63,613 nucleotides of DNA, filler included, from Octopus bimaculoides (GCF_001194135.2; 6 parts of 6 records of this genome joined end to end with filler, not necessarily neighbours in it); one strand, 5' to 3'; numbered from the whole stretch's first letter, positions 1 to 63,613 are shown. Notes: generated by a model not told the origin, from the letters alone. Program-made: numbers and translations.

Positions 1-62
1 CTGATATGATATTTTACCGTGTGTTTGTGCATATGTGAATCTATGTGGTGTAGTCTTGTGCG

Positions 63-122
<60 letters not shown>

Positions 123-439
123 ATTGCAGGCATTGTTATGATTCTATGGTTGACCCCATTCTGCTTGGACACCTAATACGTGGTCACCAGTAGCATCTAG
201 CTATGATTTTATAAATGGTAATCGTCACGAGAACGCCGTCACTTATGTATATGCATGTATGTATATATGTACGTACGTACGTATGTATGTATGTATGCAT
301 GCATGTAAACTATGTTTCTATATATCTGTGCATATATGTTTGTATTATATATAGCATGAGCCTTCAGAAATTCTTGGTTGGTGTCTGGTGTGCTTGGAAA
401 GCTATTGGTACTGAGGTAGTTGCAGCTTTCGTGAAGACA

Positions 440-780
440 GGTTTTTATGAGGTCGTAAAGGCCCCCTTTCATCATGAATGACCATGGGATTGCACCGAGG
501 AAGTTACCCTCTGAGGAACAAGTCTGGGCATGGTTGTTTATAGAAGACCAGCGGTGGCCTATGCAGGCCAGCCTCCCCTCTCCACGCCACCTATGTTATC
601 CAAGGAATAGGCAAAGACCGATACATCAGTGACTCATTTCTACGGCTGAGTGAACTGGAGCAACATGAAATAAAATTGTCTTGCCCAAGAACATAACACA
701 ACAGCCCAGTCCAGGAATCGAACTCACTACCTCTTGAGTGTGAGCCCGACGCTCTAACCACTGAGCCATGTGCCTCACAA
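440..780 (-). mobile_element. tRNA-headed SINE, family C (CORE/Meta-like central domain)
   Basis: Reverse complement matches 53150-53470: head GGCTCAGTGGTTAGAGCGTCGGGCTCAC, core TTGGGCAAGACA...TTGCTCCAGTTCACTCAGC. Confidence 0.75.
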
Positions 781-1046
781 AAATGTGACCAACAATCTCC
801 CACAGGAAATTCAAACCTGTATCGTTCAAATCCTGGCTGAGCGCTCTGAACCATGAAGCCGAAGTCAATATGCAGGGAAAAGCAGTGTCCACTTTGGGGA
901 TCTTCTGCGGAAGAAGCTACGAACGCGAGGCCAGGTAAAGCCGACTGCATTGGCGCAATAAGCACATGCAATAGGCATTGCTTACATTTTGCATGGGCAA
1001 TGGTCAGTGACGGTCTTCTTTGGTAACGAATGGACAGCCATCATAT

Positions 1047-1095
<49 letters not shown>

Positions 1096-1967
1096 GTGTG
1101 TGTATTTATATATGTATATATAAATTCAGTTGTCACTAATAGTGACTGAGAGTGTGTGGTAACGCCTACATTGCTAGAAATAAGAGTCAAAGAATAAGTC
1201 CTAGAGTCGATTTGTTCATCTAAGACCCTTCAAGGATTTCTTTACCGAAACATGGCCACAGTCAAATGACTGAAACAAGTAAAAGATAAAAGATTTCTAT
1301 ACTGTCCGATCTTTGAACTGATAATATGTAGCATGCTAGATCACAGCTCTCAAAAGTTTGGTAGATCACATGTACACCGGTACTGACTTTTATCAAGGGC
1401 ATATTTTATAGTTTTTTAAAGGAACACAAAAACATAATTTTTAACGCCAGATATTCACTGATGTAAACGCTACAAAACACGAGAATAGAACTATAAGGAC
1501 CACGGAAAGAAAATAAACGTATGATTCCAACCACAGTATTAAAAAAATCTGAGCTCATTAAAAACGCCGGCTCGTAAAGTTACCTTACATCTGTGTTTAT
1601 CCCAACACTATTAATATCTCTAATAATTGATAATTAACATTGCCAATCCTTGCACTAGATAAATTAGAAAGAAAACAGCAGTTCACTCAGAATTTGTGCA
1701 AACCATAAATAGCAATAAGTTACTATTATCATTGTAATCAATAATATGATGAGTACACAACCACTAATGAGACAATAATTAACGCTGAAGGTTGTGAATC
1801 GATGTCTATTTAAGTCTACAAAGAGAAAAACAATGTGGTTTATTAATGTGTCTTGATTGTAGTTTAACCTGGAACTGCTTTTTACGGCAACATTAATAGA
1901 ACTGCTTAGTAAAAGTACACGTCCTTCCTTTTATATGCGAAATATATTTATTTATATCCAACGTCCG

Positions 1968-2013
<46 letters not shown>

Positions 2014-2785
2014 CATCTAAATAAATAAATACATGCATGTACATATAGGGAGATAAATTCAACAATATCCTAATGGGTAAGGCTATCTATATATATATAT
2101 GTTTGTCCCTAATATTACTAAGCTATTCGATAAATGACTTGTTGTCCTACAAAGTAGCGTTATAACGCCATGCTTTGTATTTTATATAAAATTCTAAAGT
2201 ATACTTCGTTTTTGTATCTGGTTTGCCAGATTCCTTATGTGAATCCGTGTATTGAAGCAAATTTTGTTGTGTCTTGGGAGGGTCAGAACACACTCACCGG
2301 TTCACTTTCCACTCATTTATTCATATATTTATTTTAGAAAGCTCTTTTGTCGATGCCTTTGCGACCGTATCAAAGGATTTTAACTCTGACTGTCAAAATT
2401 GAAACAGTGAGAGTGTTATATTAAGGCATTGTGACTCTCTCCAGACACAACAAAATAAAGTATACTTAATTATTCTTATATCAGCTTTAGCTGTCCAGAC
2501 AGGTTTTCTGTTAGAGTCATTACGAAAATTTACGTATGATCATTAGGTGTAGTAAAAGGGATATATACATTCGACACTGTCGTCTATTTTTAGATCTGCA
2601 GCGATGTCTATAGCCTTTAAATTTGATATAATAGTATAAGTTGAATTCTCATTTCTTGTAGGTGTTGGTAAAATGTCTGGCACGAAGCCTGTTGTAAGCA
2701 TCCTTGACAAAAACATAAAGGATCCTGTTCGTATCAGAGAGAGAGCAGATACAAATATAAACTCCTTAATCGAATATTCTTGTTC

Positions 2786-2821
<36 letters not shown>

Positions 2822-3006
2822 TGATGATGATGATGATAATAATGATAACCATTCATCATCATCATCATCGACATCATCATCATCCTCAACATGGTCATGC
2901 TGGTCATCGTTGTATAGAATTCTTGACAAATATCGTCATTATTTACCATGGTTATCTCGTCGTCGTCGTCATCATCATCATCATCATCATCACCATCATG
3001 TCAATA

Positions 3007-3038
<32 letters not shown>

Positions 3039-3209
3039 TACACACATTGCCGTTTTAATAACCTCTAAACATCGATATCCTCATCCTACTCCTCCACTCC
3101 ACACCACACTGTCTGTATCACCGCCATCATCACTACGTTTCCCATTGCAATTATCTTAATCATCGTCTTTGTTACCGCCAACACTAACACCACCGCCGCC
3201 ACCACCACC

Positions 3210-3267
<58 letters not shown>

Positions 3268-3774
3268 GCAACAGCAACAACCGCTACGATAACGACAGCC
3301 AGGCTTTTATTGAATATAATAAGGAATAACTTGTGATGATGGCTGACGATAACCAATGACATTNNNNNNNNNNNNNNNNNNNNNNNNNNNNNNNNNNNNN
3401 NNNNNNNNNNNNNNNNNNNNNNNNNNNNNNNNNNNNNNNNNNNNNNNNNNNNNNNNNNNNNNNNNNNNNNNNNNNNNNNNNNNNNNNNNNNNNNNNNNNN
3501 NNNNNNNNNNNNNNNNNNNNNNNNNNNNNNNNNNNNNNNNNNNNNNNNNNNNNNNNNNNNNNNNNNNNNNNNNNNNNNNNNNNNNNNNNNNNNNNNNNNN
3601 NNNNNNNNNNNNNNNNNNNNNNNNNNNNNNNNNNNNNNNNNNNNNNNNNNNNNNNNNNNNNNNNNNNNNNNNNNNNNNNNNNNGATGTTGATGGAGATGA
3701 AGACAATAACAGTGGCGAAGACGATAGAAGTGGTTGCGTCGGTGATGGTCTCACAAAAAAAAAAACCCCATCAA

Positions 3775-3876
3775 ATCATTAATTTTTTGCTCGTTTCAGT
3801 CAATGGACTACGGCCACACTGGGGCACCGCCCAGAAGGGTTCAGTAAGTCGAACAGAGCAAGCCCAGTACTTAACT

Positions 3877-3927
<51 letters not shown>

Positions 3928-4020
3928 CTGCTGCTTATTTCATCGGTTCTCTTTTGCCGAACCGTTATGTTACGGGGACATAAAGAAACGAACACTGGTT
4001 ATCAAGCGGAGCTTGGTTAG
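3775..4020 (-). mobile_element. SINE family B, 3' half
   Basis: Reverse complement resembles the 3' half of 7447-7935 (CCCCGTAACATAACGGTTCGGCAAAAGAG...CCCAGTGTGGCCGTAGTC). Confidence 0.7.
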
Positions 4021-4539
4021 GATAAGCAAAACCTCATCCACACATAGATATATACATACATATATATGTAGTAATAATGATAATAACCCTCGGATGGAAT
4101 TTATAAGTACTTTAATGCATCACTACGCGCGTTTCCACAAATCACATGTTTCTTACGATAATAGTCCGTAGAATATGAGCGTTTAGATGCATATTCAAAA
4201 CGTTTCCTGTAAGCGAACTTAAAGGATACATATATATATATGTATACATATACGAAGGGCTTCTTTCAGTTTTCTGTCCACTAAATCTACTCACAAGGAT
4301 TTGGTCACACCAGAGGCCATAATAGAAGACACTTATTCTAGATGCTGAACGGTGGAACCGAACCCAAAACTGAATGGCTGAGAAGCATGCTTATTAACCA
4401 TGTGTGTGTGTTGAGTGACTCAAGGCTAGGTAGTTTCGGACTTTGAGTCACTCTGTTGCTTCTGCTAAATATTAATAGAAAAAAAACATCAATAAATTCA
4501 TATTTTGAGTCCTTTTTTTCGAGTTAGCAGCAACATACT

Positions 4540-4581
<42 letters not shown>

Positions 4582-5706
4582 CATCGTCAGACCAGAATAT
4601 CATTTATCTGTACCATTTGTCGTTGTATATAGTTGATAAATTGACGTTTACCACACTTGTAAATATCGATAAATCATACACCAATTGAAACACCTTAACG
4701 TGTTGGTATAATGATGAATCGATGCCGTTTTGTCTATGTCACAGACTGAACATTCAGCTATGACTGAACGTTGGCGATCGCATTCGGAAAGGCATGTAAG
4801 TCACAGCAGCACATCATTGGCTATCTCTCTGTTTTAGACGCATTCGAATTTGATAAAATGAGGTTGGTTGCTGCTGCTGCTGCCGCTGTTGCTGATGTGA
4901 TGGGGTGTTAGAGTCTCGGTGCTGAAATGTTGATGAGATTTGATTGTGGTGGTGGTGGTGGCGGAGGTAGCGGTGGTATCGGTGGTGGTAATGGTGTCAG
5001 TGTTGGCGGCGGTGGCAGTTTCTCTTTGTTGATGGCGGTCTTGTGAAAGTTGTAAGTGGAATTAATATTGAAATGTAATGGTGTCAGTGTTGGCGGCGGT
5101 GGCAGTTTCTCTTTGTTGATGGCGGTCTTGTGAAANNNNNNNNNNNNNNNNNNNNNNNNNNNNNNNNNNNNNNNNNNNNNNNNNNNNNNNNNNNNNNNNN
5201 NNNNNNNNNNNNNNNNNNNNNNNNNNNNNNNNNNNNNNNNNNNNNNNNNNNNNNNNNNNNNNNNNNNNNNNNNNNNNNNNNNNNNNNNNNNNNNNNNGGT
5301 GGTGGTGGTGGTGATGCAATAAAGGTGACAGTAATAGTTTCGTTGCGGCGATGGCGATCGCGTGATAGTCGTAGTAATTATTATGTTTTAGTTACTGATA
5401 ATGTGACGACGACGATGCTGATGATGATGATGATGATGGTGACGATGGTGACGACGACGACGACGAGGAGGAGGAGGAGGAGGAGGAGATTGGTAGTGAT
5501 GTGCTGGGGCTGGTAATGTAACGGTGGTGGTTCTACTAATTATTGTTGTGTTGTAGTCATGTTCAGATTCTGCTGATCATGGTTGATACTGTTGTTATTG
5601 TTGCTGCGGCTGCTGTTGTTGTTGTTGTTGTTGTTGCAGTTGATGCTAATTAAACAAGGAACGTGTTTCTGTATCGTTGTTATTATTATTAATAATGACC
5701 TTGTTG

Positions 5707-6054
5707 AGGTGGCAAGCTGGTCAAAGCACTTAGCGGCATTCCGTCCGTCTTTACGTTCTAAGTTCAAATTCTGCCGAGATCGACTTTGCCTTTCATCCTT
5801 TTGGGGGTCGATACAAGAAATACCGGTTGAGTACTGAGGTCGGCGTAATCGACTTACCGCCTTCTCGAAGTCACTGTCCTCGTGCCAAAATTTCAAGTGT
5901 GGCAGCGAATTGGTTGAATCGTTGGCATGCCGGGAAAACTGTCAAGCGGCATTTCGTCCATCTTTATGCTCTGAGTTCAAATTCCGCCGAGGTCGACTTT
6001 GCCTTTTATCCAACACTAGGGGTTGATATAATTGACTTGACCTCCCCCACCTCT
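5707..6054 (+). mobile_element. Two tandem SINE family A copies
   Basis: Each has GGC..GCTGG...TTAGCGGCATT...GTTCAAATTC.GCCGAG.TCGACTTTGCCTTT.ATCC....GGGGT.GAT, which recurs many times in the window. Confidence 0.8.
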
Positions 6055-6154
6055 NNNNNNNNNNNNNNNNNNNNNNNNNNNNNNNNNNNNNNNNNNNNTT
6101 AATTAATTAANNNNNNNNNNNNNNNNNNNNNNNNNNNNNNNNNNNNNNNNNNNN

Positions 6155-6222
<68 letters not shown>

Positions 6223-6350
6223 TATAAGGCGCGAAATTGTAAAGATCTTTTGGACGTTGACTGATGAGGAATATGCTTCGAATTTTCTATTTTGTTGTTT
6301 TTGTAATTTCCGTTGTGTTTTTGTTAAATTTTTGAAGTGTGTGCGTGTGT

Positions 6351-6656
6351 GTAAAGTCTATTTGTCAACGCAAGGTGACAGTCCTACGTAGGATGATGTT
6401 ACTACTTTTTAGCCCCAGGAGTGGCTGCTATCTCTAGCCGGCGGTTGTCCTGTACCGACGACGGAAAATTACCCAGAAACCATTGGTCTGTTAGTATTGC
6501 TACGACTAGAAAAGGGACAGTAGACTCCCTTGCTCACAGTATACGGACACAGATTATGTGTCGGTAGCCAGCTGGAAAAGATGTTTTCCTGGGGCTGAAA
6601 AGTAGTAACATCGTCCTCTGTATGACTGCCACCTTGCGTTGGCAAATAGACTTTAC
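6351..6656. mobile_element. MITE-like foldback element with about 70-bp terminal inverted repeats
   Basis: Left GTAAAGTCTATTTGTCAACGCAAGGTGACAGTCC...TTAGCCCCAGGA. Right end in reverse complement GTAAAGTCTATTTGCCAACGCAAGGTGGCAGTCA...TCAGCCCCAGGA. No target-site duplication identified. Confidence 0.75.
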
Positions 6657-6704
6657 GATACAGTGCTGTTACTACATAGTTCCCGCTCAGTGATTTAAAA
6701 CTAG

Positions 6705-6785
<81 letters not shown>

Positions 6786-7066
6786 CGACAGAGGCAGTAA
6801 TAATGCCCAGAGTGCCCACTTGAACATGGATGTTCTATTAGAACAAGCTATACTGAGGTAGATACCATGAGAGAAACTCTCATATTGGCTTTCAGTGCAA
6901 AATGCACTCTTGTATATATCACTAGCTGGAACATAAATACCCGACATCTCCAGCCCTCTATGTATGTATGTATGTATGTATGTATGTATGTATGTATGTA
7001 TGTATGTATGTATGTATGTATGTATGTACGTACGTATGTATGTATGTATGTATGTATGTATGTATG

Positions 7067-7100
<34 letters not shown>

Positions 7101-7446
7101 TGTATATGGGTATGTATAACTTAATTCAAAACCTTTTTAGAAAGAAAGTTTTAAATTTTGAAATTCAGTTCAAAAGTCAATGATTTTTACGTGCAGTTCG
7201 AAAAATCGATGTGAAAGTGAAGGTTTTTAATACAGCATTCATTTGCCGAAGGCAGCTTAGTTTAGTAGTTATTCAAATATTATTTTAGATTCGTATCTCT
7301 TTGCCGAGGAAATCTTTGATTTTTTAGGGTTTAACCCACTTTGTACGTGCAGAAATTAGATTTCCTTAGAGCAGGCATGGGTAACCTTTTTCACGAATGA
7401 ATCTGCATGAGACACGACTCATCATCATTACACAAAAAAATACAAT

Positions 7447-7935
7447 AGGCGCATGTGTGGCTGTGAAGTAAGAAGTTTGCTTCCCAACCGCACGATTCCG
7501 AGTTCAGTTCCACTGCGTGGCACTTTAGGCAAGTGTTTTCTGTACTCAAACCGATCAAAGCCGTGTGAGTGGATTTAGTAGAAGGAAACTGAAAGAACCT
7601 CTTGTGTGTGTGTGTGTGTGTGTCTGTCTGTCTGTCTGTGTCAGTGTGTGTGTCTGTCTGTGTGTGTCAGTGTGCGCGTGCGCGTGCTTGTATGTGCATA
7701 TATATTTATGCGTGTTTGTGTCTGCGCCTGTATTTATCTCACCATCACCGCTTGACAACAGATGCTGGTGTGTTTACGTTCCCGTGTCTCAGCGGTTCGG
7801 CAAAAGAGAACGATAGAATAAGTACTAGGCTTTAAAGAAAAGTCCTGGGGTTGATTTGTTCAACTTTAAAAAAAACCCTCGATGTGGTGCTCCAGCATGG
7901 CCGCACTCAACTGACTGAAACAGGTAAAAGATTAA
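7447..7935 (+). mobile_element. SINE family B, near full length, with internal (TG/TC)n microsatellite
   Basis: tRNA-like head GGCGCATGTGTGGCTGTG..AAG...GAGTTCAGTTCCACTG, internal microsatellite, tail ATAAGTACTAGG...CTGGGGTTGAT...CAGCATGGCCGCA..CAACTGACTGAAACAGGTAAAAG. More than 10 related copies or fragments in the window. Confidence 0.85.
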
Positions 7936-8789
7936 AAGAGAATTCAAAGTAATTTTTCGTTAGGCGTGCCATTTAGAATGTCCTGAGGCCGCAGATTTCC
8001 CTATGACTACCCCAGAACAACTAGTAGTTCCGTCTTCGTCTTGCATAGACTCTTTGAAGAATGGAAGTTGCCAGGACGCTGTCACGCATAAAAATCTGGT
8101 CCAGATAGAAAATAAAAATACCTTCGTTGTCTATACAACACGTCCGGTTCATTCACATGTCGGAGAATAAAAGAGACAGAGAGACAGACGACTGGACAGA
8201 CAGACGTGCAGACGGACAGACACGCTGAGATAGATGAAAAGAACGAGGGGGTAATTTTCATGTCATAACTATATTAATTCTATACATTAAAAACATAATT
8301 AACTTACAACATATTTTATTAAAAAACAACATTTGCTCAACTCCATTGATTACAATCAATTTTAGTTTAACCAGTTGGAATATTTAAACATTAAACTTCA
8401 CCAAAAAGTTTGAAAAATGTCAATCGTGTAATATGACGAGGTTTGGAATAAGTCGAAACGAGACGATCGGGCGCGGCTGTTTGGACGCTGACTGGACATT
8501 CAGTCTGCTTTGCCGACAGTACTTTTTGGCACTGGAGGTAAACACACACATGCGCATGCACACGCAGAAATATACACATACACATAGAAATGTGCTCACA
8601 CACATAAACACAGAAAGAGAGAGAGAGACAAAAGAAAAGAATGAGAGAAACATTAAAATGTTTGATGTCATATAAGTCATCATTGAATCAGCAATGCCAA
8701 ATAGGCGGCGCCGAAACAGCACTGCTAAAAAGTTTCGTAATCACAATAAATCAACTGAATGAATAAACCATAGTACACAAAGCGATGCA

Positions 8790-9272
8790 TTTTCTTTTCT
8801 TCTTTCCTTCTTTTCGTCTTTCTTTCGTTCCTACTTTCCTGGCTGCCGTTCCTTCCTTCCTTCCTTCCTTCCTTCCTTCCTTCCTTCCTTCTTTCCTTCC
8901 TTCTTTCCTTCCTTCCTTCTTTCCTTCCTTCCTTCTTTCCTTCCTTCCTTCTTTCCTTCCTTCCGTATTTCTTTCTTTCTTTCGTTCTACCTTCCTGCCT
9001 TCCTCCCTTCCTTCTTTTGTTTCTTCCTGCCTTGCTTTCTTTCTTCCAACCTTTTTTTCTTTCTTCCTACCTTTCCTTCTTTCTTTCTTTCCTTCTTTCC
9101 TTCTTTCCTTCTTTCTTTCTTTCTTTCTTTCTTCCTTCCTTTCCTTCTCCCTTCCTTCCTCCTTTTCTTTCCTTCTGTTTTCCTTCCTTCCTTTCTCTCT
9201 TTCTTTCTTTTTTCTTTCTTCCTATCTTTCTTTCTTCTTACCTTTCTTTTTTTTCATTCTTCCTTCCTTCCT
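8790..9272. repeat. About 480-bp polypyrimidine (CTTC/CTTT)n tract
   Basis: Almost purely C/T on the + strand. It is the source of the spurious poly-(FLPS) ORFs. Confidence 0.95.
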
Positions 9273-10381
9273 TAGGTCTCAAACAGTAATGCATAATACA
9301 ATCGATGGTAGACAACTGGACAAAATGTCTTGCGGTACATTCTTAGACCAAAACTTTCGGGGATCGTCTTTACTTTATTTTCATCTGTTGTCGATAAAAT
9401 GATACCTGTTAACTGCGACCGTCTTACATAAGTTCGCTTTTTCCCCCCTTTCAAATTGTATGACCTTGTTCTACTGTTAAATATGAATGTTTTATTTTTT
9501 TTACTTTTGTATTTGTGAAAATGATTAATTTCCTATTTGTGTCTTTAATTATCGTCATCTGTAAAACATAGTGGAAGTGATATTTCTAAATCTAGAAACT
9601 AATGTTAGTGTTATCTTTTAATTCTATTTACTTCGTACCATACGAAATCATAGGCAGGAGAACGGAGACAAAATGGATCGATGTCGCCTATTTCTTAACT
9701 TCGTTTTCTCATTTTGAATTATTTCAAATTTAGATTCAAGAATGTAATTAAAAATATGTATAAAAAAAAAGAAAAAAAAGAAAAGAAAATATCACCGATA
9801 TCTCAGTTCTATTCACCCTNNNNNNNNNNNNNNNNNNNNNNNNNNNNNNNNNNNNNNNNNNNNNNNNNNNNNNNNNNNNNNNNNNNNNNNNNNNNNNNNN
9901 NNNNNNNNNNNNNNNNNNNNNNNNNNNNNNNNNNNNNNNNNNNNNNNNNNNNNNNNNNNNNNNNNNNNNNNNNNNNNNNNNNNNNNNNNNNNNNNNNNNN
10001 NNNNNNNNNNNNNNNNNNNNNNNNNNNNNNNNNNNNNNNNNNNNNNNNNNNNNNNNNNNNNNNNNNNNNNNNNNNNNNNNNNNNNNNNNNNNNNNNNNNN
10101 NNNNNNNNNNNNNNNNNNNNNNNNNNNNNNNNNNNNNNNNNNNNNNNNNNNNNNNNNNNNNNNNNNNNNNNNNNNNNNNNNNNNNNNNNNNNNNNNNNNN
10201 NNNNNNNNNNNNNNNNNNNNNNNNNNNNNNNNNNNNNNNNNNNNNNNNNNNNNNNNNNNNNNNNNNNNNNNNNNNNNNNNNNNNNNNNNNNNNNNNNNNN
10301 NNNNNNNNNNNNNNNNNNNNNNNNNNNNNNNNNNNNNNNNNNNNNNNNNNNNNNNNNNNNNNNNNNNNNNNNNNNNNNNNN

Positions 10382-10445
<64 letters not shown>

Positions 10446-10872
10446 ATGTTTACACATACACACAAAATAAATGAAAATGAACGGACTGACAATTCTATAC
10501 ATGCTACAAAAGTGCCAATAACATGGTAATATGTCTGCAGTTAGTATATTACACCTGTAGCATGTATTGAACTTTCATTGTCTCTTCATCTTCGTTTATT
10601 ATATTTCTTCACCGCATGCCGCGCGTAACTAATGTCGTTACTGAGGTCTTAGTTGCAGATTAACTGATATCATTAAACAATACTGCTTATTTGGATGACG
10701 AAATGGCGATATAATTTATTAGTATTCCTATAGGGTGCACCGCTAGTCAGTTACTTGCTAGAAGGTACCGAGGTAATAATCACAATTAACAAGATCCAAG
10801 CAAATTGATAGAAAACATGGTAAATTATCTACAAGCACTCGAGTACACTGAGTCCTCAACTTAGTTCCACAC

Positions 10873-10931
<59 letters not shown>

Positions 10932-11352
10932 TGCACACGCACACACACATATATATATGGATCAAAATAGTTTGATTCAAATTCGTTGGTACTCAGAGAG
11001 TTTCAAGCGTGATGCTAATCTTCAGCCATTTTGAGTTTGAATGAAAGAAGTTGATTGTTATTACCGTAAGGTGGGTTGCGATTGGTCGAGGAAGGTCACG
11101 TGATGTCGTGGTTTGATGTTGGTATAACCGTTTATTAGTGACGACAGTTAGTTGGAAAACACTGCATGGTGAACAGGAAATCGACCGCGTAGTGGACAGG
11201 AAATCGGTCAGGTTGTTGGAGGGAGGTAGGAAGGGGCGGTATGCGCAAGTATAGTTGTATGTGTGGGTGTGTGGACGCGCTTATATTGTTTTGCGTATGT
11301 GTCTGTATTAATGCGAGCGTGCGCATCTGTACATGGGCGTGCACGCACACAT

Positions 11353-11384
<32 letters not shown>

Positions 11385-13361
11385 GTGTGAACGGATATGT
11401 ACGCGCGCACACACACACATGCATGCATATGCACGCACACACACACACACACACATATCCACACATGCGTATTCATTCATATGTACAATGCATGCATACA
11501 TGCACATATCCATGTTAGTGTGCGCATGCAGATGCTCATCCGCACGCGCGCATGCATGAGTATACATGCGCATAACAAGCGTTGGGGTTGGTAAGCGTTG
11601 GGAATTAGTAAGTGTTGAGGATTGGCATGCATTGGGGATTGGTAAGCGTTGAGGATCGGTAATTGGCAGTCATGCTCATGGGGTTGGTTGGCGAGGTGAC
11701 CTTGGTGCAGAGAAGCAGCTGGTACTAAGGTGGTATTATTACCAATCCTCAACATCTGCTTCTTGTTCTTTGGCCTTGAGGCTTCCATGTCTCATTCGTA
11801 GCAAAATCTCTCTGACGGAGATGCAATACACGACATACGAACTTGCAAACCCCAGAAAGTCGATATCTAACATGAAAAGAGGTAGCGCCCAGCAAATACT
11901 ATACATAGAGAAAATAATATTTAATATTATCTTTGCAAAATCTATCTTCCCTAAACAGTTCCACCTTAAAACTTACTTTTTATCAAAGTTTTCAGCATTA
12001 AACAAATAAACGAACTTTCAACCGGAATGTTGAGAATTTATTAATCTCTCAGAAAAGGAGGTAGGATAAATTTCTATTTCATTCTATCAAGCACAGAAAA
12101 ATGTTTATAGATGTTACACGTTTAAATGTTAGTTGTTAGGTGATATATGTGGGCTATGTTGTGACATTGAGTGTAGGACAAAATCCCCCTAGGACAAAAC
12201 CCCTAGGACAAAAGCCCCCGTAGTTAATGTGTAAAACTGGACAAAACACCCTCGGTTATATTTTTCGGTTATTTTTTTTNNNNNNNNNNNNNNNNNNNNN
12301 NNNNNNNNNNNNNNNNNNNNNNNNNNNNNNNNNNNNNNNNNNNNNNNNNNNNNNNNNNNNNNNNNNNNNNNNNNNNNNNNNNNNNNNNNNNNNNNNNNNN
12401 NNNNNNNNNNNNNNNNNNNNNNNNNNNNNNNNNNNNNNNNNNNNNNNNNNNNNNNNNNNNNNNNNNNNNNNNNNNNNNNNNNNNNNNNNNNNNNNNNNNN
12501 NNNNNNNNNNNNNNNNNNNNNNNNNNNNNNNNNNNNNNNNNNNNNNNNNNNNNNNNNNNNNNNNNNNNNNNNNNNNNNNNNNNNNNNNNNNNNNNNNNNN
12601 NNNNNNNNNNNNNNNNNNNNNNNNNNNNNNNNNNNNNNNNNNNNNNNNNNNNNNNNNNNNNNNNNNNNNNNNNNNNNNNNNNNNNNNNNNNNNNNNNNNN
12701 NNNNNNNNNNNNNNNNNNNNNNNNNNNNNNNNNNNNNNNNNNNNNNNNNNNNNNNNNNNNNNNNNNNNNNNNNNNNNNNNNNNNNNNNNNNNNNNNNNNN
12801 NNNNNNNNNNNNNNNNNNNNNNNNNNNNNNNNNNNNNNNNNNNNNNNNNNNNNNNNNNNNNNNNNNNNNNNNNNNNNNNNNNNNNNNNNNNNNNNNNNNN
12901 NNNNNNNNNNNNNNNNNNNNNNNNNNNNNNNNNNNNNNNNNNNNNNNNNNNNNNNNNNNNNNNNNNNNNNNNNNNNNNNNNNNNNNNNNNNNNNNNNNNN
13001 NNNNNNNNNNNNNNNNNNNNNNNNNNNNTATATATATATATACTGTTGTGTCTGGGGAGAGTCATTTTCTTATTGTGCCTTAAAATTTAACACACTCATC
13101 GGTAAAATTTCCACTTATTTTTCTTTTATTTTTCTAAAATTTTCGTTGCGTCTTTCAACCTTATCAATAGTCTTGACTGTCCATTATTTACGCTGCGTTC
13201 TTTTTTGCTCTTGTTTGTTTTTGCGCATGTGTGTCTCAGTGTGTGTGTATGTATGCATGCATGTTTGTGTGCATGTGTGTGTATGTATGTATGTCTGTGT
13301 GTGCATATGTATATATGTATGTATGTGTGTGTATGCATGTATGTATGTATGTGTATGCGTT

Positions 13362-13634
13362 TGCATTAACTGCAGAAAAAGAAATTTAGTTTACAGCATA
13401 AAATGCATGGAAGGTGCTTGTAAAGACCTGAATATGACATACATAGCAGAAACATCTAGGAGCATTGTGGAACGACTAAACGAACATCTGAGACAATATG
13501 ACGACAAAAAACAGTCCTCCATACTCTACCAACATGCCAAAGGCCAGCATGGAGGCAACTTGGGTCAACTTGACATCCGCATCTTATCCAAGCACCCAAA
13601 AGACCCAACTCTAAGACAAATACAGGAGTACGTC
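13362..13634 (+). mobile_element. Penelope-like element GIY-YIG endonuclease fragment
   Basis: CRKRNLVYSIKCMEGACKDLNMTYIAETSRSIVERLNEHLRQ...SSILYQHAKGQH...DIRIL fits N(L/V)VY.I.C..C...YIGET.R....R..EH...S....H...H. Truncated by an N gap. Confidence 0.85.
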
Positions 13635-14751
13635 NNNNNNNNNNNNNNNNNNNNNNNNNNNNNNNNNNNNNNNNNNNNNNNNNNNNNNNNNNNNNNNNNN
13701 NNNNNNNNNNNNNNNNNNNNNNNNNNNNNNNNNNNNNNNNNNNNNNNNNNNNNNNNNNNNNNNNNNNNNNNNNNNNNNNNNNNNNNNNNNNNNNNNNNNN
13801 NNNNNNNNNNNNNNNNNNNNNNNNNNNNNNNNNNNNNNNNNNNNNNNNNNNNNNNNNNNNNNNNNNNNNNNNNNNNNNNNNNNNNNNNNNNNNNNNNNNN
13901 NNNNNNNNNNNNNNNNNNNNNNNNNNNNNNNNNNNNNNNNNNNNNNNNNNNNNNNNNNNNNNNNNNNNNNNNNNNNNNNNNNNNNNNNNNNNNNNNNNNN
14001 NNNNNNNNNNNNNNNNNNNNNNNNNNNNNNNNNNNNNNNNNNNNNNNNNNNNNNNNNNNNNNNNNNNNNNNNNNNNNNNNNNNNNNNNNNNNNNATATAT
14101 ATATATATATAATAAAATGTAACAACAAAAGAATGAGACCTCGATATTAGAGAAATAGAGGATTATTTATATATGTTATAATTTAGAACAAACAGTAAAA
14201 GGTTGTCATTATAGTAGTCGGAGTTTCGAATGTCAGAGCGAAGAGCTACGATACATTCTCGTCGGGTATTACTTAACACACACACACACACATACATATA
14301 TATGTATATATATATATATATGCGTGTATGTGTGTGTATATATATGTTTTTCTTACTGTTACAATCAAAACGCAAAGAGCCTGAACAGATATGGTAAAGC
14401 ATCTCACCTGCCCCTCTGTCAGTTCCACCAATCCACTAACCAGAATTAATACATTTTTCTTGAACCCCACCAAAAAGACGAAAGGCAAAGCTGGCATCTG
14501 TAGAATTTGAAGTCAGAGCGCAGACGTCAGAAAGAATAGTGCAAGGCATTTTATCCAACATTCTAACGACTCTTCCAATTCACCCGCCTTTCTTTAATCA
14601 TAAGCCAGCTGTGTCCAGGCTGACCAAGAGCAAAATAAAAATTAAAATTTCAAATAATTACCCTACTCAATGTGGGTGCATTCTTAGAACGCCGAATACT
14701 GCGGTATTCGCCCTGAGAGAACTACTCACACAGATGCATGATGTGAAGAGT

Positions 14752-14865
<114 letters not shown>

Positions 14866-16120
14866 ACACACACACGCAGATAGATATCGTTAGCAGGCAA
14901 GAATCGTCTGGTATAACTGTCGGAACTACCAGATCACGTGATTTCGATGTACTCGCATCCTCAGTAATAGGTGCCTGCTCGCTGCATACCAGCCAAATCT
15001 CACTATCAATAATACATAAAATTACAGTGACTTTTCAGGTTCTCATATCACAAATGACCAGCAGGATTATAAGAAATAATTATTAGCGATGGAAGCAGTA
15101 TTAATACCAGTTGACAAGCTTTACATCCTGCTCAATGTAGAGGTATCGTTAGAACACTTCAAACTCACACTTTGGGCAAATGCCTTCTGTTTCTACTTCT
15201 GCAAAGATAAAATTAGTTTGTAAAACAGTACGGCCAGATTATATTATGACACTACAAGAACAGAATTATCACAAAGAAAAGCATTACAGCATAGAAAATC
15301 AATTTTAGTAAATAAATGTTCAACAACAAATCTATACAAAAACTTCTCAATATGAAAACGTGGTGTTTATTAGAAGGGTGTGTGAAAGAAGATGAGAAAG
15401 AGGAAGTAACAGGCTGACTATAGATAGAAAAAAATGAGAAGAGGACAGGTGAATGATTTCGATTAAGTGATAAATTAAGAGATTAGTTAGTCAGAGGAAA
15501 ATATGCTAGAAGGGATGAATGTATTTTCTTTGTGAGGAATTTAAAAGCAAATATATATTTGCTTTATTTTGTTCTTAAGTTATAATAACTTAATTTTTAT
15601 TACAATTATTATAGCCAAGGTTACTATAAATATTGCTATTAGGTATTCCAGAGTTTGTATGGATTAAACTTGAAGAATGACAAAACTATTTCACCTGTCT
15701 TGCCGACACGCTTGGATGATTATATTGCATCAAGTCTGCCAAAAAAACATTTTGCCGGCCGCATAGTAGGAGATGCCTAGTCTGCTCTTCCTTTTCTTTC
15801 TTTTAATGAATTTTATTTTATTTTCTTTCTCTGCTTAAGTTTGATCGAACTTAGATTTATCTGTCCTGACTAGTTTGATTTTAACTGACTATATAGCCCC
15901 TTCATCTATTCTCTACTTTTAAAATGTTTTTCTTTCACTCTTTTTTTCTACACTTATCTCTTCCCTACTCCCCCCCCTATATTTTTACTGACTTGATCTT
16001 ATACTTTATCTTTCAACCTTTCTCCCTCTTGCTCTGTCCACTTCGCCATTACTAATCCGCCATTTCCTCCATCTATATATTAATGTTGGTAAGTTCTTAA
16101 ATATACTGTTTACTACTATA

Positions 16121-16170
<50 letters not shown>

Positions 16171-16465
16171 AGAATTTGCATTCTGTCACTAATCCTTCCA
16201 ATAATAAAATTCGGCGCTTCGACGCTTCCAGCTTGAATATATTATCGTATCATGTTTATGTGTAGGTAACAATCTCTATTTTTTAATATGTATTATTGCA
16301 TCAGTACGTACACCTGTTTGAGTAAGACATTGTTACATAAATCATCTGCAGGATTTCTGTAAAGGTTATTGAGGACTAAATTCTTCTTCGCCAAATATGT
16401 TTGTTTGTGTAGTACATTTTATAACTGATTAAATGCCATTTATAATTGCTTGTCCAGCTTTTGCA

Positions 16466-16527
<62 letters not shown>

Positions 16528-17224
16528 GTCGGTCTGTCTGTCCGTCTCCCCCTCTCTCTTTCATATATATATGAAGGGTCGTTCTTTATGTTACTTGTCC
16601 TGTTTTCCATTTGTTTCTCTCGTTGTTTGCGTATTGAACTCATTTGTTTTCGTATTTCATGTTGTTTACTGTTGGTGACGTCCTGTACCCATATATGCAT
16701 ATATGTGTGTGTGTGTGTGTGTGTGTGCGTGTGTGTGTGTGTAACTTAGCGGTTCAGCAAAAGCGAACGATAAAATAAGTACTTGGCTTACAAAGAATGG
16801 GGNNNNNNNNNNNNNNNNNNNNNNNNNNNNNNNNNNNNNNNNNNNNTTAATTAATTAANNNNNNNNNNNNNNNNNNNNNNNNNNNNNNNNNNNNNNNNNN
16901 NNTTAACAAGCCCACTTTGCAACCACATGGTTTTCAGTTCAGTCCCTCTGCATGGTACGTTGAGTAAAAAATGTCTTCTGCTTCAGGACAATTCCCCCAA
17001 ACGACAACTACCCCCTCTCCAATATATTACAAAATTTTAAATCATCATCTGTTGTCCTCAGGGGTAATTGTCCATGAGGGGTAAATCTCCTTTATATATA
17101 TATATATTGTATTTCGGGATGGTTATTTTTTTTTTTTTTTTTCCAAATAAACACACACACTAAATAATTTTTCTTCACTCATTTATTACTGTTCTTATTT
17201 TATTATTTCTTTCTATTCCTAAAG

Positions 17225-17466
17225 CTGGAACGTCTCAAAGACCCATTAGTTTGGCTTGATGCTGCTGCTCAAATATTTTACTCTTTCGGTTTGGCTTTCG
17301 GTGGATTAATTGCCTTTGCCAGTTATAACAAACCAACCAATAACTGCCAGACTGATGCCATTGTTGTCTCCATTTGCAACTGGTTGACTGCCATCTACGC
17401 ATGCCTCGTGATCTTCTCAATTCTTGGTTATAAAGCTACACTAATGTTTGAACACTGTCTGTCACT
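17225..17466 (+). CDS. SLC6 (NSS) transporter, B0AT/SLC6A15-20-like; exon encoding TM6-TM7
   Basis: taaag|CTG acceptor and CT|gtaagt donor. Reads [80 protein letters not shown], with the SLC6 motifs W.DAA.QIF.S and ASYN...NNC..DA. Absent from the ORF track because it has no early Met. Confidence 0.96.
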
Positions 17467-17971
17467 GTAAGTACTTATTCTAACTCTGCATTTCCTCATT
17501 GTGCTCAAAATCTAAATAACCATTATGTTCACCATCATCGTCATCACCATTGTCGTCGTCGTCGTCATCATCACCACCATTTACCATCCACTTTTCCATG
17601 TTTGCATGGGTCAGACAGAATTTGTTGAGGCTCATTTTTTTACAGCTGGGTGCCCTTCTTGTCACCAACCCTCACCTGTTTCCAAGGTGACACTCATTTG
17701 CAACCATCACATGAAGTCAAATCAAAGAGATAGTAAACACACACACACACACACACACACAAGCACCAACCCAAACACAGACATGCACATGCACACAGCC
17801 ATAGTTAATAAAATAAAATACCAGCCAAATGAGAGTGGAGTGGAGTGGTGGGGGTCATATATTCAATTGTTCTTTTCCCGCCAAATTTGTAACCTTGTGC
17901 CTTTGTAAGAAATCAGTGTTAATTATTAAAATATCATTTAATTTTTTTTTTTTTTTCTTCTCTAATTTCAG

Positions 17972-18122
17972 TAATGCAATTAAAATCACAAAATATTTTC
18001 CTCACATAAATATGACAGAATACGCTGGTGAAGCAGTGGACTACACAACTCTTGGAATACCCAGTGACAAATTGAAAGATTTGGCTCTCATCAAATGTGA
18101 TTTACAAGAAGATTTGAACAAA
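17972..18122 (+). CDS. SLC6 exon: extended extracellular loop 4
   Basis: ttttcttctctaatttcag| acceptor (phase 2) and AAA|gtaagc donor (phase 0). NAIKITKYFPHINMTEYAGEAVDYTTLGIPSDKLKDLALIKCDLQEDLNK. The long EL4 with an N-M-T sequon and CDL...L motif is typical of the B0AT/SIT branch. Confidence 0.93.
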
Positions 18123-18847
18123 GTAAGCCTGAAGTTTTAAATTTTGCTTGTTTATTGATTTGGTCAGAAGAAAAAGGGGCAGCACTTATCAACTTTTTCT
18201 GGGCCTCCAATACTGGTAGGAGAAAGGGACCTATGAGCTGGCCCAAATGCTTATAATATAGTGGTCCCTGCTTAAAGCTGCAGGTGAAGGCATGTGCCTA
18301 GTGGTTAGGGTGTTTCTCTCAAAATCACTAAATCATGGGTCTGATTCCTGGCACATTGTGTTCTTGATCAAAATACTCCATTCCACATTGGTCTGTTGGT
18401 GGCAGAGTGGCAGAATTACTAGCATGTTGGCAGAGATGCTCTATGGTATATCCTCTGGCTCTCCACATTCTGAGTTCAAATCCCACCTGCCTGGAGAAGG
18501 CAATGGGAAACCACTCCAGTGTTTGTCCTAGGTCAAGTCATGGTAGCCAAGGTTCCAGTAATCTACTTAATGGCAGCAGGAGAGGGTATGAGTCCTCTCA
18601 GATAGTGTAGAGAGCACTGTAGAAGGTCTACATGCACAGGGCTTGCCCAAGAGCAGACCACCACAAGATTAGGTTTAAAGCACCAAAGGGCCAGGGGTTG
18701 TGGTAAGAAGGCTGACAGACCAAGTCTATCGCTGTGTTAAAAATAAAAAGGAACTGGCTACAACCGAGGCAAAGCTAACTCCTCACTCTCACAACTATAC
18801 ATAATCCTATATGATGAAAATTATTTGTAATATTTATCTCTAAATAA

Positions 18848-19085
18848 AGCAGGGAGCTGGCAGAATCATTAGCATGCTGGGAAAAATGCTTGGGTGGCGT
18901 TTCATCTGTCTTTACATTCTGAGTTCAAATTCCACTGTGGTCAACTTTGCTTTTCATCCTTCCAGGGTTGATAAAATAAATACCAGTTGAACACTGGGGA
19001 GTGGGGTGGCGTGGGTCAATGTAATTGATTTGCACTCCCTGCCCCCACCCCACACCAAATTGCTTGCCTTGAGCCAAAATATGAA
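18848..19085 (+). mobile_element. SINE family A in SLC6 intron
   Basis: GGGAGCTGGCAGAATCATTAGCATGC...TTCTGAGTTCAAATTCCACTGTGGTCAACTTTGC. Confidence 0.85.
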
Positions 19086-19179
19086 ATCAATATTCAGCCT
19101 AAATTACTAGTTATAATTTAAGGGTCTTTTCTATTTTAATTGAATATATATATATATATTCTTTTATTTTTTTTATTCT

Positions 19180-19540
19180 TTTACTTGTTTCGGTCATTCG
19201 AATGCAGCCATGCTGGAGCATCACCTTTAGTCGAACAAATCGACCCCAGGACTTATTCTTTGTAAGCCTAGTACTTATTCTATCAGCCTCGTTTGCCAAA
19301 TTGCTAATTTACGAGGACATAAACACATCAACGTCAGCTGTCAAGCAATGGTGGGGGACAAACACAGACACACATGCAAATATATACACACACAAATATA
19401 TATATATATACTACAGGCTTCTTTCAGTTTCTATCTACCAGATTCACTCACAAGGCTTTGGTCAGCCCGAGGCTATAGTAGAAGACGCTTGTCCAAGGTG
19501 CCATGCAGTAGGACTGAACCTGGGACCATGTGGTTGTGAA
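19180..19540 (-). mobile_element. SINE family B in SLC6 intron
   Basis: Reverse complement of the family B body and tail (CAGCCATGCTGGAGCA...CGACCCCAGGACTTATTCTTTGTAAGCCTAGTACTTAT). Confidence 0.85.
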
Positions 19541-20799
19541 AACTTCCAGAGATGTAATAATTGCTGAGAGTTTTATAGTTGTAGGACGAATACAGAGGAG
19601 AGCCTGAAGGCTAAAACCCTGTCACAAAAAATACAAGGGATACATGGCCCCTTGATATTTTGTAATAAGAAGCAAGTTAACATTAATCTTTTCGACTCTA
19701 GGCACAAGGCCTGAAATTTTGGGGGAGGGGGCAAGAATTTGGTATATCACACCATTCTTCTCCAGATATTAGAATCTAAAGTTTTGAGACATGCAAACAT
19801 GTGTACCGTATTTTCTGTCTTATAAGCCAAATATTTCTGATTGAAATTTACTGCCCAAAAAAGGTAGGTTGACTTAGGCACGAAAACAACTTTAAGAGGA
19901 CCCAAAAATTCCATGTGAAATGCAACAGGATTTGCAAAGAGAAATGATGTTTGTTTATGCTACATGTTTATATTATATTTACTATGTTGACTTGTATGCC
20001 AGAAAATATAGTATATTTGTATGTAGGTATATGTATANNNNNNNNNNNNNNNNNNNNNNNNNNNNNNNNNNNNNNNNNNNNNNNNNNNNNNNNNNNNNNN
20101 NNNNNNNNNNNNNNNNNNNNNNNNNNNNNNNNNNNNNNNNNNNNNNNNNNNNNNNNNNNNNNNNNNNNNNNNNNNNNNNNNNNNNNNNNNNNNNNNNNNN
20201 NNNNNNNNNNNNNNNNNNNNNNNNNNNNNNNNNNNNNNNNNNNNNNNNNNNNNNNNNNNNNNNNNNNNNNNNNNNNNNNNNNNNNNNNNNNNNNNNNNNN
20301 NNNNNNNNNNNNNNNNNNNNNNNNNNNNNNNNNNNNNNNNNNNNNNNNNNNNNNNNNNNNNNNNNNNNNNNNNNNNNNNNNNNNNNNNNNNNNNNNNNNN
20401 NNNNNNNNNNNNNNNNNNNNNNNNNNNNNNNNNNNNNNNNNNNNNNNNNNNNNNNNNNNNNNNNNNNNNNNNNNNNNNNNNNNNNNNNNNNNNNNNNNNN
20501 NNNNNNNNNNNNNNNNNNNNNNNNATATATATATATATATATATATAAATATTGGTGTGTGTGTATAAATATCTGTGTATGCGTGCATGTATGTGTATAT
20601 ATATATGTATGTGTATATATATATGTGTAAAGTTTTTTTCTTCTTTTTGCTAATCGTTTTGCTGTCCCGATGCTTGTGCATCAGACAAAAACAGCATCCC
20701 AGACATGTGCAAGTCCATTAATCGTGTGCAGTATTATTTTACTTGCACAAAAAGCCAATGAATCGATTTGTTTTGTGTCCTCTTTTTCTTGTGTTGTAG

Positions 20800-21007
20800 G
20801 CCGCATCAGGAACAGGTTTGGCTTTTATTGTCTTTGCTCAGGCAATTGTTGAATTTGGTCCGTCCTCACCCTTTTGGTCGTTCATCTTCTTCCTCATGCT
20901 TCTTGCACTCGGTCTTGGCACCGAATTTGCTACACTCGAGGGAATCGCTACATCGATCAGAGATTCCTCTCCTTATCAGTGGACAAAGACGAAGTGGAAG
21001 TTGTCTG
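20800..21007 (+). CDS. SLC6 alternative exon A (EL4 end-TM8-IL4), 208 nt
   Basis: cttgtgttgtag|GCC acceptor and TCTG|gtaaat donor, phase 0 to 1. [69 protein letters not shown](G). Confidence 0.93.
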
Positions 21008-21136
21008 GTAAATTTCTCCTCTCATTTTTTTTTCTTTTTTATATCATTGATGAAACAGTTTTTTTTTTTCTTTGGATTGAAGAATATTAAATGCCATCTT
21101 CATTATTTTTTTTTTCCAATTTGTTATTTCTTTCAG

Positions 21137-21344
21137 GCTGCTGAAGGTACAGGATTAGCATTCATTGTGTTTACACAGGCCATTCTTGAGTTTGGCGATT
21201 CTGCTCCATTCTGGTCAATCATCTTCTTTCTAATGCTTCTTGCTCTTGGTCTTGGGACAGAGTTTGCAACGATTGAAGGGGTTGCTACATCCCTGAGAGA
21301 CGTTGCTCCTTTCGAATGGATGAAGAAACGCTGGCTGCTTTCTG
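21137..21344 (+). CDS. SLC6 alternative exon B (EL4 end-TM8-IL4), 208 nt
   Basis: ttatttctttcag|GCT acceptor and TCTG|gtaaat donor, phase 0 to 1. [69 protein letters not shown](G). Confidence 0.93.
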
Positions 21345-21464
21345 GTAAATGCTAACAAGAAACAACAACAACAACAACAAATGATACCTTGTTGTCGTTG
21401 TTGTTGTTGTCCACAATCCCTTAGTAATCAATAGCAGCTAGTCTTTTAGTCTTTTTAGTTGTAA

Positions 21465-21508
<44 letters not shown>

Positions 21509-21960
21509 GTCCTATTTGTGTAATTAGTTTTGTAGCATTATTAGCAGCCTTTTATTTCATTGTCTTTGTTATCTGTCGATTGTCATTTCCTTATTTCCTT
21601 GGCCTAATTACCATTCCATTATTATTACTGCTTGTCTTCTTTCTCTTTGTCACACCCCACTCGTCCACCCATCTACCCTCTACACCAGTATGCACTTATT
21701 AGTGATTTCGTTTGACAAGGAGCAAAGCCAATTCAGGCAGGAGAAAAAAAGAAGAATACACAGTGAGGATTATAGACAATTAAATCAAGCTCGATACTCG
21801 TTTTATTGATCCTGGAGTGGATTGACAATGGCCTCAACTGTTCAGGCTTGGGGTTAAATGAAAAAGTAAACCAAGTGAATTAAGACAAGCTACAGATACG
21901 ATTGCACTATGGATGATATATATCTATATATATACATACATATATATAAATATGTGTGTG

Positions 21961-22010
<50 letters not shown>

Positions 22011-23846
22011 NNNNNNNNNNNNNNNNNNNNNNNNNNNNNNNNNNNNNNNNNNNNNNNNNNNNNNNNNNNNNNNNNNNNNNNNNNNNNNNNNNNNNNNNNN
22101 NNNNNNNNNNNNNNNNNNNNNNNNNNNNNNNNNNNNNNNNNNNNNNNNNNNNNNNNNNNNNNNNNNNNNNNNNNNNNNNNNNNNNNNNNNNNNNNNNNNN
22201 NNNNNNNNNNNNNNNNNNNNNNNNNNNNNNNNNNNNNNNNNNNNNNNNNNNNNNNNNNNNNNNNNNNNNNNNNNNNNNNNNNNNNNNNNNNNNNNNNNNN
22301 NNNNNNNNNNNNNNNNNNNNNNNNNNNNNNNNNNNNNNNNNAGATGTAAGAAGTGTAAGCCTGTGTCCTGTGGTACATGTACTACCAGCATGTATTTAAT
22401 TTTGGCCTGATGGATCTTGAGGTCATACATGTTCTTAAACACTTTGCCACATTCATTGAGATCAATGTATCTCAAATAATGACAATGTTTCACTGGAATC
22501 TGTATCAAACCAATCATCCACTCATTTACTTTGGTTCTTTAATTGCTTCAGTTTGTAAGAAAACACTTCCACTCTTTGGCTTGGAAATCACTGATTCATA
22601 GGTCCCTGAAAGGAAAAAGCACCCAAATATCACATTCCAGGCAAAACAAATGAACCCTTAACATTTATGTAGTGACTGTGATTTATTTCACAACATGATT
22701 TTCTTATTTATAATTCTGTGTGTGTGCATGCATGTGTATGTATTGTAGTCCAAATGCAAGCAATGTGTTCCCTCAATTTCTGGTTTCAAATCCTACCAGG
22801 GTCAATAAAATAAGTAAATAATTAAGTCTCATGTATTAACCCTCCCACAATATTTGTAGCTTTATATCTAAGCTAGAAGTAACAACCATTTTTCCTTGCT
22901 GGAATCCTGTCAGTAAGTTATGGTTCATTTAATTCTATTTATTTCACTGTCCACTTTTTTTGGTGTCTGCTAGTTTGTTTTGCTATTCACTGTCCATTTT
23001 TTTTATTTTTATTTCACATCATTGTACACATTTCAACCTGCAACAGTTTATATAATACTTTTGTAACATATAACATATTGTTACATTCTTATCCTGTGTG
23101 TATGTATTTCTCCTTTGGCAGAGCTATTTGAGACACATACACACAGAGATACATGTGAGCATGCTTGCATACTGCTCTTATTTTTGTCTTTTTATTCATT
23201 AAAAATGAACGGAATATTTCCGTTAATTGTATTTCTATCAAACGAATGTGTCATTTAATAACAGCAACTAAAATTAACAGCAATATTTGCTTTGTGGCAA
23301 AGATATATTTCCTCACTTGATTCTCCAAATCTCATTTGATGGTCATCAGACAACTTAACTATTTCCTACATGTTTCATATAATTTGATAAATTGCTTCAC
23401 ATGTAACATCATTTATATCATTTCATTTATTATATTCATATAATGGAAACCTTCTTAGTTGCTGTTATTATCCAGGGGAGTTTCCTTATACACGAGGGTT
23501 CCTTATACATGTTAAAATACGGTACATATCAGCTGAGCACCAGGGACAATGTAACCAACTTGCCCCTTCCCCCTAAAGTACTGGCCTTGGGCCAAAATTC
23601 GAAACCAATGTGATGCATAATAAAGTCATTTTTTTATTATTATTTTTATCAAAATAAAATAAATAAAAAAATTAGATTGGAAATTTCATTGTGAGTCTGT
23701 AAGATTTGGGATCTTTTGGAAAAAACTGGAATATGTATCTGAGGATAATGAAGCATACCTGTAAACACGTTTATTGTTTATTTAAACCCACAAAAAAGCT
23801 GTTGTCTGGAAATTAATTTGTATTTTTTTTTTTATTTCTTGTTTAG

Positions 23847-24006
23847 GTGTTTTGTGTTTGTTCAGTTTTGTGGTTGGAATCGTTTTCACGCTCAACAGTG
23901 GTGCTTACTGGGTTGAACTTTTCGACTTTTTCTCTGGAACATTTGCACTAATGATTGTGGCCTTGTTAGAAATTCTAGCAGTTTCTTACAAATACGGTAT
24001 CAACAA
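23847..24006 (+). CDS. SLC6 exon TM9-TM10
   Basis: tttcttgtttag|GT acceptor (phase 1) and AA|gtaagt donor (phase 2). (G)VLCLFSFVVGIVFTLNSGAYWVELFDFFSGTFALMIVALLEILAVSYKYGIN matches the SLC6 SG.YW..LFD and E...V...YG motifs. Confidence 0.95.
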
Positions 24007-25590
24007 GTAAGTATGACATGAAAAATTAAAATCAATATTTGTTATTAAAATGTGCCATTTAAAACGAATACATCTAATTACTGGAAGCAATTAAATGAAA
24101 AAGGAAACAAGGGGGGGGTCTCCCTTATCTCGAAACGAGTGGAAGGGAGGCAATTCATGGTGACTAGGTTTTCATTCTTTCTTTAATGGGAAGAACAGAG
24201 AAAGAGAAGTGGTGTTTATCGCTAAAATACACTTGTTATTCTCCCTGTTATCGTTGTTCTTATTTTTAGTAAGAATTGAGATTGAATTATGGACAGTCCA
24301 AACGTCTTTTTCCTGAAATTTCATCAGGTACATGCCTAAAAAAAAAAAAACCGAAGAAATTCTAATTTAGTAAAACATTATATGGTTCTAATTAGTATAA
24401 TAAAATTTAACTACTTAATCCTGCTAGATTAAAAATTATTACAAATACCGTTTTAGATATACTTAAGTGCCATGTTTATAATTTTATTGCTGTTAACAAT
24501 TAAATAATCTAGCTTCTTCACCTAAGAACATCATGAAATTAAGCTTTTAACTGCAAAATTAGATTTTATGGTTATTCTAGTAATTATGTTGAATATCCAC
24601 CAAAAAATAGATTTAGTATTTTTGCAAGCCTAGTTGCCTCAATAAACTTCACATATCTCAACAAAGAAAAAAGTTTCAAGCTTGACATTCCTCGACAAAA
24701 GATAGGTTGGTAACATTAAACTGCTTTCTGCTGTTGAGAGAATTAAATTTTTGGTCAATGTGTCTGGTTTCTGTAGAGACAGCGTTAAATATAGAAACAC
24801 ATTTAGCAAATAGAATTATTTGTTTTCCTGAACACAGTTCATCCCTGTACAAAGCTACTTTAGTAGCAAACACAACAATGGTTGAAACCTTTTCATACCA
24901 AGCACCTCCCAATCAAACCGTCTCTTGTTCTATGACACAAATTTCCTGTTTTAAATTAAAGCCTTCCATCAAAATTTATGTTAATCTATGTTCCAGCCAC
25001 CAGCCTGTTGATAACACAATTATTTAGTTTAAATTCTTTGTTATTTCCAAAATCAATTGAAACAAAGAAATTTGGTTACAAATAGGTTAACATAAATTGT
25101 TAACATTTTTTGCTGGATCAATTACAACACCTTTTTCAGGGAAAAAAAAATGGTGGGGTGGATTGACAAAATCAATAACTTCAAAGGGTGGGAGTGGATT
25201 GTTTATGTGCAAACAGCATTATTATTTGCAACGAATTGTATCTGGTGGTTGTTGCAGATTTATAGGTTTTTGTATGACTGATACATGAAAGAACATTTGC
25301 TGCATAATCATTACCTCTAAATAAGTAATGATTACTTCTAAATAATCATTATTTCTAAATAAGCTGAGAAAGATTCATAAAAATTCCTTAAACACATTGA
25401 TAATTTCAGTTTTGTAGGGTTGTTTAAGGGGTGTGGTAGAATGTAAGAAAAACAAAAACAAATATTTTCCTTGCAAGCGAGAAATAAACTTTGAAATATT
25501 ATGTAGTGTAATATAATTGTGTGTGTGTGTGTGTGAGAATTACTGTCTGATAATGACTTTGATGTTTTTGTCTTTTGTTTCCTTTCACAG

Positions 25591-25753
25591 CTTTTGTAAT
25601 GATGTATATGGAATGATTGGGAAAAGACCAAACATAATTTGGCGAGTTTTGTGGAAGTTTATTGCCCCTGCTCTTATTCTCATTCTTCTGGTGTCCACCA
25701 TTATAATGAAGTTTATCGATCCTGTTACTTATAAAGCTTACAACAAAAACGAG
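25591..25753 (+). CDS. SLC6 exon IL5-TM11
   Basis: cctttcacag|C acceptor (phase 2) and GAG|gtgggt donor (phase 0). FCNDVYGMIGKRPNIIWRVLWKFIAPALILILLVSTIIMKFIDPVTYKAYNKNE carries the F..D...M.G..P...W...W....P motif. Confidence 0.95.
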
Positions 25754-27266
25754 GTGGGTTTCTTTTATTTATTTTTTAAGCATTATCTTTTATTTCTTAA
25801 CCTCACCCCCACCCTCAGCCTCACATCATCCACTCACAACCTTTGCACCACACCCCAAATCCATGCTTATGCTTTAGTGTGCCTCTAAACTAGTGCTCTG
25901 CTAGTGAGCAAGCGCTGCATACAAACAAACTAACTAGACACACGTACGAAACAAGTAATAGTAATTTTTCCTGCGTTCATTTTTCTGGCCGCTATGCATT
26001 AACGGGTTAAGACACCGAATGGGCTTCTACACAGGGGAGATCACTCTGATGGACTGATAGGTGCCAAGGGAAACAACCCAATATGCAAACATTTTCGAAA
26101 ACGAAATTCTGCAGAGAAATCAAATTTTAGATCATTTTAGCAGTTTCAGAAGCAGTTAAAGGATCCAGAAGTATTATTTCAATCAAACACACCCATATTC
26201 TTAGCTCCGTTAATATTCAAAGGATTTCTGTTCATGATGATCCAGATTATGGAGACAATTTCGCTACTCGCTAATTTCCATATCAACTGCGACAAATAGA
26301 TAGAAATATGTACGTATGCATGTGTGTGTATACGTACGTGTGTATGTATGTATGTATGTATTCATGTACGTACTGACGAAAATATTTTCCTGAGACTGTA
26401 TACATACATACATTACAGATGCACGCACATACACACACACAGTCCTTCTTCCTCCTATGAATAAATATATTGATGTTCGTATGTATGCCATTACCCCTTA
26501 AATTATTTGCTACCACTTTCCACAATAGTAACAACACCTTATTCATTGAATAATGTAGTTCTAGATACAATGTATCGAGAAAAACTATGATGGAATGGCC
26601 GTGAATGGACCATCTATAATCATAAGTTCTTTCTGTTTTATTTATTAAGGATGATCTGGGTCTAAACAACTAGAAGCTGTACAGGGCAGGCCAAAAGTCA
26701 CACACCAAAACATATGGCATTTTATTTGAGTTACGATATCTTAATATATAAAACAGAGTTTTGTGTGTTTGTGTGTTTGTGTGTGTGCGCGCGTACATGC
26801 GCGTATGTTCCTCATGGAAAGCCAACCTCCGACTTGCGACTGAATTTGGTAGACGGAAACTGCAGCGTTGTTCATCAGAAAATGAGCAAAAAACATGTTT
26901 ATAAAGAAGAGTTGTTTGCTTCCTATTCCTTGTGTGCCAATTTTACTCATGAGAAAGAAACAAGTAATACAATAATTCTACCCATGAGAAAGAAACAAAT
27001 AATACAATGTGGCATCGCCGGGATGCATTGCTAGCTAATATTATTCTTTTTGTCCATAATGTATAAGTACATGTGTATTCATCATTATTTTATTTGTTTC
27101 ATTCAATTTTAGAAAAATCAATCCATGTCTTCAACAATTCCGGAGCGTATTGAACCTATTTTGTCCATGATTTTTGGCCCACCCCCCAGTATATTTCTTT
27201 CACAGCATTGCTGTGAAATCTGCCTCAGGTTTTAACAAATATTTTTTGTTTTATCTTCTTTTCCAG

Positions 27267-27560
27267 GCTGCTTTGTATGATATGCAATACCCTCTCTTTG
27301 CTAGCCTCATTGCTGGGTTCCTGGTCTTGCTGCCGATAGTTTGGCTGCCAGGAATAGCTCTCACCCGGCGCTTTGGAATGTTCAGATATGAACCAGAAAC
27401 AGCACCAATCGGTATGGAAGGAATCATTAGTTCCAGAACAGCATTTGTGGATGTCACAGACAATGCATCTGAATGTACAAATGGTAGAAAATCGGTGATA
27501 CATGCAACATCAGATGGAACAAGACTTGCAAAGCCGAGAAGTGGGGAAAATTTTGTATGA
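27267..27560 (+). CDS. SLC6 terminal coding exon (TM12 and C-tail) to TGA
   Basis: cttcttttccag|GCT acceptor (phase 0). AALYDMQYPLFASLIAGFLVLLPIVWLPGIALTRRFGMFRYEPETAP...KPRSGENFV*. YP motif before TM12. Phases chain correctly through all exons. Confidence 0.92.
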   Translation, partial: AALYDMQYPLFASLIAGFLVLLPIVWLPGIALTRRFGMFRYEPETAPIGMEGIISSRTAFVDVTDNASECTNGRKSVIHATSDGTRLAKPRSGENFV

Positions 27561-28102
27561 AACCATGATTTAATTTTTTTTTTTTTTTAATGTTTGTGTC
27601 TGCAGAAATTTGAACACAGCAAAATGACTTATTCTTATATTATTAATAGAAAAAAGAAATTCTCAAATAATGAAATGGATGATTCTAACTTTTGAACAAT
27701 TATGTGTATATATGAATGTATGTAAATGTAATGAGTGAATGTGTGCAGGAAAGAAAGATAGAGTGAGAGTGAGAGAGTGAGAGAGAGGGAGAGATAGAGT
27801 TGAAGTGTAACCGTATATCTTCAATATAAAGACTTGATTGTATATATAACTGTATATATGTATCTATATGCATATGGATGTGTTTATTGGTGGCAGTGTG
27901 TAAACACATTTATAAATGTGTGTGTGTGTGTATGAAAGGATGGTATGTAGACTATGGCATAGCAAGCATTTTCAGTGTCTGGGGTCAAAGACTCTTTTAG
28001 CACTTCCACCTTTTAAGTAACCAACATGACAGACCAGAAGAAACTTTACATCCTTTCCCTCCTGGGTCCAGAGGGAGAGGAGACTACTCTACCCACTCTC
28101 TT

Positions 28103-28168
<66 letters not shown>

Positions 28169-29428
28169 GTTATGCCTCTCTGTATAGACGTGTGCTCATG
28201 TAAAGAATTGCTCAAACGATAGTTGGTCTTCATTCATGTAAAATATATATATATATATATTTATAATTCCAAACTGAGAATTTTATACTGAACAAGCTCT
28301 GACGTTGGTTAGCAATGTTTTCTCTTATTTGGTTTGTAATTGTGCCAGAGATTGGTGTGTTTCTTGACAACAGCGAAGGGTTTCTCTCACCTTAGTTACT
28401 AACAGCTTCTGTGTCAAACTCCAATTAACATCATACATTAGTTTGGCTGCTAGTTTCTTGTGTCATGTCTGAGCTTGAAAACATTTTATAAGATTAAAAT
28501 GTGATAAATGGTTGATTTAATGAGTACCTGGCCTGAAGTACAACAAAGTTAATGAAAAATAATTTCTATCTATCATGGACNNNNNNNNNNNNNNNNNNNN
28601 NNNNNNNNNNNNNNNNNNNNNNNNNNNNNNNNNNNNNNNNNNNNNNNNNNNNNNNNNNNNNNNNNNNNNNNNNNNNNNNNNNNNNNNNNNNNNNNNNNNN
28701 NNNNNNNNNNNNNNNNNNNNNNNNNNNNNNNNNNNNNNNNNNNNNNNNNNNNNNNNNNNNNNNNNNNNNNNNNNNNNNNNNNNNNNNNNNNNNNNNNNNN
28801 NNNNNNNNNNNNNNNNNNNNNNNNNNNNNNNNNNNNNNNNNNNNNNNNNNNNNNNNNNNNNNNNNNNNNNNNNNNNNNNNNNNNNNNNNNNNNNNNNNNN
28901 NNNNNNNNNNNNNNNNNNNNNNNNNNNNNNNNNNNNNNNNNNNNNNNNNNNNNNNNNNNNNNNNNNNNNNNNNNNNNNNNNNNNNTTTGGCTGCTAGTTT
29001 CTTGTGTCATGTCTGAGCTTGAAAACATTTTATAAGATTAAAATGTGATAAATGGTTGATTTAATGAGTACCTGGCCTGAAGTACAACAAAGTTAATGAA
29101 AAATAATTTCTATCTATCATGGACAGTATGAAGTACACCATGTATAAGCATTATTTCTCTTTATAACCACCAAAATTGCTGACATATGTCTCACCTTTTT
29201 GACATGTTGATACAGAGCTGTTTAATTTTAGTAGCATTATGAAATTTTAAGTTTTGAATTACAAATAATTAATTTATATATGCGTAATTGCTTGGCCACT
29301 GGGTTCCCTATCAAATATATATGTGTGTGTGTACAGACAGCAGAGCTTGGTGCATTCTTTGAACTTGCCAGTTCCTGTCACACCATCCGACCCATGCCAG
29401 CATGGAAAACAGATGTTTAGTGACTATG

Positions 29429-29473
<45 letters not shown>

Positions 29474-30069
29474 ATATGAGAATGCTTGTGTAAATAGATA
29501 TCCATGAATGCCCTTGTTGATGATTCCTTTTAAAAAAAGAAACGTTCCTTCCCTTCTCATACAACATAACACTTACAAAGAATTATAAAGCATTCAGTGT
29601 TTCGAAATAATTCTTCACTAATCCCAAAGGACCCAGACACAAAAACACCTGTCAAAATTACCTTCAAAAGTGAAAGGGATTTNNNNNNNNNNNNNNNNNN
29701 NNNNNNNNNNNNNNNNNNNNNNNNNNNNNNNNNNNNNNNNNNNNNNNNNNNNNNNNNNNNNNNNNNNNNNNNNNNNNNNNNNNNNNNNNNNNNNNNNNNN
29801 NNNNNNNNNNNNNNNNNNNNNNNTATATATATGTACATATATACAAAAATATACATATATGTATACATACATATTCATATACATACGTGTGTAATATATG
29901 TGACCACATGACCTACCAGATTTTCAGATGTTGTTACGCATCACTGGCCACAATACACTTTGCCACTAGGCCACATACCAGCATATATATATATATATAC
30001 ACACACACACATACGTATATATAGACACACACACATATGTATATTTATATATATATATATAGATATATA

Positions 30070-30116
<47 letters not shown>

Positions 30117-30143
30117 NNNNNNNNNNTATACATATACATATAC

Positions 30144-30202
<59 letters not shown>

Positions 30203-30861
30203 CATAAATATACAGGGTACTCACAAAGTCTGGGTACATGGGGATTAACACATACTTTAAGAAATTTTTATTTCTTATATTTAATTGTTTATGTTATGAT
30301 TTTATTTACACCATGTACCCAGACCTTGTGGACACCTTGTATATATATTTATATATATATATAAGTGCACAAGTACTTGTACACATACTCACATACATAC
30401 ATACAGGCATACACATACACACACATGTATATATATTTCTTCAGTTTTGTCTCCCTTTTATTTTCTAAGTTTTTCTCCATTGTTTTTCATGGCATTTGTT
30501 AATTCTTCCTCACATTCAAATTAGTTATTCATGTTATTACATTTTTATAACAATCAAAAAAAAAAAAAGTATTTCCATGTTATATTGTTATATCTCTTTT
30601 TTTTTTTATTCTATATTTAACATTGATATCAGTTGTTTTCTGCCATATTTTTTTTTCATTTAACAATTAATACAAAAAGTACATTTGTTTTTGTTTTTTT
30701 TTGGTTCCTTCTTTTTTGATGCTGTATAAAAATCCTCAGTAGTTCTCTTACAAATCATCTCCAAATTTTCTATCACATTTGTAGACAAAGAACAGAGGGT
30801 GGAGTGTAAGATTTCTCTACAAATGAGTTTCATAATCTAGTTGTTATTTTTATTATATAAC

Positions 30862-31137
30862 ATGGTGAGCTGGCAAAAATCATTATATGCCGGGCAAAAT
30901 CGTTAGCATGCCAGACAAAATGGCTTACCAGCATTTCATCCGTCTTTACATTCAGAGTTTAAATTCCATTGTGGTCCACTTTGCCTTTAATCCTTTCAAG
31001 ATCAATAAAATAAATACCAGTCAAGCACTGCGGTGGATGTAATCGATCATCCCCCTCTCCCAAAATTGCTGGCCTGGTGCCAAAACTTGAAACCATCATC
31101 ATTATTATCATCATTATTATTATCATTATTATTATTA

Positions 31138-31171
<34 letters not shown>

Positions 31172-32116
31172 CTAAGGTGGTGAGGTGGCAGAATTGTTAG
31201 AATGTTGGGCGAAATGCTTCATGGTATTTCATCTGCTGCTACGTTCTGAGTTCAAATTCCACTGAGGTCAACTTTGCCTTTCATCCTTTCGGGGGTCGAT
31301 GAAATAAGTACTAGCTACGCACTGGGGTCGATGTAATCGATTAGCCCCCTTCCCAAAAGAAAATTTTCAAGGCCTTGTGCCTAGAGTAGAAATAATAATA
31401 ATAATAATAATAATAATTATTATTATTATTATCATTATTATTAAGGCGGCAACCTGGCCAAATCATTAGCAATAGCAGGTGAAATGCTTAGTGGTATTTT
31501 GTCTGCTGCTACATTCCGAGTTCAAATTCCAGTGAGGTTGACTTTGCTTTTCATCCTTTCAGGGTCAATAAATTAATTCCCAGCAAAAGACTGGGGTCGA
31601 TGTAATCAACTAATCCTCTCCTCTGTAACTTAAAAGCTTTCAGTCTTGATAAAAAAAAAGAATGATTGAGGAAAAATTGGTTTTATCAGAAGGATGGCTC
31701 TGGAGGTGTGTGAGACGGTGGAAGTAGACAGTTGGACCAATATCTGCACAAGATTATCGTTCAGTTTTGTCCCTCTGCATTTTACTTCAAGGATCACCTT
31801 ATCTATTCATTGTTCTAGCATTAAGAAGTATTTTGTACTGGATTCAAGTGTAAGCAAGGGTGTGGGTGGGTACTTCTCAAGATATTTACTCATTGTTCCC
31901 AGGGCTCCGACAATTATTGGTATTACTTCCACCTTTTTCATTGACCACAACTGCTTAACCTCCCAAGCTAACCTGTCACATCTATCGACTTTTCTTTCTT
32001 CCTTATCAAATACCTTGTTGTCAACTGGGCATGGTATATCTATGATCCAGCATAGTTTGCTTTCTTTCTCCATTAAGACTAGGTCTGGCTTCCTATTCTC
32101 TATCTCATGGTCGCAC

Positions 32117-32156
<40 letters not shown>

Positions 32157-33385
32157 TCATTAACCATCAAAAGGCAATGAGCTGGCAGAATCCTTAGCCT
32201 AACAGGTGAAATGCTTAGTGGCATTTTGTCCTTCCTTAAATTCTGAGTTCAAATTCTGTTGAAGTCAGCTTTGCCTTTCATCCTTTCAGGGTCAATAAAA
32301 TAAGTACCAGCTGAGTACTGGGGGTCAGTGTAATTGACTCACTCCATCTCCCATGAAATTTCTGGCCTTGTGCCAAAATTTGAAACCATTATTATTTGTC
32401 ATTGAGCTGGTGGCGATTGTATTTTTATTCTCCGGTGGAGTCCTTAGATTGTCAGAGTGCCTTGCAGTATTAAGTTATGATCTTTTATGTTCTGAGTTCA
32501 AATCCAGCTAAGGTTAGCTTTGCCCTTTCATCCAAATAAGTTCTAATCAAGAATTGGGTCAGGAATGGGGCGGGGGGGTCTATATAATTAACTGCTTTTG
32601 CTCCACAGTCTCTGCTCTTCTGCTTCTGTACCAAATTTACTGTTATTACAATCTGCAGAATCGGCAGAATTGGGAGAACAAAACAAAAACAAAACAAAAA
32701 AACATATCTTTTGAAATATATAGTTTATGTTGTGTGTTCAAATCTTGCCAGGGACAACATTTTAATTCATACTTCTGGGGATGGTAATGTTAAGTACTTG
32801 TCAGATTCTGGTGCCAGTCTAATTAACTATACCCCACCACCACCACCACCACTCACACCTTAAAGTGTATGTCTTTCTGCTTATGTCTAGAATCATCATT
32901 CTTATTGAGGCTGCAAGTCTGCAGAATGGTTAGCATGTTGGACAAAATGCTTTGTCGCATCTTTACGTTCTGAGTTCAAATTCTGTTGAGGTTGACTTTG
33001 CCTTTCATCCTTTTGGATGGGAGTCAATGAAATATAAGTACCAGCTGAGCACTAAGGTAGGTATAACTGACTAGCCTTCACCCTAAAACTTCAAGCCTTG
33101 TTACTATAGTACTCATCACCATCACCATCATCATCATCATCATCATTATTATCATCGTAATCAGAGAGCTGAATTATTACCAAGGGTGACTGAGTGGCAG
33201 AAGTGTTAAGAGTATCAAACGAAATATTTTGCCGTATTCAACTATGGCTCTTTGTGTTATGATTTCAATTCTCATACCTTTCACCTCTACAAGGTTGATA
33301 GAATAAAGTACCAGTGAGGTACTGGGGCTGAGATAATTGAATACCCCCTCCCCCAACTCCCTCAAAATATTTGTGCCGAATCTGA
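30862..33385 (+). repeat. Cluster of about 8 same-orientation SINE family A copies spaced by (ATT/ATC)n
   Basis: Heads near 30862, 31174, 31443, 32172, 32400 (partial), 32650 (degenerate), 32905 and 33184. Confidence 0.8.
31790..32120 (-). mobile_element. Non-LTR retrotransposon C-terminal restriction-like endonuclease fragment (R4/Dong/NeSL-type)
   Basis: NRKPDLVLMEKESKLCWIIDIPCPVDNKVFDKEERKVDRCDRLAWEVKQLWSMKKVEVIPIIVGALG shows the PD..D motif, KE.EK...Y-like motif and P...GALG. Confidence 0.8.
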
Positions 33386-34129
33386 GAGATTTAGAAATGT
33401 ATGATTTCTATGTCCAAAGTTATCCCAACTGTAGAAATAAAGAACTGACTCACTCCTTAATTAAAAATTTCAGAGTTATCTCCCCCTGCCTTTTTTATTT
33501 TAAGAGAAATGAATGTGTGTGTGTGTGTGTTGATAAAGATTTCACTAAGACAAAGTGATACTAATAATTTGGTGGTAGTACTCAACATACATTTGCTTCA
33601 GAATAAAATGCTGGCCAAGTACAGAGCATAATATAAAATTCAATAAATAACTGTGGAACATGAAATTAGGCAATGAGCTTCTTCTATGTTAGATAAATAC
33701 TACCATACATTGATACTGTGTGTACTAAGATCTTCATTGACAGATTACTGACATGTACTTAGTTACTTAGGTCAAGTCTCTCAATTTGGATGGTAAAAGT
33801 TGTGATATCACTTTGGTGCAGTAGTTAGCTCGGCTATACAGCTTACAGCAGATTACAACATTCAGATCTTCTTTGCTGGTTTCTATATTAGCTATATTAT
33901 TTTATTCTGAAAACGAGGGGCAATAGTTATGTATTGCTTGTGAGCATGATGCATAGAGTTACATATGTATTTTCATATGTATAGTGACTCACTGTGTATT
34001 GATGCTGTCATGACCCCCTTCCAGGATGTGACTATCATAAATATTCTCGCTGTCAGTATCATCATTGTCATCGTCATTGATATAATATTTATCTCATTGT
34101 TTATATCTTCCAGTCACCTCTGTCCTTAA

Positions 34130-34720
34130 GGCAAGACTAATTATACCTCAGATTTCAGATAGCAAAATCTCTGAAAAATAGCAAACGATGTGCCTCTGGG
34201 CGTTATTAGACTGTGCAAAACTGCAAATATTTCACTAAAATGTGGAAATTATCCTTGTGTAGTTGGGCATTGTTGTTAAATCAACCATTTCCAGCGTTTT
34301 TTTTGCATTTTTCTCAAAATGTCATTTCAGATTATGAGTAGTGATCTTTAGGTCACGATATCTCTGAGAATAATTGATATAATAGGCTGAAATTTTGCAT
34401 GTGTATTACTTTGATAGTTGCCTAGATGTTGTTTTAGTGTGATTAGATATGCTTCATTTGTTCATCTTCCAGAGACACTTGAATGCTACTACAAAGGGGT
34501 GAAAAACACTTGAACTGCTGCATATGGCTATGAGTGACCCCACAACGAAATCTAGGCCAACTTCATCAATGTCTTTGGTCCAGCATCTAGTCTGTACCCC
34601 AATAGGACTAACATTGTTCTTGATGTATGCCATATTTGGTTTGCCTAGGTTTTATTCCCGCTGAGTGAGAGCATCTTCAATTTAGGGGTGTTTTCCTACG
34701 TCTGAGGTGTTAGTCTTGCC
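34130..34720. mobile_element. Non-autonomous TIR element, Kolobok-like
   Basis: TTAA|GGCAAGACTAA..ACCTCAGA ... TCTGAGGTGTTAGTCTTGCC|GTAA. About 25-bp TIRs with GG...CC termini and TTAA/(G)TAA flanks. Confidence 0.6.
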
Positions 34721-36407
34721 GTAAGGCAAATATTTCTTGATGAGATATCATTAAATGTCCCAGTTTGTGTGTGAATGTGTTTGTACAGACATACCACAAG
34801 TGAATAAATGCACATTGGTGTATGCATTACAAGTAAAAAGTATTCAATACAAGCTGAAAGGTGAAACTCAGAAATTACATTCATAAATTTTCAGCGACTT
34901 TTATTAAATTTATATACAAGGCAAGATGTATAAATTTACGGAATTATTGTGTTTTCACAGCATGAAACTATTGGTAGCTCACATTTAAATACTGTGGATA
35001 TTAAATGACATTTATCTTTCACGGGATGGCGTATATTTTTTTTTGTTCATCCTACAAATAACAGAACAGAACTACACACACACACACGCACACAGACACA
35101 GACACATGTGTATGTGTGTATATATGTATGTATATATATATATNNNNNNNNNNNNNNNNNNNNNNNNNNNNNNNNNNNNNNNNNNNNNNNNNNNNNNNNN
35201 NNNNNNNNNNNNNNNNNNNNNNNNNNNNNNNNNNNNNNNNNNNNNNNNNNNNNNNNNNNNNNNNNNNNNNNNNNNNNNNNNNNNNNNNNNNNNNNNNNNN
35301 NNNNNNNNNNNNNNNNNNNNNNNNNNNNNNNNNNNNNNNNNNNNNNNNNNNNNNNNNNNNNNNNNNNNNNNNNNNNNNNNNNNNNNNNNNNNNNNNNNNN
35401 NNNNNNNNNNNNNNNNNNNNNNNNNNNNNNNNNNNNNNNNNNNNNNNNNNNNNNNNNNNNNNNNNNNNNNNNNNNNNNNNNNNNNNNNNNNNNNNNNNNN
35501 NNNNNNNNNNNTATATATATATAGATAGATAGATAGATAGATATAGGTAGATAGATAGATAGATATACACACATACATACATATATATAAATACTATATT
35601 TATGTCTTTATATATATATGTGTGTGTCTGTGTGTATGTGTCTGTATATATATACACACACACACACACATGATCAACTATTTTAATGTTTGTGTTGAAA
35701 GGGATAACAGATGAACATTAAAAATATTGATGGCTCTTTCTACAACTCCTTATATACGCTGTGTGCATATGTGTATACATATACATACAATATGCAATCA
35801 CAAAAAGAAGTAATATATTTTTGTGCTTTTGTCAATAAAACTGACCTTTAATTAAATTAAATTAACTCTTTCATCCTGTTAATGCGTCTAAGTTCACCTT
35901 TAGTCAAAATGAGCCTGTGAATACTTTCTTTTTTTTTTTTTTTTACGAATACTGATCAAGAGTAAATATTATAAAACTACAATTTCAAAATTAAATATTG
36001 AGGTTTTGGACACCCTTTGTGAATATTACAGATTTTTTTATTTTTAAGATAAATGTAAGGTGCTTATGCATGCATTAGTGTACAGAGTTATGCTTGAGTG
36101 TATATGAGGGTCATCTTATGCATAGAATTATGTCAAAAGTGGCTGAGTATTGGTGATGTAGAGTTAGTGTGACATTGCATTCTCAAGGCTTAACTCTGCC
36201 CTTTTGAATTACGAGTATATTCCTTTTAATGGGCTTCCAAATACTTTCTGTCAGGCTGATTTTACTCGTCAGGTTTCTGTTAAGTCTGAGGTTTTGGAAG
36301 AAGACATTTCTTGGCAGAAGCATTGCACTCTAAGATTTGATCTGGGACTTCAAGATTGCTAGGGAAACTTTTTAACCATTCACTCACACACATGATTGTA
36401 CCTGCAT

Positions 36408-36454
<47 letters not shown>

Positions 36455-36556
36455 NNNNNNNNNNNNNNNNNNNNNNNNNNNNNNNNNNNNNNNNNNNNTT
36501 AATTAATTAANNNNNNNNNNNNNNNNNNNNNNNNNNNNNNNNNNNNNNNNNNNNAG

Positions 36557-36714
36557 GCCCCAGGATATTGAAAGGTCTGTCAGCTTAACATGATCACGGA
36601 CCCCCAGTACTACTTTTGCGGACCCCCAGGGTTCTGCGGACCCCCAGGGTTCTGCGGACCCCCAGGGTTCTGCGGACCCCCAGGGTTCTGCGGACCACAG
36701 GTTGGGAACCACTG
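36557..36714 (-). mobile_element. hAT (Buster/Charlie-type) element end with 18-nt subterminal repeats
   Basis: Terminus GTTGGGAACCACTG (reverse complement CAGTGGTTCCCAAC), flanked by TTCTAGAG (nnnTAnnn). Four perfect GCGGACCCCCAGGGTTCT units at 36618-36689. The other end is in a gap. Confidence 0.75.
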
Positions 36715-37233
36715 TTCTAGAGGCTTTCAACACCTTGTCCAAGACCGAAGACTACCCGTCTCAGTAACCAGCTTAACTCCAGACTTTTAGGGCATCGTGT
36801 TTCTTGAGTGCATCTGTTGTCTTGTAGTTGATCTCTCGGATAAAGGATCACGCTTGTATCTTGACCCCACCTCCCACAAGTTAAAGAAATATCAAATACG
36901 CATGCATACATACATACATACATACATACATACATACATACATACATACATACATTGTATGTATGTATGTATGTATGTATATCAGTATTCAGTTTATTGC
37001 CAATAGAGAAAGAATTGGTTTCTAACCTAGATCCAAAGTTCCTTCACTGGAATTTCAACATCAACAACAGAGTATTTTTGTCTGTTTGTTTGTTTGTATG
37101 TATGTATGTATGCATGTACGTATATATGTATGTGTAGATTTGTATGTTTTATGTATGTATTCTCATGCATATAGTTGCATATCTAGACATGCTCATATAT
37201 ATTTAAATTTTAAACTTCTGGAAAGTTTTACAG

Positions 37234-37312
37234 ATTTTTACAGTTCCAGTTATGGATTGGATCTGTAGTCTTCGAATTAGCTTTCTCCTCTCTGGTTTTG
37301 AGAAACCTAATT
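37234..37312 (+). CDS. Candidate upstream exon of the ETS gene (tentative)
   Basis: Unique island between TATG microsatellites: tttacag|ATT...AATT|gtatgt. The open frame IFTVPVMDWICSLRISFLLSGFEKPN ends in phase 1, compatible with the phase-1 ETS acceptor. No recognisable domain. Confidence 0.22.
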
Positions 37313-37564
37313 GTATGTACGTATGTACGTATGTACGTATGTACGTATGTACGTATGTATTTATGTATGTATGTACGTATGTATGTATGTATGTATGTAT
37401 GTATGTATGTATGTATGTATTAATGTTTGCTTTTATGTTCAGTTATAATAATAACAATTTTACATTAATCTGAAAGGTTACTCTATACTTTTGTAGAGTA
37501 CAAATTTATTATTCTGAAACAAAAATGTTATTGCCAATGACTTCAACGTTTCGGCCTGCCAAAC

Positions 37565-37607
37565 CAGTCCGACGATGGCTAAGCTGGCCGAAAATTCGAA
37601 GTCACTG
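37565..37607 (+). ncRNA. Minimal type I hammerhead-ribozyme-like motif (variant core)
   Basis: CAGT-CCGACGA-tGGCTAagcTGGCC-GAAA-aTTCGAA-GTC-ACTG. Stem I is CAGT/ACTG, with a GUC triplet. U4 is C and position 15.2 is mismatched. Confidence 0.4.
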
Positions 37608-38010
37608 TCAATAATGTTGTTGCCGAATATGAAGGGATAATTGCGAGAGGTATCAACTGTCAGGTGGAGTGTATACGTAAAACGAGAAGTTGGAGGAGAA
37701 CTGTTTGTGGTCGCTCAACCGGATGGAGTGAGAACTCAATTTTCTTTCATATCATACTCAACTGTCTTTTGTTTTTTTTTAATAAAAAAAAGAGGATGTG
37801 GTGGGTCAGAACACATTAGATAATTTATTTTTAGATGCACAATGCTGAAATAAAGAAAAAAAATACAGCAAGAAGGAAACAACATTCATATTCCCAAAAT
37901 TATTGGTTTGTCATCAAGAACTGTTTTGTGAGAAGAAACGAGAAAGGTGTTGCACAATGAAACTCGTTTGACTAGTTTTATTTGTATCACTTATATTTTA
38001 ACTGTATATT

Positions 38011-38046
<36 letters not shown>

Positions 38047-38060
38047 TCTACTTATTTCAG

Positions 38061-38253
38061 TGAAGAATCAGTTACTGTGGGAATTCCTGTATGATGCGCT
38101 GAAAAACCCTGGCTACAATCCACGATTCCTAAAATGGGAAAACGAAGTGGAAGGAATCTTTCGATTTGTCCAATCAGAAATGATGGCTAATGTTTGGGGG
38201 GAACTTAAGAACAATGAGAACATGAACTACGAAAAACTCAGCAGAGCTATGAG
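38061..38253 (+). CDS. ETS-domain transcription factor (ESE/ELF3/EHF-like), first ETS exon
   Basis: cttatttcag|TG acceptor (phase 1) and ATGAG|gtgtgt donor. KNQLLWEFLYDALKNPGYNPRFLKWENEVEGIFRFVQSEMMANVWGELKNNENMNYEKLSRAMR contains the LWEF, KW..EG.FRF, WG..KN..MNYEKLSRAMR motifs. Confidence 0.96.
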
Positions 38254-38261
38254 GTGTGTAA

Positions 38262-38321
<60 letters not shown>

Positions 38322-38871
38322 GTTAGTGAGAGAGTAGCTCATGCCATCAAAGTAACACTGGGGTAAAATATACGAAACCCAATATACTCATCATGACTAC
38401 CCGTTTGATAAGGGTACACCAAGCAAATGCATCACAACCATATGTGCGCCACATGGTAATCTCATATCAAGATAAACAGCACATGACCTTGCAGGTGGGG
38501 GCCCAGTTAGAATTTTTTTCAGGTCGAGTAGCCCATCCCACTCAAAAGGTCCTTGAGTGAGGTTTGGTTAAGGATGGTGAATGAAACGCCTATGTTTCCA
38601 GAGGTGAATTATTCAAACCACAAAAAATTGCTCTCAACACATGGCTATGGTGCACCCCCACTACTTCTGCTCATAATCAGAGACGCACATATCGTCAGCC
38701 ACCAAGGGACATGCTCATTAAGCGACATGGTTTAAGTCAAGCAAGTGACAAGTAAATCGGTGGTATTGAGCAGAATATTTGCTGTAACCCATCTTTTATA
38801 CCAAGACAAAATATGTACGTGATAACACTTCCAATCAGTTAAGATCAAAAGCCATGAGAGCCTCTGCCTGA

Positions 38872-39070
38872 AGGCGGTGAGCTGGCAGAATGGTTAGCAC
38901 GCCGAGTGAAATGCGTAGCCGTATTTCGTCCGTCTTTGCGTTCTTAGTTTGAATTCCGCCGCGGTCGACTTTGCCTTTCATCTTTTCGGGGTCGATGAAA
39001 TAAGTACCTGTTACGCACTGGAATCGATGTAATCGACTTACCCCCTCCCCCGGGACTTGCTAGCCTTGCT
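38872..39070 (+). mobile_element. SINE family A in ETS intron
   Basis: GGCGGTGAGCTGGCAGAATGGTTAGCACGCCG...GGTCGACTTTGCCTTTCATC...GGGGTCGATGAAATAAGTACC. Confidence 0.88.
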
Positions 39071-39769
39071 ATCTACTAAACTATGTATGTAAACACTCAC
39101 CTACTTCTTATTAGTAATTGGCATAGAAAAATCGCAAACAATTGCGGTCGTGAAGGAGCGCCAGTCTTTCATGTACACGGTGTTACATATCACATGCTGA
39201 GCATGGTTTCAAAAATATGTCGATTTTAATCGTTAAAAAGAAAATTTCCTTGCTGTCAGCGAAGACAGAAGTCACGTGCTTTTCCTCTTCACAAGCTTGT
39301 TAATTAATTCTACATTTAACAGTAAATTCCCGTCAGCCAACGAAACGGCTGACCTTCTATATGGTCGTGCAAAGTCTATTAAAATAACAACCGAATTTCC
39401 TGCAACTGCTAAACCCTACCAGGATGGACGCAAGTCCGTGGTAGAATATGTCGAGTAAAAAGAGACAGGGTGGTCACAGTTGGAATTTCTCTGATCGTAT
39501 ATCTTGAAATTAACGACTTGTGCCCGTCTTTTTATTAGGTATAGCAACGTTTAGTAATTGAGGGAAATTTGGTTGCTATTTCTTAATAGATGTTGAGCGA
39601 CTATATTGAGGGTTAGCTAGTAGGATAGAAGTGTTTACCATTTGACCAACTGCTCTGATTTACCTTGCAATGTCGGTCGGGGGCATCTTATAACCCAAAA
39701 GGAAGACTAGTGCCCATGATCCTGTACAAGGTCTCTGGGACAGGTGGGAGAAAAAGCAGGAGAGAGCTA

Positions 39770-39934
39770 TCGTTAAACAGAAAATCTTGCCCCAAATGTT
39801 TACAATGCAGTAGACTCTGCTAAAGATACACCTCAGGACATAAATACACCAACACCGGTTGTCAAGTAGATAGTGGGGACAAACATAGACACAAAGACAC
39901 ACACACATAGATATAGTTTCATATACATGATATA

Positions 39935-40006
<72 letters not shown>

Positions 40007-40165
40007 GACAAGCTTCTTTCAGTTTCCGTCTACTAAATATACTCACAAGGCTTTGGTCGGCCCGGGCCTATAGTAGAATGCATTTGCCCAAGGGTGTCAC
40101 GCAGTGGGACTGATCCCAGGATCATGTGGTTGGGAAGCAACCTTTCTTACCACACACCCACGCTT
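39770..40165 (-). mobile_element. SINE family B in ETS intron with expanded (TA)n
   Basis: Reverse complement head GTGTGGTAAGAAAGGTTGCTTCCCAACCACATG...CAGTCCCACTGCGTG. Confidence 0.8.
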
Positions 40166-40310
40166 CTTCATTATCGTTTATATATACTTCATTCATTTAA
40201 CCTGCAAATGTATAAGGAATACTTATTTAAATTTCATATTCAGTTAATTTATTAAACACCGTCATAAACCATTGTTAACGTTTACTTCCTTTTTTTTTTT
40301 TTTCGTATAG

Positions 40311-40413
40311 GCATTACTATCGCCGTGGAATCTTGGAGAGAGTAGAAGGCAGGCGCTTGGTATATAAATTCTCAAGAAACGCAATAGAAAAATTAAAATT
40401 ACGCTCAAAATAG
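40311..40413 (+). CDS. ETS domain terminal exon to TAG
   Basis: ttttttcgtatag|G acceptor (phase 2) completes Arg. HYYRRGILERVEGRRLVYKFSRNAIEKLKLRSK*. ILE.V.GRRLVYKF is ESE/ELF-like. Confidence 0.95.
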
Positions 40414-40629
40414 TTCCACATTGGAAACATTCGTCAAAACATTGTACAGCAATTTTCTTAAAATTAGTTTATCCTTTAAACTATAGATTGATTATTGCTG
40501 CTGACAAAAATGAAAATCTACAACATTGCGCAAATTTCAATTCATTTTCATAATTCAGCACTTAGTGTCTTCCATATATAATAACGCAACTCTTTACTGA
40601 GGAGATTGTAATACAAATATAAAATTTTA

Positions 40630-40635
40630 AATAAA
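40630..40635 (+). terminator. Possible polyadenylation signal of the ETS gene
   Basis: AATAAA about 220 nt after the stop codon. The region is AT-rich, so a chance match is plausible. Confidence 0.25.
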
Positions 40636-41321
40636 CCATTTACAATATTATTCAAACTTCAATTAATTTTCAGTCATTTATGTCTTCCATATACAATGCA
40701 ATCCTTTGTCAAAAGGAGTGAAAAATATGCAAAATTTAAAATAATATTAATAATAAGCATTAAAAAAAACTGAAACTATCATTAATTTCCCAAGGGACTT
40801 GAAATTACGTTTGAATGTATGAGTATTGTCCATGCGTGAATACATGAAACCATAGATGGTTGAATGGATATATAAACTAAATAAAATAGTATTCAATATT
40901 TAATATTTTCATAAAACTGATTAATAAAAAAGTTAAGAAAAGAGAACTACGTCAACATTACAAAACCAGAAATGGAATTGTGACGAAAGGATATTGACAA
41001 ACCTATCTGATTGACTGGCCGAACGATTAATAAAAAAAATCGATTAATTAACTGGTAAAATGGTTAACCAATTAAACAAAAAATAATAAAGAAGTGAAAT
41101 AAAACCAGTGTGTGTGCTTATTATTGGCATAATGACCCTCCCGAGGTACAACACAATTTGTCTCAACACACAAATTCACAAACTAAATACAAAAAACGAA
41201 AGGTTCATTATCGTTTTTAATAAAAAAAAACATTTTTCATCATTTGCATTTTTGTTTATTTTTCCTCATTTTTTTTTTTTTAATTTCATTTTCCATGGCA
41301 ATAATTCTGCCAAAATTTTAA

Positions 41322-41525
41322 GGCGGTGAGCTGACAGGATCGTTATCGCATCGGAAAAAAATGCTTAGTAGTATTTCTTCCGACTTTGCAATCTGAGTTC
41401 AAATCCCGCAGGGTCTACTTCGCCTTTCATCCTTTCGGGGTCGATAAAAATAAGTACGGGTTGACCACTGGGGTCGATCTAATCAATTTAGCCCATTCCT
41501 CTAAATTAGTATCCTTGTACCAAGA
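41322..41525 (+). mobile_element. SINE family A
   Basis: GGCGGTGAGCTGACAGGATCGTTA...CCTTTCGGGGTCGATAAAAATAAGTAC. Confidence 0.85.
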
Positions 41526-41934
41526 TTTTACCTTTCCTAATACAAACACGAAGATATGACTGGGTCACCGAGTAAGTTACTCCCCATTCACACCTAAACC
41601 TCCTCCAATCGCATTCTACTGCAGAGGTTTCCTAAACTTACCTCATTAGCGATACAACACACTTTTTAAAGATAAGTTGTTCTTTTTCGTGACACCTTAA
41701 TTTTGTTAGCAATTCAGTATCCTATTGTCAGGCGCCATACCGTATCTAATTGCTCACATATCTATCAGGTCTTATATACTTTACAACTAAAATGTGGTTA
41801 AAATTTATCAGAATTGACTCAGTTTCGTGACGAACATAGAGATCATTGGTGACACACCAAAGTGACGTGACATATAATTTGGAAACTAGTGTCTTAAAAT
41901 AAAAATGAACATTTAACCTTCTGGCCCAAGAAAT

Positions 41935-42265
41935 TTCTGGTGCTCCATCGGATACGATGACAAGGGTTCTAGTTGATCCGATTAATGGAACAGCCTACTC
42001 GTAAAATTAACATGCAAGTGGCTGAGCACTCCTCAGACATGTGTACTTTTAACGTAGTTCTCAAGGAGATTCAGCATAACATTGAGTGTGACAAGACTGG
42101 CCCTTTGAATTACAGGTACAACTCATTTTTATCAGGTGAGTGGATTGGAACAACGTGAAATAAAGTAACCTGCTCGAGGACACAAGCACCACCAGTAATC
42201 GAACTCATAACCTAACGACTGTGAGCCGACTACCATGGCCACTAAGCCACGCGCCTTCACAAGTT
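41935..42265 (-). mobile_element. SINE family C variant with a different 3' tail
   Basis: Same head and core as 53150 in reverse complement (GGCGCGTGGCTTAGTGG...TTCGATT...TTTATTTCACGTTGTTCCAATCCACTCA), but an unrelated tail. Confidence 0.7.
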
Positions 42266-42556
42266 CAAGAAATATTAAAAGATGCGGTGATCATGACTGG
42301 GAGGCATTGTTCAAATGAACGCAGGTTCGATTTGGATTGATTTGGACTAAACAACAAGCAATAATACATGGGGTATTTTCAGGGTAGATAAAATAAATAC
42401 CATGCTGGGGCACCGCCTTGAAGGATTTAGTCGCTGAAATCATTGCAGGTACTTCTTTTTCTTTTTTTTTTATGTTCGGTACTCATTGTATCAGTATTTT
42501 TTACTGAATTGCTAGGTTATGGAGTACGTAAACAAGCCAACTCCTGTTGTCAAGCG

Positions 42557-43389
42557 GTAGAGCTTTAGGATCTTCATTCATAACTTCTGATATAACTGCT
42601 TCTGCTGCAGGAACAATAATCTTTTCATCCACCGTATGTGCACTACCTGCTTTTGCAATAATTTCTGAAATTTTGTAGGAAGCAATCAGTCCACCGTCAG
42701 TAATTTTTGTCTGTTTCTTAAATAATGATTTAACAGTACTCCGATTTTCAAAATCAGTTTTCAATCCCTCAAAATATTTAATAGGTTTACCGACGTTTTC
42801 AGGGTGTTTTCTTTTCATGTGGTCAGAGAGTCGAGAAGGTTTCATGGCTTTATTGGACAAAGATTGATGACACATCATACAAAAGGGCTGCTTTGGGCCG
42901 GTAGATTTCTTGATAAAACTATATCGTAAGTACTCATCGATATACTGTCGACACTTCGTTTTCACCGAGCCTGCCATAAAAAGTGGGTGAGAACGAATGC
43001 AAATTAGTAAACACCAAACTGGCTATTATATATACGTCCGACGGTTAAGACAGATAACTTCAAATTCAGGCGAGCACCGTGCATTCAATGTATCACGCAG
43101 CCCGGCGGCCAGTGTCATAGTAACAAAGGTTAGAAATTCAGTGATGAATGAATCATTATAAATCGTTGAACTAAATCGGTGAAGATAACGCACTTATTGA
43201 GGCGCATAGTTACTGGATTTGAATTAAGAAACAGAGCTGGTTTTACGACTTGACCGCAGTTACTGAGAAGAGCCCTTGTTATCATGATGCACTGGATGCG
43301 TGATTGCCTGTTGTGAATACAGTTGCTGATCGAAGACTGCATTCATCACCCAGCAAAATTTGATTTTCGCCCCCGGTTGAGAACCACTG
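42557..43389 (-). mobile_element. hAT-Buster transposon 5' fragment (TIR plus transposase N-terminus with BED finger)
   Basis: MAGSVKTKCRQYIDEYLRYSFI...PFCMMCHQSLSNKAMKPSRLSDHMKRKHP...ASYKISEIIAKAGSAHTVDEKII.PA is a Buster/ZBED5-like pattern. TIR CAGTGGTTCTCAACC is preceded by CTTTAGAG (nnnTAnnn). Cut at about 42557 by a degenerate family B SINE. Confidence 0.92.
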
Positions 43390-43853
43390 CTCTAAAGCAT
43401 AGAGCAGTAATGTATTTATAAATAGTTAAGTCTATATCCGGACTTAGAGCGACCAATGGTTTCACATCCACAAATGCCTCAGCCCTGTGAACGTCTCGTC
43501 ACCGGGCTAAGCATTTGTCACTCTATGACCGGAAATAGAGTTAACTACTTATAAATGTGTGTGTGTGTGTGTGTCAGAACATATACCCATTTGTGCATAT
43601 TCGTGGTGCAGACACATACAGACAATAGAGGTGAACAGCACTTGTATTCTTCACACGGACGCCTATTTATAGAATATGTAGTGAATACTGCCTCTGACAT
43701 TAACGCCATGGCTATCGAGTTTGTCCACTGACATAAACGAAGACAACAATACCTGATCAAGGTCTTTGGCGATTTTCGTCTCAAAGTCTTATACCTGGGT
43801 GAGGAGTAGGAGGAGGAGGAGGGAAAGAAGAAGAAGAAGAAGAAGAAGAAGAA

Positions 43854-43917
<64 letters not shown>

Positions 43918-45020
43918 GAGGAGGAGGAGGAGGAGGAGGANNNNNNNNNNNNNNNNNNNNNNNNNNNNNNNNNNNNNNNNNNNNNNNNNNNNNNNNNNNN
44001 NNNNNNNNNNNNNNNNNNNNNNNNNNNNNNNNNNNNNNNNNNNNNNNNNNNNNNNNNNNNNNNNNNNNNNNNNNNNNNNNNNNNNNNNNNNNNNNNNNNN
44101 NNNNNNNNNNNNNNNNNNNNNNNNNNNNNNNNNNNNNNNNNNNNNNNNNNNNNNNNNNNNNNNNNNNNNNNNNNNNNNNNNNNNNNNNNNNNNNNNNNNN
44201 NNNNNNNNNNNNNNNNNNNNNNNNNNNNNNNNNNNNNNNNNNNNNNNNNNNNNNNNNNNNNNNNNNNNNNNNNNNNNNNNNNNNNNNNNNNNNNNNNNNN
44301 NNNNNNNNNNNNNNNNNNNNNNNNNNNNNNNNNNNNNNNNNNNNNNNNNNNNNNNNNNNNNNNNNNNNNNNNNNNNNNNNNNNNNNNNNNNNNNNNNNNN
44401 NNNNNNNNNNNNNNNNNNNNNNNNNNNNNNNNNNNNNNNNNNNNNNNNNNNNNNNNNNNNNNNNNNNNNNNNNNNNNNNNNNNNNNNNNNNNNNNNNNNN
44501 NNNNNNNNNNNNNNNNNNNNNNNNNNNNNNNNNNNNNNNNNNNNNNNNNNNNNNNNNNNNNNNNNNNNNNNNNNNNNNNNNNNNNNNNNNNNNNNNNNNN
44601 NNNNNNNNNNNNNNNNNNNNNNNNNNNNNNNNNNNNNNNNNNNNNNNNNNNNNNNNNNNNNNNNNNNNNNNNNNNNNNNNNNNNNNNNNNNNNNNNNNNN
44701 NNGTGTGTTAACATCCCCGTAATTTAGCGGTTCGGCAAAAGACAACGACAGAATAAGTACTAGGCTTACAAAGAATAAGTCCTGGGGTCGATTTGCTCGA
44801 CTAAAGGCGGTGCTCCAGCATGGCCGCAGTCAAATGACTGAAACAAGTAAAAGAGTATATATATATATATATATACTCTTATATGTATACCATTCTGCCT
44901 AAATAATGGAAGTGAAGATACAACATCCCTAAATATCTCACGCCTATTTTCATTTCTCTACTTCACTCTCTATTTCATATCTTATCTAGAATAACTATTG
45001 CTTAACCATTTTCTCACACC

Positions 45021-45068
45021 GTCTCCGATGAAGGGGTATACAAAATATCCAGGAAACAGCTGTAAGAC
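45021..45068 (+). ncRNA. Minimal type I hammerhead-ribozyme-like motif (variant core)
   Basis: GTCT-CCGATGA-agGGGTATacaaaATATCCag-GAAAC-AGCT-GTA-AGAC. Stem I is GTCT/AGAC, stem III is palindromic, with a GUA triplet. U4 is C. Confidence 0.5.
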
Positions 45069-46984
45069 CTATTTATGAATGTTCTAAAATCTTTCACAGC
45101 CTTGGATTTTTATCGCATTCTGTTTTTTTTTTAATATACACATGCTGATATATGACCTGCGTTGGACTCCTCATTCGCATAACCACCGAGTCCGGAGCTT
45201 AACTATAGTCTATCCATAGCACTTACTCAGCATTACCTGACACCTTTGGGTCTTCTTGACACCATTACCTCTCATAACCTCAAATTCTATATATATATAT
45301 ATNNNNNNNNNNNNNNNNNNNNNNNNNNNNNNNNNNNNNNNNNNNNAAAGAAAAAAGAAAAAATAATAATAAGGCAGAATGCTAAACTGAAAGCATATAG
45401 ATGTGTATAAGGAAGATTACAAAGGATTTCTAACCGGCTTTCATTGCATGGCAAATTTTCAAGAAGAGAGAAAATGAAAATAATGTTTTTTACCAAAAAT
45501 TAATAAATATATTAAAAAAATAAATATACCAATACATTATATTGTCTTTGAGCTTTTAAAGTTCAATGGTAATCCATGTAGATAATTGTTAGAAAGATTG
45601 GGATGCATGTATTTTAGATTAGTGTTATGTTTAAAAAGGCTGAATGTTTATGTGTCAAACAGGAAATGTGGATAAGGGGAGACAATTCTGTGGGTTTTAT
45701 ACTCTTTAGTTGGAGCTCTAGACTCTAGACAGGAAGTTTATGTCTGTTCTTAGAGAAACAAGAAGTAAATTTATATGTATTTCATTGGGTAGGCGAGAGA
45801 AGGGAATATGGTCATCGAGGAATTTGTATGTTAAGAAGCGTTTGGAATTTCTCTATAAAGAGATTCTCCTCGTTGATTCTTTCTTGTGTAGAGATTCCTA
45901 TATATATAAAAAAGATAAAAGATATAATGCATACATAGTATCTAATATATTATATAAATATGGTATATAATATTTACAATGTATATATTATATAATATAT
46001 AAAATACGTAAGCTTCATATGATGTACGTACATCATATGTTTATATATATAAACACATGCGTATATATACATACCTACAGACAGACATACAGTATTTAAA
46101 TAAGAGCTACTATTAGTTTCTTACTGTGGAAACACAGTAAACCGGCAGATTAATATATCATTCCTTGTGCCCTCAAGCAATTCTTCAGGCTCAAATACAC
46201 AACATCGCTGGTTTATAAAAGGGAGAAAAGGCACTGGCCTATGAGAAAACATGAGAAAGGCCGAGAAGAAGGTGAAGGCAAAAACTGGAGTGAGAGAATG
46301 CGGAACGAAAAAAAAAGGTGGAATGGTAAAAAGGAAAAGAACGGGGAAAAAGAAAACATGAAAAACAAGAGCTGCGTACCCTTCGTCTGACAGATTCAGG
46401 ATTAAAATGGAAGGTCTTCGAAAAAGAAGTAACGTAGCAAGTGTAAAATGATTCAACGGTTAGAAGGCCAAAGTCTGTGAGATTGTAGGCTTAGTCTGGG
46501 GAGGGTAGTGTCCTCCAATCTAACAAAAACAATTTGTCTATATGCTTACGTTTTCTAAAGGTTTCAGATCTGCAATTAAGCAGCGCCGTGGGGCTCTTGG
46601 ATTTATGTTGTGGATCTGTAATATTTAACGTAAGTTATATTGCTATTAAAGTTAAATAGGGCATTTATTAGAACAGCTGTGTTGATAAGTTTTCTTATTT
46701 ACTGTGCTACGTAACAATCGTCTTAAGTTTTTTTTTTGTTTTTGTTTTTGTTTTTTTTAATGATCTTACGATAACATATATATATTTAGGAAATTTTTAA
46801 TCACGCAATATTCCTGATCACGCTATCTAATTTCCTCATCTTTTTTCGGTTAATTTGATACTTATACCTGTCAAATATGGCTTGTACTCTCTACCAATGT
46901 TTTGCTTTGCAGTACTATCAGCCGTCACTTAGAAGCGAGTAGAGCTTAGTAATATGAACGCTTTAATTGCCTAAGTAGTTGCAA

Positions 46985-47190
46985 GCAGACACGCTTTCAG
47001 CCTTTGCACCTTTGACCCAACGGCATGAGGGAGCTGGCGGCACCAACACACAGGTAGCTCTCAATAACAGCTGAATAGACGGGAGCAATTTAAAATGAAT
47101 TTCATTGCTCAAGGGTACATCGCGCCGCTCGGTCTCGATATTGAACGCACGACCTTGTGATCGTGAAGCGAACACTCTAACCACCTAGTC
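46985..47190 (-). mobile_element. SINE family C variant (third tail type)
   Basis: Reverse complement GTGGTTAGAGTGTTCGCTTCACGATCAC...GTTCAAT...CCTTGAGCAATGAA...TTGCTCCCGTCTATTCAGCTG. Confidence 0.65.
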
Positions 47191-47870
47191 TTGATATCGT
47201 TTTATTATTGTTCGATTTGAATTTGTCTCTGGTCACTGAATATTGATTTTAATTGATCAACATTGAGTGGACCATAAACTATGTATCTAAAACATTATTT
47301 GCCACTACTGAGGAAAATATTTGTGCATTATTGATTAATACGATAAAATTATATTTAAACGCAATAAATTTCAAAGTTCGTATCCGTGTATGTGTGTCGG
47401 AAAGTGGGGGAGGAAGAGAGGGAGTGACAATGGGGAGAAGAGGGAGACAGAGAGTGAGAAAGCGAGGGAGAAATAGGAAGTAAAAAAGGTTTTCAGGCTT
47501 TGTTTTGTTTCGTTTCTCATTGGGTTTTTTTTATGAAAGCGACTTGGTTAAGTCGTTAGCTCAGCGTTCCCAAACGTTTTATTCATGAAATATGTTCCAT
47601 GTCTCAAGGAAGCTTTGCATAAAAATTATTTCATATCTTCACTTTTAACTTGTTTCAGTTTTTGGACTGCGGCCATACTGGAGCACCGCATTGGAGAGAT
47701 TAGTCGAACAAGTCGACACCAGTTCTTATTTTTAAGTCTGATAGTTATTCTATTAATCACTTTTTGCTGAACCGCTATGTTACGAAGACGTAAACGAAGC
47801 AAGCGAGGTGGGGAACACAAACACACACACAAATATATATATATATGTATATGTATATTATAAATGTATA

Positions 47871-47943
<73 letters not shown>

Positions 47944-48245
47944 TCATAAGAATGGTACAACAAGGTACCGATATTTGCTGGAGAATAGCAATCGATATAA
48001 AAACGACGCTATTGTATAGCTTCACTGCGTATATACTGGCAAAAATGCGTGTGTGCAACAAAACATGAAAAACTTGTCTTACCTTAGGAAGAACATCCGA
48101 AAATGAACAACCCAGATTAAGGATAATGCAATACCTAGGTTTCAGACTTTTCAAATACGTTTCACAACGTATATCTGATCAGTCTTCATCAGCTGCATTT
48201 ACCTAGACAACATTTCAAATGTTATATATATGTTATGTATGTATA

Positions 48246-48284
<39 letters not shown>

Positions 48285-49249
48285 AGTAAATTTTAAAAAA
48301 CACAGAGAAAAGAAAAAGAGAATACAAAGGAAAGTGTAGGCGTAGCACAAGCAATGTTTTAATAAGACGCTTAGAGAAAGAAAAATGTAGTAGTTTTACG
48401 TTTCGAGCATAGCTTTTCTTCGGAAATAGGGAAAACAGGGAAGCCCAAGACGAAGGAGGAGAATAAATCGCCAATAATCATGTGCGGTTACATTTTTGAA
48501 GCAATACACACACATACACACACACACATACACATACACACACATACACACACACTCACTCACTCACTCACATACACACACATAAGACGGGTTCTTTCAG
48601 ATTCCGTCTACCAGATTCATTCGCAAGGCTTTGATCGACCCGGGGCTATAATGGACATTTTCTCAAGATGTCACGCAATAGGACTGAATCCAACGCCATA
48701 GGGTCGGGAAGGTAGATCGAATCATACGGCATTATGTACTTGTTCGTGTGATGCTCAAAATGTTTAATTCTTACCTGTACTCACCTGATGAAACAGTCTT
48801 TTTTGCAAGATGTTACACTTCTGTTTATCAATTAAAAAACACTTCTGAAACGGTTGCAGTGAACTACAATGCATCTTATGCTATATGTCTAAACTTCATC
48901 TAACTCGAAACCTGCAATTCGTTTGGATCTAGAGTCAATAGACGATAGTACAATAGGTGCAGTGAGTGTACCCATGTGTGACATCGCTGATTCGTTATGT
49001 ACTCAGTTGGCCATTTGTGAATGTATACATAACCAGAGTACAAATCCGGGTTTACTACGAATTTGTCTGAATATCGTTTTTATACGATAATATATATATA
49101 TATACTATAGTGAGTGAATGGAGATGTATTTTCTATTTTTCTTCTCTTTTTTTTTCAGTGTAACCGGCTTTGCCCAGAGCAGCGACTATAATAAATGGTG
49201 TTATGTAATAACATTTTTTATTGGCAGAAAGTTTAATGAATCAGTATGA

Positions 49250-49460
49250 GACACCCTAGATTTGATGACTACATATGGATGATTAGAATTACACCCAATG
49301 TAGTGTAAATTCTAGACGTGGTGTAGATTCTCTGGAGGTTTATGATAAGTTTGGCATAGACCTGGTCTTAGATCTAGTGATACATCTAGAAAAATCGAAT
49401 TTAATAAGTTTCTTTCTATATCTAACTCTACGCCGTTGCACTTAAATAAAGAGAACAGAG
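49250..49460 (-). mobile_element. Penelope-like RT C-terminal fragment
   Basis: LFKCNGVELDIERNLLNSIFLDVSLDLRPGLCQTYHKP...HYIGCNSNHPYVVIK carries the FLDV.L.L and SNHP..IK motifs. One internal stop. Confidence 0.75.
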
Positions 49461-49660
49461 TCTCTTCGGGATTTTCTATTACAGTGGGTATTAACAATAG
49501 AAGTGTAAATTTCCTTCATGTAGCGCTAGATCTTAACGCAGACCTGTATCAAACTTACTATAAACTGAATGGCAATCAACATGTTAGCCATAACTCTAAC
49601 CATCCAAATTCAGTCATCAAAATCTATACTCAGGGATGTCTCGTACGGAATCTCTAAACT
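49461..49660 (+). mobile_element. Penelope-like RT C-terminal fragment (second, inverted copy)
   Basis: [51 protein letters not shown] carries the same motifs. Confidence 0.75.
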
Positions 49661-49710
49661 ATCAAAGAGGGAGAGGGAGAGAGAAAGAAAGAAAGAAAGA
49701 TAGATAGATT

Positions 49711-49769
<59 letters not shown>

Positions 49770-50901
49770 GGATGGATGGATGGATGGATGGATGGATGGA
49801 TGGATGGATGGATGGATGGTTGGATGGATGGATGGATGGATGGATGGATATGGTAAATGAAAGACGGAAGATGGAAAATACGGGAATTTATTATTGATAA
49901 CGACAATTGTTTCGACACATCCAGCATCGATCCCTCACGGGTGGGACAGATGTTCCTCATCGGGTGATAAACTCGTTAAAATAACAGTTCCGCAATGTAT
50001 CTTCTCATTTTGTAGAAAGAAAAGCAGCAAAACGAAGAAAATATCGTCATTTCTATAGAAGATCAAAACTAAATCACAGCAAGAAAAGTATTTATATATA
50101 TATATATATATATGCCCGTTTTAGCAGCATTTGCCCCAGGGCAAATGAACGAACTGGGCCCTGTAGTATTTACTTATTGATAACAAACCACAACATACAT
50201 AGATTAGAATTGGGGCCCGAAACTCGTGAGAACAGAATGGTAACAGCCTATAGTGCTAATGTCTTAAGACAGTACTGTATATATATGTATACGTTAGCTG
50301 TATTAGATACTTTATGTGCGTGTGTGTGATAAAATGTAGTTTTCGTTTTTGTTTTGTTTTGTTTTGTTTTTCTAAACATACATAAATATTATGATTTCAT
50401 CACCTCCACCACTTCTAAATCTTCTCTTACCCCACTCTAAACCCCTCTCTTAAGCCTCCCTTACTATTTACAAATCGAACGTTATCGTTTCAAATAAACA
50501 CACAAAGCATAAACCGTGTTAGAAAACCAACCAATCAATTGCTATCTACGATATGAAATCGTTCAATGAAAAACGAGAATTTTTTTTACTTTATCTTTCT
50601 TTTCCACAGCTGAACTATACACATCCGGTTTTGTATGTTGTCTTTTTTCTTTTTTTTTTACTGCATTACCATACGTTTATTTAGTTGAACAAGATTTTTT
50701 ATTCATTTTTATTATTATCATTATTATCATTATTATTATTAATATTATTATTATTATTATTATTATTATTTTGCTTATCAACTCGCGACTGATTACATTA
50801 AACTGTCAGAAGACAGTTATCTATCAAAGCTTACATGAGCTGATAAGATTATGGTAAATCAATGGAATTATTGTCAATAGCAGCTAAAGATCTTTGCTGT
50901 C

Positions 50902-50932
<31 letters not shown>

Positions 50933-50964
50933 CTGGTTGTCTTTTATCTGTTGTTGCTGGTTGT

Positions 50965-52718
50965 CTTTTTACTTGTTTCAATCGTTGAAATGCGGCCATA
51001 CTGGAGCACTTCCTTAAAGGGTTTTGGTCGAACAAATGGACTCTAGTACCTTTTTCTTTTTTCTTTTTTAAGTCTTATACTTCTTCTATCACTTTTTTTT
51101 TTACCGAACCGCTAAGTTGCGGGCATGTTAACAAACCAACACCGGTTATCAAGCCGTGTGAATGGAGACAAATACAGACACTATGACACANNNNNNNNNN
51201 NNNNNNNNNNNNNNNNNNNNNNNNNNNNNNNNNNNNNNNNNNNNNNNNNNNNNNNNNNNNNNNNNNNNNNNNNNNNNNNNNNNNNNNNNNNNNNNNNNNN
51301 NNNNNNNNNNNNNNNNNNNNNNNNNNNNNNNNNNNNNNNNNNNNNNNNNNNNNNNNNNNNNNNNNNNNNNNNNNNNNNNNNNNNNNNNNNNNNNNNNNNN
51401 NNNNNNNNNNNNNNNNNNNNNNNNNNNNNNNNTGTGTGTGTGTCTTTATGTCTGTGTTTCTCTTCACCACCATCGGCTGACAACCGATGTTGGTGTGTAA
51501 CTTAGCGGTTTTGGCAAAAGACCCCCGATAGAATAAGTACTAAACTTTAAAAGAATAAGTCCTTGGGTCGATTTCTCCGACTAAAAACAAAAACTTTTAA
51601 GTGTTCCAGCATGGCCGTAATCGTGACTGAAATAAAAGAATAAAAGAATACAGAAGTGGCTGTGTGGTAAGAAGCTTGATTTCCAACCACATGGTTCCGA
51701 GTTCAGTTCCACTGAGTGGGTAAGTGTCTTCTAATATAGCCTCGGGCCGACCAAATCCTTGTGAGTGGATTTGGTAGGCGGAAACTGAAAGAAGCCCGTC
51801 GTATATATATATATGTGTATATATATATCTATGTGTGTGTGTGTTTGTCCCCACCCCATCACCACTTGATAACCGGTGTTGATGCGTTTACGTCCCCGTA
51901 ACATAGCGGTTCGGCACAAGAAACTGATAGAATAAGTACCAGGCTCAAAAACTAAGTACTGGGGTCGATTCATTCGACTAAAAATTCAAGGTGGTGCCCC
52001 AGCATGGCCGCAGTCTAATGACTGAAACAGGTAAAAGTAAAAGAATTATATATATAAATATATATATATATGTACATATAGGCGTAGGAGTGGCTGTGTG
52101 GTGAGTAGCTTGCTTACCAACCACATGGTTCCGAGTTCAGTCACACTGCGTGGCATCTTGGGCAAGTGTCTTCTACTATAGCCTCGGGCCGACCAAAACC
52201 TTGTGAGTGGATTTGGTAGACAGAAACTGAAAGAAGCCTGTCGTATATATGTATATATATATGTATGTGTGTATGTGTTTGTATGTCTTGACAACCGATG
52301 CTGGTGTGTTTATGTCCCCGTAACTTAGCGGTTCGGTGAAAGTAACTGGCATAATAAATACCAAACTTTAAAACAATTTGTACTAGGCTCGATTTGTTCG
52401 TGTAAATCCTTCCAGACAGTGCCCCAGCATGGCTGCAGTCCAATCACTAAAACAAATGAAAGATAAAATATCGAATTTCTTAGATAGACANNNNNNNNNN
52501 NNNNNNNNNNNNNNNNNNNNNNNNNNNNNNNNNNNNNNNNNNNNNNNNNNNNNNNNNNNNNNNNNNNNNNNNNNNNNNNNNNNNNNNNNNNNNNNNNNNN
52601 NNNNNNNNNNNNNNNNNNNNNNNNNNNNNNNNNNNNNNNNNNNNNNNNNNNNNNNNNNNNNNNNNNNNNNNNNNNNNNNNNNNNNNNNNNNNNNNNNNNN
52701 NNNNNNNNNNNNNNNNNN

Positions 52719-52793
<75 letters not shown>

Positions 52794-52980
52794 ACCACCG
52801 CTTGAGGCAAGTGTTAGTTTGTCTATATCTCCGTAACTTAGCGGTTCGGTGAAAGTAACTGGCATAATAAATACCAAACTTTAAAACAATTTGTACTAGG
52901 CTCGATTTGTTCGTGTAAATCCTTCCAGACAGTGCCCCAGCATGGCTGCAGTCCAATCACTAAAACAAATGAAAGATAAA
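50965..52980. repeat. Cluster of five SINE family B copies (one minus, four plus; the last probably an assembly duplicate)
   Basis: Copies at about 50965-51180(-), 51432-51645, 51650-52045, 52081-52470 and 52790-52980. Confidence 0.8.
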
Positions 52981-53149
52981 ATATCGAATTTCTTAGATAG
53001 ACATCAATGTAGAGTCTTTTTTATAGACGTGATGATAAAGACGATTGAAGTGAACCCTAATTTATTACTGGTACTATTTACTGATTCTGGGGTGAAGGGT
53101 AAAGCAAGGTTTGAACTCGGACTTAAACTATTGATTTCTTATTGACCTA

Positions 53150-53470
53150 AGCGTGGAGACATGTGGCTCAGTGGTTAGAGCGTCGGGCTCACAATCACGG
53201 GCTGTGTGTTGTGTTCATGAGCAAGACTCTTTATTTCACGTTGCTCCAGTTCACTCATTTGTAGAAATGAGTTGCGATGTCACTGGTGCCAAGCTGTATC
53301 GGCCCCTTTGCCTTTCCATTGAATAACATCAGTGGCGTGGAGAAGGAAGGCTGGTATCCATGGCCAACTGCTGGTCTTCCACAAACAACCTTGCCCGGAC
53401 TTGTGCCTCGGAGAGTAACTTTCTAAGTGCATTCCCATGGTCATTCATGACCGAAGGGGATCTTTACTTT
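53150..53470 (+). mobile_element. SINE family C
   Basis: GGAGACATGTGGCTCAGTGGTTAGAGCGTCGGGCTCACAATC...TGAGCAAGAC..TTTATTTCACGTTGCTCCAGTTCACTCA. An opposed variant copy lies at about 53520-53770(-). Confidence 0.8.
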
Positions 53471-54398
53471 TTTATTGATCTAAGCAAAGGGTTTCGAATA
53501 TTGGGAAGGCGTATTAGCAAGTCCCCTGGAAATTGTAGTCTCGACACTTGGAACTCATAGGGCCGGTTACCCGGATTCCATCACGTATAAGTGACTGAGA
53601 CCACAACGGGATCCCCAGTCCATTTACAGCCAAGTGGACTGGAGCAACGTGAAGTGACGTGCTTTGTTCAAGAACACAACGCACCGCCCGGTCCGGAAAT
53701 CGAATCCACAATCTTGCAATCGTGAGTGCAAAGCCCTAACCATTTGGTCATGCACCTTCACACATTGGTTAAGGATATAGTTGGCAAAATCGATCGTCAG
53801 TACTCAGATTTAAACTATCTTTTATTGGTTCCGGAAGGCTGAAAGCGCAAAGTCGACCTCAACGGAATTTGAACTCACGTGAAGATATGGTGGTGCTACA
53901 GCATGACCACAATCTAATGACCGTAAGAAGTAAAAGGTAAAAGATAAATATGCAACTAACACCACAAAGCATATTTTATCCGATACTCAATTAATTTTAA
54001 CATTGACCACATATACAATTTACTATTTGAAATTATCAAATCCAACGAAGCTTTTAACACGAGTTTAGTAGCAATGCAATGCAGGGTAACTTGTAACTGC
54101 TTAAGAGTCTAAATGCACCATATGCACATTAATACTCAAATGTCTTTACCAAAAATTGACCGGCCACAGATGTTAGTGGCAGTTATAAAAAAGCAATTTT
54201 TTACGTCGAATTTATTTTCAATCGTATCTTTCCTTAGCGACCAGCAATAAAATAAAAAAATCTTGTTCTGTTAGATTTGCAAATAATTCAATCTGCTAAA
54301 TTTTATAACCGAAAAGCTTCTTCTGCGTGCGTGCGTGCGTGCGTGCGCGTGTGTGTCTGTGTGTCTGTGTGTGTGTACGTGTGTGTACTTGTGCATGA

Positions 54399-54458
<60 letters not shown>

Positions 54459-54871
54459 CATATAGTTGAGGTGTGCTCTGTTAAGAACGTATAAGAGTAC
54501 AAATAGAGCTCGTTAACCCTTAGAATTCCCAAATAGTGATTAAAAAGCTGCCTAACCGTACTAACTCTTCCTTTTGACTCTATTGCTTTTTATTTTATAT
54601 ATATATATAATAATAATATTAGGGATAAAATCAAAATCTACAGGTAAAAACTCAATTAAAATCAATTTATTAAAAATTAAAATTAAATTAAGTTTCACAG
54701 TATAAAATATAAATATATAGTTTTGTGGAAAAGAACCAAGGTTCATGAACTCATCGCTGAAAATCCACTGTCAAATATAGAAAAAATTAATAATTAAAAG
54801 CACAATAAATAAGTATAATATAATACAAAGTAAATATCATAAGATAATGATATGTATATATGTATATGTCT

Positions 54872-54956
<85 letters not shown>

Positions 54957-55312
54957 CGTGTGTGTGTGTCGAACGATGAGAATGTCTACTCAACACCGTA
55001 TTGATGTTGTATATTTGTTTGTGTATTAAGGCTACCATCGGTTTCATGTTGAGAAAATATCTTAACAATTTTTCAAGCTGACCACATAGAGAAGTTGCGT
55101 TCGTCTCCATTTTAGATTAAAGCACGAAAAAATAGACACACAAACACATAAAAATATGATAGACTCTCCCGTCGGTTTCGATGTATGAGGATCCGACTAT
55201 ACTTTCTTTGTCAATCATAATGCTTATAACAACATGAAATCCAACACTACTGTAAAATGAAAAGGCTGTTTGATTAGAGGTTCCTTCGTTGTCTTATAAA
55301 TTTGTCAGTTTG

Positions 55313-56517
55313 TACGAGGGTCGGTTGAAAAATTTTTGGCTGACTAAAATATTCTCATGGAATGTGACCAAGTGAGGTTTATTTCTAAACATAATCCCCA
55401 CTTGTGGTCCACATATTTCTTCCATTGGTGTTGCAGTGCTTTGATCTCATTGGTGAAGTTGGTCAAAAAGTCATCAGCAGTTAATATGACGTCATCAACA
55501 TTGCGATACTGATTCCCAGTTAAGTGGGGTTTTTTCATGTTTGGAAACAGATGATAGACAGATGGGACGAAATCAGGTGAATAGGAAGGTGATCATACAG
55601 TTCAAAGTTACAGTCGCACAGAGCACTCATTGAAACCAAAGACTTGTGTGCTGGACTATTATCCTGATGAAGCATAACCTCTTTTGTCACTTTTCCCGAT
55701 AATCAATAAACGCAATGCCTTTTTTGCATCCCAAAACACTGAGGCCATCACCTTCCCCGCAGATGAAACGATCTCGGCCTTCTTTGAAACAGATGAAACG
55801 GTTGTTTCCACTGCATGAGTTGCCTTTTTGTCTCTGGCTCAAAGTGATCAAGCTAACACTCGTCATAGCTTAAGAAATGTTGAAGAAAACTAACTGGAGC
55901 TGCCAGAAACAATGTCAGATTTTCCAATCATGTGATCAGCTTGGTGTGCTTTTGATCAAGTGTCAGATGACATGGCACCCACCGAGCAGAAATCTGCATG
56001 CCAAGTTAAAAATTCAGAATATTTTCAACTCTCTCACGGGATATGCTGATAACACTGGCTATTATATTTATAATCAATCGCCTGTCAAGTATCACCATGT
56101 GGTGAACACGGTCAATATTTTCTACGGTGGTGGCATCTACAGGACGTCCAGACCTTGGGTGAGCTTCAAGACTCTCCTTTCCACTCTAAAAAATTCAGCT
56201 GCCTACTTTTGCACTGTTGATAAAGTTGGAGCATCATCCCCTAATGTGGCAACCATGTCAGCACGAATGTCCATGGCAGCTAAACTCTATTTTTGCAGGA
56301 ACTTGATAACAGCACGATGCCAAATTTTGTCCATTGTCATGAGCAATCGCTGCTAGTCATTTCTGAAGTCTTCTTTGAACAGTCAGATGCCAGTTAACCT
56401 GGAAAGAAACTATGCAGCTATTAATAAGGAGAGTTGAAATTAATGCATGCAAGATTTCACGGCTCTAGCATCATTTCTTCAAAGTCTGCCTATGAACTTT
56501 TCAGTAATCTTCGAATA
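55313..56517 (-). mobile_element. Degenerate near-full-length mariner transposon
   Basis: Minus strand reads MDKIWHRAVIKFL..., SGRPVDATTVENIDRVHHMV..DRR, SAGKVMASVFWDAK, LHQDNSPAH, YSPDFVPS[V]YHLFP and LQHQWKKYVD. D..D spacing is consistent with DD34D, but the third Asp is Val and there are stops and frameshifts. Degenerate TIRs TACGAGGGTCGGTTGAAAA / TTCGAAGATTACTGAAAAG. Confidence 0.92.
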
Positions 56518-56759
56518 CTAACAGCAGGAATTNNNNNNNNNNNNNNNNNNNNNNNNNNNNNNNNNNNNNNNNNNNNTTAATTAATTAANNNNNNNNNNNN
56601 NNNNNNNNNNNNNNNNNNNNNNNNNNNNNNNNATCTAACGGAAATGTTGACGTTGCAATAAATAGAAATCTGATTGGTCAAAAGTTTAGCTGTTACAGCG
56701 GGAGAAATGAAAGTAGATGTTAAGCGGAAGCATGTGTTCGTAGTAGTGTCCATTGCATC

Positions 56760-57210
56760 TGTAGTGACGCCTTAATAGCAGACGACATTTCCGGACAGTT
56801 TATCCACGCATGCGCAGGGACTAGTTCCGGAAGGAATACAAGAAGAGTCTCATGCGCATGCGTAGTCATCGACATCCAAGCTTTCGCGCGGATTTTCATA
56901 CTCTTTCACCCTGGCCAACGAAGAGCCTAGACGTCGTAGCAGCCTCTCTCCAACATTCCAACTCTGGAGCTACACAAATAACCACGCAACTTCATTGACG
57001 GCGTCTCAGTAACCAAAGGGCGAAGTGCTGCCGAATTCTATTGTAATAAATATTGTTGTGTTGATAGTTCAGAATCTGCGTTCCGTTGTTTCTTCAAAAA
57101 ATTTAATGTACGGAAGCGGAGTACACCTAATGGTGTATAACCACTTCCCAACAATTGGTGACCCCCGACGTGATTCGGTTCAACCACCTCCCTACAATTG
57201 GTGACCCCGA
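56760..57210 (+). mobile_element. LTR (about 394 bp) followed by tRNA-Trp primer-binding site(s); LTR-retrotransposon relic
   Basis: Starts TGTAG and ends ...CCCAACA at 57153, with internal AATAAA at 57045. Then AT plus TGGTGACCCC(C)GACGTGATTCG, the complement of the tRNA-Trp 3' end with a 1-nt insertion. A second CCCTACA-AT-TGGTGACCCCGA ends at 57210. Confidence 0.75.
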
Positions 57211-58589
57211 ATCAAGAACAACTGCAGCCGAAGATTCTGATCTGCCAACCAATAATACTACACGAGCCGCTGCTGACATAAGTAAATACGGCATTACCCC
57301 GAGCTAAAAGATCTACAGACCTCGTTTCAACAGCCATTGAATTCGTATGCTTCGCGACGTTCAACTTCAGGATTGCCTCTACATTCTCATCCATCGCAAG
57401 TGAAAAGCTAAGTAAGTGGTTATACATTATTAGGTATAACCACTTCCCTACAATTTAAAGGACCTTTGGCTGTTATTTCTATTTATGGACAGCAGCTGAA
57501 TAACTCCATCGTTAAATCGTCCTTTAGTTTGTAAGAAATATTAGCCCGTAGTTGCTTCATTATTCATAATATAGTTCATAAAGTATATGTAAGATGCTTA
57601 TATTATTATCTACCAAGTTACGTTACTTTTTGATTGTGGAAATGAAGGTGAAATTAACAAATCGAAAGTAAGTTGGAACTGGTGAAGGATCAAAGAGGAT
57701 GTACTAGCTTGATGATAATTCAGATATTTATATAAAATATTCGGACAAATTAATATAACAGTAAAATATAATATTTTCATTTAGCTGTTCTGAAAGAACT
57801 CGTGACTCTGTTACTAATTATTTANNNNNNNNNNNNNNNNNNNNNNNNNNNNNNNNNNNNNNNNNNNNNNNNNNNNNNNNNNNNNNNNNNNNNNNNNNNN
57901 NNNNNNNNNNNNNNNNNNNNNNNNNNNNNNNNNNNNNNNNNNNNNNNNNNNNNNNNNNNNNNNNNNNNNNNNNNNNNNNNNNNNNNNNNNNNNNNNNNNN
58001 NNNNNNNNNNNNNNNNNNNNNNNNNNNNNNNNNNNNNNNNNNNNNNNNNNNNNNNNNNNNNNNNNNNNNNNNNNNNNNNNNNNNNNNNNNNNNNNNNNNN
58101 NNNNNNNNNNNNNNNNNNNNNNNNNNNNNNNNNNNNNNNNNNNNNNNNNNNNNNNNNNNNNNNNNNNNNNNNNNNNNNNNNNNNNNNNNNNNNNNNNNNN
58201 NNNNNNNNNNNNNNNNNNNNNNNNNNNNNNNNNNNNNNNNNNNNNNNNNNNNNNNNNNNNNNNNNNNNNNNNNNNNNNNNNNNNNNNNNNNNNNNNNNNN
58301 NNNNNNNNNNNNNNNNNNNNNNNNNNNNNNNNNNNNNNNNNNNNNNNNNNNNNNNNNNNNNNNNNNNNNNNNNNNNNNNNNNNNNNNNNNNNNNNNNNNN
58401 NNNNNNNNNNNNNNNNNNNNNNNNNNNNNNNNNNNNNNNNNNNNNNNNNNNNNNNNNNNNNNNNNNNNNNNNNNNNNNNNNNNNNNNNNNNNNNNNNNNN
58501 NNNNNNNNNNNNNNNNNNNNNNNNNNNNNNNNNNATGCTTGGGATGCGTTTATCGTAGATCTATTCAAAATTCACTCAGTACCAAACAG

Positions 58590-58950
58590 TATCAACAAAG
58601 CCCATTCATACAAACGATAACATGATCCCACCTTCTGCAAACAAGTGTCATCCACATAATCTATACACATTGAGTCAAACCAACACTGCTTCCATGAACA
58701 GACACCCAAAACGTTCTTATATGGGGACATAACTTTTTTTCCAACAGAAGAAAAACACACCTTCACTCTCTTTAGTCTTAGACAACAACTAAAACGCTCA
58801 ACGTTTCTGCAAACGCTAGGCCTCACAATCTCTGATGACCTCATCTGGCAATCTCACTTCCAAAGCACAGTTAAAACTGCGTCCTGGAGACTAACCTTCT
58901 TCAGGACTAGAAAATTTTTTTAGCTCAGACCCATATAAAGACCATCATGC
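58590..58950 (+). mobile_element. Degenerate CR1/L2-like RT C-terminal fragment
   Basis: LQTLGLTISDDLIWQSHFQSTVKTASWRLTFFRTRKFF resembles LG..I..DL.W..H.....K.AS.RL..L.R.RK.F. Confidence 0.55.
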
Positions 58951-60685
58951 TCTAGCCCCTATCACAGACTCCCTGTCTTCTTATTCTATCTTTTCTACCA
59001 CTATTATTACAGCCTGCCACCTAGTTGCATACTCCCCAGACCCTAGCCCACCAACCATATTTCCAATCGTTCCACCTCAAGACTTGAATTACCTGAAAAT
59101 TCCATCCTGTCCATTTTATTACTGTTGTTTAATCTCAGACTAGCTCTGATTGATTAAGCTTATACTCAAAAGCTTTTTTTCTTTCAGACATGTCTTATCC
59201 TATGTTCCTATTTTAAGTCAGTAGGGGCGAATTTGGGTTGTTGTTTCTAGTAGGTCCAGTGACCATAGAGGCACTCTAGTTGGTTCATTCCCATTCAGAT
59301 TTCTCTTGAATAGCTGTCAACTGTCAGCTATTCAAGTAAGTAATGACCACAGTTGCTTCCCCTCAACAGAAACATTTATAGATGGGGTTTTATATAACTA
59401 TTTGGTTAATTCCCTTAGATTTACCGACAACTCCTGTAACTGTAAAATGAAGTATCCGCAAAGATTTCTAGTGAAGTTGCTTCCTCGTCTGTTTCAATAC
59501 TGTGAGCTAATAACGTCTTGTTAATTACGAAGTAGTCTTAATTAGTAGGCCTAAGAGCATAACTTTCCATCTGTGACAATCCCCTGACTTTTCTTTCAGT
59601 TAATATCCATTGTATTCCTTTCATTTTTTTAAGCAGTAAGTTGTGATTTAGAGACTTAGCTGCTATTTCGAGAAGGTCGAGCGACTCTGCAGAATATCCT
59701 ATGTTAATTCAAACAGCTCCTCATTGTGTAACTTTATTTGCAGTTAGGTGGATTGAGCCTCCTTAAAATCAGAGTGTTCTAGCTATGGATAATAGTTAAA
59801 CTTAGAACGAGATACACCCCACTGATTGTTCAGTTAGTAGTCGCGGACATGACTCGGCCATTTGAGGCTATCTGGTCTCAATCACAGGATTGTAACCATG
59901 TTAGAGAATAACCTTCGAGCATTTTAGTGGATTATTTTGGCTCCAGTACTTTGTCTTGCATTCATTTTATCACTCTCTCCTCTCTCTCGAAAAGCTCGGT
60001 TCGCCTATTTATTTACGTTCATTCAAAGAGTTACCTCCCTTTAGGTAGTAAACGCCACTAAGTATTAACCCATAACGCGCTGAGATATACATTTAAATAT
60101 AGCATGGACTGCTGAACACATTTTATGAAAATGAGACTACCATGCACACTTAAAACACAAAAAATAGTTTAAATATCTTAATATATAATGGTGGCAAGTT
60201 TTACCTCATCTGAAAGGTCATTAGTCCTCTTGCATTCTGGGGAGTATTGGAACTTTTGAGGGCCATTAGACCCCAGCAAACGCCTATAAATTAAATGCAT
60301 CTATCTGGGCCACGACCGTGACCTATCGACCTTTGCCTGATGGCCACGATCGTGGCCCGCTGCGCTTTGTGTTAACTCCAATAAACACAAACACAGACAC
60401 ACACACTCATATACAGGCTTCTATGCCATTTCTCCAATCAAATTTCTCTCATAGCGTATTGTGTATGGGAGAATATAACGAAAGTATATCTAGGGATCAG
60501 AATTAAAATTGACCAAATTCTTAAATATTGATAACTTTTTGTTGTTTAGCCCAAAGTCAGCCTTAAGAAGACTTTTGAGTAAAGCATTCCAGCTGTGACA
60601 ATCCCCTACTTTCAGATAACATTATCCAGTGTATCTATCCTTTTTTTAAAGTCAGCAGGGTGTGATTCAAAGGACGTTTACTCTT

Positions 60686-61042
60686 TTACTTGTTTCAGTC
60701 ATTTGACTACAGCCATGCTGGAGCACCGCCTTTAGTCGAGCAAATCGACCCCAGGACTTATTCTTTGTAAGCCTAGTACTTATTCTATCGGTCACTTTTG
60801 CCAAACCGCTAAGTTATAGGGACGTTAACACACCAGCATCGGTTGTCAAACGATGTTGGGGGGACAAACACACACACATATATATATACATATACATATA
60901 TATGACGGTCTTCTTTCAGTTTCCGTCTACCAAATCCATTCACATGGCTTTGGTCGGCCCGAGGCTGCCACGCAGTGGGACTGAACCTGGAACCATGTGG
61001 TTGGTAAGCAAGCTACTTACCACACAGCCAATCCTGCGCCTT
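60686..61042 (-). mobile_element. SINE family B, near full length
   Basis: Clear reverse complement of head, body and tail, with an internal deletion. Confidence 0.88.
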
Positions 61043-61155
61043 AGCTTGGCTTTTTTGTAACAATTTGAGCAATTCTGCAGAATTGTTAATTCATACAGTT
61101 TGTTTTAGTATTTCAAGATACATGATATGTTGTTTATAATATCAATATTCTTTAA

Positions 61156-61365
61156 GGCGATAGCTGGCAGAATCGTTAGCATGTTGGGCAAAATGTTTAG
61201 CAACATTTCATCTATCTTTAGATTCTGAGTTCGAATTCAGCTGAGATCAACTTTGCCTTTCATCCTTTCAGGGTTGATAAAATAAGAACCAGTTGACCAT
61301 TGGAGTCAATCTAATCGACTTAACCCCTCCCCCGAAATTGCTGGCCTTGTGCCAAAATTCGAAAT
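61156..61365 (+). mobile_element. SINE family A just upstream of the MRM3 exon
   Basis: GGCGATAGCTGGCAGAATCGTTAGCATG...CTTTGCCTTTCATCCTTTCAGGGTTGATAAAATAAG. Confidence 0.85.
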
Positions 61366-61426
61366 CAATATCAATATTCTTTATTAGATTCCATGTTCTT
61401 TTATCTGTGATATCTAATTCTTTCAG

Positions 61427-61671
61427 ATCCGAGATTAATATTACCAAATCTAGAAAGACTCGTTATAAAACTGGAAAAATTTTCTTGGAAGGTAAAAGAC
61501 TGATTATGGATGCATTGGAAAGTGGTGCTGAGTGTTCTGTGATGTATGTAACAAGTGAAGTAGAGCCAGTCAGTCTACCAGCTCATCTTGTTGGTAAATT
61601 TCCTATCTATAAAGTTCAATATAAACATTTGAAATTATGGTCAGATGTTGTTACACCATCTGGCATTGCAG
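61427..61671 (+). CDS. MRM3: Mitochondrial rRNA 2'-O-methyltransferase 3 (SpoU/TrmH family), internal exon
   Basis: aattctttcag|A acceptor and GCAG|gtaag donor. SEINITKSRKTRYKTGKIFLEGKRLIMDALESG...KVQYKHLKLWSDVVTPSGIA(G) parallels the recalled MRM3/RNMTL1 pattern KSR..R.K.GKI.LEG.RLI.DAL..G...WSD.VTP.GI.G. Other exons were not recognised in the window. Confidence 0.88.
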
Positions 61672-62148
61672 GTAAGAAGTTCCGTTTATTTCTACAAGTA
61701 ATTTTTTTTCTTTCATATGCTGTACTGGACCTCTTATCCAGGAATACTCTACAATACCACAATTTACTGTACTCTGTATTGACTAAACATATCCTTTTTT
61801 TGTTTGTTTGTTTGTTTTTATTAAGTCAATTAATTTGCATATGATGTGTTAAAAATAGTTTTGTTTTTTACTTTTTTTAAGACGACTGATATAGATTAAA
61901 CATTCTCTGCTTCAGAAGTGTATTAATTTGTACCTATATCTGTGAAATTATATCCTGTTTTTTCACTTTTTCTCTTTAATTTTCATCTTATAAACATTAT
62001 ACTGTATACATGGTGCAGTATGATATATNNNNNNNNNNNNNNNNNNNNNNNNNNNNNNNNNNNNNNNNNNNNTTAATTAATTAANNNNNNNNNNNNNNNN
62101 NNNNNNNNNNNNNNNNNNNNNNNNNNNNCTCTCAGATCATAACATTAT

Positions 62149-62518
62149 AGAATTAACTATGTATGGTCCTAGACAACATGCTGACACCCACCCCACCAGT
62201 AGGACTCAAGCAATATCCAACCTGAATTTCCACCGGGCGGACTGGAAGTCAATTCGCAGAGAGATTCGAAATCAAAACTGGNNNNNNNNNNTGGAAGTCA
62301 ATTCGCAGAGAGATTCGAAATCAAAACTGGTATGACAGCCTTTCTATACAAGACAATGACATCAAACTAAGTCATTTTATGTCAACCATACAGGACATAT
62401 GCACCAAATATGTGCTATATAGAAAGACCAGCAAACATGGCAATAGAATTCCTAGAGACAGGAAAATCCTTATGAGACACAGAACAAAGGTCTCAAACCA
62501 GTTAAATAGAGAACTGTA
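62149..62518 (+). mobile_element. APE-type LINE ORF2 fragment (endonuclease end plus linker)
   Basis: LSDHNIIEL...NLNFHRADWKSIRREI...KIL-type linker. SDH ends the AP endonuclease domain and NF..ADW follows it. Confidence 0.8.
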
Positions 62519-62681
62519 ATTAAATAAATACATATATAAATAAATAGATATATAAATAAATAAATAAATATATATATAAATATATACATAAATAAATAAA
62601 TATATATATAAATAAATAAATAAATATATATATAAATAAATAAATATATATAAAAAAAATAAATGTATATATATATAAATG

Positions 62682-62712
<31 letters not shown>

Positions 62713-62748
62713 GAATATATGAATATATATATATATATATATAAATGA

Positions 62749-62780
<32 letters not shown>

Positions 62781-63562
62781 ATAAATATTTATATATAAAT
62801 TGATATATAAATAAATAAATATATATAAATAAATAAATATATACAAATGAATAAATATAAATAAATAAATATATATATATATAAATAAATATATAAATTA
62901 TTAAATATATATATAAATAAATAGATATATAAATAAAAAAAAATATATATAAATATATAAATAAATAAATAAATATATATATAAATATATAAATAAATAA
63001 ATAAATATATATATATAAATGAATAAATATATATAAATAAATATATATATGTATAAATAAATAAATAAATATTTCTTTATTTATATATTTCTTTATTTAT
63101 ATATAATTATTTATTTATATATATATATTTATTTATATATATTTATTTATATACACATATATTTATTTATATATATATATATATATAGTTATTTATGTAT
63201 ATATTTATTTATATATATATTTATTTATTTATATATATATATAGTTATTTATGTATATATATATTTATATATATATATATTTATTTATATATTTATTTAT
63301 ATATTTATTTATTTATTTATTTATATATTTATTTATTTATTTATGTATTTATTTATTTATTTATATATTTATTTATTTATGTATTTATTTATTTATATAT
63401 TTATTTTTATATATATGTATATTTATTTATTTATTTATATATTTATTTATTTATATATACCTTTATTTATTTATTTATATATTTATTTATATATATATTT
63501 ATTTATTTATTTATATATTTATTTATCTATATATTTATATATATATATTTATTTATTTATAA
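62519..63562. repeat. About 1-kb nearly pure-AT low-complexity tract, A-rich half then T-rich half
   Basis: (TAAA/TA)n switches to (TTTA/TA)n at about 63070. Confidence 0.95.
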
Positions 63563-63613
63563 AATTATCCTCTGGAGGACATTCGTCCTCAGCCGCCTGG
63601 ATTACTGCTCACA

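Follow-up and report, generated by a model that had tools for sequence, protein, structure and literature searches.

The window analysed in this study is a stretch of 63,613 nucleotides, filler included, in which six pieces of the Octopus bimaculoides genome are joined; all positions are counted from its first letter. One of these pieces (16903-36454) contains the 3' half of a plus-strand gene and is identical to Octopus bimaculoides GCA_001194135.2, CM046617.1, 28.64-28.69 Mb, gaps included. The chromosome-level record of the species has the same assembly gaps at this locus. The 405 C-terminal residues assembled from the exons match the Pfam SNF profile (PF00209) at 3e-77 in a profile search with a cut-off of 27 bits, and the gene is a member of the SLC6 or neurotransmitter:sodium symporter family. 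Its closest database proteins are entries from O. bimaculoides, O. sinensis and O. vulgaris that are named B(0)AT1, B(0)AT3-like or XTRP3-like. Among the solved structures, human B0AT1 (SLC6A19; 1e-78) and SIT1/XTRP3 (SLC6A20; 1e-69) are nearest, while GlyT (1e-50), NET, SERT and DAT (1e-40 to 1e-47) as well as the GABA transporters are placed behind them. The full-length O. sinensis isoform was modelled with AlphaFold2 (pLDDT 76, pTM 0.77); the model has the LeuT-type fold with 12 transmembrane helices (TM) and is superposed on SIT1 and B0AT1 with TM-scores of 0.87-0.93; in this comparison, the ranking by fold agrees with the ranking by sequence, with B0AT1 and SIT1 ahead. By likeness, the gene appears to encode an O. 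bimaculoides SLC6 protein that belongs to the B0AT1/SIT1 (XTRP3) branch, a group of amino-acid transporters which depend on collectrin/ACE2. The features of the locus are as follows.

17225-17466, plus strand: exon E1, upstream constitutive exon, TM6 to TM7, with an AG acceptor, a GTAAGT donor and an open frame that aligns with B0AT1 and octopus proteins
17972-18122, plus strand: exon E2, upstream constitutive exon, extracellular TM7 extension and EL4a, ending in phase 0 (...DLNK/gtaagc; the slash marks the splice site)
20800-21007, plus strand: exon A, alternative exon of 208 nt, the derived copy, ending ...KWKLS
21008-21136, plus strand: T-rich intron of 129 nt between A and B
21137-21344, plus strand: exon B, alternative exon of 208 nt, the ancestral-like copy, ending ...RWLLS
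21142-21144, plus strand: TGA met when both A and B are included
21361-21408, plus strand: predicted hairpin of 19 bp, (CAA)n/(UUG)n, which begins 17 nt past the exon B donor and adjoins B only
23847-24006, plus strand: exon E4, downstream constitutive exon, TM9-TM10, with the acceptor that A and B share
23949-23951, plus strand: TAA inside E4, met when neither A nor B is included
25591-25753, plus strand: exon E5, constitutive exon, TM11
27267-27560, plus strand: exon E6, last coding exon, TM12 and C-terminal tail, with the stop codon at 27558-27560

The two alternative exons share the same anatomy. Both run from splice phase 0 to phase 1, both have a length of 208 nt (3n+1), and 129 nt lie between them. 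The acceptors (...tgttgtag/GCC in A, ...tctttcag/GCT in B) are preceded by strong polypyrimidine tracts, the donor is the same in A and B (TCTG/gtaaat), and the E2 donor after 18122 is common to whichever of the two exons follows it. A and B are identical at 144 of 208 nucleotides (69%) and at 52 of 69 amino acids (75%), and 29 of the 52 identical residues are encoded by synonymously different codons. The differences fall on the first, second and third codon positions in the proportion 15/8/41; this bias is a signature of coding constraint, not of chance. Searched against the piece with tblastn, the peptide of each exon finds the other copy at an E-value of about 1e-33, and no third copy is detected within the piece. 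N gaps lie beside the pair (20038-20524, about 300 nt upstream, and 22011-22341, about 670 nt downstream), and a third exon copy may be located inside one of them; no third isoform type occurs in any species examined. TA/TG-rich microsatellites also flank the pair (20525-20640 and 21916-22010). They abut the N gaps and are probably what lies behind them.

The length of the exons has direct consequences for the reading frame: as 208 equals 3n+1, the inclusion or the skipping of both copies puts a stop codon in frame. Joined to B, exon A ends in ...KWKLSGC followed by the TGA at 21142-21144, and a direct junction of E2 to E4 leads to a frameshift and to the TAA at 23949-23951. If exactly one of the two exons is spliced in, the frame is open from 17225 to the stop codon at 27558-27560. 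Productive mRNAs contain a single exon of the pair only. The original prediction had described two intact 208-nt exons with this spacing, these phases, good acceptors and a shared donor, and these details were all reproduced; its counts of identical residues and of synonymous codon differences were the same upon recounting, and the two stops that it had foreseen, one after the residues G-C upon joint inclusion and one in the TM9 exon upon double skipping, were found in their places.

Annotated isoforms and transcripts of related cephalopods reveal how the pair is used. In O. sinensis, the RefSeq isoform X1 (XP_029647067.2) contains exon A alone, and X2 (XP_029647066.2) exon B alone; X2 is identical to CAI9735209.1 from O. 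vulgaris, the proteome of which also includes an isoform with exon A alone (CAI9735210.1). In both species, the sole difference between the two isoforms is the use of A or B. The O. bimaculoides copies correspond closely to those in the O. sinensis isoforms, with 69/69 identical residues for B and 68/69 for A. In the cuttlefish Sepia esculenta, a 678-aa orthologue with 79% identity is encoded by Logan transcript contigs; the species was identified through their run accessions, which appear in PMC10442824 and PMC9538352. Among the eight contigs examined, an A-like exon is present in six (L003-L008) and a B-like exon in two (L001, L002). The B contigs depart from L003, the reference A contig, at 61 of the 208 nucleotides of the exon slot (CDS positions 1207-1414); outside this slot, the contigs show 0-2 differences from L003 in 1829 nt, all of them synonymous. 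Furthermore, the 3' UTRs of the A and B forms are identical, and their 5' UTRs match apart from a short A-run difference. The contig counts (A about 82, B 2) suggest that the B form may be minor or narrowly expressed. At CDS position 1836, both B contigs have a C (AGC) and six of the six A contigs examined a T (AGT); this association of allele and isoform is odd, but probably reflects a polymorphism together with a sampling effect.

One member of the pair per transcript, with each member seen, is thus what holds in the S. esculenta contigs and in the annotated isoforms of O. sinensis and O. vulgaris, in agreement with the earlier claim that exactly one exon is used. For O. bimaculoides itself, the use of both exons is supported by orthology (the O. 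sinensis/O. vulgaris protein is 97% identical), by the intact splice sites and by the frames. We are highly confident that A and B form a tandemly duplicated pair of mutually exclusive exons (MXEs), one of which enters each mRNA, so that two full-length transporters are made. The two predicted transporters differ in 17 of about 690 residues, which are distributed over EL4b, TM8, IL4 and the beginning of TM9.

How old is the duplication? In other molluscs, the orthologue loci of Haliotis rubra (abalone), Argopecten irradians (scallop) and Pomacea canaliculata (apple snail) contain a single copy of the exon, which is more similar to B (72-77% identity) than to A (67-68%). A protein search centred on exon B retrieved single-exon ORFs only, all of them from non-cephalopod invertebrates; in these the exon boundaries are conserved, and the comparison with them shows that B resembles the ancestral form. 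In invertebrate genomic fragments, the boundaries around AxEGTGLAF...WLVSG are apparently widely conserved. The exon was then compared column by column with 27 homologues from outside the cephalopods. A and B have in common several states that are found in cephalopods only, namely Ala36 (Ser in others), Thr41 (Ser), Ala44 (Gly in 27/27) and Arg54 (Tyr/Phe), which suggests that the duplication came after these changes on the stem. Other residues are specific to one copy in both octopus and cuttlefish, i.e. S3, A13, S23, F28 and L46 in A, and an acidic residue in place of Pro at position 21 in B; as these are common to both lineages, the duplication would predate the divergence of Octopodiformes and Decapodiformes, about 250-300 million years ago. 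Hence, it appears to have taken place in the cephalopod stem lineage, later than the separation from gastropods and bivalves but earlier than that of octopus and cuttlefish.

The direction of change can also be read from the homologues. At positions 3, 13, 23 and 28, the ancestral residues are kept in B and changed in A (E3S, T13A, A23S, I28F), and the four A states replace residues that are near-invariant among the 27 homologues (e.g. T13 in 26/27). A is the derived copy and B the ancestral-like one. The divergence of exon A in IL4 is restricted to the octopus lineage; the A exon of Sepia has the ancestral-like SLRDAAPYDWMKKRW. We report pN against pS in place of a formal dN/dS because of the saturation at synonymous sites, with pS >0.75 in almost every pair. 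In every pair, pS amounts to 0.70-0.86, which is at, near or beyond saturation, whereas pN is 0.105 between the A exons of octopus and cuttlefish, 0.062 between their B exons, and 0.12-0.16 between A and B. These values point to purifying selection on both copies across the two lineages, with B apparently the more constrained, and neither copy seems to be decaying; the old duplication under purifying selection that had been predicted from the octopus sequence is borne out. Gene conversion between A and B was considered and rejected, as identity is even along the exon in octopus and in cuttlefish. No residual similarity was detected between the intron flanks of A and those of B.

In the AlphaFold2 model, the exon comprises residues 392-460, i.e. 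the EL4b helix (398-409), TM8 (411-447), a short IL4 helix (451-454) and the first residues of TM9. This mapping confirms the assignment to EL4-TM8-IL4 made in the original prediction and adds the first turn of TM9. B0AT1 residues are given in native numbering, which equals the chain numbering of 6M17 minus 20 and was checked on F277 and M423. Exon position 33 (Met) aligns with M423 of B0AT1, and positions 41 and 45 (Thr and Thr) align with S431 and N435; all three are identical in A and B. Position 46 (Leu in A, Ile in B) aligns with M436, and position 28 (Phe in A, Ile in B) with V418, towards the outer end of TM8. The A/B differences that are conserved between the lineages (3, 13, 21, 23, 28) are located in EL4b and at the extracellular end of TM8. 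Of the differences that had been claimed for EL4 and IL4, both sets are present; the differences shared by the two lineages are those in EL4b and outer TM8, and the IL4 difference is peculiar to octopus exon A.

In B0AT1, S431 and N435 form hydrogen bonds with the side chain of the Gln substrate, and the C-terminal end of EL7-8 shifts on substrate binding while the outer path closes (PMC10491607). The vestibule (S2-like) pocket of B0AT1 is walled by TM1b, TM7, TM8 and EL7-8, and M423 on TM8 touches the inhibitors of this site (PMC11341722). By alignment, the conserved differences between the octopus isoforms would occupy the C-terminal portion of the EL7-8 lid as well as outer TM8, the region expected to move with closure of the outer gate. 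Because the aligned substrate-contact positions are identical, a functional difference is likelier to concern gating, kinetics, apparent affinity, allosteric modulation or regulation through IL4. Most likely, the isoforms would differ in outer-gate dynamics, in apparent affinity or turnover, or in modulation at the vestibule site; those of octopus may also differ in an IL4-dependent property, and a change in ion coupling or in the core substrate site seems unlikely. A more far-reaching proposal, which we put forward tentatively and with considerable doubt, is that this is the first described SLC6 pair of mutually exclusive exons, a natural domain swap about 250-300 million years old in which about six fixed residues in EL4b and outer TM8 retune gating, apparent affinity or S2 modulation and the two forms are used in different tissues or life stages.

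The opposing view is that the exons are truly alternative, but that their proteins are equivalent, the pair being kept for the place or time of expression or for a regulated unproductive splicing that tunes the mRNA level. We consider this rather improbable, but it deserves attention: the positions aligned to S431, N435 and M423 are the same in A and B, most of the 17 differences are conservative, and the frame design makes the products with both exons or with neither natural substrates of nonsense-mediated decay. However, the six copy-specific residues are fixed in octopus and cuttlefish despite synonymous saturation, and four of the A states are found at sites that hardly vary elsewhere. Taken together, these two observations point to selection on the protein differences themselves.

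It is much harder to maintain that one of the copies is a decaying or unused pseudo-exon in O. bimaculoides, which we regard as very improbable. The B form accounts for just 2 of about 84 S. esculenta contigs; yet in O. bimaculoides both frames are open, both AG acceptors have strong polypyrimidine tracts, the GTAAAT donors are identical, the copies match those used in the O. sinensis isoforms at 69/69 (B) and 68/69 (A) residues, and both seem to have been under purifying selection across the octopus-cuttlefish split.

The RefSeq models of O. bimaculoides suggest yet another arrangement, since both of them span A and B. In XP_052830102.1, the exons are strung together via a GKFL linker, and taken at face value EL4b-TM8 would be repeated in tandem in the protein; the older model, XP_014772322.1, spans both exons with exon A read out of frame. 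The linker, however, could arise only from a non-GT donor and the inclusion of 11 nucleotides of the intron, the canonical splice from A to B leads to a stop after two codons, an additional transmembrane helix would invert the topology of TM9-12, and the transcripts of the sister species and of cuttlefish have one copy each. Joint inclusion is thus extremely improbable, and both models are wrong at this locus, an error that gene predictors often commit at mutually exclusive exons; they should be replaced by two isoforms. That the second copy is an artefact of assembly, i.e. a haplotype or a collapsed repeat placed in tandem, can be practically dismissed in spite of the nearby N gaps, as the copies differ at 31% of their nucleotides, mostly at third codon positions, and three further cephalopod species have both versions.

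If A and B are mutually exclusive, each mRNA would contain either of them, spliced to the E2 donor (18122) on one side and to the E4 acceptor (23847) on the other, products with both exons or with neither would be expected to undergo nonsense-mediated decay, which is frequent in this class of exons, and the choice would presumably be set by trans-acting splicing regulators, by local RNA structure or by both. Two of the known mechanisms do not apply here. The best branch-point candidate in the A-B intron is TTCAT with the A at 21102, and no other yUnAy match occurs in the 50 nt before the 3' splice site; this A lies 34 nt from the B acceptor and 95 nt from the A donor. Steric hindrance, which takes effect when donor and branch point are less than about 50-60 nt apart, is not compatible with this distance of 95 nt in an intron of 129 nt. 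Incompatibility of U2 and U12 splice sites, with a donor of the type (A/G)TATCCTT, was rejected too, given that all donors are GTAAGT, GTAAGC or GTAAAT and the acceptors are of the polypyrimidine-AG type. A third mechanism relies on competing RNA structures, in which a single docking sequence can pair with a selector beside each alternative exon and the pairing is conserved between species. An inverted-repeat scan of 18123-23846 for such docking and selector pairs returned N runs and TA/TG microsatellites only; the microsatellites were set aside as a looping structure, because their complementarity follows from (TA)n being self-complementary. The A-B intron (21008-21136) has no stable structure (z = +0.6), and Rbfox-type TGCATG motifs are absent from 20600-21600. 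The hairpin predicted past exon B (21361-21408) is more stable, with -25.5 kcal/mol, a z-score of -4.5 and 0 of 200 shuffles as stable; it may be a modulator of B usage or an incidental microsatellite palindrome.

A few further observations concern the completeness of the gene and its surroundings. An exon of the TM5 region (37 residues) that O. sinensis, O. vulgaris and Sepia all have is absent from the O. bimaculoides models. A search of the piece did not recover it, and it is most likely located inside the 5047-nt N gap just upstream of the piece start at 16903 (L016 33537-38583). At the other end, the 689-aa isoforms of O. sinensis terminate in ...GENF/NFKHSYEKQCRNKDAEIITAQCQKF, as against ...GENFV followed by the stop codon, which suggests an alternative donor (TTT/GTATGA) in the last codons of E6 (27552-27560) and a further 3' exon. 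Such an exon was not found in the piece; it would help to account for the span of the gene in O. sinensis and O. vulgaris, which amounts to about 119 kb.

An interspersed repeat with a length of about 190 nt occurs in at least five copies (18845-19040, 30893-31064, 31174-31358, 31444-31627 and 32171-32323), one within the intron that precedes exon A and four clustered downstream of the gene, with partial copies near 23514 and 33296 and a mean column identity of about 70%. With its B-box-like GAGTTCAAATTCC motif it has a SINE-like look; ARAGORN calls no tRNA in it. Within the downstream cluster, two ORFs overlap on opposite strands (31807-32073, minus strand; 31694-32197, plus strand). The product of the minus-strand ORF (...VIPIIVGALGTMSKYLEKY...) resembles the tail of a retroelement ORF, but it has no Pfam match.

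The preferred reading, a pair of mutually exclusive exons in an SLC6 transporter gene, has to be seen against what has been described before. Our literature search yielded no paper on this exon pair or on SLC6 splicing in cephalopods, and in the main text of the human MXE catalogues no SLC6 gene was found. The event is undescribed in papers, yet its isoforms are annotated in O. sinensis RefSeq and in the O. vulgaris annotation. The original prediction knew of no such pair at this SLC6 exon; this stands as regards publications, but not as regards databases, where the sister species already has X1 and X2. Current understanding is not overturned by these results, as the design is the commonest one among MXEs and the isoforms of the sister species are public. 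What the pair offers is a natural structure-function experiment on an SLC6 protein, with transporters that are identical except for EL4b-TM8-IL4 and with about six fixed differences, which adjoin the vestibule pocket, a drug site in human B0AT1.

The octopus proteins resemble human B0AT1 and SIT1 in sequence (43-44% identical across some 580 aligned residues) and in architecture, i.e. the 12-TM LeuT fold with a long TM7 extension and the EL7-8 insertion. In contrast to octopus, which has two forms of the segment, the solved human sequences have a single one, and in TM8 the octopus LGLGTEFAT stands against LGLSSMFGN in B0AT1. Insect XTRP3/B0AT3-like genes belong to the same SLC6 branch and likewise have alternative RefSeq isoforms X1 and X2; however, the isoform pairs of Bombus and Hylaeus differ by a 7-residue insertion in EL2 (AVTIKFN or AVTVKFG) and not by a swap of the TM8 exon. 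This insertion looks like a conserved micro-exon. Outside the SLC6 family, mutually exclusive exons swap a homologous internal segment in SLC7A2 (CAT-2A/CAT-2B), SLC25A3 and NCX1, so that isoforms of the same architecture are made, and the segment swapped between CAT-2A and CAT-2B is reported to change substrate affinity. These genes belong to unrelated folds and families and serve only as a lead to what the octopus isoforms might differ in.

The closest parallel is found in the general class of tandemly duplicated MXEs. Pairs in which joint inclusion breaks the frame have been catalogued in human, Drosophila and C. elegans (PMC5740500, PMC3228551, PMC9741552, PMC4165533), and membrane transport proteins are enriched for MXE events (PMC9741552). 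As in this class, the octopus exons are adjacent, homologous, equal in length and phase, and used one per transcript; their length is not divisible by three, so that joint inclusion or skipping leads to a premature stop; and the duplication appears to be ancient, with both copies conserved in a membrane transport gene. What differs is the restriction of the event to cephalopods. The pair thus adds a lineage-specific case, probably from the cephalopod stem, to the membrane transport proteins that diversify through tandem exon duplication.
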